This document shows positions 1-64,000 of a stretch of DNA of 64,000 nt, one piece after another. Position 1 is the first letter of the stretch. The number at the start of each line of letters is the position of its first letter. Origin of the DNA: Massalongia carnosa (taxonomy: Eukaryota). The position numbers and the translations under genes are program-made. The stretch covers positions 744,001-808,000 of the forward strand of contig OZ287067.1 in the NCBI GenBank assembly GCA_965645245.1, given 5' to 3'. The notes under the pieces were generated by a model. That model ran no database searches. It was given only the letters and a program-made list of their open reading frames with translations, and was not told the DNA's origin.

Positions 1-2
1 CT

Positions 3-956
3 TTGATTGTTACAGACTATGGGCAATGTATTATGCCTGCGTGGCCCATTCCCAGATCGTCTCAAACCGTTCTTACCAAGGTCGTACGCAAGGCATGCGA
101 GAAATTTCATTTTGGCTCGAGTTGGATGACAGCACTCGGCGCAACATCCGGGAAGCGGGGTTCGATAGATTTCTTCGACATAAATCGTTTCGATCCGTAC
201 TTAATTCATCGATCCTTGATTCAAAACGAGGTCATATTTGGCGGTGATGGCCTAACTCTTCTCAGTGTCGATCACATATACACCTTCAAGCACTTCCTTG
301 GCGTCCTTTCTAGCATCAGCTGGGTACCGCTTTCGCGAATGGCATGTCTTGCCTCTTGCATCGAGCTTCTCCGCCGGATCAACATTGTCTACACTGGCCG
401 AAAACCATTGCAAGGCTACTTCCTTCGGGTCTACACAGAAGTTAAGATCAACCAAGCGACTTTGGAGGAAGTTTGTGCAGCGTACACCTCCAAATACGGC
501 AAAACCGAGAACCTTGAAATCAAGAGGGAAGCAGAGAACGGAGAAGACTTCTCTCAGAAGACTTCTATCCGAAACACGCAAAGCCCGACCATCGCAGTTC
601 AACACGATCTTGGCCCGGAACTCGATGGGATTCCCATTAATTACACCTTGCCTAAATTTATTTCCGATATAGACTCGCGCCTGAGTAGTCCATGGGGTTC
701 AGACACCTATTACCTTGAAGAGCGTTTCCCTATCGTCACATACCCCAGGATCAAAGGTCTTTCTGGTGTGCCTAATTCTTCTCCTCAAACTCCCCCGACG
801 CCGAACTCTCTCCATACAAGGAACGCACTTTGCTCCCAATGCCGGGCGAACATTACGAGTACCCGTTCCTTGGATGCACCGAAGGATACCACCACTATTC
901 TCGGGTCCGAGTGGGAGTCATTTCGCGAAATTGGCCTTGGTTTGTATACGGAGTAA
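3..956 (+). CDS. Hypothetical protein, 5'-truncated by the window edge
   Basis: Open frame of 317 codons from the window start to TAA at 956, with no recognisable motif. The segment WM...LIQNEVIFGGDGLTLLSVD loosely recalls an uncharacterised fungal family (tentative). Low-complexity S/P/T tail. Confidence 0.55.
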   Translation: MIVTDYGQCIMPAWPIPRSSQTVLTKVVRKACEKFHFGSSWMTALGATSGKRGSIDFFDINRFDPYLIHRSLIQNEVIFGGDGLTLLSVDHIYTFKHFLGVLSSISWVPLSRMACLASCIELLRRINIVYTGRKPLQGYFLRVYTEVKINQATLEEVCAAYTSKYGKTENLEIKREAENGEDFSQKTSIRNTQSPTIAVQHDLGPELDGIPINYTLPKFISDIDSRLSSPWGSDTYYLEERFPIVTYPRIKGLSGVPNSSPQTPPTPNSLHTRNALCSQCRANITSTRSLDAPKDTTTILGSEWESFREIGLGLYTE

Positions 957-1258
957 AACTGCTATTTATGGTCGCTATGTATTGAATGCCAATCCTATGT
1001 TGTAAAATAGGTTGAGAGTTATGGGCATTTTTAAAATAGGGAGAAAGGGGCTTTTGTATATTTCTTGCCCACTCTTCTATATTTTGTTGTACATACATAC
1101 TGTTCCGTAGCATTGGGATTTTTTTTTGGCATTACATATACGGGAGTAGAAGCAAGCTTCAAACAGAACCGCCGCTCTATTCTTACATATTTCCCACTGC
1201 CGCTTGCTATCACCTAATGAGCTGTTCGGCAATAATTATCCCTACCCTATAGTAAAAC

Positions 1259-2436
1259 ATGCAGTCTGGCATAACTGGTATCTGATCCCTCATATTATCA
1301 ATCGCTCTTCATGCTCTAACCCCAATCCTGCAGCCTCGCAAGAGCTTCATGACGCGTTTAACACCTTCGTATCCTCCCCTTCCCAACGGGGCCTCCTAGC
1401 CAGCATAAAAAACGAAATTCTCATTCCCACGCACCCACTTCCCTCTACCTCCACTTCCTTCCTCACCGACCTCTCTAACCTCTTGCCGCTTTTGAACTCC
1501 ACCACACCTGTATACATACTCCTGCGCCGCCACGAAGACGCCCCCGATGGCTTTATCGCCATCACGTACGTCCCCGATGCAGCACCCGTGCGCCAGAAGA
1601 TGCTCTTCGCATCCACGCGGCTCACTCTGGTGCGGGTGCTCGGTGCAGAGCGCTTCCGGGAAACGCTATTCGTGACGGAAAAGCGGGAACTGGAGCCTGA
1701 AGGCTGGAAAATGCACGAGCAAAGTAAAAACGTTGCAGTACCATTGACGGAGGAGGAGAAGGTGCTAGAGGGGGTCAAGGAAGCGGAAGCACAGACAAGA
1801 GGGGGAACGGAGGCGCGAAAGGCACAGTTTGGAAGCGGAGTTAGTTTGGGGATCCAAGAGAATGCGAAGGCGGCGCTGGAGGGGTTACGGGGTGGGGGAG
1901 ATACTTTGGTGCAGCTGGTAGGCTTTTACTTTATGGCTCTTTCGAATAGGGGGACGATGTGCTGATTTACTTCAGATGGTCAATATGCAGAGTGAAGTCA
2001 TTGAGCTCGCGGGAACGAGCATGACGGACGCAGAAGGGTTGGCCACCAGCATCTCGGATACGGAGCCTCGATTTTCGTTCTTCAAGTACGCTCACAAGAT
2101 AGACGGGTCTGATCAAACGCTGTTGATCTTTATCTATACTTGCCCGCCTGGTTCGAAGATCAAGGAACGCATGGTATATGCCTCTTCCAAAGCTGGTGTA
2201 ATTCGCGCGGCAGAGGATGAGTTGGGGTTTGAGTTTGCGAAGAAGGTGAGCTCTCCAAGGGGATGGCCAAGGGGAAAGGGGCGAGAAAGAGTTATACGTA
2301 TGCTGATACAACTTCTCCACAGCTCGAAGCATCCAGTCCCCATGAGATTACGGGGTCTACAATCGAGGAGGAGTTTCATCCCAAACAGGATCAGAAACAA
2401 GGGTTCTCCAGACCCAAGCGGCCAGGGAAGAGGTAA
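1259..2436 (+). CDS. TWF1: Twinfilin (two ADF-H domains), 4 exons
   Basis: MQSGIT|ASQELH start. GT-AG introns at 1278-1333, 1918-1975 and 2246-2322. Motifs YVPDAAPVRQKMLFAST and YTCPPGSKIKERMVYASSK; C-terminal tail GFSRPKRPGKR. Confidence 0.95.
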
Positions 2437-3441
2437 CGACGGATGGTCGAAACTAGACCAGAAGGAAAGCATTCGTATACCGCAGTCGTATCCTAGTTAG
2501 GTACTCGAGGGAAAGATGATAAGCATTCGCATTCGCATTAGCGTTGCCGTTGTTTTTAAAAGAGGCATAGGATGTAGGACGAGCGTGGTCGATGATGCTA
2601 GTATGATTATCTTTCCCACAACTACAGTACTCGGTATCCGTACTCCGTAACCGTAGCAGAGAGGAATAAGAAGATCAGCTGAGTAGCGGGGTAAAGTAAT
2701 CGTACCTCGGCATTATGCAATGAAGAGTGATTGCTTAGGGCTTTTCTCATTCGCCCAAACACACCCAACCTAAACCCAACTAGTCGTGACCCCCGCGTGC
2801 CCTAAAGCTAACCCACACCGAACGGACGTCGGACGGATGATCTGCCGAGTTTCCACAACCTCTCAAGGTATCAGATCAACTTCACACAAACAGCTTAACT
2901 TATCAAAATAGCACCCAGATGGAGTGCCATGAGTGCAGATCCAGGAGGACTCCAATAATGCTGTTGTCAGATCATCAATATGAGTGCAAGTTGGTCCAGA
3001 GAGGTTCAAAGAGGCTGCTTCCTTCCACGCGTCTTGAAAGCCTTTAATCCCACTCCCATTCCCTGAACTCTTCGCTCAGCCATCTATCACGGACAAGGTC
3101 TCTTCGTTCACATCGAGATGGTCACGAACCGCGGTTCGCCATCGGCCTAGGCTTTCCGCCGGGGTACATCCTGTGTGCGTGTGCGCGCGTGCGTCATGTC
3201 GATGGTTTCAATTCATAGCCATTGCAATCATTGATGGGTTTGTTCCTTGGCTTTACACATTTGTGCCAGATATATACGTTTTGGCCATGTCTGTTCTTTC
3301 GAATATTCATTCGAGATTCATGTTGGCCGTCTTCTCCGTGCGCAGAGAGTAAACGTGTTGTACTCGTACCTTGCTTGTGGATCTGTGCTTCGTTAGACCC
3401 GTCATTCTCTTTCGCCTTCTTCCTGATCATATATCTCAATC

Positions 3442-4748
3442 ATGTCCGCCACAAATGGCAACGGCCACGGTGGCAAGAAGCCCACCTCTGCGGCAACCAA
3501 TCTGATCGGTATGGCTGACCTTGAATGAAGGACTCCCGACACGTGGCTGACAGGTCTGACAGCGGGTGGTGGAGCTGGGATGATGGAAGCCCTTGCCTGT
3601 CACCCTTTAGGTCAGTAATAGCGACAGAGACTACATACCCCCTTACTAAATATGTTGAACCCAGATACCATCAAAGTCCGAATGCAACTTTCACGGCGAG
3701 CGCGTGCCCCAGGAGTGAGCCTCGTCCCCTTCCCCATCCGATTGCAATTGCATTTGACATGAGAATAGATAAACCGCCGTGGGTTTCTTACTACAGCAAG
3801 AGAGATTATAAAACGAGAAACGCCGCTGGGGCTTTACAAGGGCCTCGGGGCCGTTATAACAGGCATTGTGCCGAAGATGGCCATCCGCTTTACGTCCTAC
3901 GAATGGTACAAGCAAACGCTCGCCAATAAATCCACTGGAGCCGTCAGCGGCCAAGCTACCTTTTTCGGTATTATTTCTCATTTCTCGTTTCTCATTTCTC
4001 CACCTCTGTTCCTCTCCCTTGTCCCGTTCACCTCCGTTCACCCTACTGTCTTACCAAAGCTCACTCTTAACCCCCAGCCGGACTCGCCGCAGGCGTCACC
4101 GAAGCCGTAGCAGTCGTAACCCCAATGGAAGTGATCAAAATCCGGCTCCAGGCCCAACACCACTCCATGGCCGACCCGCTCGACATCCCTAAGTATCGCA
4201 ACGCAGCGCACGCCCTCTACACCGTGGTCAAGGAAGAAGGCCCCGGTGCCCTGTACCGCGGCGTCTCCCTCACCGCCCTTCGGCAAGGCACCAACCAAGC
4301 TGTCAACTTCAGTGCCTACAGCCAACTTAAAGCTTGGTTACAAACCTTGCAAGAGCCAGCGCTAGAGTTACCGCCCGCCACCCCCACCGAATCCCATGCA
4401 TCACCCCGCCGGCCAGACCGCAAAGAACTCCCCAGCTACCAAACGCTCCTCATCGGCCTTGTCAGCGGCGCTATGGGCCCCCTCAGCAACGCTCCCATCG
4501 ACACCATCAAAACCCGCCTGCAAAAGACACCCTCCGCGCCCGGGGAGACGGCGCTTGGTCGTATCCGCGCCATCGCCCGCGACATGTTCCGCCAGGAGGG
4601 CGTGCACGCCTTCTACAAGGGCATTACACCCCGCATCATGCGTGTGGCGCCCGGACAGGCGGTCACGTTTACGGTGTACGAGTGGGTCAAGGGCTGGTTG
4701 GAAGGGAGAGAGGGGCCGGTATTAGGAGGTGGGAGGTTTGAGGAGTAG
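3442..4748 (+). CDS. SFC1: Mitochondrial succinate/fumarate carrier (Sfc1/Acr1/AcuL type), 5 exons
   Basis: Spliced translation gives NLIAGGGAGMMEALACHPLDTIKVRMQL, VTPMEVIKIRLQAQHHSMADPLDIPKYRNA and NAPIDTIKTRLQK, i.e. three Px[DE]xx[KR] carrier signatures. Confidence 0.93.
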
Positions 4749-5258
4749 ATATATAGGGCGGTTTGTGGGGTTGTTTTATGACGAGCAGCTGGTTTAGAGG
4801 GGGGGGCTGACATTTGTGTAAAGGGGAGCGAGGGGTCTTCCTTTCCTTTTTCTCTTTTTTCTTCTCTTTGTGAGGTAGAACCTTACAGGAAGGGAGCATG
4901 AATCCATACCGGTCCACCAAGTATGACAAGACACGTTTTCATCTCATATATACACCCGGAGGAAAGGACATGAACGTACTTACGTCCACGTTTGGCGTTG
5001 GAACTTTGAAATTGGTATCAAACTCTGTAGGACTTTCTCAATCCGAACCCAAACAACCCTAACCAAGTCCAGGCCACTCCACGTTTGGCCTGGAGCCAGT
5101 TATTTTCCCCTTCATTTTACATACTCATAAACAATGTAATAAGACATAGTACGAAAACCTAGCGTCATTCGTTCAGTCTCTTAATTTCCCGTATTCCATC
5201 CATCGATCCACCCAACGGAATACTACACCCCAGCCTCTTTCCTGAAAACATATCCCAC

Positions 5259-7426
5259 TTACCTCTTCCCCCCTCCTTTCTTCTTCCCCCCTGCCCCCTT
5301 GCCCTTTCCTCCTCCTCCACTAGAAGAACCCACCCCTTTAACCACCCCACCTTCCCCTCCTAATTTTCCTCCACCCCCAGTCCCAGTCCCAGCGTCCCCG
5401 GCACCAATGCCAACACCCCCCTGCGTTAGCGCCGCTGCTTTCGCCCGGCCCTTGCGTCCCTTGGGCCGATATGAAGTGCGATCTCGTATTGGAAGCCAAC
5501 GCTCCGGATCCGGCGCTTTGCTTGCGTCATAGTCCTTCGGCAGGCGAGCCTTACGGCGACGTTTCTTGGGCGGGAGACCGTCCGGGTTGTTGAGAGCGCG
5601 CTTGCGGTTCGCTGCGCTATTGTTCGTGGCCGTGGCAGAAGGTGAAAGAGGAACGCCGGCAGCTTCGAGGGCGGGGATATCAACGGTGGAGATAAGACGG
5701 GGGGTAGGGGAGAGCGAGTCCGTTTCTGGGAGGGACGGGGGCGGAGAAGGTAAAGCTGTGACGGAGGCAACGTAGCCTGCCGTAGCGATGCGAGAGGAGG
5801 GGTCTAGGCGGTGCAGGGCGGTAAAGATTTCCGCTGCGAGGGGTTTGTCTTGCGGCGATTGGGAGGAGAGAAGGGCGAGACCGGCGGCTTGGAGAAGGTG
5901 GATGGGCGGTTTGGGCTTGTGGCGCCAGTAGGATGCAGCTTTAGCGAGGGTAGCTTTGAGCTGTGAGGCGCGGTTTTGGCCGCTGTAGAGGGAGATGAGG
6001 GTTGCAGTAAGGCCGGGCGAGTGCAGGATGTTTTGGTTTGCGTCTGATGGGGGCAAGGCGCTGAGGCGTTTGAAAAGCGATTCTAGAACCGTGGTCGCCG
6101 AGCCAGGATTTTGGGTTAGCATGTAGAGCTGAATAATGGTAAAGACGAGGCCGATATCGTAGGGTCTTTGGTCCAGCAGGGGCAGGATCTTCCTAAGACC
6201 GAGCTTGCCTAGCTGTGACTGGGCGTGGGCGGCGGTGTTGAGGACGGAGAGCGTGTTGATGTGGGGGGAGAGCGTGGGGGATGGAAAGGAGGAGAGGGAT
6301 TTTGCTGTGGAAGTTATGACGGCATGAGGTTTGAGAGCAAGGAGATCGAGGGTTAGTCCGTTTTCCTGGATACGCTCGGCTTGGAATTTGAAGAGACGGT
6401 CGGTTTTAGGGAGGGGAGGGGCACTGTCGAAGATTCGATGAGAGAGAAAGGGATTGAATGGCTTGGATGTTGCAGCTAGCTTGTTGTTCTGGGCAATTTC
6501 TCTTGTGGATGGGTCAGGAATACTGTCAGAAATCTATCAGCGAAACGCGGTTCTTGGAGGAAGCGAGACTGGCCCTACTCTTGTAGTGCGATTTCCGACG
6601 CAAGTTGCTCTGCTTCTTCTGATTTGCCTAATCTGCTCCACACGTAGAGCTGCTGAACGCCAATTGGAAGAAGTTCGGCAGTCTTTTCCTGCTCGGAAAG
6701 CTCGTTCAAAGAGTTGCACAGATCTGGAAGCCATCTGTGAGATGTGGAGCGATCATCAGCCCGAGACAAATACCTTTGGCCCTTTTCAACAAGAATTCCC
6801 CCTGACTCAGTTCCCCTCGCGCAATTGATCCGCAAGCAGCATTGTACGCAGTTTCGAACGCCTCTAAGTCTTCTCGTCCAGGTTTTCTCTTCTGGGCAAG
6901 GTGCCTTTTCCCCTGCCACTCCAATTGCGCGTCGGCCGCTCCGCTGTTGATACGTAAATCATTCTCCTCGTTCTCAATGGCAACTTGAGTGTCAGCCAGC
7001 TCTCTGTAAACTTCTGCGGCCCTCGGAAAGTCTTCGAGGCGGTATGACTAGACGGCTTTGTCAGTTGGTCCAAAGTTGACCGACAACAAAACGACTCACA
7101 GCTTGAGCCTCGACGTGTCGCGCCCCTCGATCGTTGGTGATGCCTTGTGCCACTGTCTTTGCCTGCTCCAATTCCCCAATTTTGTACAATGCATACGCTC
7201 GCTCCACCCGTACCTTCTGCTTTAAGTTATCACCACCTTCTTCTAGCACTCGCAGAGCATCATCATAGCGATCGAGCTTCAGTAGCGCCACAAATTTGGT
7301 GCGCTGCACCTCCAAGTCTTGTTTTGTTTGCTTCAACGATACATTACAGGCCTTCAAGATGGCTTCATGATCTTCAATAGTGGTTTGCTTCAGCAACGCA
7401 CTTATTGAATGCGTCACGGTGGTCAT
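5259..7426 (-). CDS. SRP72: Signal recognition particle subunit SRP72, 4 exons
   Basis: N-terminal TPR region (KFVALLKLDRYDDAL, ERAYALYK). C-terminal RNA-binding motif LPKDYDASKAPDPERWLPIRDRTSYRPKG followed by a K/G-rich tail. GT-AG introns link the ORF fragments. Confidence 0.95.
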
Positions 7427-8153
7427 GTTGTTCTGATTGGAAGGGTGCAACTATGCTCGGGAGAGACGAGAAAGATCCATTCGAAAAGGCCTTTCTCTTT
7501 TCTTTTCCTTTTCCGTTTCCTTTTTGTTTCCCTTTCCCTTCACTTATCAACCCCATTCGGTATACAGATCACGCAATTAATAATCATGCCTCGCCTAATT
7601 TGTGCGGCACAGGCGAGACAATCACATTTCAGCCTCTCGGAAGTCATCTATTATATTCAAAGAGATACAAAAAATTTTTCTTTAGCAAGACCTGTTTCGC
7701 TATCGTTCGATTACTTTTTCGATATTAGGGACTAGGAACTCCCCAACTGTGTCTCATTAGTGAACTCATTCAGATGTAGAGTCCCTTCACAGGAAGGTTA
7801 TGTTGTCAAAATGCTTTTGAATTGTTATGCAGTTAAAACGTAATGCAGACATGTACAGATATCAAACCCATCGTGTAAACCGTCGCCCTCCCCCTGGACG
7901 CCATCATGTTTTGTACAATGAATCTGATAAAAACAGAAGAGAACGGACTGAGGTCTATAAAACTATGGCAGCACTGTATGAATCGACAATATGCTCCAGA
8001 GCATATGCATGAACAGAGTTTCAAGGACCTCCCAACCTCATCAACACATTATCCATTCCCACAGGCTCATACTCGTTGTCCATGATCCGTTGGGTAAACC
8101 AAAGCTTGCTGCTCGAAGCACACGTTGCTAAGACTATACAGGTAAAAATGGCG

Positions 8154-11100
8154 CTAAAAGATCATAGACCTTGTCTTTGCCACGTCAGCCCTTCTATTTC
8201 CTGGGACTGGGTGTCTGAAGTCTCTGTCCACTGAAGGTGGTGGATAATTCTGTGGGGTATGATGGCCCGCGGGTGTTTGTGGAGCTGATCTTAAGGGCGG
8301 TGCCTTGCTATGAGTTGAAGCACTATTAGCTGTCTTCGCAGCAACAGCTCGATGCCTAGCCAAGACAAGGTCGGTCCAACCCTTGGGCTTGGCCGAGTCT
8401 TTGCCAACCACTTCAGAAAGCACCTTCATCCATCCATCTTTTTCCGCGGCGCTATCCGCGTAGAAATCGATTGTCTCGCCGTTGGCAAAACGAATCCGGA
8501 AGCCTTCTTCGACAAACATGTAACCTTCCTCTTCCTCAGCAAATGCAGATTTCCTCCGGCCGCCCCCCTTCCCAGACGTCTCTTTCTGCATAAGAGAAGA
8601 TTTGTCGTCAATCAATTTGCTGGCTCCTGCCAGGTGTATAGTTGCTCGTGGTTGGCGTGTAGCCTCGTGATGGGCAGTAAATTTAGAACCCTCTAGAGTA
8701 AAAAACCGACGACGCCAGTACTGATAGAAATTAGCATTGTCAAATATCCCCAGCGGTCGTCGTGACCTACTGGGCAATCTCCGCCTTGCTGACTCAAGTG
8801 ACCCTCCCATTTCTTGGTAGTGACAGCTTCGGCTTCCTTTAAGTCACGGATGCAGGCATTCATACTTTTCGGCATATCCTCGCTCTTGCTGCCTTTCGGT
8901 TTTGGCACAAATAAGAGCTGCAGCTCGAGCTTGCCAATCTTGTATGGCGGCCTTCGCTGTACACCACCCCGTGCGGTACTACGTTTACTCTTGACGCTGC
9001 TTGCTGTCTGTGCTTCTTCAGTTGCCCACTCATTGAAACAAGGCACATCCACCGTCAAGGGCCTCCCGTACACCTTTGATTCATGGTCCTTCAGGCAAAC
9101 ATATGAGCGTGCGAAGCTACCGTCTTTTGCTACTAAGCCATTTAATAAGTCCCAAGCGGTAGGCTGGAGTGAGCGTCGGCTAGCATGAGCCTCTTGTTGC
9201 CTTTGGCGTTCGGCCTTCTGAGCTTCCTCCTGTTGCTTCATTTCTAGCTCCTTCCGTTTCCTGGGGGAAGCGAAAACACGGCTAAAGGTTGACGGCTTGG
9301 GAAGTTTGATCTCCTTCGTGGGTGACTCAATGATAGGCTTTGCCTTGGGTTCCTCTAATTTGGTCTGTAACGTAAGTTGAAATTCTAGATCGTTGAGTAC
9401 GATAAGCTCAAATTCCTGCCCAATCGGAGCGGTCTTCCCAAGCTCGAGCCAAGTCGTGGTGACACAGTGAAGGCCATTATCAAGTGTAAGGGCAAAGTAT
9501 GAACGCTCTCCTGTATCGTTTGTCAGCCTGAAGACCGCGTCTAAAACAACAAGAACATACCTTTAGGTAATGGCAGATCTAGATCTTTCACACGTACAAC
9601 CTTTACAAAAAGTATCCCTCTCTCGCCGCCCTCCTCAGCTTCCTCCAAGTTTAGCATAACTTCATCCTCTGTTACACTACCCAGCCCGCTCGCAACGTTG
9701 CTCTGCTGACCAGGTAAGGGGGGCGTAGGCCCTGCAGTAGCCTTTTTCTGAGGGCTACCACCAGACTGTCGGAGACTCTTGCGTCTCATCTTGCCATTCC
9801 AGGGTTCCGTGGTCCATGGATGTGGTTGGCTGAGCTTTCTTGGAGAGTTCCCTGCAGATCTCGTACCTCGAACTCCCGGTTCCCGTGATTCAATAGTATC
9901 TGTAGCAGAGTCATGAGAGGAACTGCTAGCAACAACGACTTTGGTATTCTGTCTCATAAGGTAACCCTTCTGCATGCGGATAGGTCTATTAGCAAAATTC
10001 TGAGCGAACGACCTAAAGCCTTGCCCAGGCATGTACTCTGCGTGATCGGGGGGAACTAGTTCAGGTCCTGAGATATTGGAAGGAAAAGGGAACGCCACCT
10101 TCTGAGCTTGAATAACGCGATCAAATTCTTGATCAAGGCCAAACCCGAGATCGCCATCACTTCTTTCAATAGGGATTTCTAGCGGCACCAAGCTACTCTT
10201 ACGCTTTGTCTGGTTCAGTAAAGGTTTCCCTGCATATCCATCATCTTGACTAGTCTGATCTTCTTGAACAAGCATGGATGCATCCGGCTCTGCAATTACT
10301 GATTGACGGTTCTGATGCTTTTCTGGAATCATTGGGACTGTGGGAATTTCTTGACTGACTTGACGTCTTGTCTCAGCCATTGCCTGGATATCTGCGGGAG
10401 TGATGGAAGGTCGAGTTTTCAGCTTGCTGCCAGGAGCTTTGATCGTTGCCATTAACTCCGGCACGCTAGGGGATTCTGGCGTAGGTGACCTTGCGATTGT
10501 GTGCCGAATAACAGAGTCTGGGGTTCGCGGTTCATCTTCCGAGTCAATCCCTAGCTCAGAATATACGGGTAGAACTTGTTGAGCACCGGGTGTAATGGGA
10601 CGCTCTACGCCTTTCTCAATAGAGGCTGGCGCAGCCGGATGTAAAGATTGAACCGGATCCTGATCTAGAGATGGTGAAGGAGTCAAAAAAGTCTCCAGAC
10701 CGAACCCAAATTCGTGCTCTCCTAACATGGATGAAAAGTGAGGGAGTGACATCTGGCTGTCATTAGGGTTTTCCGTCTTCTGTCCAAATCCAAATGTATC
10801 CAACGCTTTTGGAGTCGGAGGCCCTTCGTCATCAACAGAAGCGTTCAACGTAGAGGGTTTTTGCTCATCCCCTAGGTAGTCCTCTGAATAGTGGCTCTCG
10901 TCGTCATCATCGTTTTGGCTTGATCCTCGATTTGGCTCATTAAAAGAGTGATTTTCTTCGATTGCATCCATATATGACTCGGATTGCAGCTGCTGGCTAT
11001 ACAACTCCGGAATTGAATAAAAGTCTATATCGCTCTCCTCCCCGTCATATTCCTGCTTGATGAAAACGCTCTCTTCATAGGTGTCCGCTACTGGCTCGCT

Positions 11101-12934
11101 TTCCAAGGATGGAATAGGTGTGTCGGGGTCTAGATCATTGATCCGGTCTCGAATGGGGTGAGAGCTGGGAGCTGGGGAAAAATCCTCGTAATCATCCTCG
11201 CTCAAGAGGTGAGATTTGCCTTTCACTTTGCGTAAAATCGATTCTCGAGAAATTCGGGGCGGGAATTGATATTGGCCAAAGCCACCAACATCGTCTTCAT
11301 GAATTTGGAATTGTGATTCATTATCTAGCTCCTCAAGAATAGTGCCGTCCTTGTAAACTTTCTGCTCAAGAAATTTTTGATTTGAAATTGCGCTTGAAGA
11401 ATTTGGCTTCTCTTCGTCAGGTATCATCATCAAGCCTAGGCGATCTTCTAGAGACAAAGAAGATCCTCCCATGTCCTGGATCTCCGCTTTGGATATGGAC
11501 GCTGGGCCAAGCGGAGAGGGTGCTGTTCGTTGAGCGGTACTAACACGCTCTACAGTGGTGGAGAGGCTGCCTGTGGATGCTGACCGGCCCCTGAGATACG
11601 TTGGCATGGCTAGAGCTGGTAAAGGCGGTAACGGACGTCGCTCCCCATTCGAATTTGTCGAGTCAGTTCTCGTAGGCGACAATCGGGCGTCAACCGCTGA
11701 TGATGGTCTTGCTGTTGGAGCAGGACTGTTGTCATTACCATCGAACGGATTTTCAACTTGGGCGACTAAATCCTCATTGGCGATAGCAGGACTCATGAAG
11801 CGCCAATCCTCAGGTAAAACTACGGGTGTTTTATCGGTGTCTTCTAGAGACTCATCGAAGCTATCATCCCGTTCAGCGGATGAACCTCGCTCAAAGCTAT
11901 CCTCTTCTTCATTGTCCACAGACTCATAGCTACCTTCACGAGAGCCTGACGCTACAGATGATGGATCAGGAGTAGTCATCTCATACTCGTTGATTTGTGG
12001 CGGAGCAGCATCGAATGTCACGCTCTTAGCATGGCGATGTAGTGATTTCCCAGCAGGCAGTTCTTGATCACCTACACAGTCCTCATCTTCAGACCAATCA
12101 AATTTTTCTAAATCGAGTATTAGTGGTTGTGCATATCTGCTTTTGCTTGAAAGTGAAGATTTCGCTGGCGATAATTGAGATTTGCTCGGGGTGTTGGAGA
12201 TTTCGGGTATACCGTTGGATTTTTTTGGCGATCTTGGTGGACTATAGACTGGAATCTTGCTACTTTCCAAAATATTCTCTTTTCGAAAACCAGTAAAACC
12301 CTTGGCGTTGAATGTACTTCCTGGGGCCTGTATGCTTAGTGGTCGACCCGTAGCTAGAGGTCTTTCGATTAAGGGGCATGATGATGGGTCATACGCTTGT
12401 TTATGTTCCCGGGCAAACATATTACTATTTTTCACGCGCGAAGCCCGTTTGAGGTTTTCAATCGAAGATCGCTTGGCGGGAGAAGGCGAACCATCGCGCT
12501 GTTCATTTGGACTTCTGTTCTCTCTATTAAAGCGACTTGGAGAAGCAGAGTCCCGTGTCTGCCAGTATAAACGGGGTGAATTGGATGCAACAGGTGATGG
12601 ATCGAACGGTGACGAGTCTCCACCCAATGCAATTTTCTATCTCTAGTCTTAGCTCGGTCAAAGCATTAACGAACATAAACTATTGAAGCATCTACCTTTG
12701 AGCTTTGAATAAAGCTTGGTGAGTTTCTCCTTCGTTCCATAGGACTCAGCTCAGCGAGCGCCCTTTGAGCCTGAGAGCTCCCTATTTTGTTTGGTGACGA
12801 CATTGGTGTATTCTTCTGTATACGGAGAGGTTGAATCTGCCATTGTCAATATGGATCAGCCGAGCTATACTACAGCGTTGAAACATTGAACCATGGACTT
12901 CGATGAAGAGCGCATAACATACCGATTGGGGCAT
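8154..12934 (-). CDS. BUD4: Bud4/Int1 anillin-related septin-associated protein with C-terminal PH domain
   Basis: Start MPQS|IQPLRIQK. Motifs RHAKSVTFD, GYLMRQNTKVVVAS, GILFVKVVRVKDLDLPLP, and the PH domain WEGHLSQQGGDCP|YWRRRFF...GFRIRFANGETIDFYAD. Confidence 0.92.
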
Positions 12935-13436
12935 GACGACAATGCAATATTCGCGACTACCCCCTAGATAGTAGGCGCGCGGCCCCAGTATAGACGCCTA
13001 TAATGTTGAAGCTTTGGAATTCACCGGACAATTTGAGAAATGAATGGCTTTCCAGTAGACTGACCAACCAAGAGCGGGGAAATCGGCCAATGAAAGACGC
13101 CGTCCAACAGCGAATGACAGTAAAAAAAGGCACGCTTGGTGATAATGAAGAAATATTGAGAATTTAATTCAACGACAGTGAGGTCGCAACATGTGCTCAG
13201 AAGTGACTATGAATCAACCAAGAACAAAGGTCTGTTGGTGGGTCTTGAACAAAGAGACCCGACTAACAAAGGCGCGACATAATAGGCGAACTCGAGTAAC
13301 AAAGCTAGTGGTTGGCAAAGCAACATAGGCGTGGAGGAGCGCTAGTTACCTAATCATATTTTGCTGTAGGGTCCAAGCTTGCGCTTGAAGACGAAGAAGA
13401 AAAACGAAAACTACTACCGAGAATATTATTTCGTCA

Positions 13437-15353
13437 ATGCCAGCCTCAACACATCAGATCTGTGTGTTATGTCAGTACAGAGGTTGTCTGAATTACTTAA
13501 ACTCTCAAAGGTCTCCGTCATGGCGACTAGTCAGATCGATGGGTCAGCTTCAGCGTCGACGTCCTCCAGCGAGGATGGCGCTCTCTCCAAGAGTTTCCCG
13601 CTCAATCGAGAGGGCTTCCCCAAGTGGGAAGCCGATTACACGGCGACCCTCTGGGCCTTTTGGTGGTATGAATATAACGTCAACAGATACACGGCGTGAG
13701 CCACGGAATCGCTCTGAAGCTGAGATTAGGAGAACATCTGGAGGACGAGAACGTCCGCAGAGAGAAAGGAGAGAATCTGAACCTTACAGGGCATTAAAGA
13801 TGCAGAGAGCCCTTAGTGAGATCCCTTATGGGCATCGCAACTCAGTCAAAGCGGAAATCAGCGATACCGAGACCTTTCATGATTTTCCTCTTTTACCGAG
13901 TGTTCAGGAGTCAATCGTTGCACAAGCATTGGCCGGGAAGGATGATATATCACCGACCCCAGTACAACGTTTGGCAATACCTGCACTATTAGGCGAGAAT
14001 ATGAGGTCGAGCAGGAGAAGGTCTCCAAAGGTGCGGAGCGAGGAACTTGAACAATATCTGATTGCCGCAGAAACGGGTTCTGGGAAGACTCTAGCTTATC
14101 TCCTGCCCGTACTGGATGCAATTAAACGTCACGAAATTAGCGACGCGGAGATGGATGTGCAACAGAAATCTACAAAAGAGGGGAAGATGAAGCTTAGGAA
14201 TCCCTCGGATCTAGAACCACCTCCATTATCCAACGAACCTCACCCGACCACAGGCCGTCCACGCGCCATAGTCCTTGTTCCAACATCCGAGCTAGTGACA
14301 CAGGTTGGAAGTCTCGCAAAATCTCTCTCACACACTGTCAAGTTTCGTTCTGCCCTCATATCTTCCGCTTACACTGGCCGAGTGATTCGTAACCGTCTTT
14401 TCGCCACGACTGGAGTCGACCTCTTGATCTCGACGCCGCACCTTCTTGCAAGTGTAGCCGAGTCCGATCCCAATATCCTCAGCCGTGTGTCGCACCTGGT
14501 CATTGATGAAGCCGACTCGCTACTAGACCGATCCTTTGCCCCTTCAACGTCGGCTATAATTGACAAAGTCACTCCATCTCTTCGCCAGCTGATTCTGTGC
14601 TCAGCAACAATCCCCCGAAGCCTAGATTCGTATCTTCGAAAACGCTTTCCAGATATGCGGCGGCTCGTGACACCGAATCTACATGCAATCCCGCGGCGGG
14701 TTCAGCTTGGGGTAGTGGATATAGACAAAGAACCGTATCGGGGTAACCGAAGTCTCGCATGTGCCGATACCATCTGGTCCATCGGGAAAGCCGCAGTGGA
14801 GCACGTCATGTCTTACGCTTCGTGTGGGATGGAGAAGGAACGGGTAGATTTGAAACGAATATTAGTATTTGTTAACGAGCGTGAGACGACGCAGGAAGTT
14901 GCCGAATATCTGGTCTCGAAAGGCATTGACGCCGTGGCACTCAACCGAGACACAACCGAGCAGCGACAATCAGAAATGCTGGAGACCTTCACCTCATCTG
15001 TCGGAGACACGGCAGCTGTTGCCCTTTCGCAGCATAGCGCTCCATCCGGTATGTCTAATTATACTCCAGCAAACCGCCCCTCAACGGTGACCCCTCTGCC
15101 GCGCCGGCATCTTCCCAACACAAAGGTTATTGTTACCACGGACCTTGGATCGCGCGGGATAGACACTGTGGCTGTACGGCATGTCATTCTCTATGATGTG
15201 CCACACTCCACTATTGATTTCATTCATCGTTTGGGTAGGACGGGTCGAATGGGTCGCAGAGGACGAGGTATTGTATTGGTGGGTCGAGGAGATCGGAGAG
15301 ACGTGGTCAAGGAGGTCAAAGAAGGAATGTTCAAAGGTCAGGCCCTGATATGA
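13437..15353 (+). CDS. MRH4: Mitochondrial DEAD-box RNA helicase Mrh4
   Basis: Single 638-aa ORF with an R/S-rich targeting-like N-terminus. Motifs AAETGSGKT, PTSEL, DEAD, SAT and HRLGRTGRMG. Confidence 0.9.
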   Translation: MPASTHQICVLCQYRGCLNYLNSQRSPSWRLVRSMGQLQRRRPPARMALSPRVSRSIERASPSGKPITRRPSGPFGGMNITSTDTRREPRNRSEAEIRRTSGGRERPQRERRESEPYRALKMQRALSEIPYGHRNSVKAEISDTETFHDFPLLPSVQESIVAQALAGKDDISPTPVQRLAIPALLGENMRSSRRRSPKVRSEELEQYLIAAETGSGKTLAYLLPVLDAIKRHEISDAEMDVQQKSTKEGKMKLRNPSDLEPPPLSNEPHPTTGRPRAIVLVPTSELVTQVGSLAKSLSHTVKFRSALISSAYTGRVIRNRLFATTGVDLLISTPHLLASVAESDPNILSRVSHLVIDEADSLLDRSFAPSTSAIIDKVTPSLRQLILCSATIPRSLDSYLRKRFPDMRRLVTPNLHAIPRRVQLGVVDIDKEPYRGNRSLACADTIWSIGKAAVEHVMSYASCGMEKERVDLKRILVFVNERETTQEVAEYLVSKGIDAVALNRDTTEQRQSEMLETFTSSVGDTAAVALSQHSAPSGMSNYTPANRPSTVTPLPRRHLPNTKVIVTTDLGSRGIDTVAVRHVILYDVPHSTIDFIHRLGRTGRMGRRGRGIVLVGRGDRRDVVKEVKEGMFKGQALI

Positions 15354-16003
15354 TGATTCAGGTTAGGTTACTACTGTACAATAGTCCGCTGACGATATGT
15401 TATTCGAATATACGTCAAACATCTGGGAGGCTTCATCATTGTTCCAGCCACAGGAAGTCTAAGTATTTTCTATTTGCCTTCTGAAATTTATATTGACCAT
15501 CTGCTTTTTCGTAATTAGAGAATGAGCGTTCCTCATATGTTGATGACACCTACCTACTGATCTTGGCCTTGCTGTTCTGTTTGTCTCATATCTCCCTTTT
15601 TGGATTTCGCTTCTCGTAAACGCGCATGATAGTCGTTCATGGCGCAATACTGAACTTTCTATGCTTGTCATGCATCGTACAGTTGAACCCCTAGCGTATC
15701 CCTTTCAAGAATTTACCTCATCCCTATAACTCTATTCTTGATATTGAAACCTACACCTAGAATTTCCATGTCCTATTGGACAGTAGATAAAAGCAGTCTT
15801 TTATTTAACTCGTCTGAAGGTTTTCACATTCTTTAATGTTGGGCACTAGAAACGTAGAAAATGGGTGGCTTGAAGTTTGACTTCTTTTCCTCAGGAGCCT
15901 TTGTCCCTTCCCTCGTTGCTCCGTCATCGTCAGCGTCTACTCAAAAACACATCCAAGTAGCTCTCCAAACAGAAACCAATCCCATTCCCTTCAACCCGTC
16001 ACA

Positions 16004-17398
16004 ATGCGCTGCATGCTCCCCCATATTCTTCTCACCACCTTGGCCAGCACAGCAAAATCCGCACAACTAGCGCCCCTAGACCTCACCTCGCTCCTCCAGG
16101 CCAACTCCAACCTCACCCAATTCGCCACCCTCCTCACCAGCTACGGCGACCTCTACGCCAACCTGTCCTTCCAGCAAAACATCACCATCCTCGCTCCCAA
16201 CAACGACGCCTTCGCTAAGATCCCCAACTCCCCGATCGGCGCCGCCTTTGCGAACAATCAGAGCGACGCCATCCGCGCCATTCTGGAGTACCACATCATT
16301 CCGGGCCTGCACCCGTCGACATCTTACAATGGGAGTTTTCAGTTCCATCCTACTTGGCTCACCAACTCGTCTTACACCAACGTCCCCGGCGGCCAGGTGG
16401 TCGGCGGGGTCGCCCAGGCAGGCAACGTGAACATCTACACCAGCGGTTACGGTTCCCGTACAACCGTTATCCAACCCGTAAACTCCTCTTTCCTCACTTC
16501 CTCTATCCATAACCCTATCGTTCACCCCCCCTCCCCCCCCCCCTATTCCTACAATTATCCACATTTCACAACTAACTTCTTTCCTTCTCTTCCTATATCC
16601 TAGGACCTTGCTTTCGTATACGGCCTCCTTCACACTATTGACACCTTCCTCCTCCCTCCCGTCGACTTCCCCACCACATCGGTGCAATTCAACCTTACCT
16701 CCGTCCGTGGCGCCATAGCCCACGCGTCCCTCACGCCCTCCATCGCCAGCACGCGCGCCATCACGATCTTCGCCCCCAACAACGACGCCTTCCAAGCCCT
16801 CGGCCAAACCCTAACCCACCTCTCCCCCGCTGAGCTCGCCTCCCTCCTAAGCTACCACGTCGTCGCGGGGCCCTCGCCCTATTACAGTCCCAGCCTCCTC
16901 AATGGAACCGTCCTGCGCACCAACCAGGGCGGGGCTCTCACTATGCGGTTCGCCTCCAACAGCCTGTTCGTTAACGCTGCCCGCGTGCTGCAGCAGGACA
17001 TCCTCCTCGCCAACGGCGTCATGCATGTGCTCGATAACGTCCTCAGCCCCAACGCTTCCGCCGCGCGCCCTGTCCCCGCCGTTCGCATCCAGGCGCCCGT
17101 GATCCGCGGCACGCCTATCCGCGGCAACGTGTTGCCGTTCTCGCAGGATGCGATCACGGGCGGTGGGACGGTGACTGCGACTCTGCCGGCGTCGGCGTCG
17201 GCGTCAGGGCCGGGGGCGACGAGCTCGGCCGTGGATGCAGGGAGCGGGGGGGCGAGCGCGGCCGCGGCGACTGCGACGGGTTCGGCGAAGGACAAGGGGT
17301 CGAAGAAGGCGGGGGGACAGAAAATTGAAGTGGGCCGGTTGGGCGCGGGGTTGGGGGCTGGTTTTGGAGCGGCGATGGCGGTGTTGGGGGGGTTGTGA
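16004..17398 (+). CDS. Secreted, probably GPI-anchored, fasciclin (two FAS1 domains) protein, 2 exons
   Basis: Hydrophobic signal peptide. FAS1 motifs TILAPNNDAF/ILEYHII and TIFAPNNDAF/LLSYHVV/NGVMHVLDNVL. Intron 16478-16603. S/A/T-rich stalk and hydrophobic C-terminus. Confidence 0.9.
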
Positions 17399-17768
17399 AA
17401 GGGGGGACACGGGGAGTGTACTCTATAAGGAGAAGGGAGATGATTTGCTGGACTGTTTGTTATTTTTCATCTGAAGGCACTAATTGAAGATGGTTGGTAT
17501 TTGCTGTAGATGAATTGGCCAGGCTAATGTTCATTAAAACTATTTTGGAGGTGAGTCTTGAGAGGGGGAGAAGGGGTGGATACAAGCGTACTCTATCTAC
17601 ACCGGCAAGATAGAAATCAGAGGATGGGAGGGATTTAACTAGAAATTTTTAGAGTCGTACTACCAAGATGGGAACATCGTACTGAGGTAATTGATTTATT
17701 CTACAGATATTATGGTTCACGTAGAAAGACACCGTGTTTGAAGGACACACATATCTGGATCCCCACGG

Positions 17769-19270
17769 TTATAAAGCGTCCTCGAACTCCGCCTCTTCGT
17801 CTTCGTCTGAATCATTTTCCGCCCCGTTTCCTGCAGCCTGCTTCATATCCTGACCCTCGATCTCCTGGCTCTCTCTCTTCACCCTCTTCGCCGCTAGCCC
17901 ACCTTCGACGCCCTCAGCTACCAGCCCAGAGCCTACGGGAGTGGAGATATTCGTCCCTGGTGCACTACTTCCGGAGTCGCTCTCGCGCTTCTTACTGGAA
18001 CTTCTATAAGGGGCAGGCTTGAGGCCGTTAGGGGCAGAACTCGCCAGGGACGCAGCGACGGAAGCACCGATGCCAACGTCCTCAAAATCGTCATCGTCTT
18101 CCTCGCCATCACTGGACGCATCCGCTTCGCGATCTTCCCTGAGTTCCTTCTCCTTTTCCTGCTGCATCTGCGCGTAATAAGCGGCTAGCTCATCGTTAAG
18201 AATGTTCCCTCCCTTCTTTTCGTCGTCCTCGGCTTTTGGAAAGCTCGTCGGACCGCCATTGGTAACTTGGCGCTCGTGGTCTCTTGCGTTGGCTGTGCGC
18301 TCTCCCGTTACGGTCGAATTTGTATGCCACACGGGGAGGACGTTCTGTGCAGCAAGATCGGCTTTCCGCTGCGCTTCGGCCGCCTGCTCGGCTGCTGTGC
18401 GTTCCGAACTTGTTGTGAGAGATATTTCTAAGGGGATAGTCAGGTTCTGAGTGACTCCCTTGACGCCGGTTGGAGGTCCTTTGCCAAAAGGAAGGGGTTC
18501 AGTAGCTCGAATAGGGTTAATAAGTTCATTCCTTTGTACCGGGACCATGACGGCGAAAGCGGCTTCGAAGTCGTTGTTTGGGATATCTTCAGAGTCAATT
18601 TGCTGTAAGAGCTTGAGCAAGCGTTCCAGCTGGCTCATGAGCTTGCTCTGTTTCTCGTGCCCAGAAGAACTCCCCGCAGCACGGGATTCCTCTTCAAGAA
18701 TCCCGCCGCATCGATGACATATAAAGCCCATAGGCCCAACGCTATCCAGCACCTGAAGAGTTGTATATTGAGATTTGCAACGAGGGCAATAAAAGTCTTT
18801 CTTTTCTTCACTAGGTTTGTATAAATCCTTTACCCGCTCAGTGAGATGAAATATGCGGTACTTGATGGCATCTATGGTTGCATGGAAGTCTATATAGTAA
18901 TAGTCCTTGTTGATAGGTCGCTGTTGGCCTTCGCGAGTCTCTTGGCGGGAATGACTTGAATTTTCCATTAGTGTCAAGTTACTCCCTCAAGTTACACCGT
19001 ATAAGCATTCGGAGACCAAACTCACACTGCCAGCAGTCTGTCTTCTTTCAGTTTCCCGCATAATTTACGTAGATCCTTCTGCTGCATACCCAGAAGTAAA
19101 GCGAGATCCTCATTAGGCAAACTAAAAAGCATCCTTCAGCGTTCATCGCTAAGTGACAGATGTGCTTCCACTGACGCTGAGTGAACCATCAAAGCATCGA
19201 TAACCAGAACATGCTTCGTCTCGTAGAAGGCTCGAGCGACGCTCCGGATGAGGGTTTTGGCTAAATCCAT
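17769..19270 (-). CDS. TFA1: Transcription factor TFIIE alpha subunit, 3 exons
   Basis: Start MDLAKTLIRSVARAFY; YYYIDFHATIDAIKYR; zinc ribbon CPRC...CHRC; acidic tail ending EFEDAL. Confidence 0.93.
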
Positions 19271-19713
19271 GCCTCGATGGAGCAAGTATCCACTTTTTTA
19301 TGTTGATGTTTTGATGAAAGTCCGCTGCATTAAAGGTAAAGTAACAAGATTCCGAGGTAAGAGCCAAATCATGGCGAGAGTGTTGAATTCCAAAAGATCA
19401 TGGTGGACTTGGCTGATCCTCTTTCACTTGGGAATGAGGAAGATCAAAAACACATGCCAATTCGTAAGTCGCCCAGCCCTGGTAATATTTGACAGCTAAA
19501 AGAGAGAACTGCTTTCTGATGAATGATATAAAACCTATCGAAGTGAATTCACCTCGATGGTTACCAAGTTTATCGGTATTGTCGTGTTGCCAGCCAAACC
19601 TTCGGACAATTCTTCAACACTCAATCGAAAGATTTCAATGCAGGAAAATATTACGCTAAAACAACAGTTAGTTTCAATGGTTGTTCCACAAGGTAACTAA
19701 CTAACGGTACTTC

Positions 19714-21355
19714 GTTGACACCGAAAGTCCTGATAATACGCTAATGCGGGCAAAAAACGCCACATAGATTTAGCGTTAAAAATGCTATCATTCAAAGTGG
19801 TAACAACAAGGTCGAAACTTCAGCTTTTGATGTTTGTTTTATTATCATATTTTCTATAATATATTTTATATAATAATGGGTGATTCACGAACAGTAAATC
19901 ATACAAAAGCTGCAAGATTACAGGCTCTTTCTTTGGTTGAACATGGAGTTGGAATAGATGCAGCTGCTACAGCCTCCGGTATGACTTCTATAACCGTCAG
20001 ACGTCTGAGAAAAAAAGCTAGAGAACGAGGTTTTGATCCGGAGGTCTCTTCTGTTATGAAAGAAGAATATGTCAAAGATGCACCTCGTTCAGGTCGTCCA
20101 TCGAAGGTGACTTCGGAGGTTGAATCTGACATTTTGACAACAGTTCGAAAAGACGCAAATGGTCGAGAAAAACCAGCCGCAGTGCTTGCATATGAGCACA
20201 ATGTCTCCGCAACAACTATTCTTCGAGTTCTAAAACGCATTCGTTTGCGATGGCGTAAAACAACTAAAAAACCCGGTCTCACTCCTGCAATGATGGAGGC
20301 TCGATATCAGTTCGCCTTGCGACATGAACACTGGAAGATCGAAGACTGGAAGAAGGTCATTTGGACCGACGAAACAAGCGTTTGTTTGGGCACTCGTCGA
20401 GCATGCATACGAGTATGGCGCGATTCAACCGAATCGTACAATAAAACTTGCGTTCGTCGACGATGGAAAGAATATTCGGAGTTCATGTTTTGGGGTTCTT
20501 TTAGTTATAATAAGAAAGGTGCTATGCACATTTGAAAAGACGAGACCGCTGCTGAAAAGAAGGATGCAATTGAGCATTTAAAACGACTCAACGACATTTC
20601 AGAACCTGCAGCGAAAGAAGAATGGGAATTAACCAACGGAATAAGACGAATGGGACTACGAAATCCTGGAGGTCGAAAGCCCACTTGGACATGGAACAAA
20701 GCTCACGGTAAAATGGAGCGAGATGGGAAAGGAAAAATTGACTGGTATCGCTATCAAATTCATATATTAATTCCCAAATTGATTCCCTTCACTCTTCACT
20801 GCATGATAAATCGTCCGGACACTTTGATACAGGAAGACAAGGCTCCCAGTCATGCTTGTAAGCATCAGGATCAGATACTTATGAATGCAGGAGTTATGCG
20901 CTTGATTTGGCCCGGAAATTCTCCTGATCTCAATATGATCGAGACTTGTTGGGCCTGGATGAAGCAACAAACCACCCGAATAGGCTGTCCGATGAACAGA
21001 ATCATCATGGAAAAGGTTTGGACTCGGTACTGGAAAAAGACATTGACTCAGAAACGTATTCAGCACTGGATTGAGCGCATACCTCGTCATATTCAGCAGG
21101 TTATAGCTTTAGAGGGTGGGAATCAGTATCGCGAAGGTTCCACCGAAGCAGAAAGCGGAGTTCGTCTTTATATCAGTGAAGAACGAAAAGAACGATATGA
21201 TCGAGGTCGACGAGGCCTTCGAGCTGGTGATAATAGTAATAATATCTAGCGATGACGAGGTGGATGACTAGAAATTCCAGAATTCGGCACTATAACATGC
21301 CAAGACACTAGTATTAGCTTTACATTAGCGTATTATCAGCACTTTCGGTGTCAAC
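19714..21355 (+). mobile_element. Tc1/mariner-superfamily DNA transposon with 33-bp TIRs
   Basis: Left TIR GTTGACACCGAAAGTCCTGATAATACGCTAATG (19714-19746) matches the reverse complement of 21323-21355 at 32/33. TA occurs at 21357-21358, but the left-side TA duplication is not clean. Internal transposase frame. Confidence 0.92.
19876..21249 (+). pseudogene. Tc1-type DD34E transposase interrupted by one in-frame TGA
   Basis: HTH region ending PRSGRP. Catalytic residues in WTDE, QEDKAPSH and SPDLNMIE, with 34 residues between the second D and E. The two ORF-track pieces share a frame, separated only by TGA at 20533-20535. Confidence 0.9.
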
Positions 21356-21711
21356 CTAGCCACTTTAATCAGCAGCGGCTATATTATATTTGTATTAGCT
21401 AAACTTTAAACTCGGCTTAGTACACTATCTTACTCTAACGATTACTATACATCAAAAAAACCAGAAAATTACCTACAATGGTTATCGTTATTTACAGAGT
21501 AATCGAATCGTCAAAACCAGAATATCGTCACAACCAAATTCGTTATAGCCAGGGTTGACTGTAGTAGACCTTCTAAATCACATACTCGTAATTTTGGAAA
21601 TCCAGTGTATTGAAAGAACGCGATACACAAATAAATGCATTTTACTTTTACAATCACAACCTTGATAAGAGCGCAGCGGTTCGCACCCTCAATCGATACA
21701 ACCAAAGTACG

Positions 21712-23906
21712 ATGGCTTCCTTTGCGGAAAATACGTCAATTGAGCCTTCACTCACCCAGGCGAAGAGAATATCTACAGGTGAAGAGCAAGGAAAGGGAAG
21801 GAGAAGAGGAAACAAAAGCCAAAGGGGCAATACGAGAGGCGCTACAGAAGGACGAGGAGTTTCTAGCGGCCGCAATAAGAGATCGGATATGGGACGTTCG
21901 GAATGGAGGTATGGAGACCTCAGCTATCCATTTTTCTCTCCGGACTAATTAATGAAGTCGGAATTCAGTTGACAAGAGGGCGCGGAACGAGGCAACGCAA
22001 CAAGCTGCAAAACGTCGGAAGGTCAATGGCGACGAGAACCATGTCCCTGTTTACGCAACGCAGTTCTCCAAAGAAGAGATAGAAAGCGAGGGGAAGAAAC
22101 CTAAAAGAAAAGTAGCGGTGATGATAGGTTATTCTGGAAGCGGCTACAAGGGGATGCAGCTGCAAGTTGTCATAGGCTTAGATCTGCGGAGATTTAATAA
22201 CTGACCGTGATCAGAAACCATAATGAGAGGACCATTGAAGGTGACCTGTTTAGTGCCTTCGTCGCTGCTGGTGCAATCTCAAAGGCCAATGGCGATGATC
22301 CGAAGAAGTCCTCGCTGATCAGATGTGCTCGTACGGACAAAGGAGTGCATGCAGCTGGCAATTTGATATCTCTCAAGCTGATCCTTGAAGATCCCGAAAT
22401 AGTCACAAAAATCAATGAAAAACTATCGCCCCAAATTCGAGTTTTTGGCCTCACCCGTACAAATGGTAGTTTTAACGCCTACCAATTCTGTGATTCCAGG
22501 ATCTATGAATATCTAATACCTACGCATGTCTTTCTGCCGCCCCATCCGAATAGTTTCCTCGGGAAAAAACTTGTGGAGCTTGCTGAGGAGGCTGGAAACA
22601 TTGAAGAGTATCAGAAGCGGCAAAGTGAGGTTTCAACATTCTGGGAGGAGGCTGAAGAACAATTTATTAAGCCTATACTTGAGCAGCTTGATCCTTCGAT
22701 TCGACCAATTGTGCTCAAAGCACTCTACGATTCAGGTACTAGGGATACATACCCTGATACGTCAACCAACCAACAACATAAACCTCAAGATGAAGGCCAA
22801 TCATCAACACTTCCCAAATTAGAAGTAGGCGTTGGGTCCAAGAAGCTGCCTGCGGAACAGCAAAACCAACGGGACACCACCCTAAGCCAGTATCTGCCTA
22901 CCTTGCGACCAGAGGACCCCCTGCAACAGCCAGTTGCCCAAGAGGTAGATTACCCAACTCAGCCGCTGGCAGGGGACATGGTAAAAAATGGAAGTGACTT
23001 AGCAGCTCAAAATCACGGTCTCCCCCCAAATCAAACCGATGTATCCCCTCTTGAGCTTGCAATCAAGAACCTCAAAGCCGCTTACACGACCGCCAAAAAT
23101 GCCTACAGAATCCATCCCGCCCGCCTCGCCCGCGTCCGCTCCAGCCTTTCTCGTTACGTCGGCTCGCAAAACTACCACAACTATACCGTCCACAAATCCT
23201 TCCACGACGCGTCCGCCATACGCGTAATCAAATCCTTCGTCGTGCACGGCGAGCCGCTACTGATTAACGATACCGAATGGCTCTCGCTCAAGGTGCACGG
23301 GCAGAGCTTCATGATGCATCAAATCCGGAAGATGATTAGCATGGTGGCGCTGATGGTGCGGTGCGGCTGCCATGAGGGCCGTCTGCAGGACTCGTACATG
23401 CAGGACCGCATCACCATCCCCAAGGCGCCCGGGCTAGGGCTGTTGCTTGAGCGGCCTGTGTTCGATACGTACAACGAGAAACTAGTGGGGGAGTTCGGAC
23501 GGGAAGGCATTGATTTCGGACGATACGAAAAGGAGATGGAGGAGTTCAAGCAACGGGAAATCTACGAGCGGATTTTCCGCGAGGAGGAACGAGATCACCA
23601 GTTTGTGTTCCCCCTTTATCCTTCCCCTAAAACATTAGCTTCACTCAACTGCTCGCATCTTGTTCCCCATAGTAAAGAGCGCTGACCCATTTCATCTCAT
23701 TCCTCATCCAAAGGTTCCATGCCTTCTTCTCCTCAATCGACAACCTCAAATCGTCACAGTTCCTCTACCTCTCCTCCCTCGGCATCCCAGCCACCAAGAC
23801 GCCCCTCGCGAGCGAGCAGCAATCCGCGATGTTAGAACGGGCTGAGAACGTCATCGATGGGTCGTCCGAGGAAGAGGACGGCGTTGGCGGCGGGGAAGAG
23901 GGATGA
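21712..23906 (+). CDS. PUS1: tRNA pseudouridine synthase 1 (TruA family), 4 exons
   Basis: Motifs KRKVAVMIGYSGSGYKGMQL, CARTDKGVHA and KVHGQSFMMHQIRKM. Introns at 21909-21957, 22162-22214 (GC donor) and ~23600-23712. Confidence 0.94.
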
Positions 23907-24821
23907 TTTGGGAGGTTTCAATCAAGAGATTCGGTTGTGTTAAAAGTATCCAGATCTGTAGCTCTGCTCGTGGGTGGGTGGGGGTAGTTGGGGATTGGTG
24001 TCCGGCAAGGGCTTGCTAGACAAATACTCGTTCATGACCCAGCAAATATATCTTTATCCATTCCACTTTCCCAACGGCCCAATCTATAAGTTTAATCCAC
24101 CTTCCCCCCCAAAACACTCAAGTCATCATGTATAACTCCTACCCTCGTTCGCATCATTTCCCTAAACTAGGAACGATTTATACGGATAAGGGGGTTTGTT
24201 TCTCTTTCCCTTCCCCTCCTTTTGAACAATTCGTCCAGCAAAGTGGATTTTTGAGAGCGGGGGAGTTTAAGGGGAAATAACCCAGGATCGTTGATGCGCA
24301 TTACGTTTTTCAGATTTTACATTGCCCTTACTCTGATCGATTGAGCATGCCGATTGTAAGTGTTCAACCCTCGACATGTAAGGCTTCCCCCTCGGCCCAC
24401 CGGCTACCGGCCTCCCGGCTACCGGCGACTAAACTGAGATTTCGAAAGAACACCTTCCGTAAACCTCCCCAGACGGGAAATACTCGCACTCAGGGCCTGG
24501 GGTAATAAACATTGGAGACGCCGCTCAGCATTACGAGAATCCCCTTCCTGTGTCACGTTTTGTTTGCCTTCCCCACATCCCAGCCCACGGAACCAAATCT
24601 ACGAATCTTTCGCCACTCCTGCCGTTGTTACGCCTTTGACCGGAATGCGCATCCTGGTCCATCATTGAGACATTAAAGAGCAAGGCCTCCTTACGCGCCA
24701 AAGCCATCCTGAATTTGCTATCAGTGCGCCAAATAGCCGAAAACCCAATGGCAAGAACCGTTAATCTACCCCCTCCCCCTTATTTCTCAAATACGCGTAG
24801 CAGTCATACTCAGAGAATGGT

Positions 24822-27800
24822 TTATGAGTCCATCAAATTTTCTGATTCCGAGTCTTCGGTGTTCATCTCCGAGTCATTGTTACCCCATTCTACGCTTGTT
24901 TAGCATATATTTTTGAACAATGTCAATCTTATGGAGAACTAACCTGAAGCAACATCTTCTGTTTCGAGTACCGTTAAAGTCTGAAGTGCGTTGAGAACAG
25001 CTATTTCGCCATGTCAGCCATAAGGCGTTAGAAAGTCGTCGCAGACAAACATACTCTCTGCTTCTACAACAAAGTCATGGTCATCTTCAACAATATCCAC
25101 CTGATAATATTTTTGAAGGCAATGCCTAATGACCATGGTGACGCTCTCAACGCTTCTGGTCTCGACGGGTTTTTGAAGCTGGACGATTTGATCCTGTATG
25201 CGCTTTACACAAGCTTGGCAAAGCTGCCGTGCAATGCGCTCAATATCCTCGGCCTCTTGTTCGTTGTCCATGGTACGAATATTGCGGTTAAAGACTAGCG
25301 TCCTCAATAGATCAATCGTACCACTACGTACCCCTTCTTCCCAGTACATAAGTAGGGGCGGTGCCCATTGTGGCACTGTTTGAAGAACTATCCGACCGAA
25401 GAAATGGGTATTTCGAGCAATGCGTAGATTTTGCAATCGTCGAGCTTGGGCAAAAAAATCCAAATGCTCCTTACCACCGCTCATCCCAATGGTGTCAACC
25501 TCGCGAGCGACATAGGTAATCACTTGAGTCACTGTAGACGCTGCGGGAGAAAACTCGCAAAATGTAAGGGCGGCAGCAAGATAGGGAGCAGCCAAGGAAG
25601 CCGGTTCAACGCTTATGCCTCCAGTTATTGTTTTGGATATTTCGCTCAACAAACCGAGTGCGGGTTCTGCTAGAACCATCATCTGAACGATTCCTCTTGC
25701 GGCTGTGCTGTTTTGGTCCGTAGTCAGAATCTTGTCAAGAACAACTAAGGTTCTTGCCCTTCCTGGCTCAGCACTAAAGCGCAACAATTCTTCCTCACCA
25801 CGTGTCAGCATCATTTTACCATTCTTTAAATCGCGAGGTTGATGTGATTGTGCCAGAGGATTCAGTTCAAGGTCAATCCTGTCGAGCAAAATGCGTACAA
25901 ACTCTATGAATTTGATGAAGGAGAATTTGCGTCCTTTCTCCAACATTCGGTTATAGGATGCATAGTGTGTGACCTCGATCCGTAGTCGCTTAATGTGCTC
26001 AAGACTAAGGATCTCAAAGCAGTGTAACAGAAAATCTCTTTGTAAAATAACATGAGTTTCTGGGACACCAAGGTTGGCTATTTCGACAAGCAAGCCAAAA
26101 TAGTCATCCCACGCTCGAGAATGGGAATATATAACCGGCCATAGATCGCCTAATCCATTTACGATGCTTTGAAGAGCCCCATGCGTTTCCACGGGGTTTG
26201 CATCTACCGGTACACACTCAATCTCGTCAACATTAAAGCCATAGAGCCGAGGATCTTGACTGCGAAGATACTGTAGAGCAGTCATGATCATTCCAGAGAA
26301 GTCTCTTCGAACCTTTGCAGCGGGCGCTCTAAAGAGTAGGTTACGAAGAGCAGACTTATGATTGGCTACCCAGTCCAGCGCCAGCTTGCAGCAACTGGGA
26401 CAGGTACCAATAACCCTCGTTAGAGATGTAAGCATCCTGTCATATCCTGTGGTATCTTTTGGCCTGGATAGGATTTGATCTAGATGCTCCATTGCAAGCC
26501 AGATGGCTTCTTTTTCGATCGCGTGATCATCCGAGCACGTACCCTTGCTAAGATTGCGAAGTTGCTCTAATAAGGATCTAGCAAACACCGCATGCGCAGG
26601 ATCGAACAAGCAATGCCTTCGAATAAATCCTTCATTTTCAATAGCGATACGGTTTCCAAGTTCGGGAGGCAATTCCGACTTAGCAGGAACTCCTTCTAGC
26701 GATGTCATGTGGTCTCGACATTCGGACTCCATATCATTCACCCGTTGATAAAATAACATGTAAGCATTCCAGGTCTTGGGGAAACGAACGGATGAGAAGG
26801 GAGACGCATCAGCGGGCCCACCAAAACACTGGTCTGGGATGTTCGCTGGGTCGAATCGAGTTACATCTGCATCGTTGAACTCGACCCATGTAGCCTGTTG
26901 AGAACGAGGCACTGGACGCTCACGGATATATGAGTAGTAATGGCCAGATTCTGCAGTGCCTGTGTGCACCAAAATACCCACTAGTTCGAACATGTCCAGA
27001 GGCGTTGGCTGCTCTGGATCCTTGAGGTAATTGATGTGATAGGGAGACATGTCAACCATTTCTGGAAACTCAAATCTATCGTTGATCTTACTCCGCATGC
27101 CTGTCATGACGTCGTAATCAAACCTTTTGAGGTGAAAGATGAGATTATTCGGAATGTCCTTGAGACAAGCCCTGCATGGCGTCAGCTGGGCGTTTTGAGA
27201 GCTTTAAAAACAAAAACCTTTTGACGGCATCAACATAGCAACCGCAGGAGGTGCAAGAGTACTTGTTATCTATAGAACAGTGTTAGACCATATCAACTTT
27301 AGTAGTGTCGTCTAATACAAACCTCCTTCCATCACCTCTCCACCGACGTAAGCGTTTAAGCTCTCTATTAACGTCGCTTTACCTTGGATATCACACTGAA
27401 TAGCCGAGAATGGTTCGTTTCTTTCGGATATGTGTGGACATTCCTTCGACTTGATTTGCTGGACAATCTGTCCGCCGTAGAAGCTTCGGAAAGTCTTTTT
27501 TCCAGCATCTGATAGAATTTGGCTCTCCCATCTGTCGAAGAGCAAATTATAAAACTCATCCACATCCATCTGGACTGACACATCGATGAGAGTATTGTCA
27601 TAGGTAATTACAGAATCCGTAATGCCTTGTGGATCAACGGATCTGTTCATTGATTCTTGCATGTTTGCAAATAGGGATTTTGTTTCATAAAGAAGCCTTT
27701 GGGACGAGTTGGCGTCTGCAATATTAGTGTTGAGCATGAAATCCCGAAAGCTCACATTCATGAAAAGTTGAGTAAATAGGGAATTTAAGTAGCATGTATT

Positions 27801-30800
27801 GGAGAGATTCCTTAGGCCTGGATATCCAGTGGGGGACCGAATAGACTTAGATCGTTCGAAGTTCCAGTTCGCTTCATATGAATAGTCTACAAATATTTGA
27901 GCCACAGGACATGATGATGATGTATGGAACTCCTCACCTTGCGGAATCAATTCTCTAACAAGCTTCAACAGCTTTTCATAACAACCCATGTCGTTGCTCA
28001 ACGATAAAATGATAGAGTAAAGTTCTTGGCGAGTTTTGGTATGTAGGGTTGGCACACGAGCCTTGATCAAAGCATTATCATTTATGGCAGAAATTCTGGG
28101 AAATAGATGCGCGCGAAAGAGAGTTTCCATTAAACCGTCCCTGCAAAGTTAGTCCCAATATCTAGAATGGATTTTGCGAGCCATACTGAACGTTCAAAGG
28201 CCTCTTCAGAGACTTTATCAACTGGATGCACCAATGTAAGAGACTCGAAATTCCATAAACTATCCAATCTATGCTATCTCGACCGGCAAACTGCGGGTTC
28301 TTAGTACTTTAGCATACGAAAATTATTTTCCGACATACCTCGTCGTGTTCATGTTGAAGAAGTAGGTCACCCCACACCTGGATGTACGTAGTCAAGCCTA
28401 GATTCTCCCTACTAGTATCATCAACTACTCGAAATACGACTAGCGCTGTTTCGAAGAATTGTTGTGATTGCTTCGCATGGCTAAGACTGTGAGGGATGAG
28501 TACAACCAGTTTAGACCAGAGATATGAAATGAAGTCTTGTCCTGGACCCGTTGAGTTACTATGCTTAGGTTAGCTGTTGCAGAGCGAAGCTGACAAAACA
28601 CCCTCACGTTGATAATGTGCAAAAAATTCCTCGAATAGATTCTGCAATGCCTTGGCGAATATCTTGTCTGGATTCTTCCAATAGTAAGCATCGAAATAAT
28701 AGAGAACATTGATCGGCACTCTTGAAATAATCCCACACATTCTTACAATGCAACGAAGCCTCAAGAATTGCGGCGAAACAGTTGCATGTTAAACTGTTTG
28801 CTTGGGAATTCGAGACAAGTTTGGCTGGTGGAATAAGAGATTGAAGACGTTCAACAAATGCCTGTGCATCTGGGAAAAGGCCCTCCGCCAGTTCTGATGA
28901 GACTGGCTCTATCGGATGAAAAGTCTTAGCGTGTATATATAAAAATGCAAGATTAAAGCATACCTTTGAGAAATCTTAGTAAGCAATCTACTAAGCCTGC
29001 CGTAGTCGAGATCTCGACTTCAGATTCTAGATTAGCGCTTATGATACCAGGTGTAATCAGAGTAGAGGCTAATAGTTGGACCCCGCGGCATATGAACTCC
29101 TGACTTGCAGTACCCTACGAGGCTTTAGCAGCTCAACTATTTCCAAGATGGTGAGAAGTAAACAAACATTTTGTAACTGATGTATCAAGCAAGTCTTGAG
29201 TGCATACACAGAATATAAAATCTTGAAAGGCATTGATGGTGGAAAAGTCGTGTCAAGCGAGGTGTCCCTAGAACATATTATTGCGGTGATGTTTTCGTGA
29301 GGTGGGAAAGCAACCAGAAACTCGAACACCTATGCAAAGTCATTGCTGAGATCTTAAAACTTAAGATGAAAAAGCCGAAAACCCACCTCCTTCGCAAGCT
29401 CTTCTTCCATACCAAGAAGCTGATACATCTCCCGAAAATTCTTCATTACTTCTAGCTCTAGAGGTCTAAGCCCTTGCGCAGGAGCAAGATCCGGCACAGA
29501 ATCAGTGTTATGGGCTTTCTTAACGATAAGAAGTCCCTTCTGATCAAATTTCATTTCTCGAAGAGTTAGGTGAGAGTCATTAGCGAGATCCAATTTCTGA
29601 CCACCGGCAATAGCAGTGAATTTGGAGAACCCCGTGAGTGTGGCTAGGCGATGTGAGAGGTCTTCGAGAGTTTCTAACTCGCCAACTTCAATGGAATGAA
29701 TACCAGTGTTAGTTCCGCCACTAAATGATTGGTATCTGATTTGAAAGCGATCTCCCTTGGTTTCGGGAAGGTGCAGCGGAAGCTGTTTTGGCTTTTGAGG
29801 CAGCGGGCTATAGCGAGGGCGAGAACGTATCCCTTGTACAAATTCCTTTAGGATCAAGAGAGAACGCGTGAAATTAATCCTTTGGACGTTGATTTCTTCT
29901 TCAGAGGCCACAACTACCATTGGCTCGTCCTCTCCACTAGAGGTTCCATCACTAAAAGCCTTGAGTTTTGACGCTGCAATCTTCAGCTGACGAATACATC
30001 GCTCAACCACCCCAATTTGCATTGACTCTAAAGCACTTTGCGTTATGTGTTGAGTCCTGTGAAAGTCCAGATACAATGCTACTAGCATATTGATAGCATG
30101 CAGTTCGATGCCACCTAGAGGAGCTACAAGCGAAAGATGCCATAGAAGCTCACCTCCTAGAGCACCTACAGATTGATGTTCATCAAGCCTTAGATTTGCG
30201 AGACGTGACTCGTATTGCATGACTTGTTGCACGAATGACAAACATCCAGAGGTGATGAATCGAGGGTTTAATCGAGGTAAGTAATCACGAACACATCGAT
30301 CAATGAAGGAGTTCCTCTGAAGGCAGCTCCGCGTAGCTTTGCCAAGTACAGTCCATGCGGAATGCCGAGCTCGATCACTTAATGTCTCATGGCCCAGCAT
30401 TACATCCCAGAGTCTTTGTCCAGCTTCTAGTGTGATGGTGTCAGGAATATGAATAATAATAGATTGCAGAAACTCTAAGCGAATGTTCAGGCCTTCATCA
30501 GTCGTACGAGGTGTAGATGGCGAAGGGGGGTCCGCATCGGTGACTTCAGCAAATTCTTGAATTATAAGGTTGGTAAGTTCTGATTCATCAGCCAACATTC
30601 TGATATCTCTTTCGGGGTTTTGCCCCAAAAGCGCATTGATGGCCGAGACGCTCCCGGTTGCAAAGCGTGTCCGGGAGGATATGTCCTTCACGCATTCTTC
30701 GTAAATGGATCTTCGGTCATCCTCGCTTGGGCCCAAAGTCAACAAGACTTGAAGCTGGGAAAGAGCAAAATTATGAATTTCTCTGGTCCTGTGATATGCT

Positions 30801-33050
30801 AGGCACTTTTCGGCTGCAGCCTCGCGGATAAGTCGAATGCATAAGTGATAAGGGGGCATATCCATTCTTGTGTCAAGGCGTAACTCTTTCCACTTCAGGC
30901 GAAGATATTCAAGCAATTGTGTGCCGTAATTAATCATGCTACTGTCGAATGCTTCGAGTGGGAGTTCGTTGAGTTTCCTAGTTAAGTATAACAGGTTTGG
31001 ATATGGCGTTATATTAAAGAAGCCATTTAACATATGGAGTATTGCGTCGACAGTTCGGGAATCTTGGCTTGTTCTCACAGCCTTCCAAATAGCATCCGAC
31101 TCCGTTTCAGTGTACCGACATGTTATAACCAGAAATCCAATAATGTTTCCGCAGCGCGATATCAGCTGGGGATGAGACTCGACACCCACGAAGTATTCCA
31201 CCAACCTGTTTGTAAGCATGAAGTCGCACAAGTACTGCGCCACCGGATGATATTTGCTGGCTTCAGAGCGCATAACATAAGTATTATAAACCCGTACCAG
31301 CTCATGTTGCATTGTTTCTACACCTTGAACCCTAATCTCCATTCGCCCTTCTAAGATAAATTTCTTGAGAAGTTCAAACTTCCAGGCAAGTTCAATGATG
31401 GCCGGCCGATCGTTCTTGTCAAATTGACGAAGGTCAATCTTTGACTGTGACGCAGACATAGTCAAACCATTGTCCGCGGTAGCAATACTTACCAGCAATA
31501 TAGAGAGCTGCTTGACTAGGGTTTGGCTTGTTTCGAGAGACAAAACCGACACTTGCTTATTAACAAACACTTGAAGGGTAGTATCGACCATCTTGAAAAT
31601 CTCATAGGCCTCGGAAGGTATGTGACGTAGAGAACTAAGCGAAGCATAGTGAGATTCGTCACTACTCTCTAACAAAAAGTTGTGGTGATGCATAATTTGA
31701 TTCACAATACGAAGAGGGTTCCAGATTCTTTGAGCAAGGCTAGGGGTACTCTGGGATCGATCAAGAAGTCCCTTTATGGTTTTCGACAAGCACTTGATTC
31801 CGTTGGATGGTGGATGGGTAAAACGAGCAACAACGGCTGTGATCGTTGGCTTGGAATCATAATGACAAGAGTCATAGAGACACTTCCAGAGACCGGAACT
31901 CGTGGCCGTGATGTTGCTTAGATTGTGCAGGTAGCGTGGGGACACAAGATCAGTTGTAACATTCGTATCCGCGGCGCATTCGGTAATGGTTTCGCAGTCA
32001 ATCTGTGCCATTCGAGACGCCAGAGCAGTATATGCAACAAGAAAGTCTTCAAAATGCTGACTGGAGACAGGTTCATCATCGCTACCCGTGGGCATAACGA
32101 TTGACGCCCCGGACCTGGTAGTGCTAGTTTCATAATTCAGCTTCCGATTTAAATGCAAACAGGCTGATACTGACCATCGTCGAAGTAAAGCCTCAAAAAT
32201 GGAGGGTATTTCGTTCCAAAAATCACGTTCATCCAGATACATGTCCCACCACCGAGAAGCATGGGGGTCAGTGGTTTGGATGTATATCTCCATCCAATCA
32301 GCTAGAGATTTCAAGATTTGGTGGTCATGCAAGGTATCTATACAAAGTTAGTATACCATGTTTCTTGTAAAGACATTCTAGCTTACGTTTCTCGATCGCC
32401 TGGCTTAACAAAATCACCGTTTGGCGTAGACTCCGGCTCCGATCCACGAATGGGAACGCTTCCAACAAAGCCCCTTGTGTATCCTTCGCTTCAATGATGC
32501 TCGCTAATGGCTTCCATTTTGTCTCCCCTCGCTCGTCGTTCATATCTTCAATCTCAGCAACCTCGATCTCGGGACTCCGGGCGGGGGAGGAGCTGACAGA
32601 GATGATATCAGAAGACTTAGGCTCGAGCCTTGCAGAAAACTCGGTTTGACTAGACCCAAGAGCCTCGTTCTGGTCTGACGACGCTGGCAAATGTGTGCCG
32701 TTCATTCTTGGTGTGGAAGATTCGTTTTGAGCAGGGTCTCGTACATTGATAGTAACCTTGCTTGGGTTTTGATCATTTGATGTTAGAATAGAATGATCGG
32801 TCGCTACTTTAGAGTATTTTTCGGTGTGAGGTGGTGTACAGGGGACTTTGGCACCCTCAGCCGCCGAATGGGAAGCTGTGATGGGATCCGCAGACATGCT
32901 TCTGTGGGTTCGCTCTCCACTGTCTAGACGAGGCCGTTTTCTTGTAAAAGAAGTGTTGGAGTCTTCCATATGATTTCGGGGTGGTGGGCTAGGCCCAGCA
33001 GAAGTGGCACGAGTGAGTGTAGCTGATGGACCTATCGGAACTGATTCCAT
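24822..33050 (-). CDS. Large ubiquitin C-terminal hydrolase (USP34/USP9/24-like), multi-exon
   Basis: Cys box GLRNLSNTCYLNS, QMDVDEF, and His box GILVHTGTAESGHYYSYI...WVEFND. Walking the 27.1-29.4 kb region by eye joins all fragments through canonical GT-AG introns without frameshift. Confidence 0.9.
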
Positions 33051-33695
33051 TACATTATTACCAGGAAACCCAATGCCTGTAGAATGCGAAAGGATTAGGG
33101 TGGAGGCGAGCGTTAGAGCAAGAAAAGCTCAGTACAGCTCAAGGTTACCCAAGCCTCCAATGCAAAGGTGAATTGAAGAAGAGTTTGAATGGGCGTTGCA
33201 TTTGAATCCTGAAAAGAGAAAGGTATCAATCAATGTACGTTGTAAGTGATGGCAAGGATCTCGTAGCTAAGATTAGGTTAGATTGGTATTTAGGCAGAAC
33301 GCGCTAAGATCTCCGTCTGGCCGTGGATCATCTCAGTAATCTGTAAACGACCAAGCGTCTGACACGGCTTCAGCGCAACGCTAGGTTATCTGACAGTGAT
33401 TGCTATGCAACTACGATTGCAGTATGTTTGTAATGCGCAAAAACTTGTTTAGAAGAGTGGAGAATTTCTCGACCATGTTGGTGCTTGCTTTTTTACCCTT
33501 ACTAGATTCTGTATGGTAATTTTGGATATATTACGGTAATTTTCATTAGACCCCCACCATAGTGGGGAAAGTCGCCGTATCGCCGGATGACCTAGGCAGT
33601 ATGTATATATCCCTGCAATTCAGAGAGGACGCAGTCTCCTTGTTGGTTATTTGACATGAACGCTCTAGCAGAATCTTCACATTTTACATTACTTC

Positions 33696-34820
33696 ATGGA
33701 ACATACGCACGCTCGCTTCTCTACTAAGAAGCCCAAAGTTACGTTCGCTCTGAACACGCCATATTCAGAACCGCAATGGTATGGGCGCTCTGAATTGGTA
33801 GTATCATGTTCAGATTATGTTGATTTTTCACAGGCCTTCCATATCACCTGATATACAGTTAAATATTGTAGACTTGCTTTGCAGGTAGGAGTCCCAGTCT
33901 TCATGTTAGCTCCGTTGAACCTTGGAAGATCAGGTAAAATATAAAACTCATTCTTCAGATGCACGGGCACGACAAACTAGCTATCTTAAACCTAGAGAAC
34001 TGCTGAAGCTCGTAGCGCATCAAATGGGCACCTTACTGTCTTAAAATATTGCTGACGGCACACCTTCTAGAAATTTCATATATCAAGAGGCTAATTTGAG
34101 ATTTATCATAGCTTCTTGAGCCCTGCTGGAAACCATAGATTGCAGCATAAAAAGTTGTCCAAAGGAAAGCGAGGGAAGAAGAGAAGGAAAAGAAATAAAC
34201 AAACCGAAGAGTCAGTAGCCGGTTCACTTAATAATCCAGCAATTCCAGAGGTGCTGAAATTTGTGACAATTGGCTTCAACACAACCACGCAGTTTTTGGA
34301 GATGCTTGCGCAGAATCAAAGACATATCATTGTTCCAAGCCTTGTCCCAATTACTGAGCCGAAGTCCGCAAAGGACGACGACGCCCAAAGTGATGGCAAC
34401 CGGGTCACTGACAAGCCTCTTGCTGCCGTTTTCGTTCCATGTGCTGAGCAGCCTCCAATACTTCATTCTCATCTCCCACTCTTGATCAAGACCGCCTCAC
34501 TGGCTTTTCCATCTTCGCCCCAAACACGCTTAGTTGCTCTGCCCATTGGGGCAGAAGCTCGTTTAAGCAAAGCGCTCAATATTCCACGCGTTAGCCTTGT
34601 CGGTTTGATCAGCGACGCGCCAGCAGCTTCAGAGCTGATTGGATATATCAGAGCTCATGTACCCGCTATAGAAATACCTTGGCTTCAAGAATCGGCAGGG
34701 GGATTTTTTCTACCAACGGTAATCAATACCATTCACACCACCACACGAGGAACCTTAGATGAGGCCCTTAGAACGAGATATTCAGCGGTTGTACAGGATT
34801 GCTCAAAGCCCCTTGGGTAA
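33696..34820 (+). CDS. POP3: RNase P/MRP subunit Pop3-like protein, 3 exons
   Basis: Exons 33696-33778, 33834-33884 and 34112-34820. Motifs TIGFNTTTQFLE, HLPLLI, RLVALPIGAEARLSKALNIPRVSLVGL and IPWL. Confidence 0.75.
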
Positions 34821-35179
34821 TCCTACAAAACATGTCAGAGTTATGTGAGCAAGGCACGATATGTCTATACTCGCTGCCAGAGTCCTAGGTATCTTATCCA
34901 GCATTGCCAAAGAACTTCTGAATATATCAAGGTCAAACCAGGCATAAAAGTTATGTAAATTGTCGGATACAGGTACAAGCTTAGAAGACCCACATTCGAG
35001 AAGTCAAAATGTCGGGATAGAGTACGACGGTAGTTGAAAGGGGGTCAGATTAACAGGGACATACCGTCTCGTCAGGCTAGGAAGCGCGAGTTTCGGCATT
35101 CATGCATTACAGCCTTCATAAATCTGAGGGTAGGCCTTTAATTGTACTCAGGCGAGGGCTGCGGTACACCCAAAACGTC

Positions 35180-35715
35180 TCATAAACCCCCTTGGATTGC
35201 GAAAGAAGATAGGATCAGCACAAGCACGTTGATCAGGGCCCATATGAATGGAATCCAAGTCGACATCTTGAAATCCCCGGCATTGTACACTGCCCCAAGT
35301 CTGTAGTCATCCCCACTTTAGCTCCCACTCAACCATAAACCCCCAGCAAAACAACCCCTCGAATAAAAATAATAGAAACAATGGATGTCCTGGTAAATGA
35401 TATTTGGCAAAACCATACTTACATCAAACCCACCACGCTGCCCGCCAGCAGCGCCTCCACGCCTGCCACAGCCATATATATCAACGGCACAATCCACATG
35501 GTCCGCCAATTGCGCCATTGCACGAAGAAGGCGTAGCCGCTCGCAGCTAGATGGAAGCCTTCGAAAATGATGATAGTCCAGAAGAGCGTGAAGCGCCAAA
35601 TATCGCGGCTGTGGTATAGATACTGCGGGGAGTTGAAGGCCTGTTTGAAGGAGTACAATCCGGGAAATTTCGGAGTCGTGTAATCGTCCGGGGTGATGGT
35701 GACCTTCTCCGGCAT
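35180..35715 (-). CDS. TMEM170-family small integral membrane protein, 2 exons
   Basis: DIWRFTLFWT and LAGSVVGL|LGAVYNAGDFKMSTWIPFIWALINVLVLI. Intron 35301-35422 with GTAAGT donor. Confidence 0.8.
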
Positions 35716-35899
35716 TGTTCGAATGCGAAGGGAGAAGTAGACTGGGACAGGCGGAGATTGAGCTGGCGGGAGTTGAGAGGGAATTGGAACACACCCTTGT
35801 TCTTGATAGGTGCAGGACACAACTTTCGGCCTCCTATTTATACGCTATTAAGGCATTTTATGCTGTACTCTAGACTCAATTGATCATATCTTATAGGCT

Positions 35900-38200
35900 T
35901 AGGCTTCTCAATGATCTGGAAGACCTTGATTGACTACCTGTCTGCTTTTAAACCCTTCTTACGCATCGAGCCTTCTCCCCCAAATCCATCAATCCCAATA
36001 CGTTAGCAATAGATACCTACTACTTACACAACTAGTCCCTGCATAATTCTTCCCAAGAAGTTGAGCAGACGCTCGTTGAAGGTAGTTAGGACAACTTAAA
36101 AGCCAAGAGAAATGCCCCACACCTGTAAACAAAGAAGAAAGCAACCTTAGTACCTCTACCCAAACTCGCGGCTAGTTTATAAAGTCGTTGAATTGTGCAT
36201 TCCTGCCAAGGTTGCGCAATTCCAATGCTGTCGGGTTAGACCTAAACACTCAAGACACTGTAATCGTCCGTGTCGTCGAGTAGGAGCCATGAGACATGGT
36301 ATGGTCGTAGTCTATTGCACCCAATAGATCATTGCCTGTATAAACAAACCTACTCCACTTTTCCGGTACCCAGTATCTCCCAGCTAATGAAGGTATAGAG
36401 ATAGTGATTGGTTTGACTAGCAGGTTTTCTGATTCGAAGAAGAAAGCACAAGTATGAGCTCAAGGAAAAGGCTGTCGTGGGAGTCCGCGACATTTACCCC
36501 CGGGGTCGATCCTTGAAAGGTTATTAAGGGAATAGTTTAGATTAATAGCGAATCTTTGTTTCCATAGTGGCTCCCACTCACAAAACTCATTCCCGAGCAG
36601 ACAGCGATATTACTCCCTCCTTATCAAATGGAGCTATCACTAGTGCCGATCTTACACCTCGAAACTTGATGTCTGTGATTAATTGATGGGCCGTTTAATG
36701 GATGAACTAATATCGCCAGTTTTAGTTAGACTGATGATATCCAGAGAATACAGGTAGTCAGAGGAGTTAGGTAGATGAATGTGAAAAACCTGAGAAACTC
36801 TGCTCCAATCTTTGGACATTCAAAGAAAGGCTAATCCTGAGTTTTTCTAATTATCACTTCCAAGACCTGTGGGCACCACTTACTATTTTACTCTCAACGC
36901 TGGTATAAGACTTTCAGCCCACTCAAAACCCTTTAAAGGGCTATAATCCCTTCTAGGGAGAGAAACAAGTTGATAGTAAAACACTTTAACGAACTAGGGT
37001 GATTCCCCACATGAATGCAAAGAAAGAGTTTTCTTCAGAATTATTCTATAAAGACAAATAAAAAAAACCACACATTTTTCTAGAAACGAATTGTCAATCC
37101 GGAGGCAGCAAAAAGTTACACGGATATACTTCCCAGAAAGAGTCCATAAATCGCTGCATACAATATAGGGGAAGATACTGTAAACTTTATTTTCCTAGGT
37201 AGTACTTGGTTAGGAGAGTTGATCGTAATATAAGTAGGGATATAGGTATGCTTTCGACTTCGCTTTAACCAGATTCTTTACATAGAGTATTCCAAAAAAT
37301 CTGGCCTCGATATTGCGGACGAGTGCATGTAAATCTTTAGTGAAACTTCTTTGGTCCAGTCTTTCTATTTGCTTTAAAGCAACTATGGTACAATAGTCTT
37401 CCCCGCGTAACTTCTTCTCCCTGATATTTCCCCTTCAATGGCCTCGCTAAGACGAGTTACTTAAGTCTTCAGACGATAGGTTTGGTCAATAGCTTCAATA
37501 CCTCTTGCTACGAGAAGGTTCAAGAGGCAACCGCTAAGTCTATCGGATTTCTAGGCCTTGAGGGTAGCCAGGTAAGTTAAGTGATAACAACTCATTCATA
37601 TACAGTCGTTACCATTGCATCTTCCAGCATAAATATTGCCAGGATCAATCATGAAATGGTTGTGTAAAAAGTTAGAAGCAGTTAAAGAATCTTGATAGTA
37701 CTCTCATCGGCAAAATTTCTCTAGCTCCATTGTTTATAGCACTGATTTGGGCGATTATACTGGAAATATTTAGTTTCTGTTCACCCTAAAGTAGGCTAAT
37801 ATCCCATGAGGCAACTCTTCTTGATGCCTCCCACCCTAAGTATACAAGTTCTTATCCAAGACGTAAATGTTATTCGGATATTGTTGACCCGATATTCTCA
37901 CATCGAGTGGTAGCCAAGGCTAGGATATCTGATATGAGAAGGTATTAAAAATTGAGAGAATCGTCAGTCTAGCTTTTCAATTTGAATCTCAGTTAAAACA
38001 TTGCTTCTAACCTTTGTAGTAATCGACAATCTTTCTTCATGCGTTATCCGGTAACAAACTTCTCTCGAGCCTTTTCATCGTTCGTAGTCAAGACCGAAAA
38101 AAACGATCAATAATATCGTGGAAATGAGAATTATGTATCAGAAACTTACCACAATACCGAGTTTTTCGGTTGCAGAGATTGATACACTTCGCAAGTGTTT
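35900..38200 (-). pseudogene. Decayed, stop-riddled coding relic of unknown origin (boundaries approximate)
   Basis: About 2.3 kb, AT/TpA-rich, with no track ORF. The minus frame 36600->36030 reads ~190 codons with only 3 stops (LLGNEFCEWEPLWKQRF...GRYWVPEKWSRFVY...). Confidence 0.45.
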
Positions 38201-38525
38201 CACTCATATGTTTAGTAAGATATGTATTCTAAACGCGTTGATATTAGACGAGATCAGACTCTGAAAGAGTTATTAGAGTCATATATTATCGGTTCTAGAT
38301 CATTAAGAAGAAAATATGAGCTCTCCAAGAGTGTCATTTAGCTGTATTCTGTACCTCAGTTTGGATGATTTTTTGGCGGCTAACTGGGGCGTTTAACTCG
38401 TTGTGGCTAATGACCACCACCTAGCTCAGTTATAACCGCCTTAAGGTCTTTTTAATGCGGGTTCCTGGCAAGGCAGGACCGAATATCATTGCTTGATTGA
38501 TCATCGAGACTATTTCCTATCAATA

Positions 38526-40745
38526 ATGGCAACAGACCGCTCATTGGCAAGTCTACTCCGTGCCTTACAGGATGCTTCCAATTGGCAACAAGACATTTCT
38601 AGGTATTTAAGTATATTTGATACTGATTTCACTATTATCTTGTTACTAAATTCTTCAGACTACTGGGCTCAGCAGCGACTCTGCTTACTCTTCTATCTAA
38701 CCCATTAAATGTCACACTTCTAACAGTACAGTTGTTATCTGCTCCTGCAATCTGGAGCCGCCCTGATGGCCTCCGAACCGCTGTTCAGGTACTCGGCATT
38801 TTCAATTCTGCTAGCATCCAAATGCTTAAGAACCAGGAGCGTTCTTCGTCAGCTTTGAATGGCTTTGAAATCAAAAATAAATTAGCTGCCGAGGATTGGA
38901 CAGTTGCGGTAATTAGAGGTGCCAATGATAGGTCTCCACGATGGAGGCATCTGCTCGCACTTGGGGGCCTTCTACTTGGCTTGGAACGACAACAACGGAA
39001 AGGATTTTCTACATCGCTCCGGGCGAAGCTAGAAAGCGCCATGGTGAAGGCTCTAAATTTGGCTTTGCAAGAAACGGAAGAGGGCCCTGAATTGAGTGAG
39101 AACACGATCGTAATGACATTAAGCCATGTCTTTGACCTTCTGAGCGATCATGAGAAGAATAATATTAATCATGATGTGATTCTTTCCCGGTTATATAGCG
39201 TACCGTTCTTTTCCGGCGATGGGCTCCACTTTGGTTATTTTTTAAGCACGATGGATGCCGATATTGTGGAAGGGCCTAGTAAGAAGTTTGACTGGTCAAC
39301 CAAATCCTCGACTTATTTCCAAATACAGCGTATGGCCTCTGGTCCATTGGTGGCCGCATTAGGATCCTTGTCTCGTGTTATATCATACTCTATCGATCAT
39401 GTACAGAATTTAGATACTTTGGCGACAATGATTGGTGATATGTCTGCCTTTACAAGGTCTTTATGCATACAATGGCGGCAAAATAAGCTTTCAGAAATTG
39501 ACTCGAGAGAAGAAAGCACATATCTTAGCGACGACACCATACGCACATCATTGCCTCTCCTATGGCGAATCCTGAAGTCGACTATGTTTAGTGTTGTTAT
39601 GATCTTGAAGTCGCTTCTAGGCCGGGTCCTTGGAGATGCGAGTATTTCTGCTGATAGCGGTGGGTACTCATTAAATTTCTTCTAGGAAACACTAGCTGAT
39701 GGGTCCAGCCTTTCACATGGCCATTCAGACACTTCACATACTTAGAAACCTATCCTTCATATTCTCACGCATGGGCATGAGTGGTTTTTCACAATATGCA
39801 TTTGTCTCGCTGACTGCCATTGATATCCTATCACAGCATCCCGTTCAGGCCGAAGTATTCCTTCAGGAGATAAGACCGGCAGGAAACGGGCTCATTCCAG
39901 AACATCCGCTTGATCGATGTCATGATCTTTTCTTTCTCAACACTGCCGAACATTTCACACTGATATTAACGCCTCAGGCCAACGAGGATCTCTTGATAAC
40001 CGCTGCGACTCGTTATCTCGGTGTTGGCAGTGACCGAAGGCTACGAGAGATCTTTGAGGCAGCACACAGCGTCATGCTTGCAGTCTTCTCAGCTCCTCAA
40101 AGTTCGGAGCTTGTCGCAAAATATATTCATCCATATGTCGATGCTCTGTTCACTGTGAGTTTTGGTGTTACTAAGATTATCGAGCATCTCAAAGGGTTCT
40201 AAGAAATTGCGCTGCAGGTATTTCCACAAAATCTTTCTTCCCGACAATTTCGAATAGCTGTGAAGACACTTGTTCGTATCGCATCACCACCATCCATCAT
40301 CTCTGCGACTCAACCGATGCTCTCCTCAGTGCTCCTTGAATTAGTACGTGTACGCGCAGCGGATGCATCCTCATCATCCTTACAGGATATTATTATTTCG
40401 CCAGAACTTGAAGGAAGTACAAGTGACGAAAGCCGTCTATCGGAGCAATCTGTACTAGCTTTGACCCTTGTAGATGCACTTCCGTTTCTTTCATTAGACT
40501 GTTTGGAGGAATGGCTGCCGATAACTGCCGAAACGCTTAATATTATACAGAATGCGACTATGAAGGACACATGCAAGCAGAGATTTTGGGATATATTGAG
40601 CAACGGAGAAATGGATGTTGATCGTGCTGCACTCTGTGCCACATGGTGGAATACAAGAGGCGGTAGAAACATAGTTCTGAATGGCGCTGAAAAGCATGAT
40701 GACGTATATATGAGCGGTGGTCTTGGAGAGCCAAGTAAGCTTTGA
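38526..40745 (+). CDS. PEX8: Peroxin 8, 4 exons
   Basis: MATDRSLASLLRAL, LLSNPLNVTLLTVQLLSAPAIW, QWRQNKLSEID and GEMDVDRAALCATWWNTRGG. C-terminal PTS1 tripeptide SKL. Confidence 0.92.
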
Positions 40746-41296
40746 TTCGGTTTGCATATCACCGTCAAGTATTCTTCCCTTGGGGCAAAGCTTGGCTAAT
40801 ACGCCTCTCTTCGTACTTTTCTACGGGGGTTTTCCTCAATCTCAGGTTTTCTTCACCATATGAAGTCAAGAAGATGGCATTGTCGCCTAGCCCCGTGAGC
40901 TTAAAACGCAAACTTTACGATGCGGTTGGTGACGTTGGCGCTTCAAATGTCAGAGTAAAAAAACAGTTTAGCCTAAATAGAGGAGCCAACGCCTCTGTTT
41001 GTCGGCTTAGGCTGGGAAGAAGGCTAACACTGCAAGAAACTATCCTCAATGTCGGCAACGAGTTATGACTAGGTACTAGAGCTGCAGATACTACATCATC
41101 CATCAGCAACGCATAATGAACAAGATGACTTCTTGAAGATCCTCGAATATAAATCCCGACATCATCAGCGCAGTATGAAACACCAACCCCAGAATCCTAA
41201 AGCCTGCCAAACTCATCTTGGAGTCATCAAAGTCAACCGTTGTTGAACCAGACCATAACTTTCCCTAAGCCCTACCATCAGCAACGGATAAATCAA

Positions 41297-41518
41297 ATGT
41301 GTATCGACAAACAATATACTTACGGCTGCAGCTGCGTCGAAACTGACAATTTCATCTGCCTTCAGAACCTTAACGCCTTCGTCTCACTAAACTGCCGCAC
41401 TACCGGGGTATGGAGAAAGTGGCGGTCAAAGGAGCTTACCAGGAGCATACCATGCATCCAGGACCGGCCCCGGTGGCCGAAGAGCTTAAAGTCGAGACAC
41501 AGAACAGAGAGGGGATGA
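41297..41518 (+). CDS. Small Cys-rich hypothetical protein (73 aa)
   Basis: ATG in an AAT-CAA-ATG context, MC-x6-YGC N-terminal pattern, six Cys, and an upstream TATAAA at ~41148. Confidence 0.4.
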   Translation: MCIDKQYTYGCSCVETDNFICLQNLNAFVSLNCRTTGVWRKWRSKELTRSIPCIQDRPRWPKSLKSRHRTERG

Positions 41519-41787
41519 GGAAACATCTGCGCAGCTCCTGCTACCCTCTGATGTGAATGAAGCCGGAAAGGGTTTTCCATGCTATAGCAACGCTTTTGGT
41601 AAGGAGGGCGTTTTGGGTTGAGCTTGCGATGGTTCCTTATCGATTGAAGTTCAACTTTGGACGGATTGTAAGGGTTTAAACCGTGGGGCTTTTTTCTGCT
41701 GCCTGGGGTGTTTTCTCCAAATAATACCAAGCCTAACCAAATCATCATGCTACAACTCAAGTCCATGCAAGTTTTACAACCCCTTGC

Positions 41788-42714
41788 TCAAGAAATGAAC
41801 GGTATCCCAACCCATGTCCTCTTGCGATATTGCACGTAATCCGCTCCAAAAAACTCAATCAACAGTTCTTCCTCCTCTATTTGACGAAGTCGGTCAGCAC
41901 GAGTATTCGACTAGGCTCTCTTACCTATCAGGCGTAAGAATGACTCACTCTCGATCCTCCCACTAAAGAATCTCCAAAGCACCACCGCATAACCAACAAG
42001 GCAGATCCAATTCCCCAGCACCACCTGCGTCCCAAGCCCCCACCACCAAAACCCAAAATAGCTCGGATGCCGTAGCCCCGCATAGATGCCATGTGTGACG
42101 AGCACATGCCCCTCTTTCCGCTTTACCTGCACCAAATGGTTGAAATTACTCCCCGCCTGCACCATCGCCATCGTCCTCGTCACCTGCCCCAATATGATCA
42201 TCACGAAGCCCAGGCCCAGCCACAGCGCGCAGGGAGAGTCGAGCCTAAAGGAAGCGGGGGGGGAGAACAGGAGCCGAAGCATGCATTCGGAAAACGCAAG
42301 TATGTGCGCCATGTTGTACGCGCGCCCGTTCTGGGAGAGGAGGAAGGCTGACACGGTGGCGGCGGACGGGTTGCAGGCGGCGGTGGTGTAGAACTCGAGA
42401 AAGTGAAAGAGCGAGAGCGCGAGCAGGAAGAAAGGCAGCCGCCAGAAGGGGGAGCTATGGGATGCGGCGAAAACAGTGGTGCAGAGGGAGATGCCGAAAG
42501 TTCCGCCGAGAAGAAATGCGCGCAAGGAGATGGCGGAGGGGGATTTCGGGTCTGAATAGGGGGCATGTGATGATGCTTGGGATAGTGGGGGTGGGGGTTG
42601 AGAGGAGGTGGTAGCATACCCGTTTGCGGAGCTGTCCTCGCGGGGGATTTCCGGGGTCCAGGTTTTGCTAGGGCTGAGGGGGGCGGGCTCAGTGGATGTC
42701 GAGCTAAAAGCCAT
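41788..42714 (-). CDS. STE14: Isoprenylcysteine carboxyl methyltransferase, 2 exons
   Basis: FHFLEF, AGSNFNH, HVLVTHGIYAGLRHPSYFGFWWW and RIE|EEELLIEFFGADYVQYRKRTWVGIPFI. Confidence 0.94.
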
Positions 42715-43200
42715 GTTGGTGGTGATGGGAGTAGCGTGAAAACAGTGTAACTTAGTCATTTTTCGAATTGCGTAAGAAAAGGGACTTCTTGTTCGGTGGG
42801 AAGAAATGGAGACGGGCCGGATGCGGGATGACGATTGCTTGTGGCTTGATACTTTACACTCGTTTCTGTCCTAACATAGTTAGAATAGCTGACGTTTATG
42901 AAAGCCCACACGCCCAGCAGCGGGAGCTTATTAGCTTACTTTTGGAGGTTTGAGTTTGTGGCTTGTGAATTTTATGATGTCATGTTGAAGATTTTTTGTT
43001 TACTTCCGTACGAGTACTCTGTACTACCTGACTGGATGAGCGTCTCACAGAATAATCGAGTTCATAACTCGATTGTCAGAACCCGATTATCATCAATAGG
43101 TGACTCATTACAAACCGAGATTTCCTATCCCTCCAATCAATCACTGCCATTAAACCCTGTAGCAATCCATAGTTATCTTATATTTCCGTTGTTTTAGATC

Positions 43201-44054
43201 ATGTCCTACGCAGACGAAAAGAAAAAGATGCTTAATGGAGAACTTTATCATGCGTTCAATCCTGGACTTGTGAGTGATCGCCGCCGCTGCTATCTGGCGT
43301 GTAGCCGCTTCAACAGCGCCGGAGAAGTCCCAAGACGACGTCTGGTCGAGTTGTGGAGAGAGTAAGAAGCTTGAAGCTATCAATCCGCCTAACAATACGA
43401 GCCAAAGCTGAGCGCGCTTCTGAATAGTATTAACGGAGACACCACACCGTTGCCGCCTATAGCGCCCGACCAAGAACAAGATGATGCCCTTTTCGAAAAC
43501 GACCCCTGGATTGAAGCACCTCTGCGCATTGACTACGGCACAAACATCGAGATTGGATCAAATGTGTACATCAACTTCAATTGCACAATCCTCGATACAT
43601 GCCTTGTCACCATCGGCACTCGTACGCTAATAGGACCCAATGTATGCTTTTTTAGCGCGTCGCATCATTTGGATCCCGAGGTCCGAAATGGCACCGCGGG
43701 TCCAGAGTATGGAAAGGAAATTCATGTGGGAGAAGACTGCTGGATAGGCGGCAACGTCATCTTGCTTCCTGGTGTGCGAGTGGGTAAAGGCGCGGCTATT
43801 GGCGCGGGTAGTGTGGTAACAAAGGTATGTGAAGCACAGTGGAAGTAGGTTTGGTTTTTTGGCCTATGAATGACATGGATTACCTTCAGAATGTTCCGCC
43901 ATACCATATAGCTGCCGGGAATCCTGCCAGAATTATCCGTAGAATCCAGACGACGATGGACCCCGAGCAAAGAACCGGGCATACCAACCAAGACGTTGCA
44001 GGAGCTGAAGTCCCGATCTCCGAACTCGCGGAAAGATTGGAAAGTAGGAAATAG
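43201..44054 (+). CDS. Maltose/galactoside O-acetyltransferase (left-handed beta-helix), 3 exons
   Basis: N-terminal KMLNGELYHAF (Mac domain), DYGTNIEIG, NFNCTILD, DCWIGGNVILLPGV and GAGSVVTK|NVPPYHIAAGNPARII. Confidence 0.92.
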
Positions 44055-44280
44055 TGTCAGATATATAAGGTTATTTTTCTTTACTTCTTTTCTTATTACA
44101 ATTAGTTGATTCTTTTATCATGATCCGTTGGATTTCTTAATGACAAATGACTTATATAAGTGAACGACTTCGTAAGTCTTTAACATTAGTGATACCTGCC
44201 AGACTTTTCACATAATTTTTCTCCTATTTAATTAATCAACGCAAATATTAAGCAATCTACCAAAAATTCCACTAATCCTA

Positions 44281-45131
44281 ATGAGAGAAGACGTTTCAAT
44301 TGGGGCCGCGACCGAGAATGCACTAGGAGGAATAAGAACGCTTATTTGCTGAGTGCCAGCATCGAGTTCGTGCTGACAGCGAAACACCTTATGAATGTTC
44401 TCAGGAGGATCTCAACGGCTACGTCAACTTTCATCGTCCAAACCAAAAGGCCCGTCCCCGATTGCCGCCACTAATAGCCTTACCACTTGGCTCGATATCC
44501 ACAAACCCCCCGACGCTGCAGCAAAAGCCGCTCTCCAACGCCTAGTGAAAGCCCGGAGCCTGAATTGGTGTGGCCCTGATCTCGTGATCAAAACATTCAA
44601 GGATCTCGACCGGACATTTTTCATGGGCACCTTAAGTGGGAACGTCCGTGTGTGCGCCGGAAGGATTTAGACGTGGGCCGCTTGGGAATCTCTTTGGCCG
44701 AGAGCGTGCGCCGTTGGGCTATACGGAAAAGCAAGGGTGCGCCCAAGCCCAAATAGTGCTGAATACGTCTGCACATTTCCTCCCATGCCCGGACCCGCTG
44801 AAAGAGATGCGGCGGACCTTGCTACACGAGATGTCTGTACGTGATTTTATTTCCCCCCCCCTTTTCCCCAGCTTCATCTTCGCCCGATCCAATCAATATG
44901 TATGCGTTCATGGTCGCAATACTAATGAAAAAAACAAACAAATATTATGCGTATCTTTTCGTGCTCAGCTGCGAACACGACAACGAGCCGTGGGAGTCAG
45001 TCCTGCCAACCTGGCAGGGGGGCCATGGGGTCTGCTTTCGCCGCTGGCTTCACTCGGTAGGCCAGCGAGCACACGAGTATTTACGCCTGAGTGCCATCTC
45101 CAGCGGGGAAGATTACTTGGAGCATTCTTGA
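44281..45131 (+). pseudogene. SprT-like zinc metalloprotease pseudogene
   Basis: FKDLDRTFFMGTL, TLLHEMS|(H>Y)AYL and GGHGVCF. Frameshift near 44655, upstream in-frame stops, and no intron acceptor AG at ~44945. Confidence 0.65.
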
Positions 45132-46850
45132 GGGGCACATGGATTCGATGAAAAGGGGCTTGCCGCAAGAGCAGAGGGAAGTAAACTTGTGGGGGTTTGA
45201 TGAGGCTTTTTTTTTGCTTGAATCTTTCCCGTCTGTTTGGGTCAGGTCTTTAATTGCAGTTACATAAAATATGACCTTACATTCGATTCTGTCAGCCGTG
45301 CGTGACCAACTCCCGATACCCAACTTTCAGCTTCTCCTAACTATCATGCATATCATACCACCCAGCCACATAACCAATCACCCAACCACCCCAAGATCCG
45401 GAAGCGCCATATCCAACCCCATCCCCTTAGCCTAGATAGACCAGCACGTATCGCGGACGCGCCTACCCTGCACCTTAAGAAGCTCCAAAACAGGATCTAC
45501 GCTTTCGGTCGAAAAACGGGGATCCAAGAGACTTGATTCTGCGGCCGGTCCAGTGGGCAAAGCATCCATTTACCCCTATTACCAAGGATATTCTGTAGGT
45601 AACGGCAAAGTGACCTAGCTAGAGTCATTTGTGAGTTTAGCTGCGGTATAATCATCAGTTATCCATAGGAAGAAACAATCAGCCGCTACTTTGGGAAATT
45701 TCGTTTGTTTGAACTAATTGTCTTTGGGGTGCATGAGATTTAGAAAGGTCTCTCTTTAGTCCGCATTTTCTTGTTTAACGATGGTCTATGTCGCTACCTT
45801 GTCTTACTTAACCTTGGCGACCTTAAGAGAATTGAGGAAGGACAGGAATATCCTCTTGTTCCGAGACCTGTTACCTAGGCTGCATCTGCATGCAGCGCCG
45901 TACCAAACCAGATTCATAGGTATTTTACTAACAAAACATAAGTCTCCAACTTCAAGCGGAGTGTGCTACTCCTACATATTGCATTAGTGGCGGAAAGGCC
46001 GGCTATAACGTCTTCCTACCCTTAGCTATTTGAGGACTAGATACACAATGACTCTTGGCTGTATGAAACGGAAGAGAACAGCGGAGTTCAGCCGGTATAT
46101 ATGACAAAGCGAGCAAGTCTGAGAAGTTTTGTCGGCTCACAAGACATGCAACTGATCCTACGCAAAGCTTAGAGACATGGGATATCTCTCAGCGCCGGTC
46201 AGCACGAGGTAAAAAAAAAAAATCTGCGATTACGATGCAACGGATATGACGCACAAGGTGGAAGAGATGAAATCGCAAATTCTTGAGAATCTATCGAGGT
46301 ATGGTTCATGTTACTGCTCTACCCGATGAATCCAAGGCTTTTACCGTGGAATATAAGACCTCCTGATTTCACAGCAAAAAGAGAGGAACACTAGCTTCTC
46401 GATTCGCCCGAGTGAAAGCGGAAAAGTGGCAAAGAAGAATACGCTAAAAAAAAGCAAATATTGGTACATATCAGACGACACGCAGGCCGTATCTTATGGT
46501 CTTTCTATTGAGAGGCGTGATTGGGCCTCAGCTCCCTCACTACTAGGGTAGTCCCTAGAACGTACCTTCCTCCAGAGATATTCCGAGTCTGCCGACCGTT
46601 AAAGCGAAAGTGATTGACCGTGTTGCAGCTGTCTAAGGAAAATGTGGAAAACATAATATGATCCCAGAAGGGAAAGTGAAACTGGAATACGTAGAGAATA
46701 TTACTGAAACTGACGACGCCCAACGTTGACAAAAGCAGCGTCTGCAACTCTCTCACTTACCTATCCAATACCTGAGTAAATATCATTTTCCTGCTCCTCA
46801 CCTGTGAATATCATCATAACGAACCTTCCTCCTTACCTAGACCTTACAAG

Positions 46851-48084
46851 ATGATGGCGCACCTCGAAACATTACACGAATGCGCCGGAGATGACCGTGA
46901 AGACTTCGAAATTCGAAGTTCCATTGCCAATTTTAGAGGCTCTTTCGTCATAAACCATCTCGCCGATTCACCAACTGCTCCCATTCCTGGAGAACGTAAG
47001 GCTAAAATAATGGGCTGGATTGTTCCCTTTGGGGAAAACTGGAATAGCGTGGGGATTTGGAAGAGTGCCGTAACTACCTCACTTCTCCTCAGGCGATAAT
47101 GCACTAAACAACTAGTTTATCGAGATGGTAGCGACGGGTCTTTTATGCTATCTTTCTGGCTTGATCGATATCTCTATAGCAAACTTTGGCACTTCTCAAG
47201 CAGCTGCATATGTCGGCATTTCGAATGTCTTCCTCTTGACATTGTTCATCATGGCTGCTGGGCCCGGATCCGGAGGCCATGTTAATCCAACGATAACATT
47301 TGCAACGATGGTGACCGGCCACACCGGCTTTTCAAGAGGTAGATTGAAGCATACACAAGGAAAGCAAGGATGTATTGAAAAGCTCATCGAACCACTAGGA
47401 ATACTATATCTCATCGGTCAAACTATCGGTGCTGCGGTCGCGGGCGGAATTCTACGCGGAGTCTTCGGGCATGAGCGATCAATTGAGTAACGCACACCCA
47501 TGAGCTTGATTGGTGACTTTCCTGATTGCGATAGATTTCATGGGGGTGGCTGCTTCCGTAATCCAGGATCTGTCACCTCAGGGCAAGCTTTGTTGGTAGA
47601 AATTACATCCTCTTTCGCGCTGATGTAAGGTGCTCTGTCACCAAGCGATATCTTAATACGGGTGAGCTCTGATATCTATAGATTCTTGGCGTTTGGGGTT
47701 GGCCTAGATCCCCGGCAGCAAAAATTGTTTGGCATGTTTATTGGGCCGCTGGCAGTTGGATGCTCTGTGGGATTAACCAGCTTTGCAAGTGCTGGATTGA
47801 TTCCAGGCTACACAGGAGCTTCAATACATCCTGCAAGGTGTTTTGCTTTTGCCGTCAGCAGGAGAAACTTCACAGGTATGCCAATATTAGTGTCAGAGTC
47901 CGCCGTTGGAAACTTTTGCTCGATCTAACTACATGCCTCTCCTTTGAGCATAGATCAATGGATCTGGTGGCTAGGACCAGTTGGCGGAGCATTACTCTAC
48001 AACGTTGTATTTCGAATTGCTCCACCATACCACAGCGCGCCAGTGCCAGAAGACGAGAAACATGATATCAGGCGCTTAGCATGA
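46851..48084 (+). CDS. Major intrinsic protein (aquaporin), XIP-like, 6 exons
   Basis: SGGHVNPTITF, loop-C GGGC and GASIHPARCF, then WIWWLGP. Five GT-AG introns give one continuous frame. Confidence 0.9.
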
Positions 48085-48742
48085 AGCTTGGAGATTGAAC
48101 AGTTCTAATTAACAGTTCTGGGTGATCAGTCTTCCAACGGCATTCCTAGCTTCTTGATGCTCTTCCTGCTTGTCGTTTTGAGCCATAGGCACGATGTAAT
48201 GCTCAGACGTTGACCGTTAGGTTCCCCCCTAAATAGAAAGGGTAGAATGGATGTTAGACAGAAGGATACTCGAGAGGACATGCACTTGAGGCGTTCAAGT
48301 ACGCGCTAGTCCGAATGAACGATATCCGTGCATTGTGCCGAAAGCAGTTAGATTCCAGAAGAACTAGGGTCGTGGGAAGGTGTGGGGGATGGATTGGTGG
48401 AATCTCCCCCACTACACATATGCACCTTTCGAGTTTTTCTTCACTGTGCATCTTCTTCTTCTTCTTCACTCAGTTGACTCCCAACTTATATGTAAGTCCC
48501 CCGTCTGCAACTGAGCTACCTCTTGTTCAAATTAAGTTCTGATTCTGCACGCAAAGAGTCGGAAATCTCCCGGTTATCCTCCACTCAGGAAAAGAAAGTA
48601 AGCTTTTACCAGGACAACAGAAGTTCCAGTCGTTGACACGGAACAGCTTGCGGCATTTTCTTTCCTACTTCCAGCTTCAATCAGTGGGCCCTACACGCAT
48701 TTCCTATACACCTTTGGCAAGTACCAGTAGAGGCTTGTCAAG

Positions 48743-49537
48743 ATGCCTAAAGTATGGTTTTCACTCACCCCCAATCAGCCAAACCCCTCACTCTAATACA
48801 AAGCCATCCAGATTACCTACCTACTCTTTGATTGCGATAATACCCTTGTTCTCTCCGAGGAACTCGCTTTCGAAGCCTGCGCCGAGCTAGCTAACCAGAT
48901 CCTCGAACGCCACTCGATCTCCAAGCGCTACACAGGCCCGGAGCTCATGAATGAATTCGTCGGCCAAAACTTCCGTGGCGTCGTCGTGTCTCTACAGAAG
49001 AAATTTGGCTTTCCGCTCACGCCCGACGAGCTGGACGGTTATGTAGGCCAGGAGCTCGACCGCGTCATCGCCACCCTGATGAAGAAAGCCGAACCCTGCG
49101 CGGGGGCCAACGCGCAGCTGGAAAAGCTTCACAAGGACGGCAAATACGGCCTCGCGGTCGTCAGCTCCAGCGCGCTGTCCCGCGTGCAAGCCTCCATCAA
49201 GAAGGTTGGGCAGGATAAGTATTTCCCTCCAGAGCACGTTTTCAGCGCTGCGTCCAGCTTGCCTGTGCCGACCACGAAGCCTGACCCGGCCATTTATCTG
49301 CATGCGTGCAAGGTGCTCGGCAAGAAGCCGGGCGAGTGTGTGGCGGTTGAGGACAGCCGGAGCGGAACCCTCAGCGCGGTGCGCGCCGGCATTCCCGTCA
49401 TCGGGTACGTGGGCAGCTACGATGGCGCGGCCAAACAGAAGGAGATGGCGGACATGTTGAAGGATGCGGGGGTACAAGTCATTATGAACCACTGGGACGA
49501 GTTCCCGGAGCGCTTGGCCGAGATTGAAAAATCTTAA
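48743..49537 (+). CDS. HAD-superfamily hydrolase (CbbY/beta-PGM-like), 2 exons
   Basis: MPK|ITYLLFDCDNTLVLSE (motif I, DxD), VSSS, KPDPAIY and AVEDSRSG. Intron 48752-48811. Confidence 0.9.
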
Positions 49538-52336
49538 AGCGGGGTGCGTTCAGGGGTGGAACCCTTTTCCACTTCTGGCATTTGGACGGTTTAAAAAAGA
49601 GGTTAGCATAGCTACAGAAGGATGCGAATTCATGATGAGGGGATGAGTTGACGAGGTTTTTCTAGATGTGGGCATGCTTGCATGATATGAGATGGGATGA
49701 TGGATGGCCAGGGGGTTTGATTGCTTCTTTAGATAGGCAGCTCTTAGATTTCGAGAGAATGTGAGGCTTTACGTATACAACATCACCTGCATGTACGTAA
49801 CGGTACTGGACTTAAACGTGTTGGGTAGAGGATTATTCAGGTAGGTAGTTCTTTCTTTTTCTGGAAAGCGGGGGTTATTATTGCAAAGGGAACATGTTTG
49901 CTTGGGATTTCTTGCCCCATAAATATCTCAAAAATCGTCTTTTCTCTTTTCTCTTTTCTCTTTTCTCTTTTGCCTTTTCTTCTCATACCTTCTCTTTCGT
50001 GTTTTCTTTCTTCGTTCGCCTTCCATTTCCCCCCACCTAGTTTTTATCTGTTTCTCAACAGCAAACCGAACCCCAATCCGTCCTCTCTGACTTTCCGTTT
50101 CCCCGCCACCATTGATCTCCTCGTGGCCCTGCCTTTCATATCGTTTCGGTTTGTTTCTTTCGTTTCTCGTTTTTGTTATAGTCTTACTTACCTCCTTCCT
50201 TGCCTTTTCTCATCAATTCTTCCTTTCCCCCCTTTCATTCACTCCATTTGCTCTTTTGATCAACCTTATCTATTTTTTTTACGATTTTGGTGCGGAGTTT
50301 CCGATTAATGGGGCAGGTGAATTTTAAATTGGGGGATGGGAGGAAGGATGTATGAAAAGTCGAGACATGGAAAGGGGATGAGAGGTTTTTAAGTAGAAGT
50401 AGCAGAGTAGGGTAGGTAAGAGAGATGAGATACTTTGAGGAATGTTATTGCGAAAAGAAAGAACCATTAATTGCGTGTGTGTGTTTTTGGAAAGGGCGAA
50501 AATGGAAAATGGAAGAGAGGTTGGGAAAGGGGTTAACGGAAGGATAAATGGAGAGTTGTTGAACGAATGGCGAGGGGAGGAGGGTTTTAGGTTTTAGGTT
50601 TGAGTTCTAGTCTGAGTCTGGATTAGCCTAGTTACCGTTAGGACCTATTTTGTTTTAAGTTGTTCCCGATTGGCGAAGTTTTGGGTGACTTGCTAAGGTT
50701 ATAAAAGGGTGGGAATCTTTCAAGTCTAGACTTTCCGATGGAGGAAATATATGGAGAAGGAGATATGGTAAGGGTTGAATAGGTCTATGACTACGGCTAC
50801 GTAACTATGATACAAAAAGGTGTGTATGGTCGAGATGTTAAGGATGAAGAGATGCTGTGCAGCAATCTTTGTCTTATATGTAAACTGATCGCCCGTGGTA
50901 GCTTGTCCATATCGGGACTAGCCTAAGCGTGCACTATGGAGTAGACCTACATGCTTATGATTGGTCAGTGTACTGATAGGAGTTGGATATTCAACAGTAA
51001 GGGTGGTTGTAGGTATCGTGCTGAGGGAGACGGAGAAGGTGCGGTGGAGGAAAGTGGATAGGTCATATAGAGGGAAAGGTGAGGGGGGCGGAACAATGAT
51101 GTCGATTTGGGGAAGAAAGAAGGGAAAATGAGGTTTTGAGAGGGATGGAGGAAAATCAAGTATTCGGAAGGAATGCGGGAAAACTCTGCAGCAGAGAGTA
51201 CGAGAAAGACGAATGAGAAGGATGTATGTATGACCTAGTGGAGTTGAAGGGCTATTGGAGGAGGAAGGTAGGGAAGAAAACAATGCAAGAATTCAGTTTT
51301 TATTTTGGAAAAGAGTGTATGAATGATCGCTATACGCTAATCCCATTGATCAAGAAAGAGGCTTGTTGTTGAAAACCAACAGAGTACATGTATAGCAATT
51401 GTAGCCTAGATGGTGGGTATAAAGATGAATGGCTGATCTGGAAGCGAGGAAATAAAGTTTAAAGATCACGCCACCACGCGTACGGCGCGGGTGGCAGAAT
51501 TCTCCAACATCTCGCACCCAAAATTAGCCGAGCATCCTAACTTTTGACTAAAATATCGTATTCGTGGGCCAAAATTGGAAACGAGTAACGGGACTTGGAA
51601 GGAGATCAGCCTCGACGTCATTGCTACTGCGACTACTCTAGGTCTAACTATCATAGTTATTCTCAGTGTGGAGTAATTAGCGCGTCGGGTGACTGAATTA
51701 AACAACTCGCAGCTCTTGTTCCTTCGTTGATTATCTCAGCCTCAGATCATATCGATCTCCTATTCATCATCAGCCAGTTTCCCCTTACCAACACCCTACC
51801 TTTGTCTCAGCAAGCGCATTATCCCCGCATTATGTTTCACGTAATGGTTCCGTGTAAATGTACAGAGATGTTCGAGATGAGATTCTGTAGCCCCCATCGC
51901 CCCCAAAATTTTCTTCATTCCCGCCATTCAACCAGGAAACCTGAAACGCCAAGCACTGCATAGCTCGGATGATTTTCATGCTTCTTGGCCTCTAAGAGCG
52001 AGGATGACGGGTTGCCAAACAAAGTCCCACGCAGGCTGGCCGTGTAGCTGGGTCTGTGTAGTTTACGGGTAAAATATAGCGAGTTAAAGACACAGATACA
52101 AGAGTGCCTTTGCAGATCATGATGAAAGATCCGGAGAAAGCCCCCAAATCTATTCCTATCGGTGACATGTTAGTGACTTGTCAATGGCATACGGTTATCA
52201 CCTACCATGGAACGGTCATGGAATGAAAACCGCAAGGGCTATATAAGGTCAAGAGTTCTCCGCACACTTCCTCAATCCTCCAAGCTCTGTGAGTGTCAGC
52301 GACTACAAAACAACTTATATCGCCAAAACCATTGAA

Positions 52337-53348
52337 ATGACCAACCTACTCCTCTCCCTTTACATTGCCTTCTTCTGTACTCTTACACGAGCACTACCGT
52401 CTTCAGTCGAATCAGCCCTTGAAGGTCGCAACGCCATAATTCCGGATGACGGTGGGTCGATCGTTCCGGTCTGCTGGGCACAGCTTCAATGCAGTTTTCA
52501 TCAGATCGAAAACATGAGCTTGTCCGCACGTCTTTCTTATGTACGATACATGGAGAACCGCTTTGTCCCTTTGCACGCAGACAATCAATTCCGTGCCATT
52601 GAGGGTGTCATTGAATTCTTCATCTCTGAAGGCATGGGTGGCCCGGGAACATGGATTTCATATGTGGACGCTGGGATAGTTGAAGCAATCCAGCGCGGTG
52701 GCGCGATCGCCTTGGGGATTGGAACCTCCACGGGTGGAAACCCCGGATCGGAGCTGTGGGCGGATTTCTTGACGAAGATGAAGAACAAGGAGTTTAAAGA
52801 TCGAAATGTAAGCTTAGGACGAGGCCTAACTTCCTAATATCTTGTTGATAACCTTCTCATCGCCTTGTTTGTCTAGGATCATGACCATGCATGGTCAGTA
52901 TCCGAGCAAACAGCCACGGAGTACGGCAAGCACACGGCCGAATCGACCAGCACGGTCGGTAAGGCAGCCAAGCAGCAACTTCGCTGGTACCAATTTACAC
53001 AACTTTTCCGGGCTATCATGCGCAATCGAGAAAAAGTCATTGTGACCATCCGGGTGTGAGTCAACCCTCTTTGGCCCGATATTTTCGGGTGGATTATCTC
53101 TAACCTCCACTAGTACCTTCATCCTGACCAACCCGGGCCTGTCTCTCGCGGCGGAAGCATTCATCGATTGGCTGACGGACATTACGAACGAAACGCCAAC
53201 TCGAGTCGGAAGCGAGTTTGCTTGGAGTCTCGCAGAGCTCGATCTACCGATTGGAATTGATAGTGGATCTGCTCTCCTTAACGATATCAAGGTTCTCGAA
53301 GCGTTGCTGCCGAAACTATACGAGGCGTATAAGGATAGCCACAATTAG
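52337..53348 (+). CDS. Secreted hypothetical protein, 3 exons
   Basis: TATA box (TATATAA ~52240), signal peptide MTNLLLSLYIAFFCTLTRA, and pro-peptide ending LEGR. Introns ~52808-52876 and ~53056-53113 join an intact frame to TAG at 53348. Confidence 0.82.
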
Positions 53349-53761
53349 GAGTGATACGAAACTCACATAGCGGTGGCAAGAGGATTTGGGTGCTTGGCGC
53401 AGATTCTGTAACTCCTTATCAGGTATGTCATTAGTTAGTTCTATAACGCAGAGACGATCCACAGTGGTACGGTTGACAATGAGATGTGAACCTTGTCATA
53501 TATTTTCCCTCTATTAAATCTTGCTTTAGTGTCTCAAATAAGATATCACCATGATTTTCGCCGTTGATAGATTCCTGTATTAATGTAGACATACAACTGT
53601 AATTGTAATTCCTCCCCTTAGAATAGAAAACTAAGTTCCTAGGTATCTAGGAAGGATAAGCTCCTTGAACAAACCCCTTTAAAAAGGTATATTGAAGCTA
53701 GCCTCTTCCGGAGTCCTCCGTACATTTGGTTGAACGGCCAGCTAAAGAAAGCTGCGTGCTT

Positions 53762-54377
53762 TTGCCTCAGTACCTCAGACGTGCGTGGGCTCTAGGAGCC
53801 GTCTAAGCCCCTCCGGGTTAGCCTATTTCGCTAAGCTCCTTCGGATTAGCGTTCCAGCTGACTAACGTGGCTGCGATAGCACGTCTGAGCGCAAAACTCA
53901 ATATTACGGTCAGATATTCGTAATAAATCGTGTATTATTGCGATTTTTCGACATTTTGACGTCTTACTTTTTTGTTTGACACAGGCTATTTCTTCGAAAG
54001 AATTCAAGTAGAATTTGTATAGAAAGTTTCCTGAAATTCCTGTTCGTTGTAAAGTTCATGTGGGGCAATCTTATTGCACTTCGCATACTCGTAGAAATCG
54101 AGAATCGACTTAACGAAATAACAAGATGTATGTAAAATTGCTCTGCACGTTATAAACATAAATAAAGATTGAAATTTATAACGAAAAAATCAAAAATACA
54201 TTGATCATGATCATATCAAGCGACGACGACGTTACAAACATGCGTTGTTCTATGAGGTCGAAATCGTTCTTGTCATGATCGTAATCTTGAGTTTTGGGCT
54301 CAGACTTGCTACAGATGTGCTGCGTAGCCTGTTAACCCGAAGGGACTTAACCGGGCACGTCTGAGGTACTGAGGCGA
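53762..54377. mobile_element. Non-autonomous TIR element (MITE-like) with 8-bp TSD, copy 1
   Basis: Perfect 21-bp inverted repeat GCCTCAGTACCTCAGACGTGC (53764-53784 / 54355-54375). Flanking direct repeat GCGTGCTT at 53754-53761 and 54378-54385. No ORF. Confidence 0.85.
53879..54309. mobile_element. Nested AT-rich inverted-repeat segment inside copy 1
   Basis: Ends match as inverted repeats at 30/34 (GCACGTCTGAGCGCAAAACTCAATATTACGGTCA). TA on both sides (53877-53878, 54310-54311). Absent from copy 2. Confidence 0.7.
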
Positions 54378-55433
54378 GCGTGCTTAAAATTCTCCAGCAA
54401 GGCTGATTAATCAATTATACGCTAGTCTCCTTTTAGCGTCGTTGAACTGCCGTCAGGGAGTATGAAGTAAAGAGAAGTAGTTGTGAGAGAATTTGTGTCC
54501 AATTGTGTCAATGTCCAAGTACCTTTCCAACCTTGGTTGAAAAGAGTTTTTTGCGATGATAATGCGTAGATTTTCTGGGGCAAGTATTTTTAGACATAGG
54601 CAGACCTTTTTTACTTAAAGCTATACTCATGTAAGCAATAGAGGGAACTGCGCGGGGCTGAGATGAAATGATTGATGAAGCAAAAACTAAGGCTTATCTT
54701 ATCATGTTAGTTTTGAAGTGTCTAACCTGAGGAGATGGATGCGAAGACCTTGAAAGTTGAGGAATTTGGCACGAAGCCAATATCTTGAAGTCTCATGCTT
54801 TTTTGGATGGCCATAATGGCTCGTCGAAGCCTTTAACCTTCCATTCTAGCCGTTGGCCCCTCTACACTGGCCCTTGTGAAAACCCAAAATCTAAGCTCCC
54901 GCCAATCCCACAGAAAGCCCATCAGATTTCTCTTCTCAAAGGAGGCTTGTCTAAAGGGTGCAAACGAGCTTGAAACGCGCGATGGCAGTTTCTGTCTCTA
55001 GGGCCGGATGTTTAGATACGCAGGCGCCGTGACGTATGGAAGGGGCGCTGCGCCGTCCTGATTTGACCCTGATTTGGGGGAGGAGAGAATAAATGCGGGC
55101 TAAAGGGAGGGAAAAAGGGCCGGATAGAGCGGAAGGCGATGATGATAGGAGAAAAGGGGCAAGAGGAAGGTACCTATTTGGAATGGAGCTAGTTGAACAA
55201 GGAGAGAAGCTGAAAAATGAGTTGGGGCAAGGCTTTAGGAATGTGGTTCGAGTAATCTTGGGATTTCGTGAATAGGAGGACAAAGAAAGCCTTTAAAGAA
55301 AAGAAAAAAAGGCCTACCTATGATACATGGGAGGATTTTGCCAGGGTTGCTCTTTTCCCATTTCTTGGAGGAGATAGGATTACCGGAAAGCGGATGGAAG
55401 CGCTTGGTCTCCCGCCGCTGGCGTAACAGGAGC

Positions 55434-56612
55434 CTATCTGCCCGATCCCAGAATCTCATCTTCTAGCTTCCGGCTCTTAGCCGCTCGTTCCACTTCCTTA
55501 TTTCGTTCATCGCCCTCGTCATTGTCGTCGCTTTGACCAAACCCTCTCTTCCCAAGCAGCTGTTCCTCGAACATCCTCGTTTCGCGCTCCCGCGCTGATT
55601 CTTCGCACCCACTTGATCGGCCTGCATGATGATGGCTGCGTCTTGGCTTAAGCTCTGATGATGTGCCCTTGGCTCGCGAGGATGATGGCGGTCTAGGCGC
55701 AGGCGCAAACACGGCATTGAGGCCTGCATTGAGCAGCTGACGCTTGTCAATCACCTGGCCATCTTCATTGATGATGGCACCCTTTTCTCTTGCTAGGTCT
55801 GCCTCACTCTTCTCCTTCTTCACCTCCGTCTGTTCGCCCCCCCCAATGACAACAGGCGCCCTTGATTTCGCCTCTTTAGCCGCTTTCAAAGCAGCCATAT
55901 GCTTCTGGTCGTCCCTCTCCAGCATATTCTTATACAAACTCTTCAACCCGCCCCCTTCCCGCCTCTTCCGCTCCTCAGCCTCCTGCTCCCGGGCCGCCTC
56001 CTCAGCTTCCAACCGGCGCATCTCTTCCTGCTGCCGCTTGTACGCTCCCGTGACGAACTTCTCCTTATCCGCAAACTCGTCACCCTCTGCTTCGCGGTCC
56101 TTGGCTAACATCTTTTCCTTGGCTCGCAGCTGGTCGCGTTTCCGCGTCTCGGCTGCCGCGAGTAGGTCGCCCATATATTTTGGGCGCTTTTCAGTATCCG
56201 CCGCTGCCGCCGCGCCCGCGGCGCCCGCGAAGGATGATGATGATGCGGGTGGCTTGGCGTGCAGGGAGTCATAAACAGAGTCATAGTCGTATATGCTGGG
56301 ATCAACGATCTGGGCAGTTTTAGCGTGGAGGGAGCTGCTATGGTGTGTAGATAGGTCGCCATATTGCGAAAATTTTTGCAGCGGTTTGGTGGGTTTGCCA
56401 GGCGGTTTTCTAGCCTTTGGGTGGGTGGATTGGGGAAACGACGAGGCGATGCCGCCGATGGTGGAGATTGATTCGGCGGTGGCATCGTCATTGGAGCTAT
56501 CGTCAGGGCCGGATTCGTCATCGAGGATTATCTTTCGCTTTGCTGGCAGAGGACGTGTGGCTAGCGAAGGCGGCTTTTTAGTAATGTTGAGGCCATAAGA
56601 AAGTTTAGACAT
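55434..56612 (-). CDS. NSRP1/CCDC55-like coiled-coil splicing-associated protein (DUF2040)
   Basis: DPSIYDYDSVYDSL and PKYMGDLLAAAETRKRDQLRAKEKMLAKDREAEGDEFADKEKFVTGAYK; start MSKLSYGLN. Confidence 0.85.
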   Translation of the reverse strand: MSKLSYGLNITKKPPSLATRPLPAKRKIILDDESGPDDSSNDDATAESISTIGGIASSFPQSTHPKARKPPGKPTKPLQKFSQYGDLSTHHSSSLHAKTAQIVDPSIYDYDSVYDSLHAKPPASSSSFAGAAGAAAAADTEKRPKYMGDLLAAAETRKRDQLRAKEKMLAKDREAEGDEFADKEKFVTGAYKRQQEEMRRLEAEEAAREQEAEERKRREGGGLKSLYKNMLERDDQKHMAALKAAKEAKSRAPVVIGGGEQTEVKKEKSEADLAREKGAIINEDGQVIDKRQLLNAGLNAVFAPAPRPPSSSRAKGTSSELKPRRSHHHAGRSSGCEESARERETRMFEEQLLGKRGFGQSDDNDEGDERNKEVERAAKSRKLEDEILGSGR

Positions 56613-58919
56613 TGGATTTGTTGAGGAGGTGTTGAGCGAAGATGGGGTAACGAAAGACAGCAGGTGTCGAAACTGAGGCGGAAAAGTGAAGTGTATGTTC
56701 AACAGAGAACCTTAAATAGTTTAGATGGGTTAGACAGGTTGACTAAATCACTTATCTTATAGAGTACCCTGTAACTCTACTCAAGTCTGAATGAGGCAGA
56801 TGATGTTGCACCTACAAAGGAAAATTAAGACTTTGTTATTCAATTCCAGCAGCATAAATTGTAGACTTGACAAGCTGATTCACAAAGTATGTTAATAATC
56901 TAGACGTTCCACTTATACATCGCCCTCTTCCTACACTGAATACTTTGCTGTGATTCCTCCTCCTTCCGCTCAAAAAGCTTTTCTATTTCTCAATCAAAAG
57001 TATTATGGCCTTGCTTCATAAGTTTCTTTCAACTTTTCTTGAATCTTAAAGGTGTTCCTCCATCCTCTTGCTCGTCCGCCCTTCTCCTATGCGTATATCT
57101 CATTTATAAAGGCAATCCTCCTACTTCAGCTATCCCTCCAACTTATGAAAACATTGCATTAGAAGAAAAATTCCCAGGCTGATGCAAGTGTGCTAGTGGC
57201 ATAGTTGGCCAATGCGCTTGGAAAACGAATAGTAACATTGACTCATTCATAGCAGAGAATCGCCCAAATACGTACACGTACGAGACTAATTGTCTCTCAG
57301 CCAGCGCTACATTTTCTATTGACGCCCTAATAGCTCTAAACCACTCCCCACGCGTATGTAAAGGTCAAGGATTCGCTCGGAAAGGCCTTCTGCTTGTATA
57401 TGGCGATTTCCATCCCCATGGGAAGAGGGCTGCAATGCTCTTTTTAGCTAAATGATGGATACTGGAAATGATCAGGGGGGCCTTCTTTTATTGGAGTTCT
57501 TGTAGGTCATATGCTGATAGTGATGTTAGTGCTGAGGGAAATAGAAGTAATAGTTCGGAAGAAAGAGAGCGTGTAGAGTTTTGGACAACTAAGGGGTATT
57601 TTAAAGTCAAAGATAAGAGGTGACGATAACTCTGATAAAGTAAACTGCTCAAAGATAATAATGCGCACCACATATACACGTTGGATTAGCCCCAGCGCAA
57701 AAGGGGGCTTGGAGAAAAACTTGGAGGGAAAAATAGAAATAGCGGGAATTAGGACTCATCTCTCTCCGTTGAAACACCCTCGACAGCAGTACTGATGCTC
57801 CTACCGCCACTACGCGGCGCACCTAGTCCCTCCAAGCAAGCGCCCTTGAGCAATTTCAGTACCCGCTTCATGACTGCCCATGCCACTTTTGTGGGGCCTT
57901 AGAAACCAATCGCAACAGCGCAATTTCTAGAGGTGGATGTGCGGCCCGCCCGCGGGGTCCAGATCCCGGGTACCCATTCTGTCCTCGAGTTCCCAGGCAG
58001 CATTTGCGCAACTTGGGGCGCGAGGATGGCCCATGGTGGCCTCGCAGAGGCTGTCGATATTGTCCATGATACCATGATCGGGTACTGATCGACTGTTGAA
58101 CGCTTTGGCCTAGTTTGCAGTAGGGTTTATTTTCATTCGGTCGTAAACGTTGTGAAGGCGCCTAAGGATGCTAATATAATCTTTTGTATAATAGTTTCAC
58201 ATGAAAGTCCAGTTGCTTAGTCCTCTAGAAAGGTAATTGAGCACGATTTGGTCGTTGTCACTGGTCGTTGTCACTGGCCTTTGTTCTTGAGTTAGGGCTT
58301 TTGACCGCGATTGTAAGAAATGGCTATGGTTGCGTCTGAGTTGTCGAATCCGCAACTTTTAATCGCACCAGCTTAGTATTTTAAACGTACACTTCACGAA
58401 CTCAGGTGGACTGGGGAAAATACTGGTGGAAACAGATGATAGAGCCATCCTTTCCTCTGACAATTTCTGACAAAGATCAAGAGTTTTTTAGGGGGGTTTT
58501 TGGTAGAGATATGGGCAGTCCCACTTCATTGCCTGTAAGTGCCCGCAGATACATTTCTTACGAGACCAACGTTCTTGAGACTTTTAAAAAAATTAATGCT
58601 CACCAAGAAAAATGAAATCAACTTCAACGTGCACATAACTGAAACATTTATCTGTTTCGCCGCCCTAGACATAAGATGAACTTAAAACCTCGCATCTTTT
58701 CGCCAACTTCTTGCTAGCTCTCTACTTCGCCATTCGTTATCATGGAACCCCGACTCCGTCTGAGATGTCATGCTCCTAGATTTCTATTCAGGACTGTAGG
58801 GCATTTCCGGTGACTGGGAAAGAAAAATGCTTCGATTGGAAGTAAAAATAGGGTTTGTATCTATTGATTGAATGATGCTTTGGAAGTTGAAACTGATCTT
58901 TCAAAAAGTATGATGCAGT

Positions 58920-59076
58920 TTGCCTCAGTACCTCAGACGTGCTCGGCTAAGCCCCTTCGGGTTAGCCTTACAAAACGTTATGCCCCTTCGGGTTAACAGG
59001 CTGACTACGCAGTGCTATCGCAGCCGCGTTAGTCAGCTGGGACGCTAATCCGAAGGGCTCTGAGGTACTGAGGCAC
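58920..59076. mobile_element. Short second copy of the GCCTCAGTACCTCAGA TIR element
   Basis: 17-bp perfect inverted repeat TGCCTCAGTACCTCAGA (58921-58937 / 59059-59075). Internal blocks match copy 1 in reverse orientation. No TSD visible. Confidence 0.8.
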
Positions 59077-59191
59077 AAATAGTGGATCATACAGCATTAA
59101 AGTCACGTGCAAGTCGGAACCTACGAGTATCGCTTTGTTCATTCAACACACCACACTGTTGCATCTCAATGTGAGATATGACCTTCTAACT

Positions 59192-60115
59192 ATGGCATCC
59201 TCACAAATGAACCCTCGATCTGCATCTCCCCATCTCACCACGTCATCCTCCCCTGCCCCTGGCAAACCGTCTAGATTCCGCTTCAAATCCAAACGTCCGG
59301 GCCTTTCCTCATCATCAGAAGGCTTTCCCCAAAGCTGCCACCGTTCCTCTCGTTCTCGCCGCCACCACCACCATCGTTCCAAGCGACGGGGCTCTACTCC
59401 TCCGCAACCGCCGCTCTCCCCCACCGCCGCCTTCCGCGAGTCCCTTTTCGACGCGCTTGCTGATGATGAAGGTGCAGCCTTTTGGGAAGGGGTGTATGGC
59501 CAGCCGATTCACACATACAGCGCCTATGCGCCTCGTGCCGGCGGTATAAACGATGGAGTAGACGGGAATCTTGAAAGGATGGACGAGGAGGAGTACGTGG
59601 CTCATGTGAGGAGCAAGATGTGGGAGAAGAGCCATGGGTACATACTTGAGGAGCGGAGGCGGAAAGAGGAGAGCATGAAGGCAAAGAAGAAGAAGCAGGA
59701 GGAGTTGAGAATATGGGACGAGGGAGTGGAAGATGCGCTAAGGAGGGGCGAGGAGAAAAGACGGAAAGGGAAATGGGTGGCTTGTTGGCAGGGATATCTG
59801 AAGGGCTGGGAAAAGGTGGCAGAAATAAGAACGGAGAAGCTGGCTAGGGATCAATTGGTGTGGCCGGTGGAGTCGGGTAGGCAGGAGGATGTGAGCTACG
59901 AGGAAGTCAAACGGTTCTTCAAGAATGCGCCCCTGAGTGCAACCGCCGGACAACCGGTAGACCTTGGGGTCGTGCTCAAAGCCGAGCGAGTGAAATGGCA
60001 TCCGGACAAGGTGCAGCAGCGCTTTGGAAGTCGAAGGGTAGATGACAATGTTATGAAAGCGGTCACGGCGGTATTTCAGGCCATTGATCGGATATGGTCG
60101 GAGACACGCTCTTAG
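59192..60115 (+). CDS. Conserved fungal protein with C-terminal WHPDK helical domain (NFKBIL1 C-terminus-like)
   Basis: R/H-rich N-terminus, FRESLFDALADDEGAAFWEGVYGQPIH, MDEEEYVAHVRSKMW and LKAERVKWHPDK. Single exon. Confidence 0.8.
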   Translation: MASSQMNPRSASPHLTTSSSPAPGKPSRFRFKSKRPGLSSSSEGFPQSCHRSSRSRRHHHHRSKRRGSTPPQPPLSPTAAFRESLFDALADDEGAAFWEGVYGQPIHTYSAYAPRAGGINDGVDGNLERMDEEEYVAHVRSKMWEKSHGYILEERRRKEESMKAKKKKQEELRIWDEGVEDALRRGEEKRRKGKWVACWQGYLKGWEKVAEIRTEKLARDQLVWPVESGRQEDVSYEEVKRFFKNAPLSATAGQPVDLGVVLKAERVKWHPDKVQQRFGSRRVDDNVMKAVTAVFQAIDRIWSETRS

Positions 60116-62971
60116 GATCCAACAATTTTTCATTTTCCTGCGCCCCAGACGAAGCTATGTCTACTTTTTAGATGCTATAGAGGATTGATCGTCGGATCCA
60201 GTGCCATGACGGACGAATACATGTACCGGGCACATGGCAAATCCGAGAGATGTACTGCTTGCACAGACATAGATATTCAAGTCAGGTCTCGGCGGAATAT
60301 GAGGTTGGTATTCTGTCCACAAATGGCCAAATATCTCTCTGCAAAGGTCCTATATCTTATGCTTCTAGTATCATAAAATCCCCCGCTTATGGCTCACCCA
60401 GTCGAAATAATAGATATGCCAATTGTAAGTAAACGTACTTCTGGAACTTGAAAGCCTGTATTGTGCTGATTTGAGATTCTATAGATAATTTATTATCACG
60501 CTCCATTTAATTGAATACCTGGTAGCTTCTTGATCCCTCACCTTCCTTAGTAGTGGCTAGACAGACTCTTTCTATATACGAACTAGTTCACATCAGCGTT
60601 TGTATTGGCCCCTTTAGTCAAAAGCACAGCAGCCTTCCTCCTCATCTCTTTTCCTTCTAATTCTTCATCATCGTCATCATCATTCTTTTTTAAAAAAAAA
60701 CCAACTCCGAGAACCTGCAAAGAACCCCAAAAACCCACAACGGCCAATAAATACGCCTCGTCCAGCCAACAACCCCCCAAAAACCCCCCCCAAAACGAAA
60801 AGACGCCATATCGAGAAAGGAGAGATAGACAGAATAACTGCAAAGGGAGTTTGCCATAACAAAATCGGTAATGAAAGAACGAAAGAAAGAATGGAAAAAT
60901 GGGGAGAGAGCGGAAAAGTCGAAAGGGGGCCAGGGGAGCAAAGCGATAAACTTTTCCTTTGGTCGGCGACTGTGTGTATTCAATCAATCAGTCATCATAT
61001 GGAGGTCTAGTAATCTCCCGAGAATCGATATACATATGTGTATATGTACTCTGTATAGGTAGATATTTCCAACTTGATGGAAGTTACGGAGGGAGCACCA
61101 GCCCACCGCCCCTCAATGAACCCCCCCTCGGTTTCTACCCCCCCAAAAACTGGCCCTATTTACAACTTGCCGTACATTGTACGTTTCCACTCATGATGAA
61201 GTGTTTAATGGGAAAGCGTGCTCTATGCCGCTCTCGCATGATCCTTCTGGATAGATACTCACTGGTGTAAGCTAGCTTCTTCGGATATCAAGAGAAGCTT
61301 GGGCCTGAATATACTAATGTTACTACGCGACTTAAATTATGGAGAAGAAAATAGGGTAACATAACTAGGTAGGTATGCGGCAAGCCCAACTCTAGGCTAA
61401 GCATACCGGCATACCTAGACGCTATGGCCGAGTGAGTACAGGCACCTGGGAGTTGTACGGCATTGTCTCCTATAGACCTAAGGATCTGTAAAGATATACC
61501 AGCCCCCTCTTTGGTAGATGACCTTGTGCATACCCCGCCGGCCACGCAACACCCGAGATGTGTAGGAATCACCCAGCTGGTCAATGGGAACGCGTCAAGA
61601 TCACTGGGGGTGGGCCAATGGTTCGTCGCATTCCTGCTCCGTTTAATCTGGGGGCGTCGTCGTTTCTGGGGCATCATGTCGATTGGTCATTGTGTGTTTC
61701 CAGTGATCGTCCTGGTCATGCCTTTGCTTCCCTTTGCGTAGAAAAGGAAGGCGAAGATCCAGTGTTTCCGAAAACAGACGGCATTTCAAACTATTGCTAG
61801 AAAATAGGCTTGAATTAGTGTGAACATGCGAACATGGCCAGAAAGTCAAGATTCACACTCGATCGGCGACCAGCGAAGGCAAGAAATGTCCTCTGAGGTC
61901 CATTTGCTAAGGCCATGCTAACTAATTGTGTCGGGAAATGGTCGATGATTACTGACCTATTAGACCAACTTGTATAAGTACAATTTCTTCAGCTGGATTG
62001 TTGAGAGCACAAGAGTCTGGAGCTGCCGGATGCGGAATTAACTAGAAGCTCTTCTGTCCGCGAAACGTAGATTCAAATCTTGTTCGCCTCTTCATGAAAT
62101 GGGGGCCTGAGCAAACTGGGTTGTTGTTTCCGTCACGGTGAAGCTATGAGAACAAGCAGAGATACCCCATGTCTATTTGCATGATATTTAGAATGCGGAA
62201 CTTATTGCTGGAGATGAAATGAAAGTTGAGTTTAGCTTTGGAAGAACGGTGACTAAAGTGAAGGGAAGCCCGAGTATGGCAACGTTTTCAATATTTTCCC
62301 TTTCTTATGTAAACTAGGAAGGTGGATCTTCAAGGGGATATACTCAAACAAAAATATTATATTTATATTATAGACTAGCTTTCCAGCATTCAGTTGCTGA
62401 ACAAGCTGCGTTATATAGATATGCAGGTTTTAGCAGAAATGTCGTTATCGAACTTGCTGAAGATATGTACCAGTTTGTCTTAGTTTTGGGGGTACAGTAT
62501 AATTTTCCCATCATGGTCTACTTCAAGAAAAAATACCCATGAACACGTCGGGTTGGGAACTAAGCATATCCACGCGTCGAGTGTTTTGGACTGTGAGCGT
62601 GGTTATTTGGGCACCTGTTAAAAAAAATACGTTTTAGTAAAGGTCATACGGTCAGAGCACTCGATATTATCAAACACAGCAATACATGTTTCTCTCCGTG
62701 CTCTCTTTGTTCTGCATCAAGCCTCTTTCTAGCGGCTTCTACATCTCCAGCAGTCCATAAGCCGATGCATGCTTCGCGTCGAGGGAGAAACTCTCCACCA
62801 GCTCGTGGGCAGAAGAAAAGTGTTTCAGTTTTCTTCATTGAAATAAGATATTATAAGACTGATAAGTGAGACTTAATACTTACAAGTTCTCTGCTTGGGT
62901 GCAGAAGCATCTGATTTCTTGGCTTGGAGGAAAGGGAGGTAAAAAAAAAGTTTGGTTATCAGCTAGGTAGC

Positions 62972-64000
62972 TCAGTTTTTGTGCCTTTCCGTGAGGCTAA
63001 TCATTTTCTTCTTGACGTGCTTTGGCATCTTCTTCTCTCTCTGCACCCGCTTTTCTTCCTTGACTTGCTTCTTATGCTCCTTTCTGGCATCCTTATCCTC
63101 GAAGCGCTTGCCGCGCGGGTTCTTCTTTGCGAACAGATCAGAGTTTTCATCACTGTTGCTTTCGTTGGCGGAAGAGGTGTGACTTTCATCCTTAGTTTCA
63201 TCCGCCGCTAGTTGCGTTACATTGGGTGGTGCGGCGGTTGTTGGTGCAATTTTGTCTGCAAGCAAGTCCCGGTAGACAAGATCATGTCCCCCACCCTTCC
63301 CTACGGCTTCTGCGTCCCGTTCTACATCATACACCTGCTCTAGCGTTTGTGGTATATACTGATTGCGGAAAACTTCATTGTCGACCTCCGCGTTAGCGGC
63401 ATCACCATCCTCGGTCTCTGCCTGCTTCTCAAACAGCTCTTCCAAAGCGGCGTCCATTCCCGATGGATCTACAGTCCCTTGGGAAGTCGTCACAAACCCA
63501 AATGTAGCCTTCTCAGAAAGCGTATCCACACCCTTCCGTCGGAAGAAATCACTAATGTTTTTGACGTCCATTCGCAAAAACTCAAGACTTCGAGGATGGT
63601 CATGCTCAACGCTCTGGCTAACGTCGATGATCCAAAGTTTTTTCTCATGGTATAGAACATTGTATTCGCTTAAGTCCGCATGAACCAAGCGGCATAACTG
63701 ATAGAGGATGCGCATGTAGCCTAGCAACTGTAAATATAGCAATCTCCACCTTGTCTCTTCGTCCCCGCCCTCGAGCACAACATCCTTTAGCCGCGGGGCT
63801 GGAATACCCCGTTTGTCCCCTAAAAATTGCATTACAAGTACATGAAGACGTAAATGTATTGGCTCAGGGCATGGTATACCCGAAACATGAATTCTTTTCA
63901 AATTTCGCATCTCCTTTTCGGCCCACACCTTCACCATCGCTCGATTGTTGCTCTTGCTGTAGCCCTGTCGGAATCTATACTCTCCAGACACATACTTATC
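62972..64000 (-). CDS. RIO1: Atypical protein kinase Rio1, 5'-truncated by the window edge
   Basis: GEYRFRQGY, VKVWAEKEMRNL, LVHADLSEYN and IIDVSQSVEHDHP; lysine-rich tail KMPKHVKK. Confidence 0.95.
   Translation of the reverse strand, partial: DKYVSGEYRFRQGYSKSNNRAMVKVWAEKEMRNLKRIHVSGIPCPEPIHLRLHVLVMQFLGDKRGIPAPRLKDVVLEGGDEETRWRLLYLQLLGYMRILYQLCRLVHADLSEYNVLYHEKKLWIIDVSQSVEHDHPRSLEFLRMDVKNISDFFRRKGVDTLSEKATFGFVTTSQGTVDPSGMDAALEELFEKQAETEDGDAANAEVDNEVFRNQYIPQTLEQVYDVERDAEAVGKGGGHDLVYRDLLADKIAPTTAAPPNVTQLAADETKDESHTSSANESNSDENSDLFAKKNPRGKRFEDKDARKEHKKQVKEEKRVQREKKMPKHVKKKMISLTERHKN

Follow-up and report, generated by a model that had tools for sequence, protein, structure and literature searches.

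The 64-kb stretch of DNA analysed here (the window) carries two separate non-coding copies of one TIR element, copy A (53762-54377) and copy B (58920-59076). They are best explained as non-autonomous, MITE-like deletion derivatives of a high-copy cut-and-paste family in lichen-type ascomycetes, quite probably the MITEs of a DDE transposon whose partner protein is DUF6589. We found no description of this element family. DUF6589 is a protein family labelled 'unknown function' so far, and it is likely an ordinary cut-and-paste transposase.

Copies A and B and the size of their family

A sequence-only reading had taken 53762..59076 as a small TIR element built from bulged hairpins. The two copies were found, but the span itself covers two separate loci with host genes between them, and copy B is inverted relative to A. 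All six hairpin modules that it had placed, including the truncated one at 59044-59058, are present in the sequence as described. The features are as follows.

53762..54377, + strand: copy A, a complete non-autonomous element of 616 bp, with no ORF of at least 80 aa
53754..53761, no strand: left 8-bp target-site duplication of A, GCGTGCTT, a perfect match (8/8) to the right one
54378..54385, no strand: right 8-bp target-site duplication of A, GCGTGCTT, a perfect match to the left one
53762..53784, + strand: left TIR of A, TTGCCTCAGTACCTCAGACGTGC, containing a direct CCTCAG..CCTCAG repeat
54355..54377, - strand: right TIR of A, with a core identical at 21/21 positions, ending in TC and not TT
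53788..53800, + strand: GGCTC-TAG-GAGCC, a small hairpin in A's left arm
53803..53821, + strand: bulged hairpin module 1 of A, CTAA GC CCC TCC GGG TTAG
53830..53850, + strand: bulged hairpin module 2 of A, in which TCC/GGA is the compensated pair
53879..53889, + strand: the inner 11 nt of A's left TIR in inverted form, GCACGTCTGAG, closing a foldback of about 115 nt
54301..54311, + strand: right-arm counterpart in A, CTCAGACTTGC, with one mismatch to the inner part of the right TIR
54331..54351, - strand: bulged hairpin module in the right arm of A, stem variant GTTAA/TTAAC, bulge GT
58920..59076, - strand: copy B, a 157-bp internal-deletion derivative with flanks GATGCAGT / AAATAGTG and no 8-bp duplication in them
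58920..58942, + strand: TIR of copy B, with A's right end as its homologue
58945..58967, + strand: bulged hairpin module of B
58977..58997, + strand: bulged hairpin module of B, one pair of which is broken by the T at 58981, where most other copies have A
59000..59037, + strand: GCTGACTA...TAGTCAGC, a longer palindrome midway along B
59044..59058, + strand: truncated module of B, adjoining the shortened TIR
59059..59076, - strand: shortened second TIR of B, 16-18 nt, its inner part deleted

The 21-nt core of the TIR is identical at three of the four ends of copies A and B, with 16-18 nt left at the fourth, and it occurs three times in the window against 0.00 expected. Contigs derived from other copies part from the window, as loose ends, exactly at 53761/53762 and 58919/58920. 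The 64-kb window holds no further matches to the element outside the two copies, and the ORF listing shows no ORF of at least 80 aa inside either of them. The earlier statement that no partner enzyme lies in the window was borne out, as all 12 long ORFs scanned have host-type domains or no domain and none has a transposase domain.

The search for the TIR beyond the window revealed a large family, with at least 122 stretches in a 20-nt TIR scan of metagenome contigs. Summed contig depth, which is not a copy number, was 6438 in the element bins versus 27.8 in the flank in run X1 and 333,908 versus 839 in run X2, so the element bins lie about 100-400 times above the flank in both runs. Contig depth and the TIR scan indicate many short non-coding copies at unrelated sites among the matches listed, where the smallest non-autonomous copies are 157 bp long and the largest about 800 bp. 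The family is marked, among the same matches, by the invariant 23-nt TIR given above and by an 8-bp target-site duplication. When the listed matches and the window were taken together, 20 of the 29 TIR pairs showed a perfect 8/8 duplication and one more showed 7/8; after loci recurring in several assemblies were collapsed (printed flanks read by eye), 15 of 23 pairs were perfect. The family is thus mobile, large and duplicates 8 bp of its target. Both a fixed target duplication and an invariant TIR are typical of DDE enzymes and their staggered strand transfer.

Long copies and the DUF6589 gene

Among the matches listed, four long copies with the TIR were found (L002, L068, L044 and L071), each of at least 5.8 kb. 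They have the TIR and 4-7 kb of interior in common at 64-90% identity, and their upstream flanks are unrelated, which indicates independent copies. All four have been killed by repeat-induced point mutation (RIP). DUF6589 homology was detected by tblastn in all of them, and a DUF6589 pseudogene is the sole gene found in these TIR-bearing copies. The Pfam DUF6589 model matched L068 (E 1.6e-8, 34.1 bits vs a cut-off of 27) and gave no match in the other three, which are supported by tblastn. With a RIP-damaged translation as the query, phmmer returned 201 proteins at E<=1e-3 (best 7.7e-84), and DUF6589 was present in 16 of the 16 matches tested. The left TIR and the DUF6589 gene therefore occur together in four independent long copies. 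The link concerns one end only, because a search of 10 kb did not reveal a right TIR in the long copies, and the data reached contained no intact autonomous copy bounded by both ends.

Intact DUF6589 proteins are predicted to have an RNase H-like DDE transposase fold. Their AF2 models reached pLDDT 86.7 and 74.7. In VIA-align, where a Z of 7-8 is a common best score, the fold matches of DUF6589 are middling, the best row being the P element transposase (Z 10.0, 345 aligned, rmsd 5.9), followed by Hermes (Z 8.4) and Tn5 (Z 8.2); judged by title, rows 1 to 35 comprise only transposases, integrases, Argonaute-type proteins and an RNase H domain. Foldseek likewise placed the P element at rank 1 (E 3e-3, prob 0.97) with Hermes next, in several chains, and gave no matches at E<=1e-3 for the DUF6589 models. 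The helical insert of the model aligns partly with 6p5a_A, and no match at the sequence level was found between DUF6589 and any solved transposase chain. A candidate D-D-E triad is conserved at D261 (22/24), D421 (40/42) and E665 (42/42), with D261 on strand 1, D421 just past strand 4 and E665 on the helix after the all-helical insert. The full-length modelled protein P0018 departs from this conservation, with N at 421 and Y at 456. Taken with the link to the TIR, these models point to DUF6589 as the putative active transposase of the family.

The sequence-only reading had connected the hairpins to an enzyme of the HUH type (IS200/IS605 TnpA, RAYT or Helitron-like), which would recognise them in single-stranded DNA and move the element. 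The hairpins are indeed subterminal, bulged and strand-asymmetric, like IS200/IS605 ends, and C-GAA-G triloops are very stable in single-stranded DNA. Its description of a mobile element with TIR, target duplication and hairpin-rich arms stands. Its link to an HUH or single-strand enzyme is not supported because DUF6589, the only gene tied to the TIR when the long copies with the same end were checked for an enzyme, has a predicted DDE fold in its intact relatives, and because the family has perfect, invariant TIRs of 23 nt and a fixed 8-bp duplication. To our knowledge, HUH elements have neither a TIR nor a target duplication. No HUH or helicase domain was found in any frame scanned, including the six frames of the RIP-damaged L068:10000-20020. 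We regard this explanation as highly improbable.

Palindromes in the arms

The 17-nt core of the module, with up to three mismatches, occurs five times in the 64-kb window versus 0.17 expected, a number reached in 0 of 100 shuffles, and all five matches fall inside copies A and B. The 9-mer YCCGRAGGR alone is not significant (8 matches vs 4.53 expected; 11 of 100 shuffles reach 8), and six of its eight matches fall inside the two copies. Across the family, each arm consists of the 23-nt TIR followed by palindromes that are specific to the subfamily and fixed in place and orientation. Among the matches listed, 89 of 94 modules are no more than 200 nt away from a TIR, 85 of these 89 have the same orientation, and in 120 of 156 arms the inner 11 nt of the TIR recurs in inverted form about 60-110 nt further in. 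The module centre is mostly 40-59 nt from the element end, which is held across diverged subfamilies and species. The place and the orientation of the module are therefore fixed.

The 'GNA loop' and the 'constant bulge' that had been noted hold in the window but not family-wide, where other subfamilies have unbulged 8-bp stems, loops TATC, TAT or AA and other stem sequences. The bulged module is one palindrome type among several. Pairing kept despite changes of sequence is real for CCC/GGG vs TCC/GGA and for CTAA/TTAG vs TTAA/TTAA, but the module at 58977-58997 has one broken pair; it is restored in other copies, since these read A at 58981 (23 contigs in X1, 29 in X2).

The DUF6589 protein, as a DDE (RNase H-like) transposase, would most likely move the short copies in trans. 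Each arm is a foldback of about 100 nt, with the inner 11 nt of the TIR repeated inverted 60-110 nt inward; the space between this inner copy and the TIR holds at least one short palindrome and often several. The TIR and the inner copy would be the binding sites of the enzyme, and the palindromes would act as subterminal accessory signals in which the ability to pair, rather than the exact sequence, tends to persist.

The way in which the palindromes would be read can be viewed differently. A DDE transposase, or a helper such as an element-encoded helicase of the kind reported for relatives of AcademH, might need extruded hairpins, cruciforms or folded single strands, with pairing under selection. 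Several observations are consistent with this. The same place is filled by unrelated palindromes when subfamilies are compared, and this can be so even between the left and right arm of a single element. Perfect local stems of at least 6 bp are present in 46% of 124 unique arms versus 10.7% of shuffles, and those of at least 8 bp in 15% versus 0.6%. A stem may be kept while the loop length varies (AAGCCAC-AA / -GAAAAA- GTGGCTT), and the GAA-loop version lies on the strand that finishes as the 3' end of the transposon. Alignment columns 25-26, beside the 11-nt core of the TIR, covary with the inner copy of the arm itself (CG in 25 and 21 rows, UA in 10 and 13 rows, n=36); they differ between the two arms of a single element, which suggests that either letter is tolerated by the enzyme. 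The number of cells with a change on each side of a stem was 15 in a first test versus 7.4+-2.3 (1 of 500 shuffles reaches 15) and 31 in a second versus 11.2+-2.7 (0 of 500 reach 31), but few lineages account for these cells, and relatedness among rows can be enough to beat every shuffle where no structure exists. The covariation claimed by the sequence-only reading thus exceeds shuffles, yet it comes from few independent events. One-sided changes that break pairs are many, the loop-closing pair, for example, being unpaired in 7 of 53. The fold energies from the TIR to the inner copy are modest (median z -0.95; 32% of 94 below -2, in a set that includes whole short elements), and, with one frequent variant left out, G-T and C-A mismatches are not clearly biased towards either strand (17 vs 35 cells). 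The helicase was not found in the six frames of L068:10000-20020, and we know of no DDE transposase that requires folded ends. In arms that have modules, the letters of the loop and the bulge are conserved at 90% or more, and a sequence-specific reading fits as well. We consider a requirement for folded ends unlikely, and we place the use of the palindromes as double-stranded sites or in an architectural role slightly ahead of cruciform or single-strand use.

Alternatively, the palindromes and the 28-31-nt module repeats could be neutral by-products of slippage, template switching or abortive gap repair that are inherited with no role in transposition. The arms have from zero to at least four modules, a tandem array with a 28-nt period is present in L047, and copy B is plainly a deletion product. 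Broken pairs are found in many copies with perfect duplications, and the few lineages behind the covariation fit this origin too. It is difficult to reconcile, however, with a module centre and an orientation (85/89) held across diverged subfamilies and species, and with the recurrent presence of different palindromes in that same place. Such an origin is doubtful, and accessory signals for the transposase remain our preferred interpretation.

Comparison with known transposons

The small, imperfect, strand-asymmetric subterminal hairpins resemble those of IS200/IS605 and REP/RAYT elements, which are moved by a Y1 HUH enzyme and are not known to have a TIR or a target duplication. The family in the window differs in its TIR, its 8-bp duplication and its predicted DDE-fold partner, and membership of the HUH single-strand transposons (IS200/IS605, Helitron) was rejected on these three features.

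Among the DDE transposons, hAT elements share the 8-bp duplication, and their Hermes transposase is the second-best fold match (Z 8.4). hAT elements have subterminal repeats bound by the N-terminal domain of the enzyme, and their terminal motif is YARNG. The termini here do not begin with YARNG. No hAT dimerisation domain or BED finger was found in the 44 members of the DUF6589 family, and hAT was rejected on this C-terminal domain.

The P element is the closest by structure, its transposase being the best match of DUF6589 in both VIA-align (Z 10.0) and Foldseek (rank 1), and, as in the DUF6589 model, a helical insert interrupts its RNase H core. P elements have an 8-bp duplication, as does the family in the window, and subterminal internal repeats beside their TIRs. 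The TIR sequence is unrelated and the solved chains have no sequence match to DUF6589; none of the 44 family members matched the P element Pfam models (Tnp_P_element) or THAP at E<=0.1, and the P superfamily was rejected by sequence. A table in PMC5751038 gives Pucciniales and Allomyces as the only fungal groups with reported P elements.

The closest named kin, set beside this family by published descriptions, may be Academ. No second gene of the Academ kind (an SFII helicase in AcademH, an XPG nuclease in AcademX) was detected in the six frames of L068:10000-20020, where RIP damage weakens the negative. The superfamily, with its AcademH and AcademX DNA transposons, was reportedly described by Kojima in 2020. 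The 8-bp duplication here differs from the 9-10 bp of AcademH and the 3-4 bp of AcademX, as given in the sections consulted of PMC10045372. According to the portions consulted of PMC5751038, the RNase H domain of Academ had no Pfam model in 2017, and Academ has low copy numbers in most fungal taxa, with its highest abundance in rusts. The taxon spread reported in those portions (PMC5751038) matches where DUF6589 occurs.

Two copies of one element and their genomic neighbourhood

All the modules described in the sequence-only reading, bulged GNA-triloop hairpins of the pattern [GCT]TAA-YCC-GRA-GGR-RC-TTA, were found in the sequence. The interval given there covers two distinct repeats with host genes in between, and we refer to these as copy A and copy B.

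Copies of the TIR element in the window
53762-54377, copy A, 616 bp, 23-nt TIR with a 21-nt core that is the same at both ends
Both flanks of copy A, target duplication, perfect 8-bp direct repeat GCGTGCTT
58920-59076, copy B, 157 bp, inverted relative to copy A

Copy B joins a half that corresponds to the right arm of copy A (43 nt, 93%) to a half that corresponds to its left arm (45 nt, 96%); it lacks the interior as well as part of one TIR, and its flanks GATGCAGT and AAATAGTG show no duplication. Neither copy contains an ORF of 80 aa or more. Far more matches than expected by chance occur in the window for the TIR (3 versus 0.00) and for the 17-nt module core (5 versus 0.17), whereas the bare 9-nt stem-loop core (8 versus 4.53) is not beyond chance. 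An Rfam search of positions 53500-59400 returned one chance miRNA row (E 0.99), outside the element, and a search of a plasmid collection gave no match. As had been proposed, the window holds no partner enzyme: its remainder consists of ordinary eukaryotic housekeeping genes, with no transposase among them.

The 2-kb gap that holds copy A is bounded by the end of an ORF at 53344 and by an NSRP1-like gene (55437-56711). About 60 bp separate the end of copy B from a 326-aa plus-strand ORF downstream (59135-60115), and copy B may therefore be situated in the promoter or leader of this ORF.

Family size, mobility and arm architecture

The family was studied in public sequencing runs and metagenome contigs. 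Between 37 and 49% of the sampled words of copy A were present in six runs from four studies, one of them labelled lichen metagenome. Contigs from four runs were placed on positions 53400-59400, 1052 of them from run X2, and those of other copies cease to follow the window precisely at 53761/53762 and 58919/58920, which confirms the ends of the element. Summed contig depth, which by the tool's own warning is not copy number, was 6438 in element bins versus 27.8 in unique flanks in run X1, and 333,908 versus 839 in X2. The joints among the placed contigs were mostly cross-matches between repeat copies. Position 58981 is A in most other copies, which restores the broken pair in the second module of copy B. 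We also observed a segment, 58425-58625, whose summed contig depth reaches about 30-fold the flank level in both X1 and X2 and is raised in a further run (X5) too, with loose contig ends at 58525; it looks like another short repeat family, and had no match elsewhere in the window or among the metagenome loci.

A scan of metagenomes with the 20-nt TIR recovered at least 122 stretches, corresponding to at least 121 loci (0.97 Mb). Among the matches listed, complete copies fell into classes of about 170-200, 600-640, 690 and 780-820 bp, with one of 1.47 kb, and the 8-bp duplication was perfect in 20 of 29 TIR pairs and matched at 7 of 8 positions in another; six pairs are loci repeated across assemblies, as read from their flanks, which leaves 15 perfect duplications in 23. 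The duplicated octamers have no motif in common. We regard the window copies as MITE-like members of a DDE transposon family. Among the matches listed, similarity between the window copies and the metagenome loci is confined to the arms (70-80% over no more than 160 nt), indicating that one TIR serves diverged subfamilies in related fungi, and that these loci describe the family in such fungi and not the window's own subfamily. Nested or tandem ends were seen at L036:2801-2812, L037:2966-3065 and L079:1175-1214; these included one copy inside the TIR of another (left flank TTGCCTCAGTAC) and two loci where a pair of TIRs in direct order is spaced by 20-80 nt.

The 156 arms examined among the matches listed, 135 of them distinct over 120 nt, have the same build throughout. 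From the end inwards they comprise the 23-nt TIR, a variable stretch and an inverted copy of the inner 11 nt of the TIR (GCACGTCTGAG) followed by CGCAAA-like letters. Of the 156 arms, 120 have the inverted copy, in most cases at 60-110 nt from the end; in short elements, it is the second TIR that matches near 150 nt. The module proved to be one palindrome type among several in the variable stretch, and the two arms of a single element can carry different ones.

Other palindromes of the variable stretch
GCTAGCCC-TATC-GGGCTAGC
CTAACCCG-TTC-CGGGTTAG
AAGCCAC-AA-GTGGCTT, loop longer in some copies
GCTAA-TAT-TTAGC
GGCCAGC-AA-GCTGGCC
GCTG-ACTACG-CAGC

Perfect local stems of at least 6 bp occurred in 46% of 124 distinct arm segments, which are related and not independent trials, versus 10.7% of dinucleotide shuffles; for stems of at least 8 bp the values were 15% and 0.6%. 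The module is tied to the element: of 94 instances, 89 fall no more than 200 nt inward of a TIR, with centres mostly 40-59 nt from the end, and 85 of these 89 have a common orientation. We conclude that the foldbacks of the arms are real and that their palindromes hold a fixed place. At L047:2530-2667 the module is repeated in tandem beside a TIR with a period of 28 nt, in at least four units of which some have decayed, which shows that tandem duplication raises the module number.

Long copies and the DUF6589 protein

Four loci (L002, L068, L044 and L071) carry long copies of at least 5.8 kb, in which the TIR is followed by 4-7 kb of common interior at 64-90% identity; their upstream flanks are unrelated, so they represent four insertions. 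All four were killed by repeat-induced point mutation (RIP), with a GC content of 0.14-0.31, TpA/ApT of 1.2-2.1 and (CpA+TpG)/(ApC+GpT) of 0-0.24, and their ORFs all fall short of 100 aa. The anchoring TIR is intact because the scan demanded an exact TIR, and RIP-damaged ends are consequently under-sampled. AT-rich RIP blocks (GC 0.14-0.31) that start exactly at the TIR and extend for at least 9 kb were noted at L068:10000-20020, L071:10000-20020, L020, L061 and L074.

When one frame of L068 was read through, with stops as X, Pfam identified DUF6589 (E 1.6e-8; 34.1 bits, cut-off 27) over profile positions 56-394 of 410; 20 other long-copy frames, including the read-through of L002, L044 and L071, gave nothing. 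HMMER with the damaged L068 translation retrieved 201 proteins at E of 1e-3 or below, 13 of them at 1e-30 or better (best match 7.7e-84, 39% identity), and all 16 matches tested carried DUF6589 and nothing else of note. Searches by tblastn with intact relatives located the gene in all four long copies, with a fragment in L017.

Probable partner gene of the long copy in L068
About 15309 down to 13458, opposite strand to the anchor TIR, DUF6589 gene located by tblastn

Neither a RIP-tolerant pattern search nor a two-letter-alphabet BLAST, which gave noise only, found the right end of any long copy, so the link between TIR and DUF6589 is one of a single end, seen four times. In 12 loci regions, the ORFs adjoining solitary TIRs were host-type genes (ankyrin/NACHT, CRAL-TRIO, a DNA polymerase subunit and others) and no transposase. 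DUF6589 is probably the enzyme of the family.

The DUF6589 proteins are labelled hypothetical in every source; the literature search found a single mention, as "enriched" in rust fungi, and nothing relevant under PF20231. The family is multi-copy per genome: one lichen-associated fungal MAG has four paralogues, three of them with 76-80% identity to the query. In four DUF6589 paralogues of one fungal MAG (P0018, P0158, P0159 and P0160), D-to-N or H-to-Y changes fall at the conserved positions 421, 456, 595 and 661; these are RIP-type changes, showing that annotated DUF6589 "genes" can be dead copies.

No P, hAT, KDZ or other transposase Pfam model matched, the 44 members searched having DUF6589 only, and the family profile found nothing below E 0.1 among sequences of solved structures. 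AF2 models were obtained for a 473-aa member (pLDDT 86.7) and a 945-aa member (74.7 overall, with residues from about 110 to 790 mostly above 85). Foldseek returned no match at E of 1e-3 or below and none useful with a truncated model; with the full-length model the P element transposase ranked first (E 3e-3, probability 0.97), followed by Hermes chains. An independent all-against-all aligner also placed the P element transposase first (Z 10.0, 345 residues aligned, rmsd 5.9), ahead of Hermes (Z 8.4, 289 aligned) and Tn5 (Z 8.2), and the best 35 rows were, by title, DDE transposases, retroelement integrases, Argonaute-type proteins or an RNase H domain; the shorter model gave the same picture. 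Conserved acidic residues stand at DDE-like places: D261 on the first strand (present in 22 of the 24 rows that have a letter there), D421 directly after the fourth strand (40 of 42) and E665 on the helix after a large helical insert (42 of 42).

The partner is thus predicted from these models to be a cut-and-paste DDE enzyme and not an HUH enzyme. The single-strand recognition by an HUH enzyme suggested in the sequence-only reading is not supported, the long copies with the same ends having yielded a DUF6589 gene and, in the frames scanned, no HUH enzyme. These data tie a widespread, multi-copy fungal family of "unknown function" to a concrete mobile element with defined ends and duplication length, and will allow annotators to recognise dead long copies and abundant short ones near lichen-fungus genes.

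Role of the palindromes and relation to known superfamilies

Compensatory changes in the module had been claimed from the window copies. In 53 distinct module instances, 86.0% of cells were paired versus 84.1±0.6 in shuffles (2 of 500 reached this value), and 15 cells were changed on both sides versus 7.4±2.3 (1 of 500), with such changes in 5 of the 9 module pairs. Across whole arms from one subfamily group (36 distinct), the values were 94.3% versus 92.4±0.3 and 31 versus 11.2±2.7 (0 of 500 shuffles in both cases), and slid controls gave 28-37% paired. The claim therefore holds in part: the changes exceed shuffles, but they trace to few lineages, and one-sided breaks are common.

These changes could mean that the ends of a DDE family must fold, the arm foldback and the hairpins on the 3'-end strand being read by shape. 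The foldback of about 100 nt and the small inner hairpins would then undergo extrusion or unwinding, for which a helicase, as has been reported for AcademH relatives, may be responsible. The strongest covariation adjoins the 11-nt core of the long stem, at alignment columns 25-26, where left arms have CC and right arms TT, each matched by the arm's inner copy. Two identical protein-binding sites in inverted orientation should likewise "covary", but since a single element works with either variant, such sites leave it unexplained that the inner copy of an arm follows that arm's own TIR. Against folding, related rows may, as the tool cautions, outscore every shuffle, and the few lineages and one-sided breaks weigh in the same direction. 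Furthermore, loop and bulge letters are conserved like the stems within module-bearing arms, the inter-repeat folding energy is only modestly better than that of shuffles (median z -0.95; window arms -2.3 to -2.7), and mismatch types show no clean strand bias. We consider it unlikely that the arms are read as folded DNA; a double-stranded or architectural use of the palindromes is placed a little above both this reading and that of a neutral by-product. Palindromes of different sequence at the same place nevertheless offer a clean test of DNA-shape reading by a DDE transposase, and folded ends, if true, would be the first hairpin-guided end recognition outside the HUH world.

With regard to known superfamilies, passages of PMC5751038 place the P superfamily within fungi in Pucciniales and Allomyces only, and describe Academ as low-copy in most fungal taxa and as having no Pfam model in 2017. 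Membership of the window family in Academ is plausible. No helicase or XPG domain was detected in six frames of L068:10000-20020, a weak negative given the RIP damage and the undefined right limit; folded ends, if true, would also account for the helicase of this superfamily, so far unexplained. One defining feature differs: the duplications given in a passage of PMC10045372 are 9-10 bp for AcademH and 3-4 bp for AcademX, and the 8-bp duplication separates the window family, if it is Academ at all, from both described lineages.
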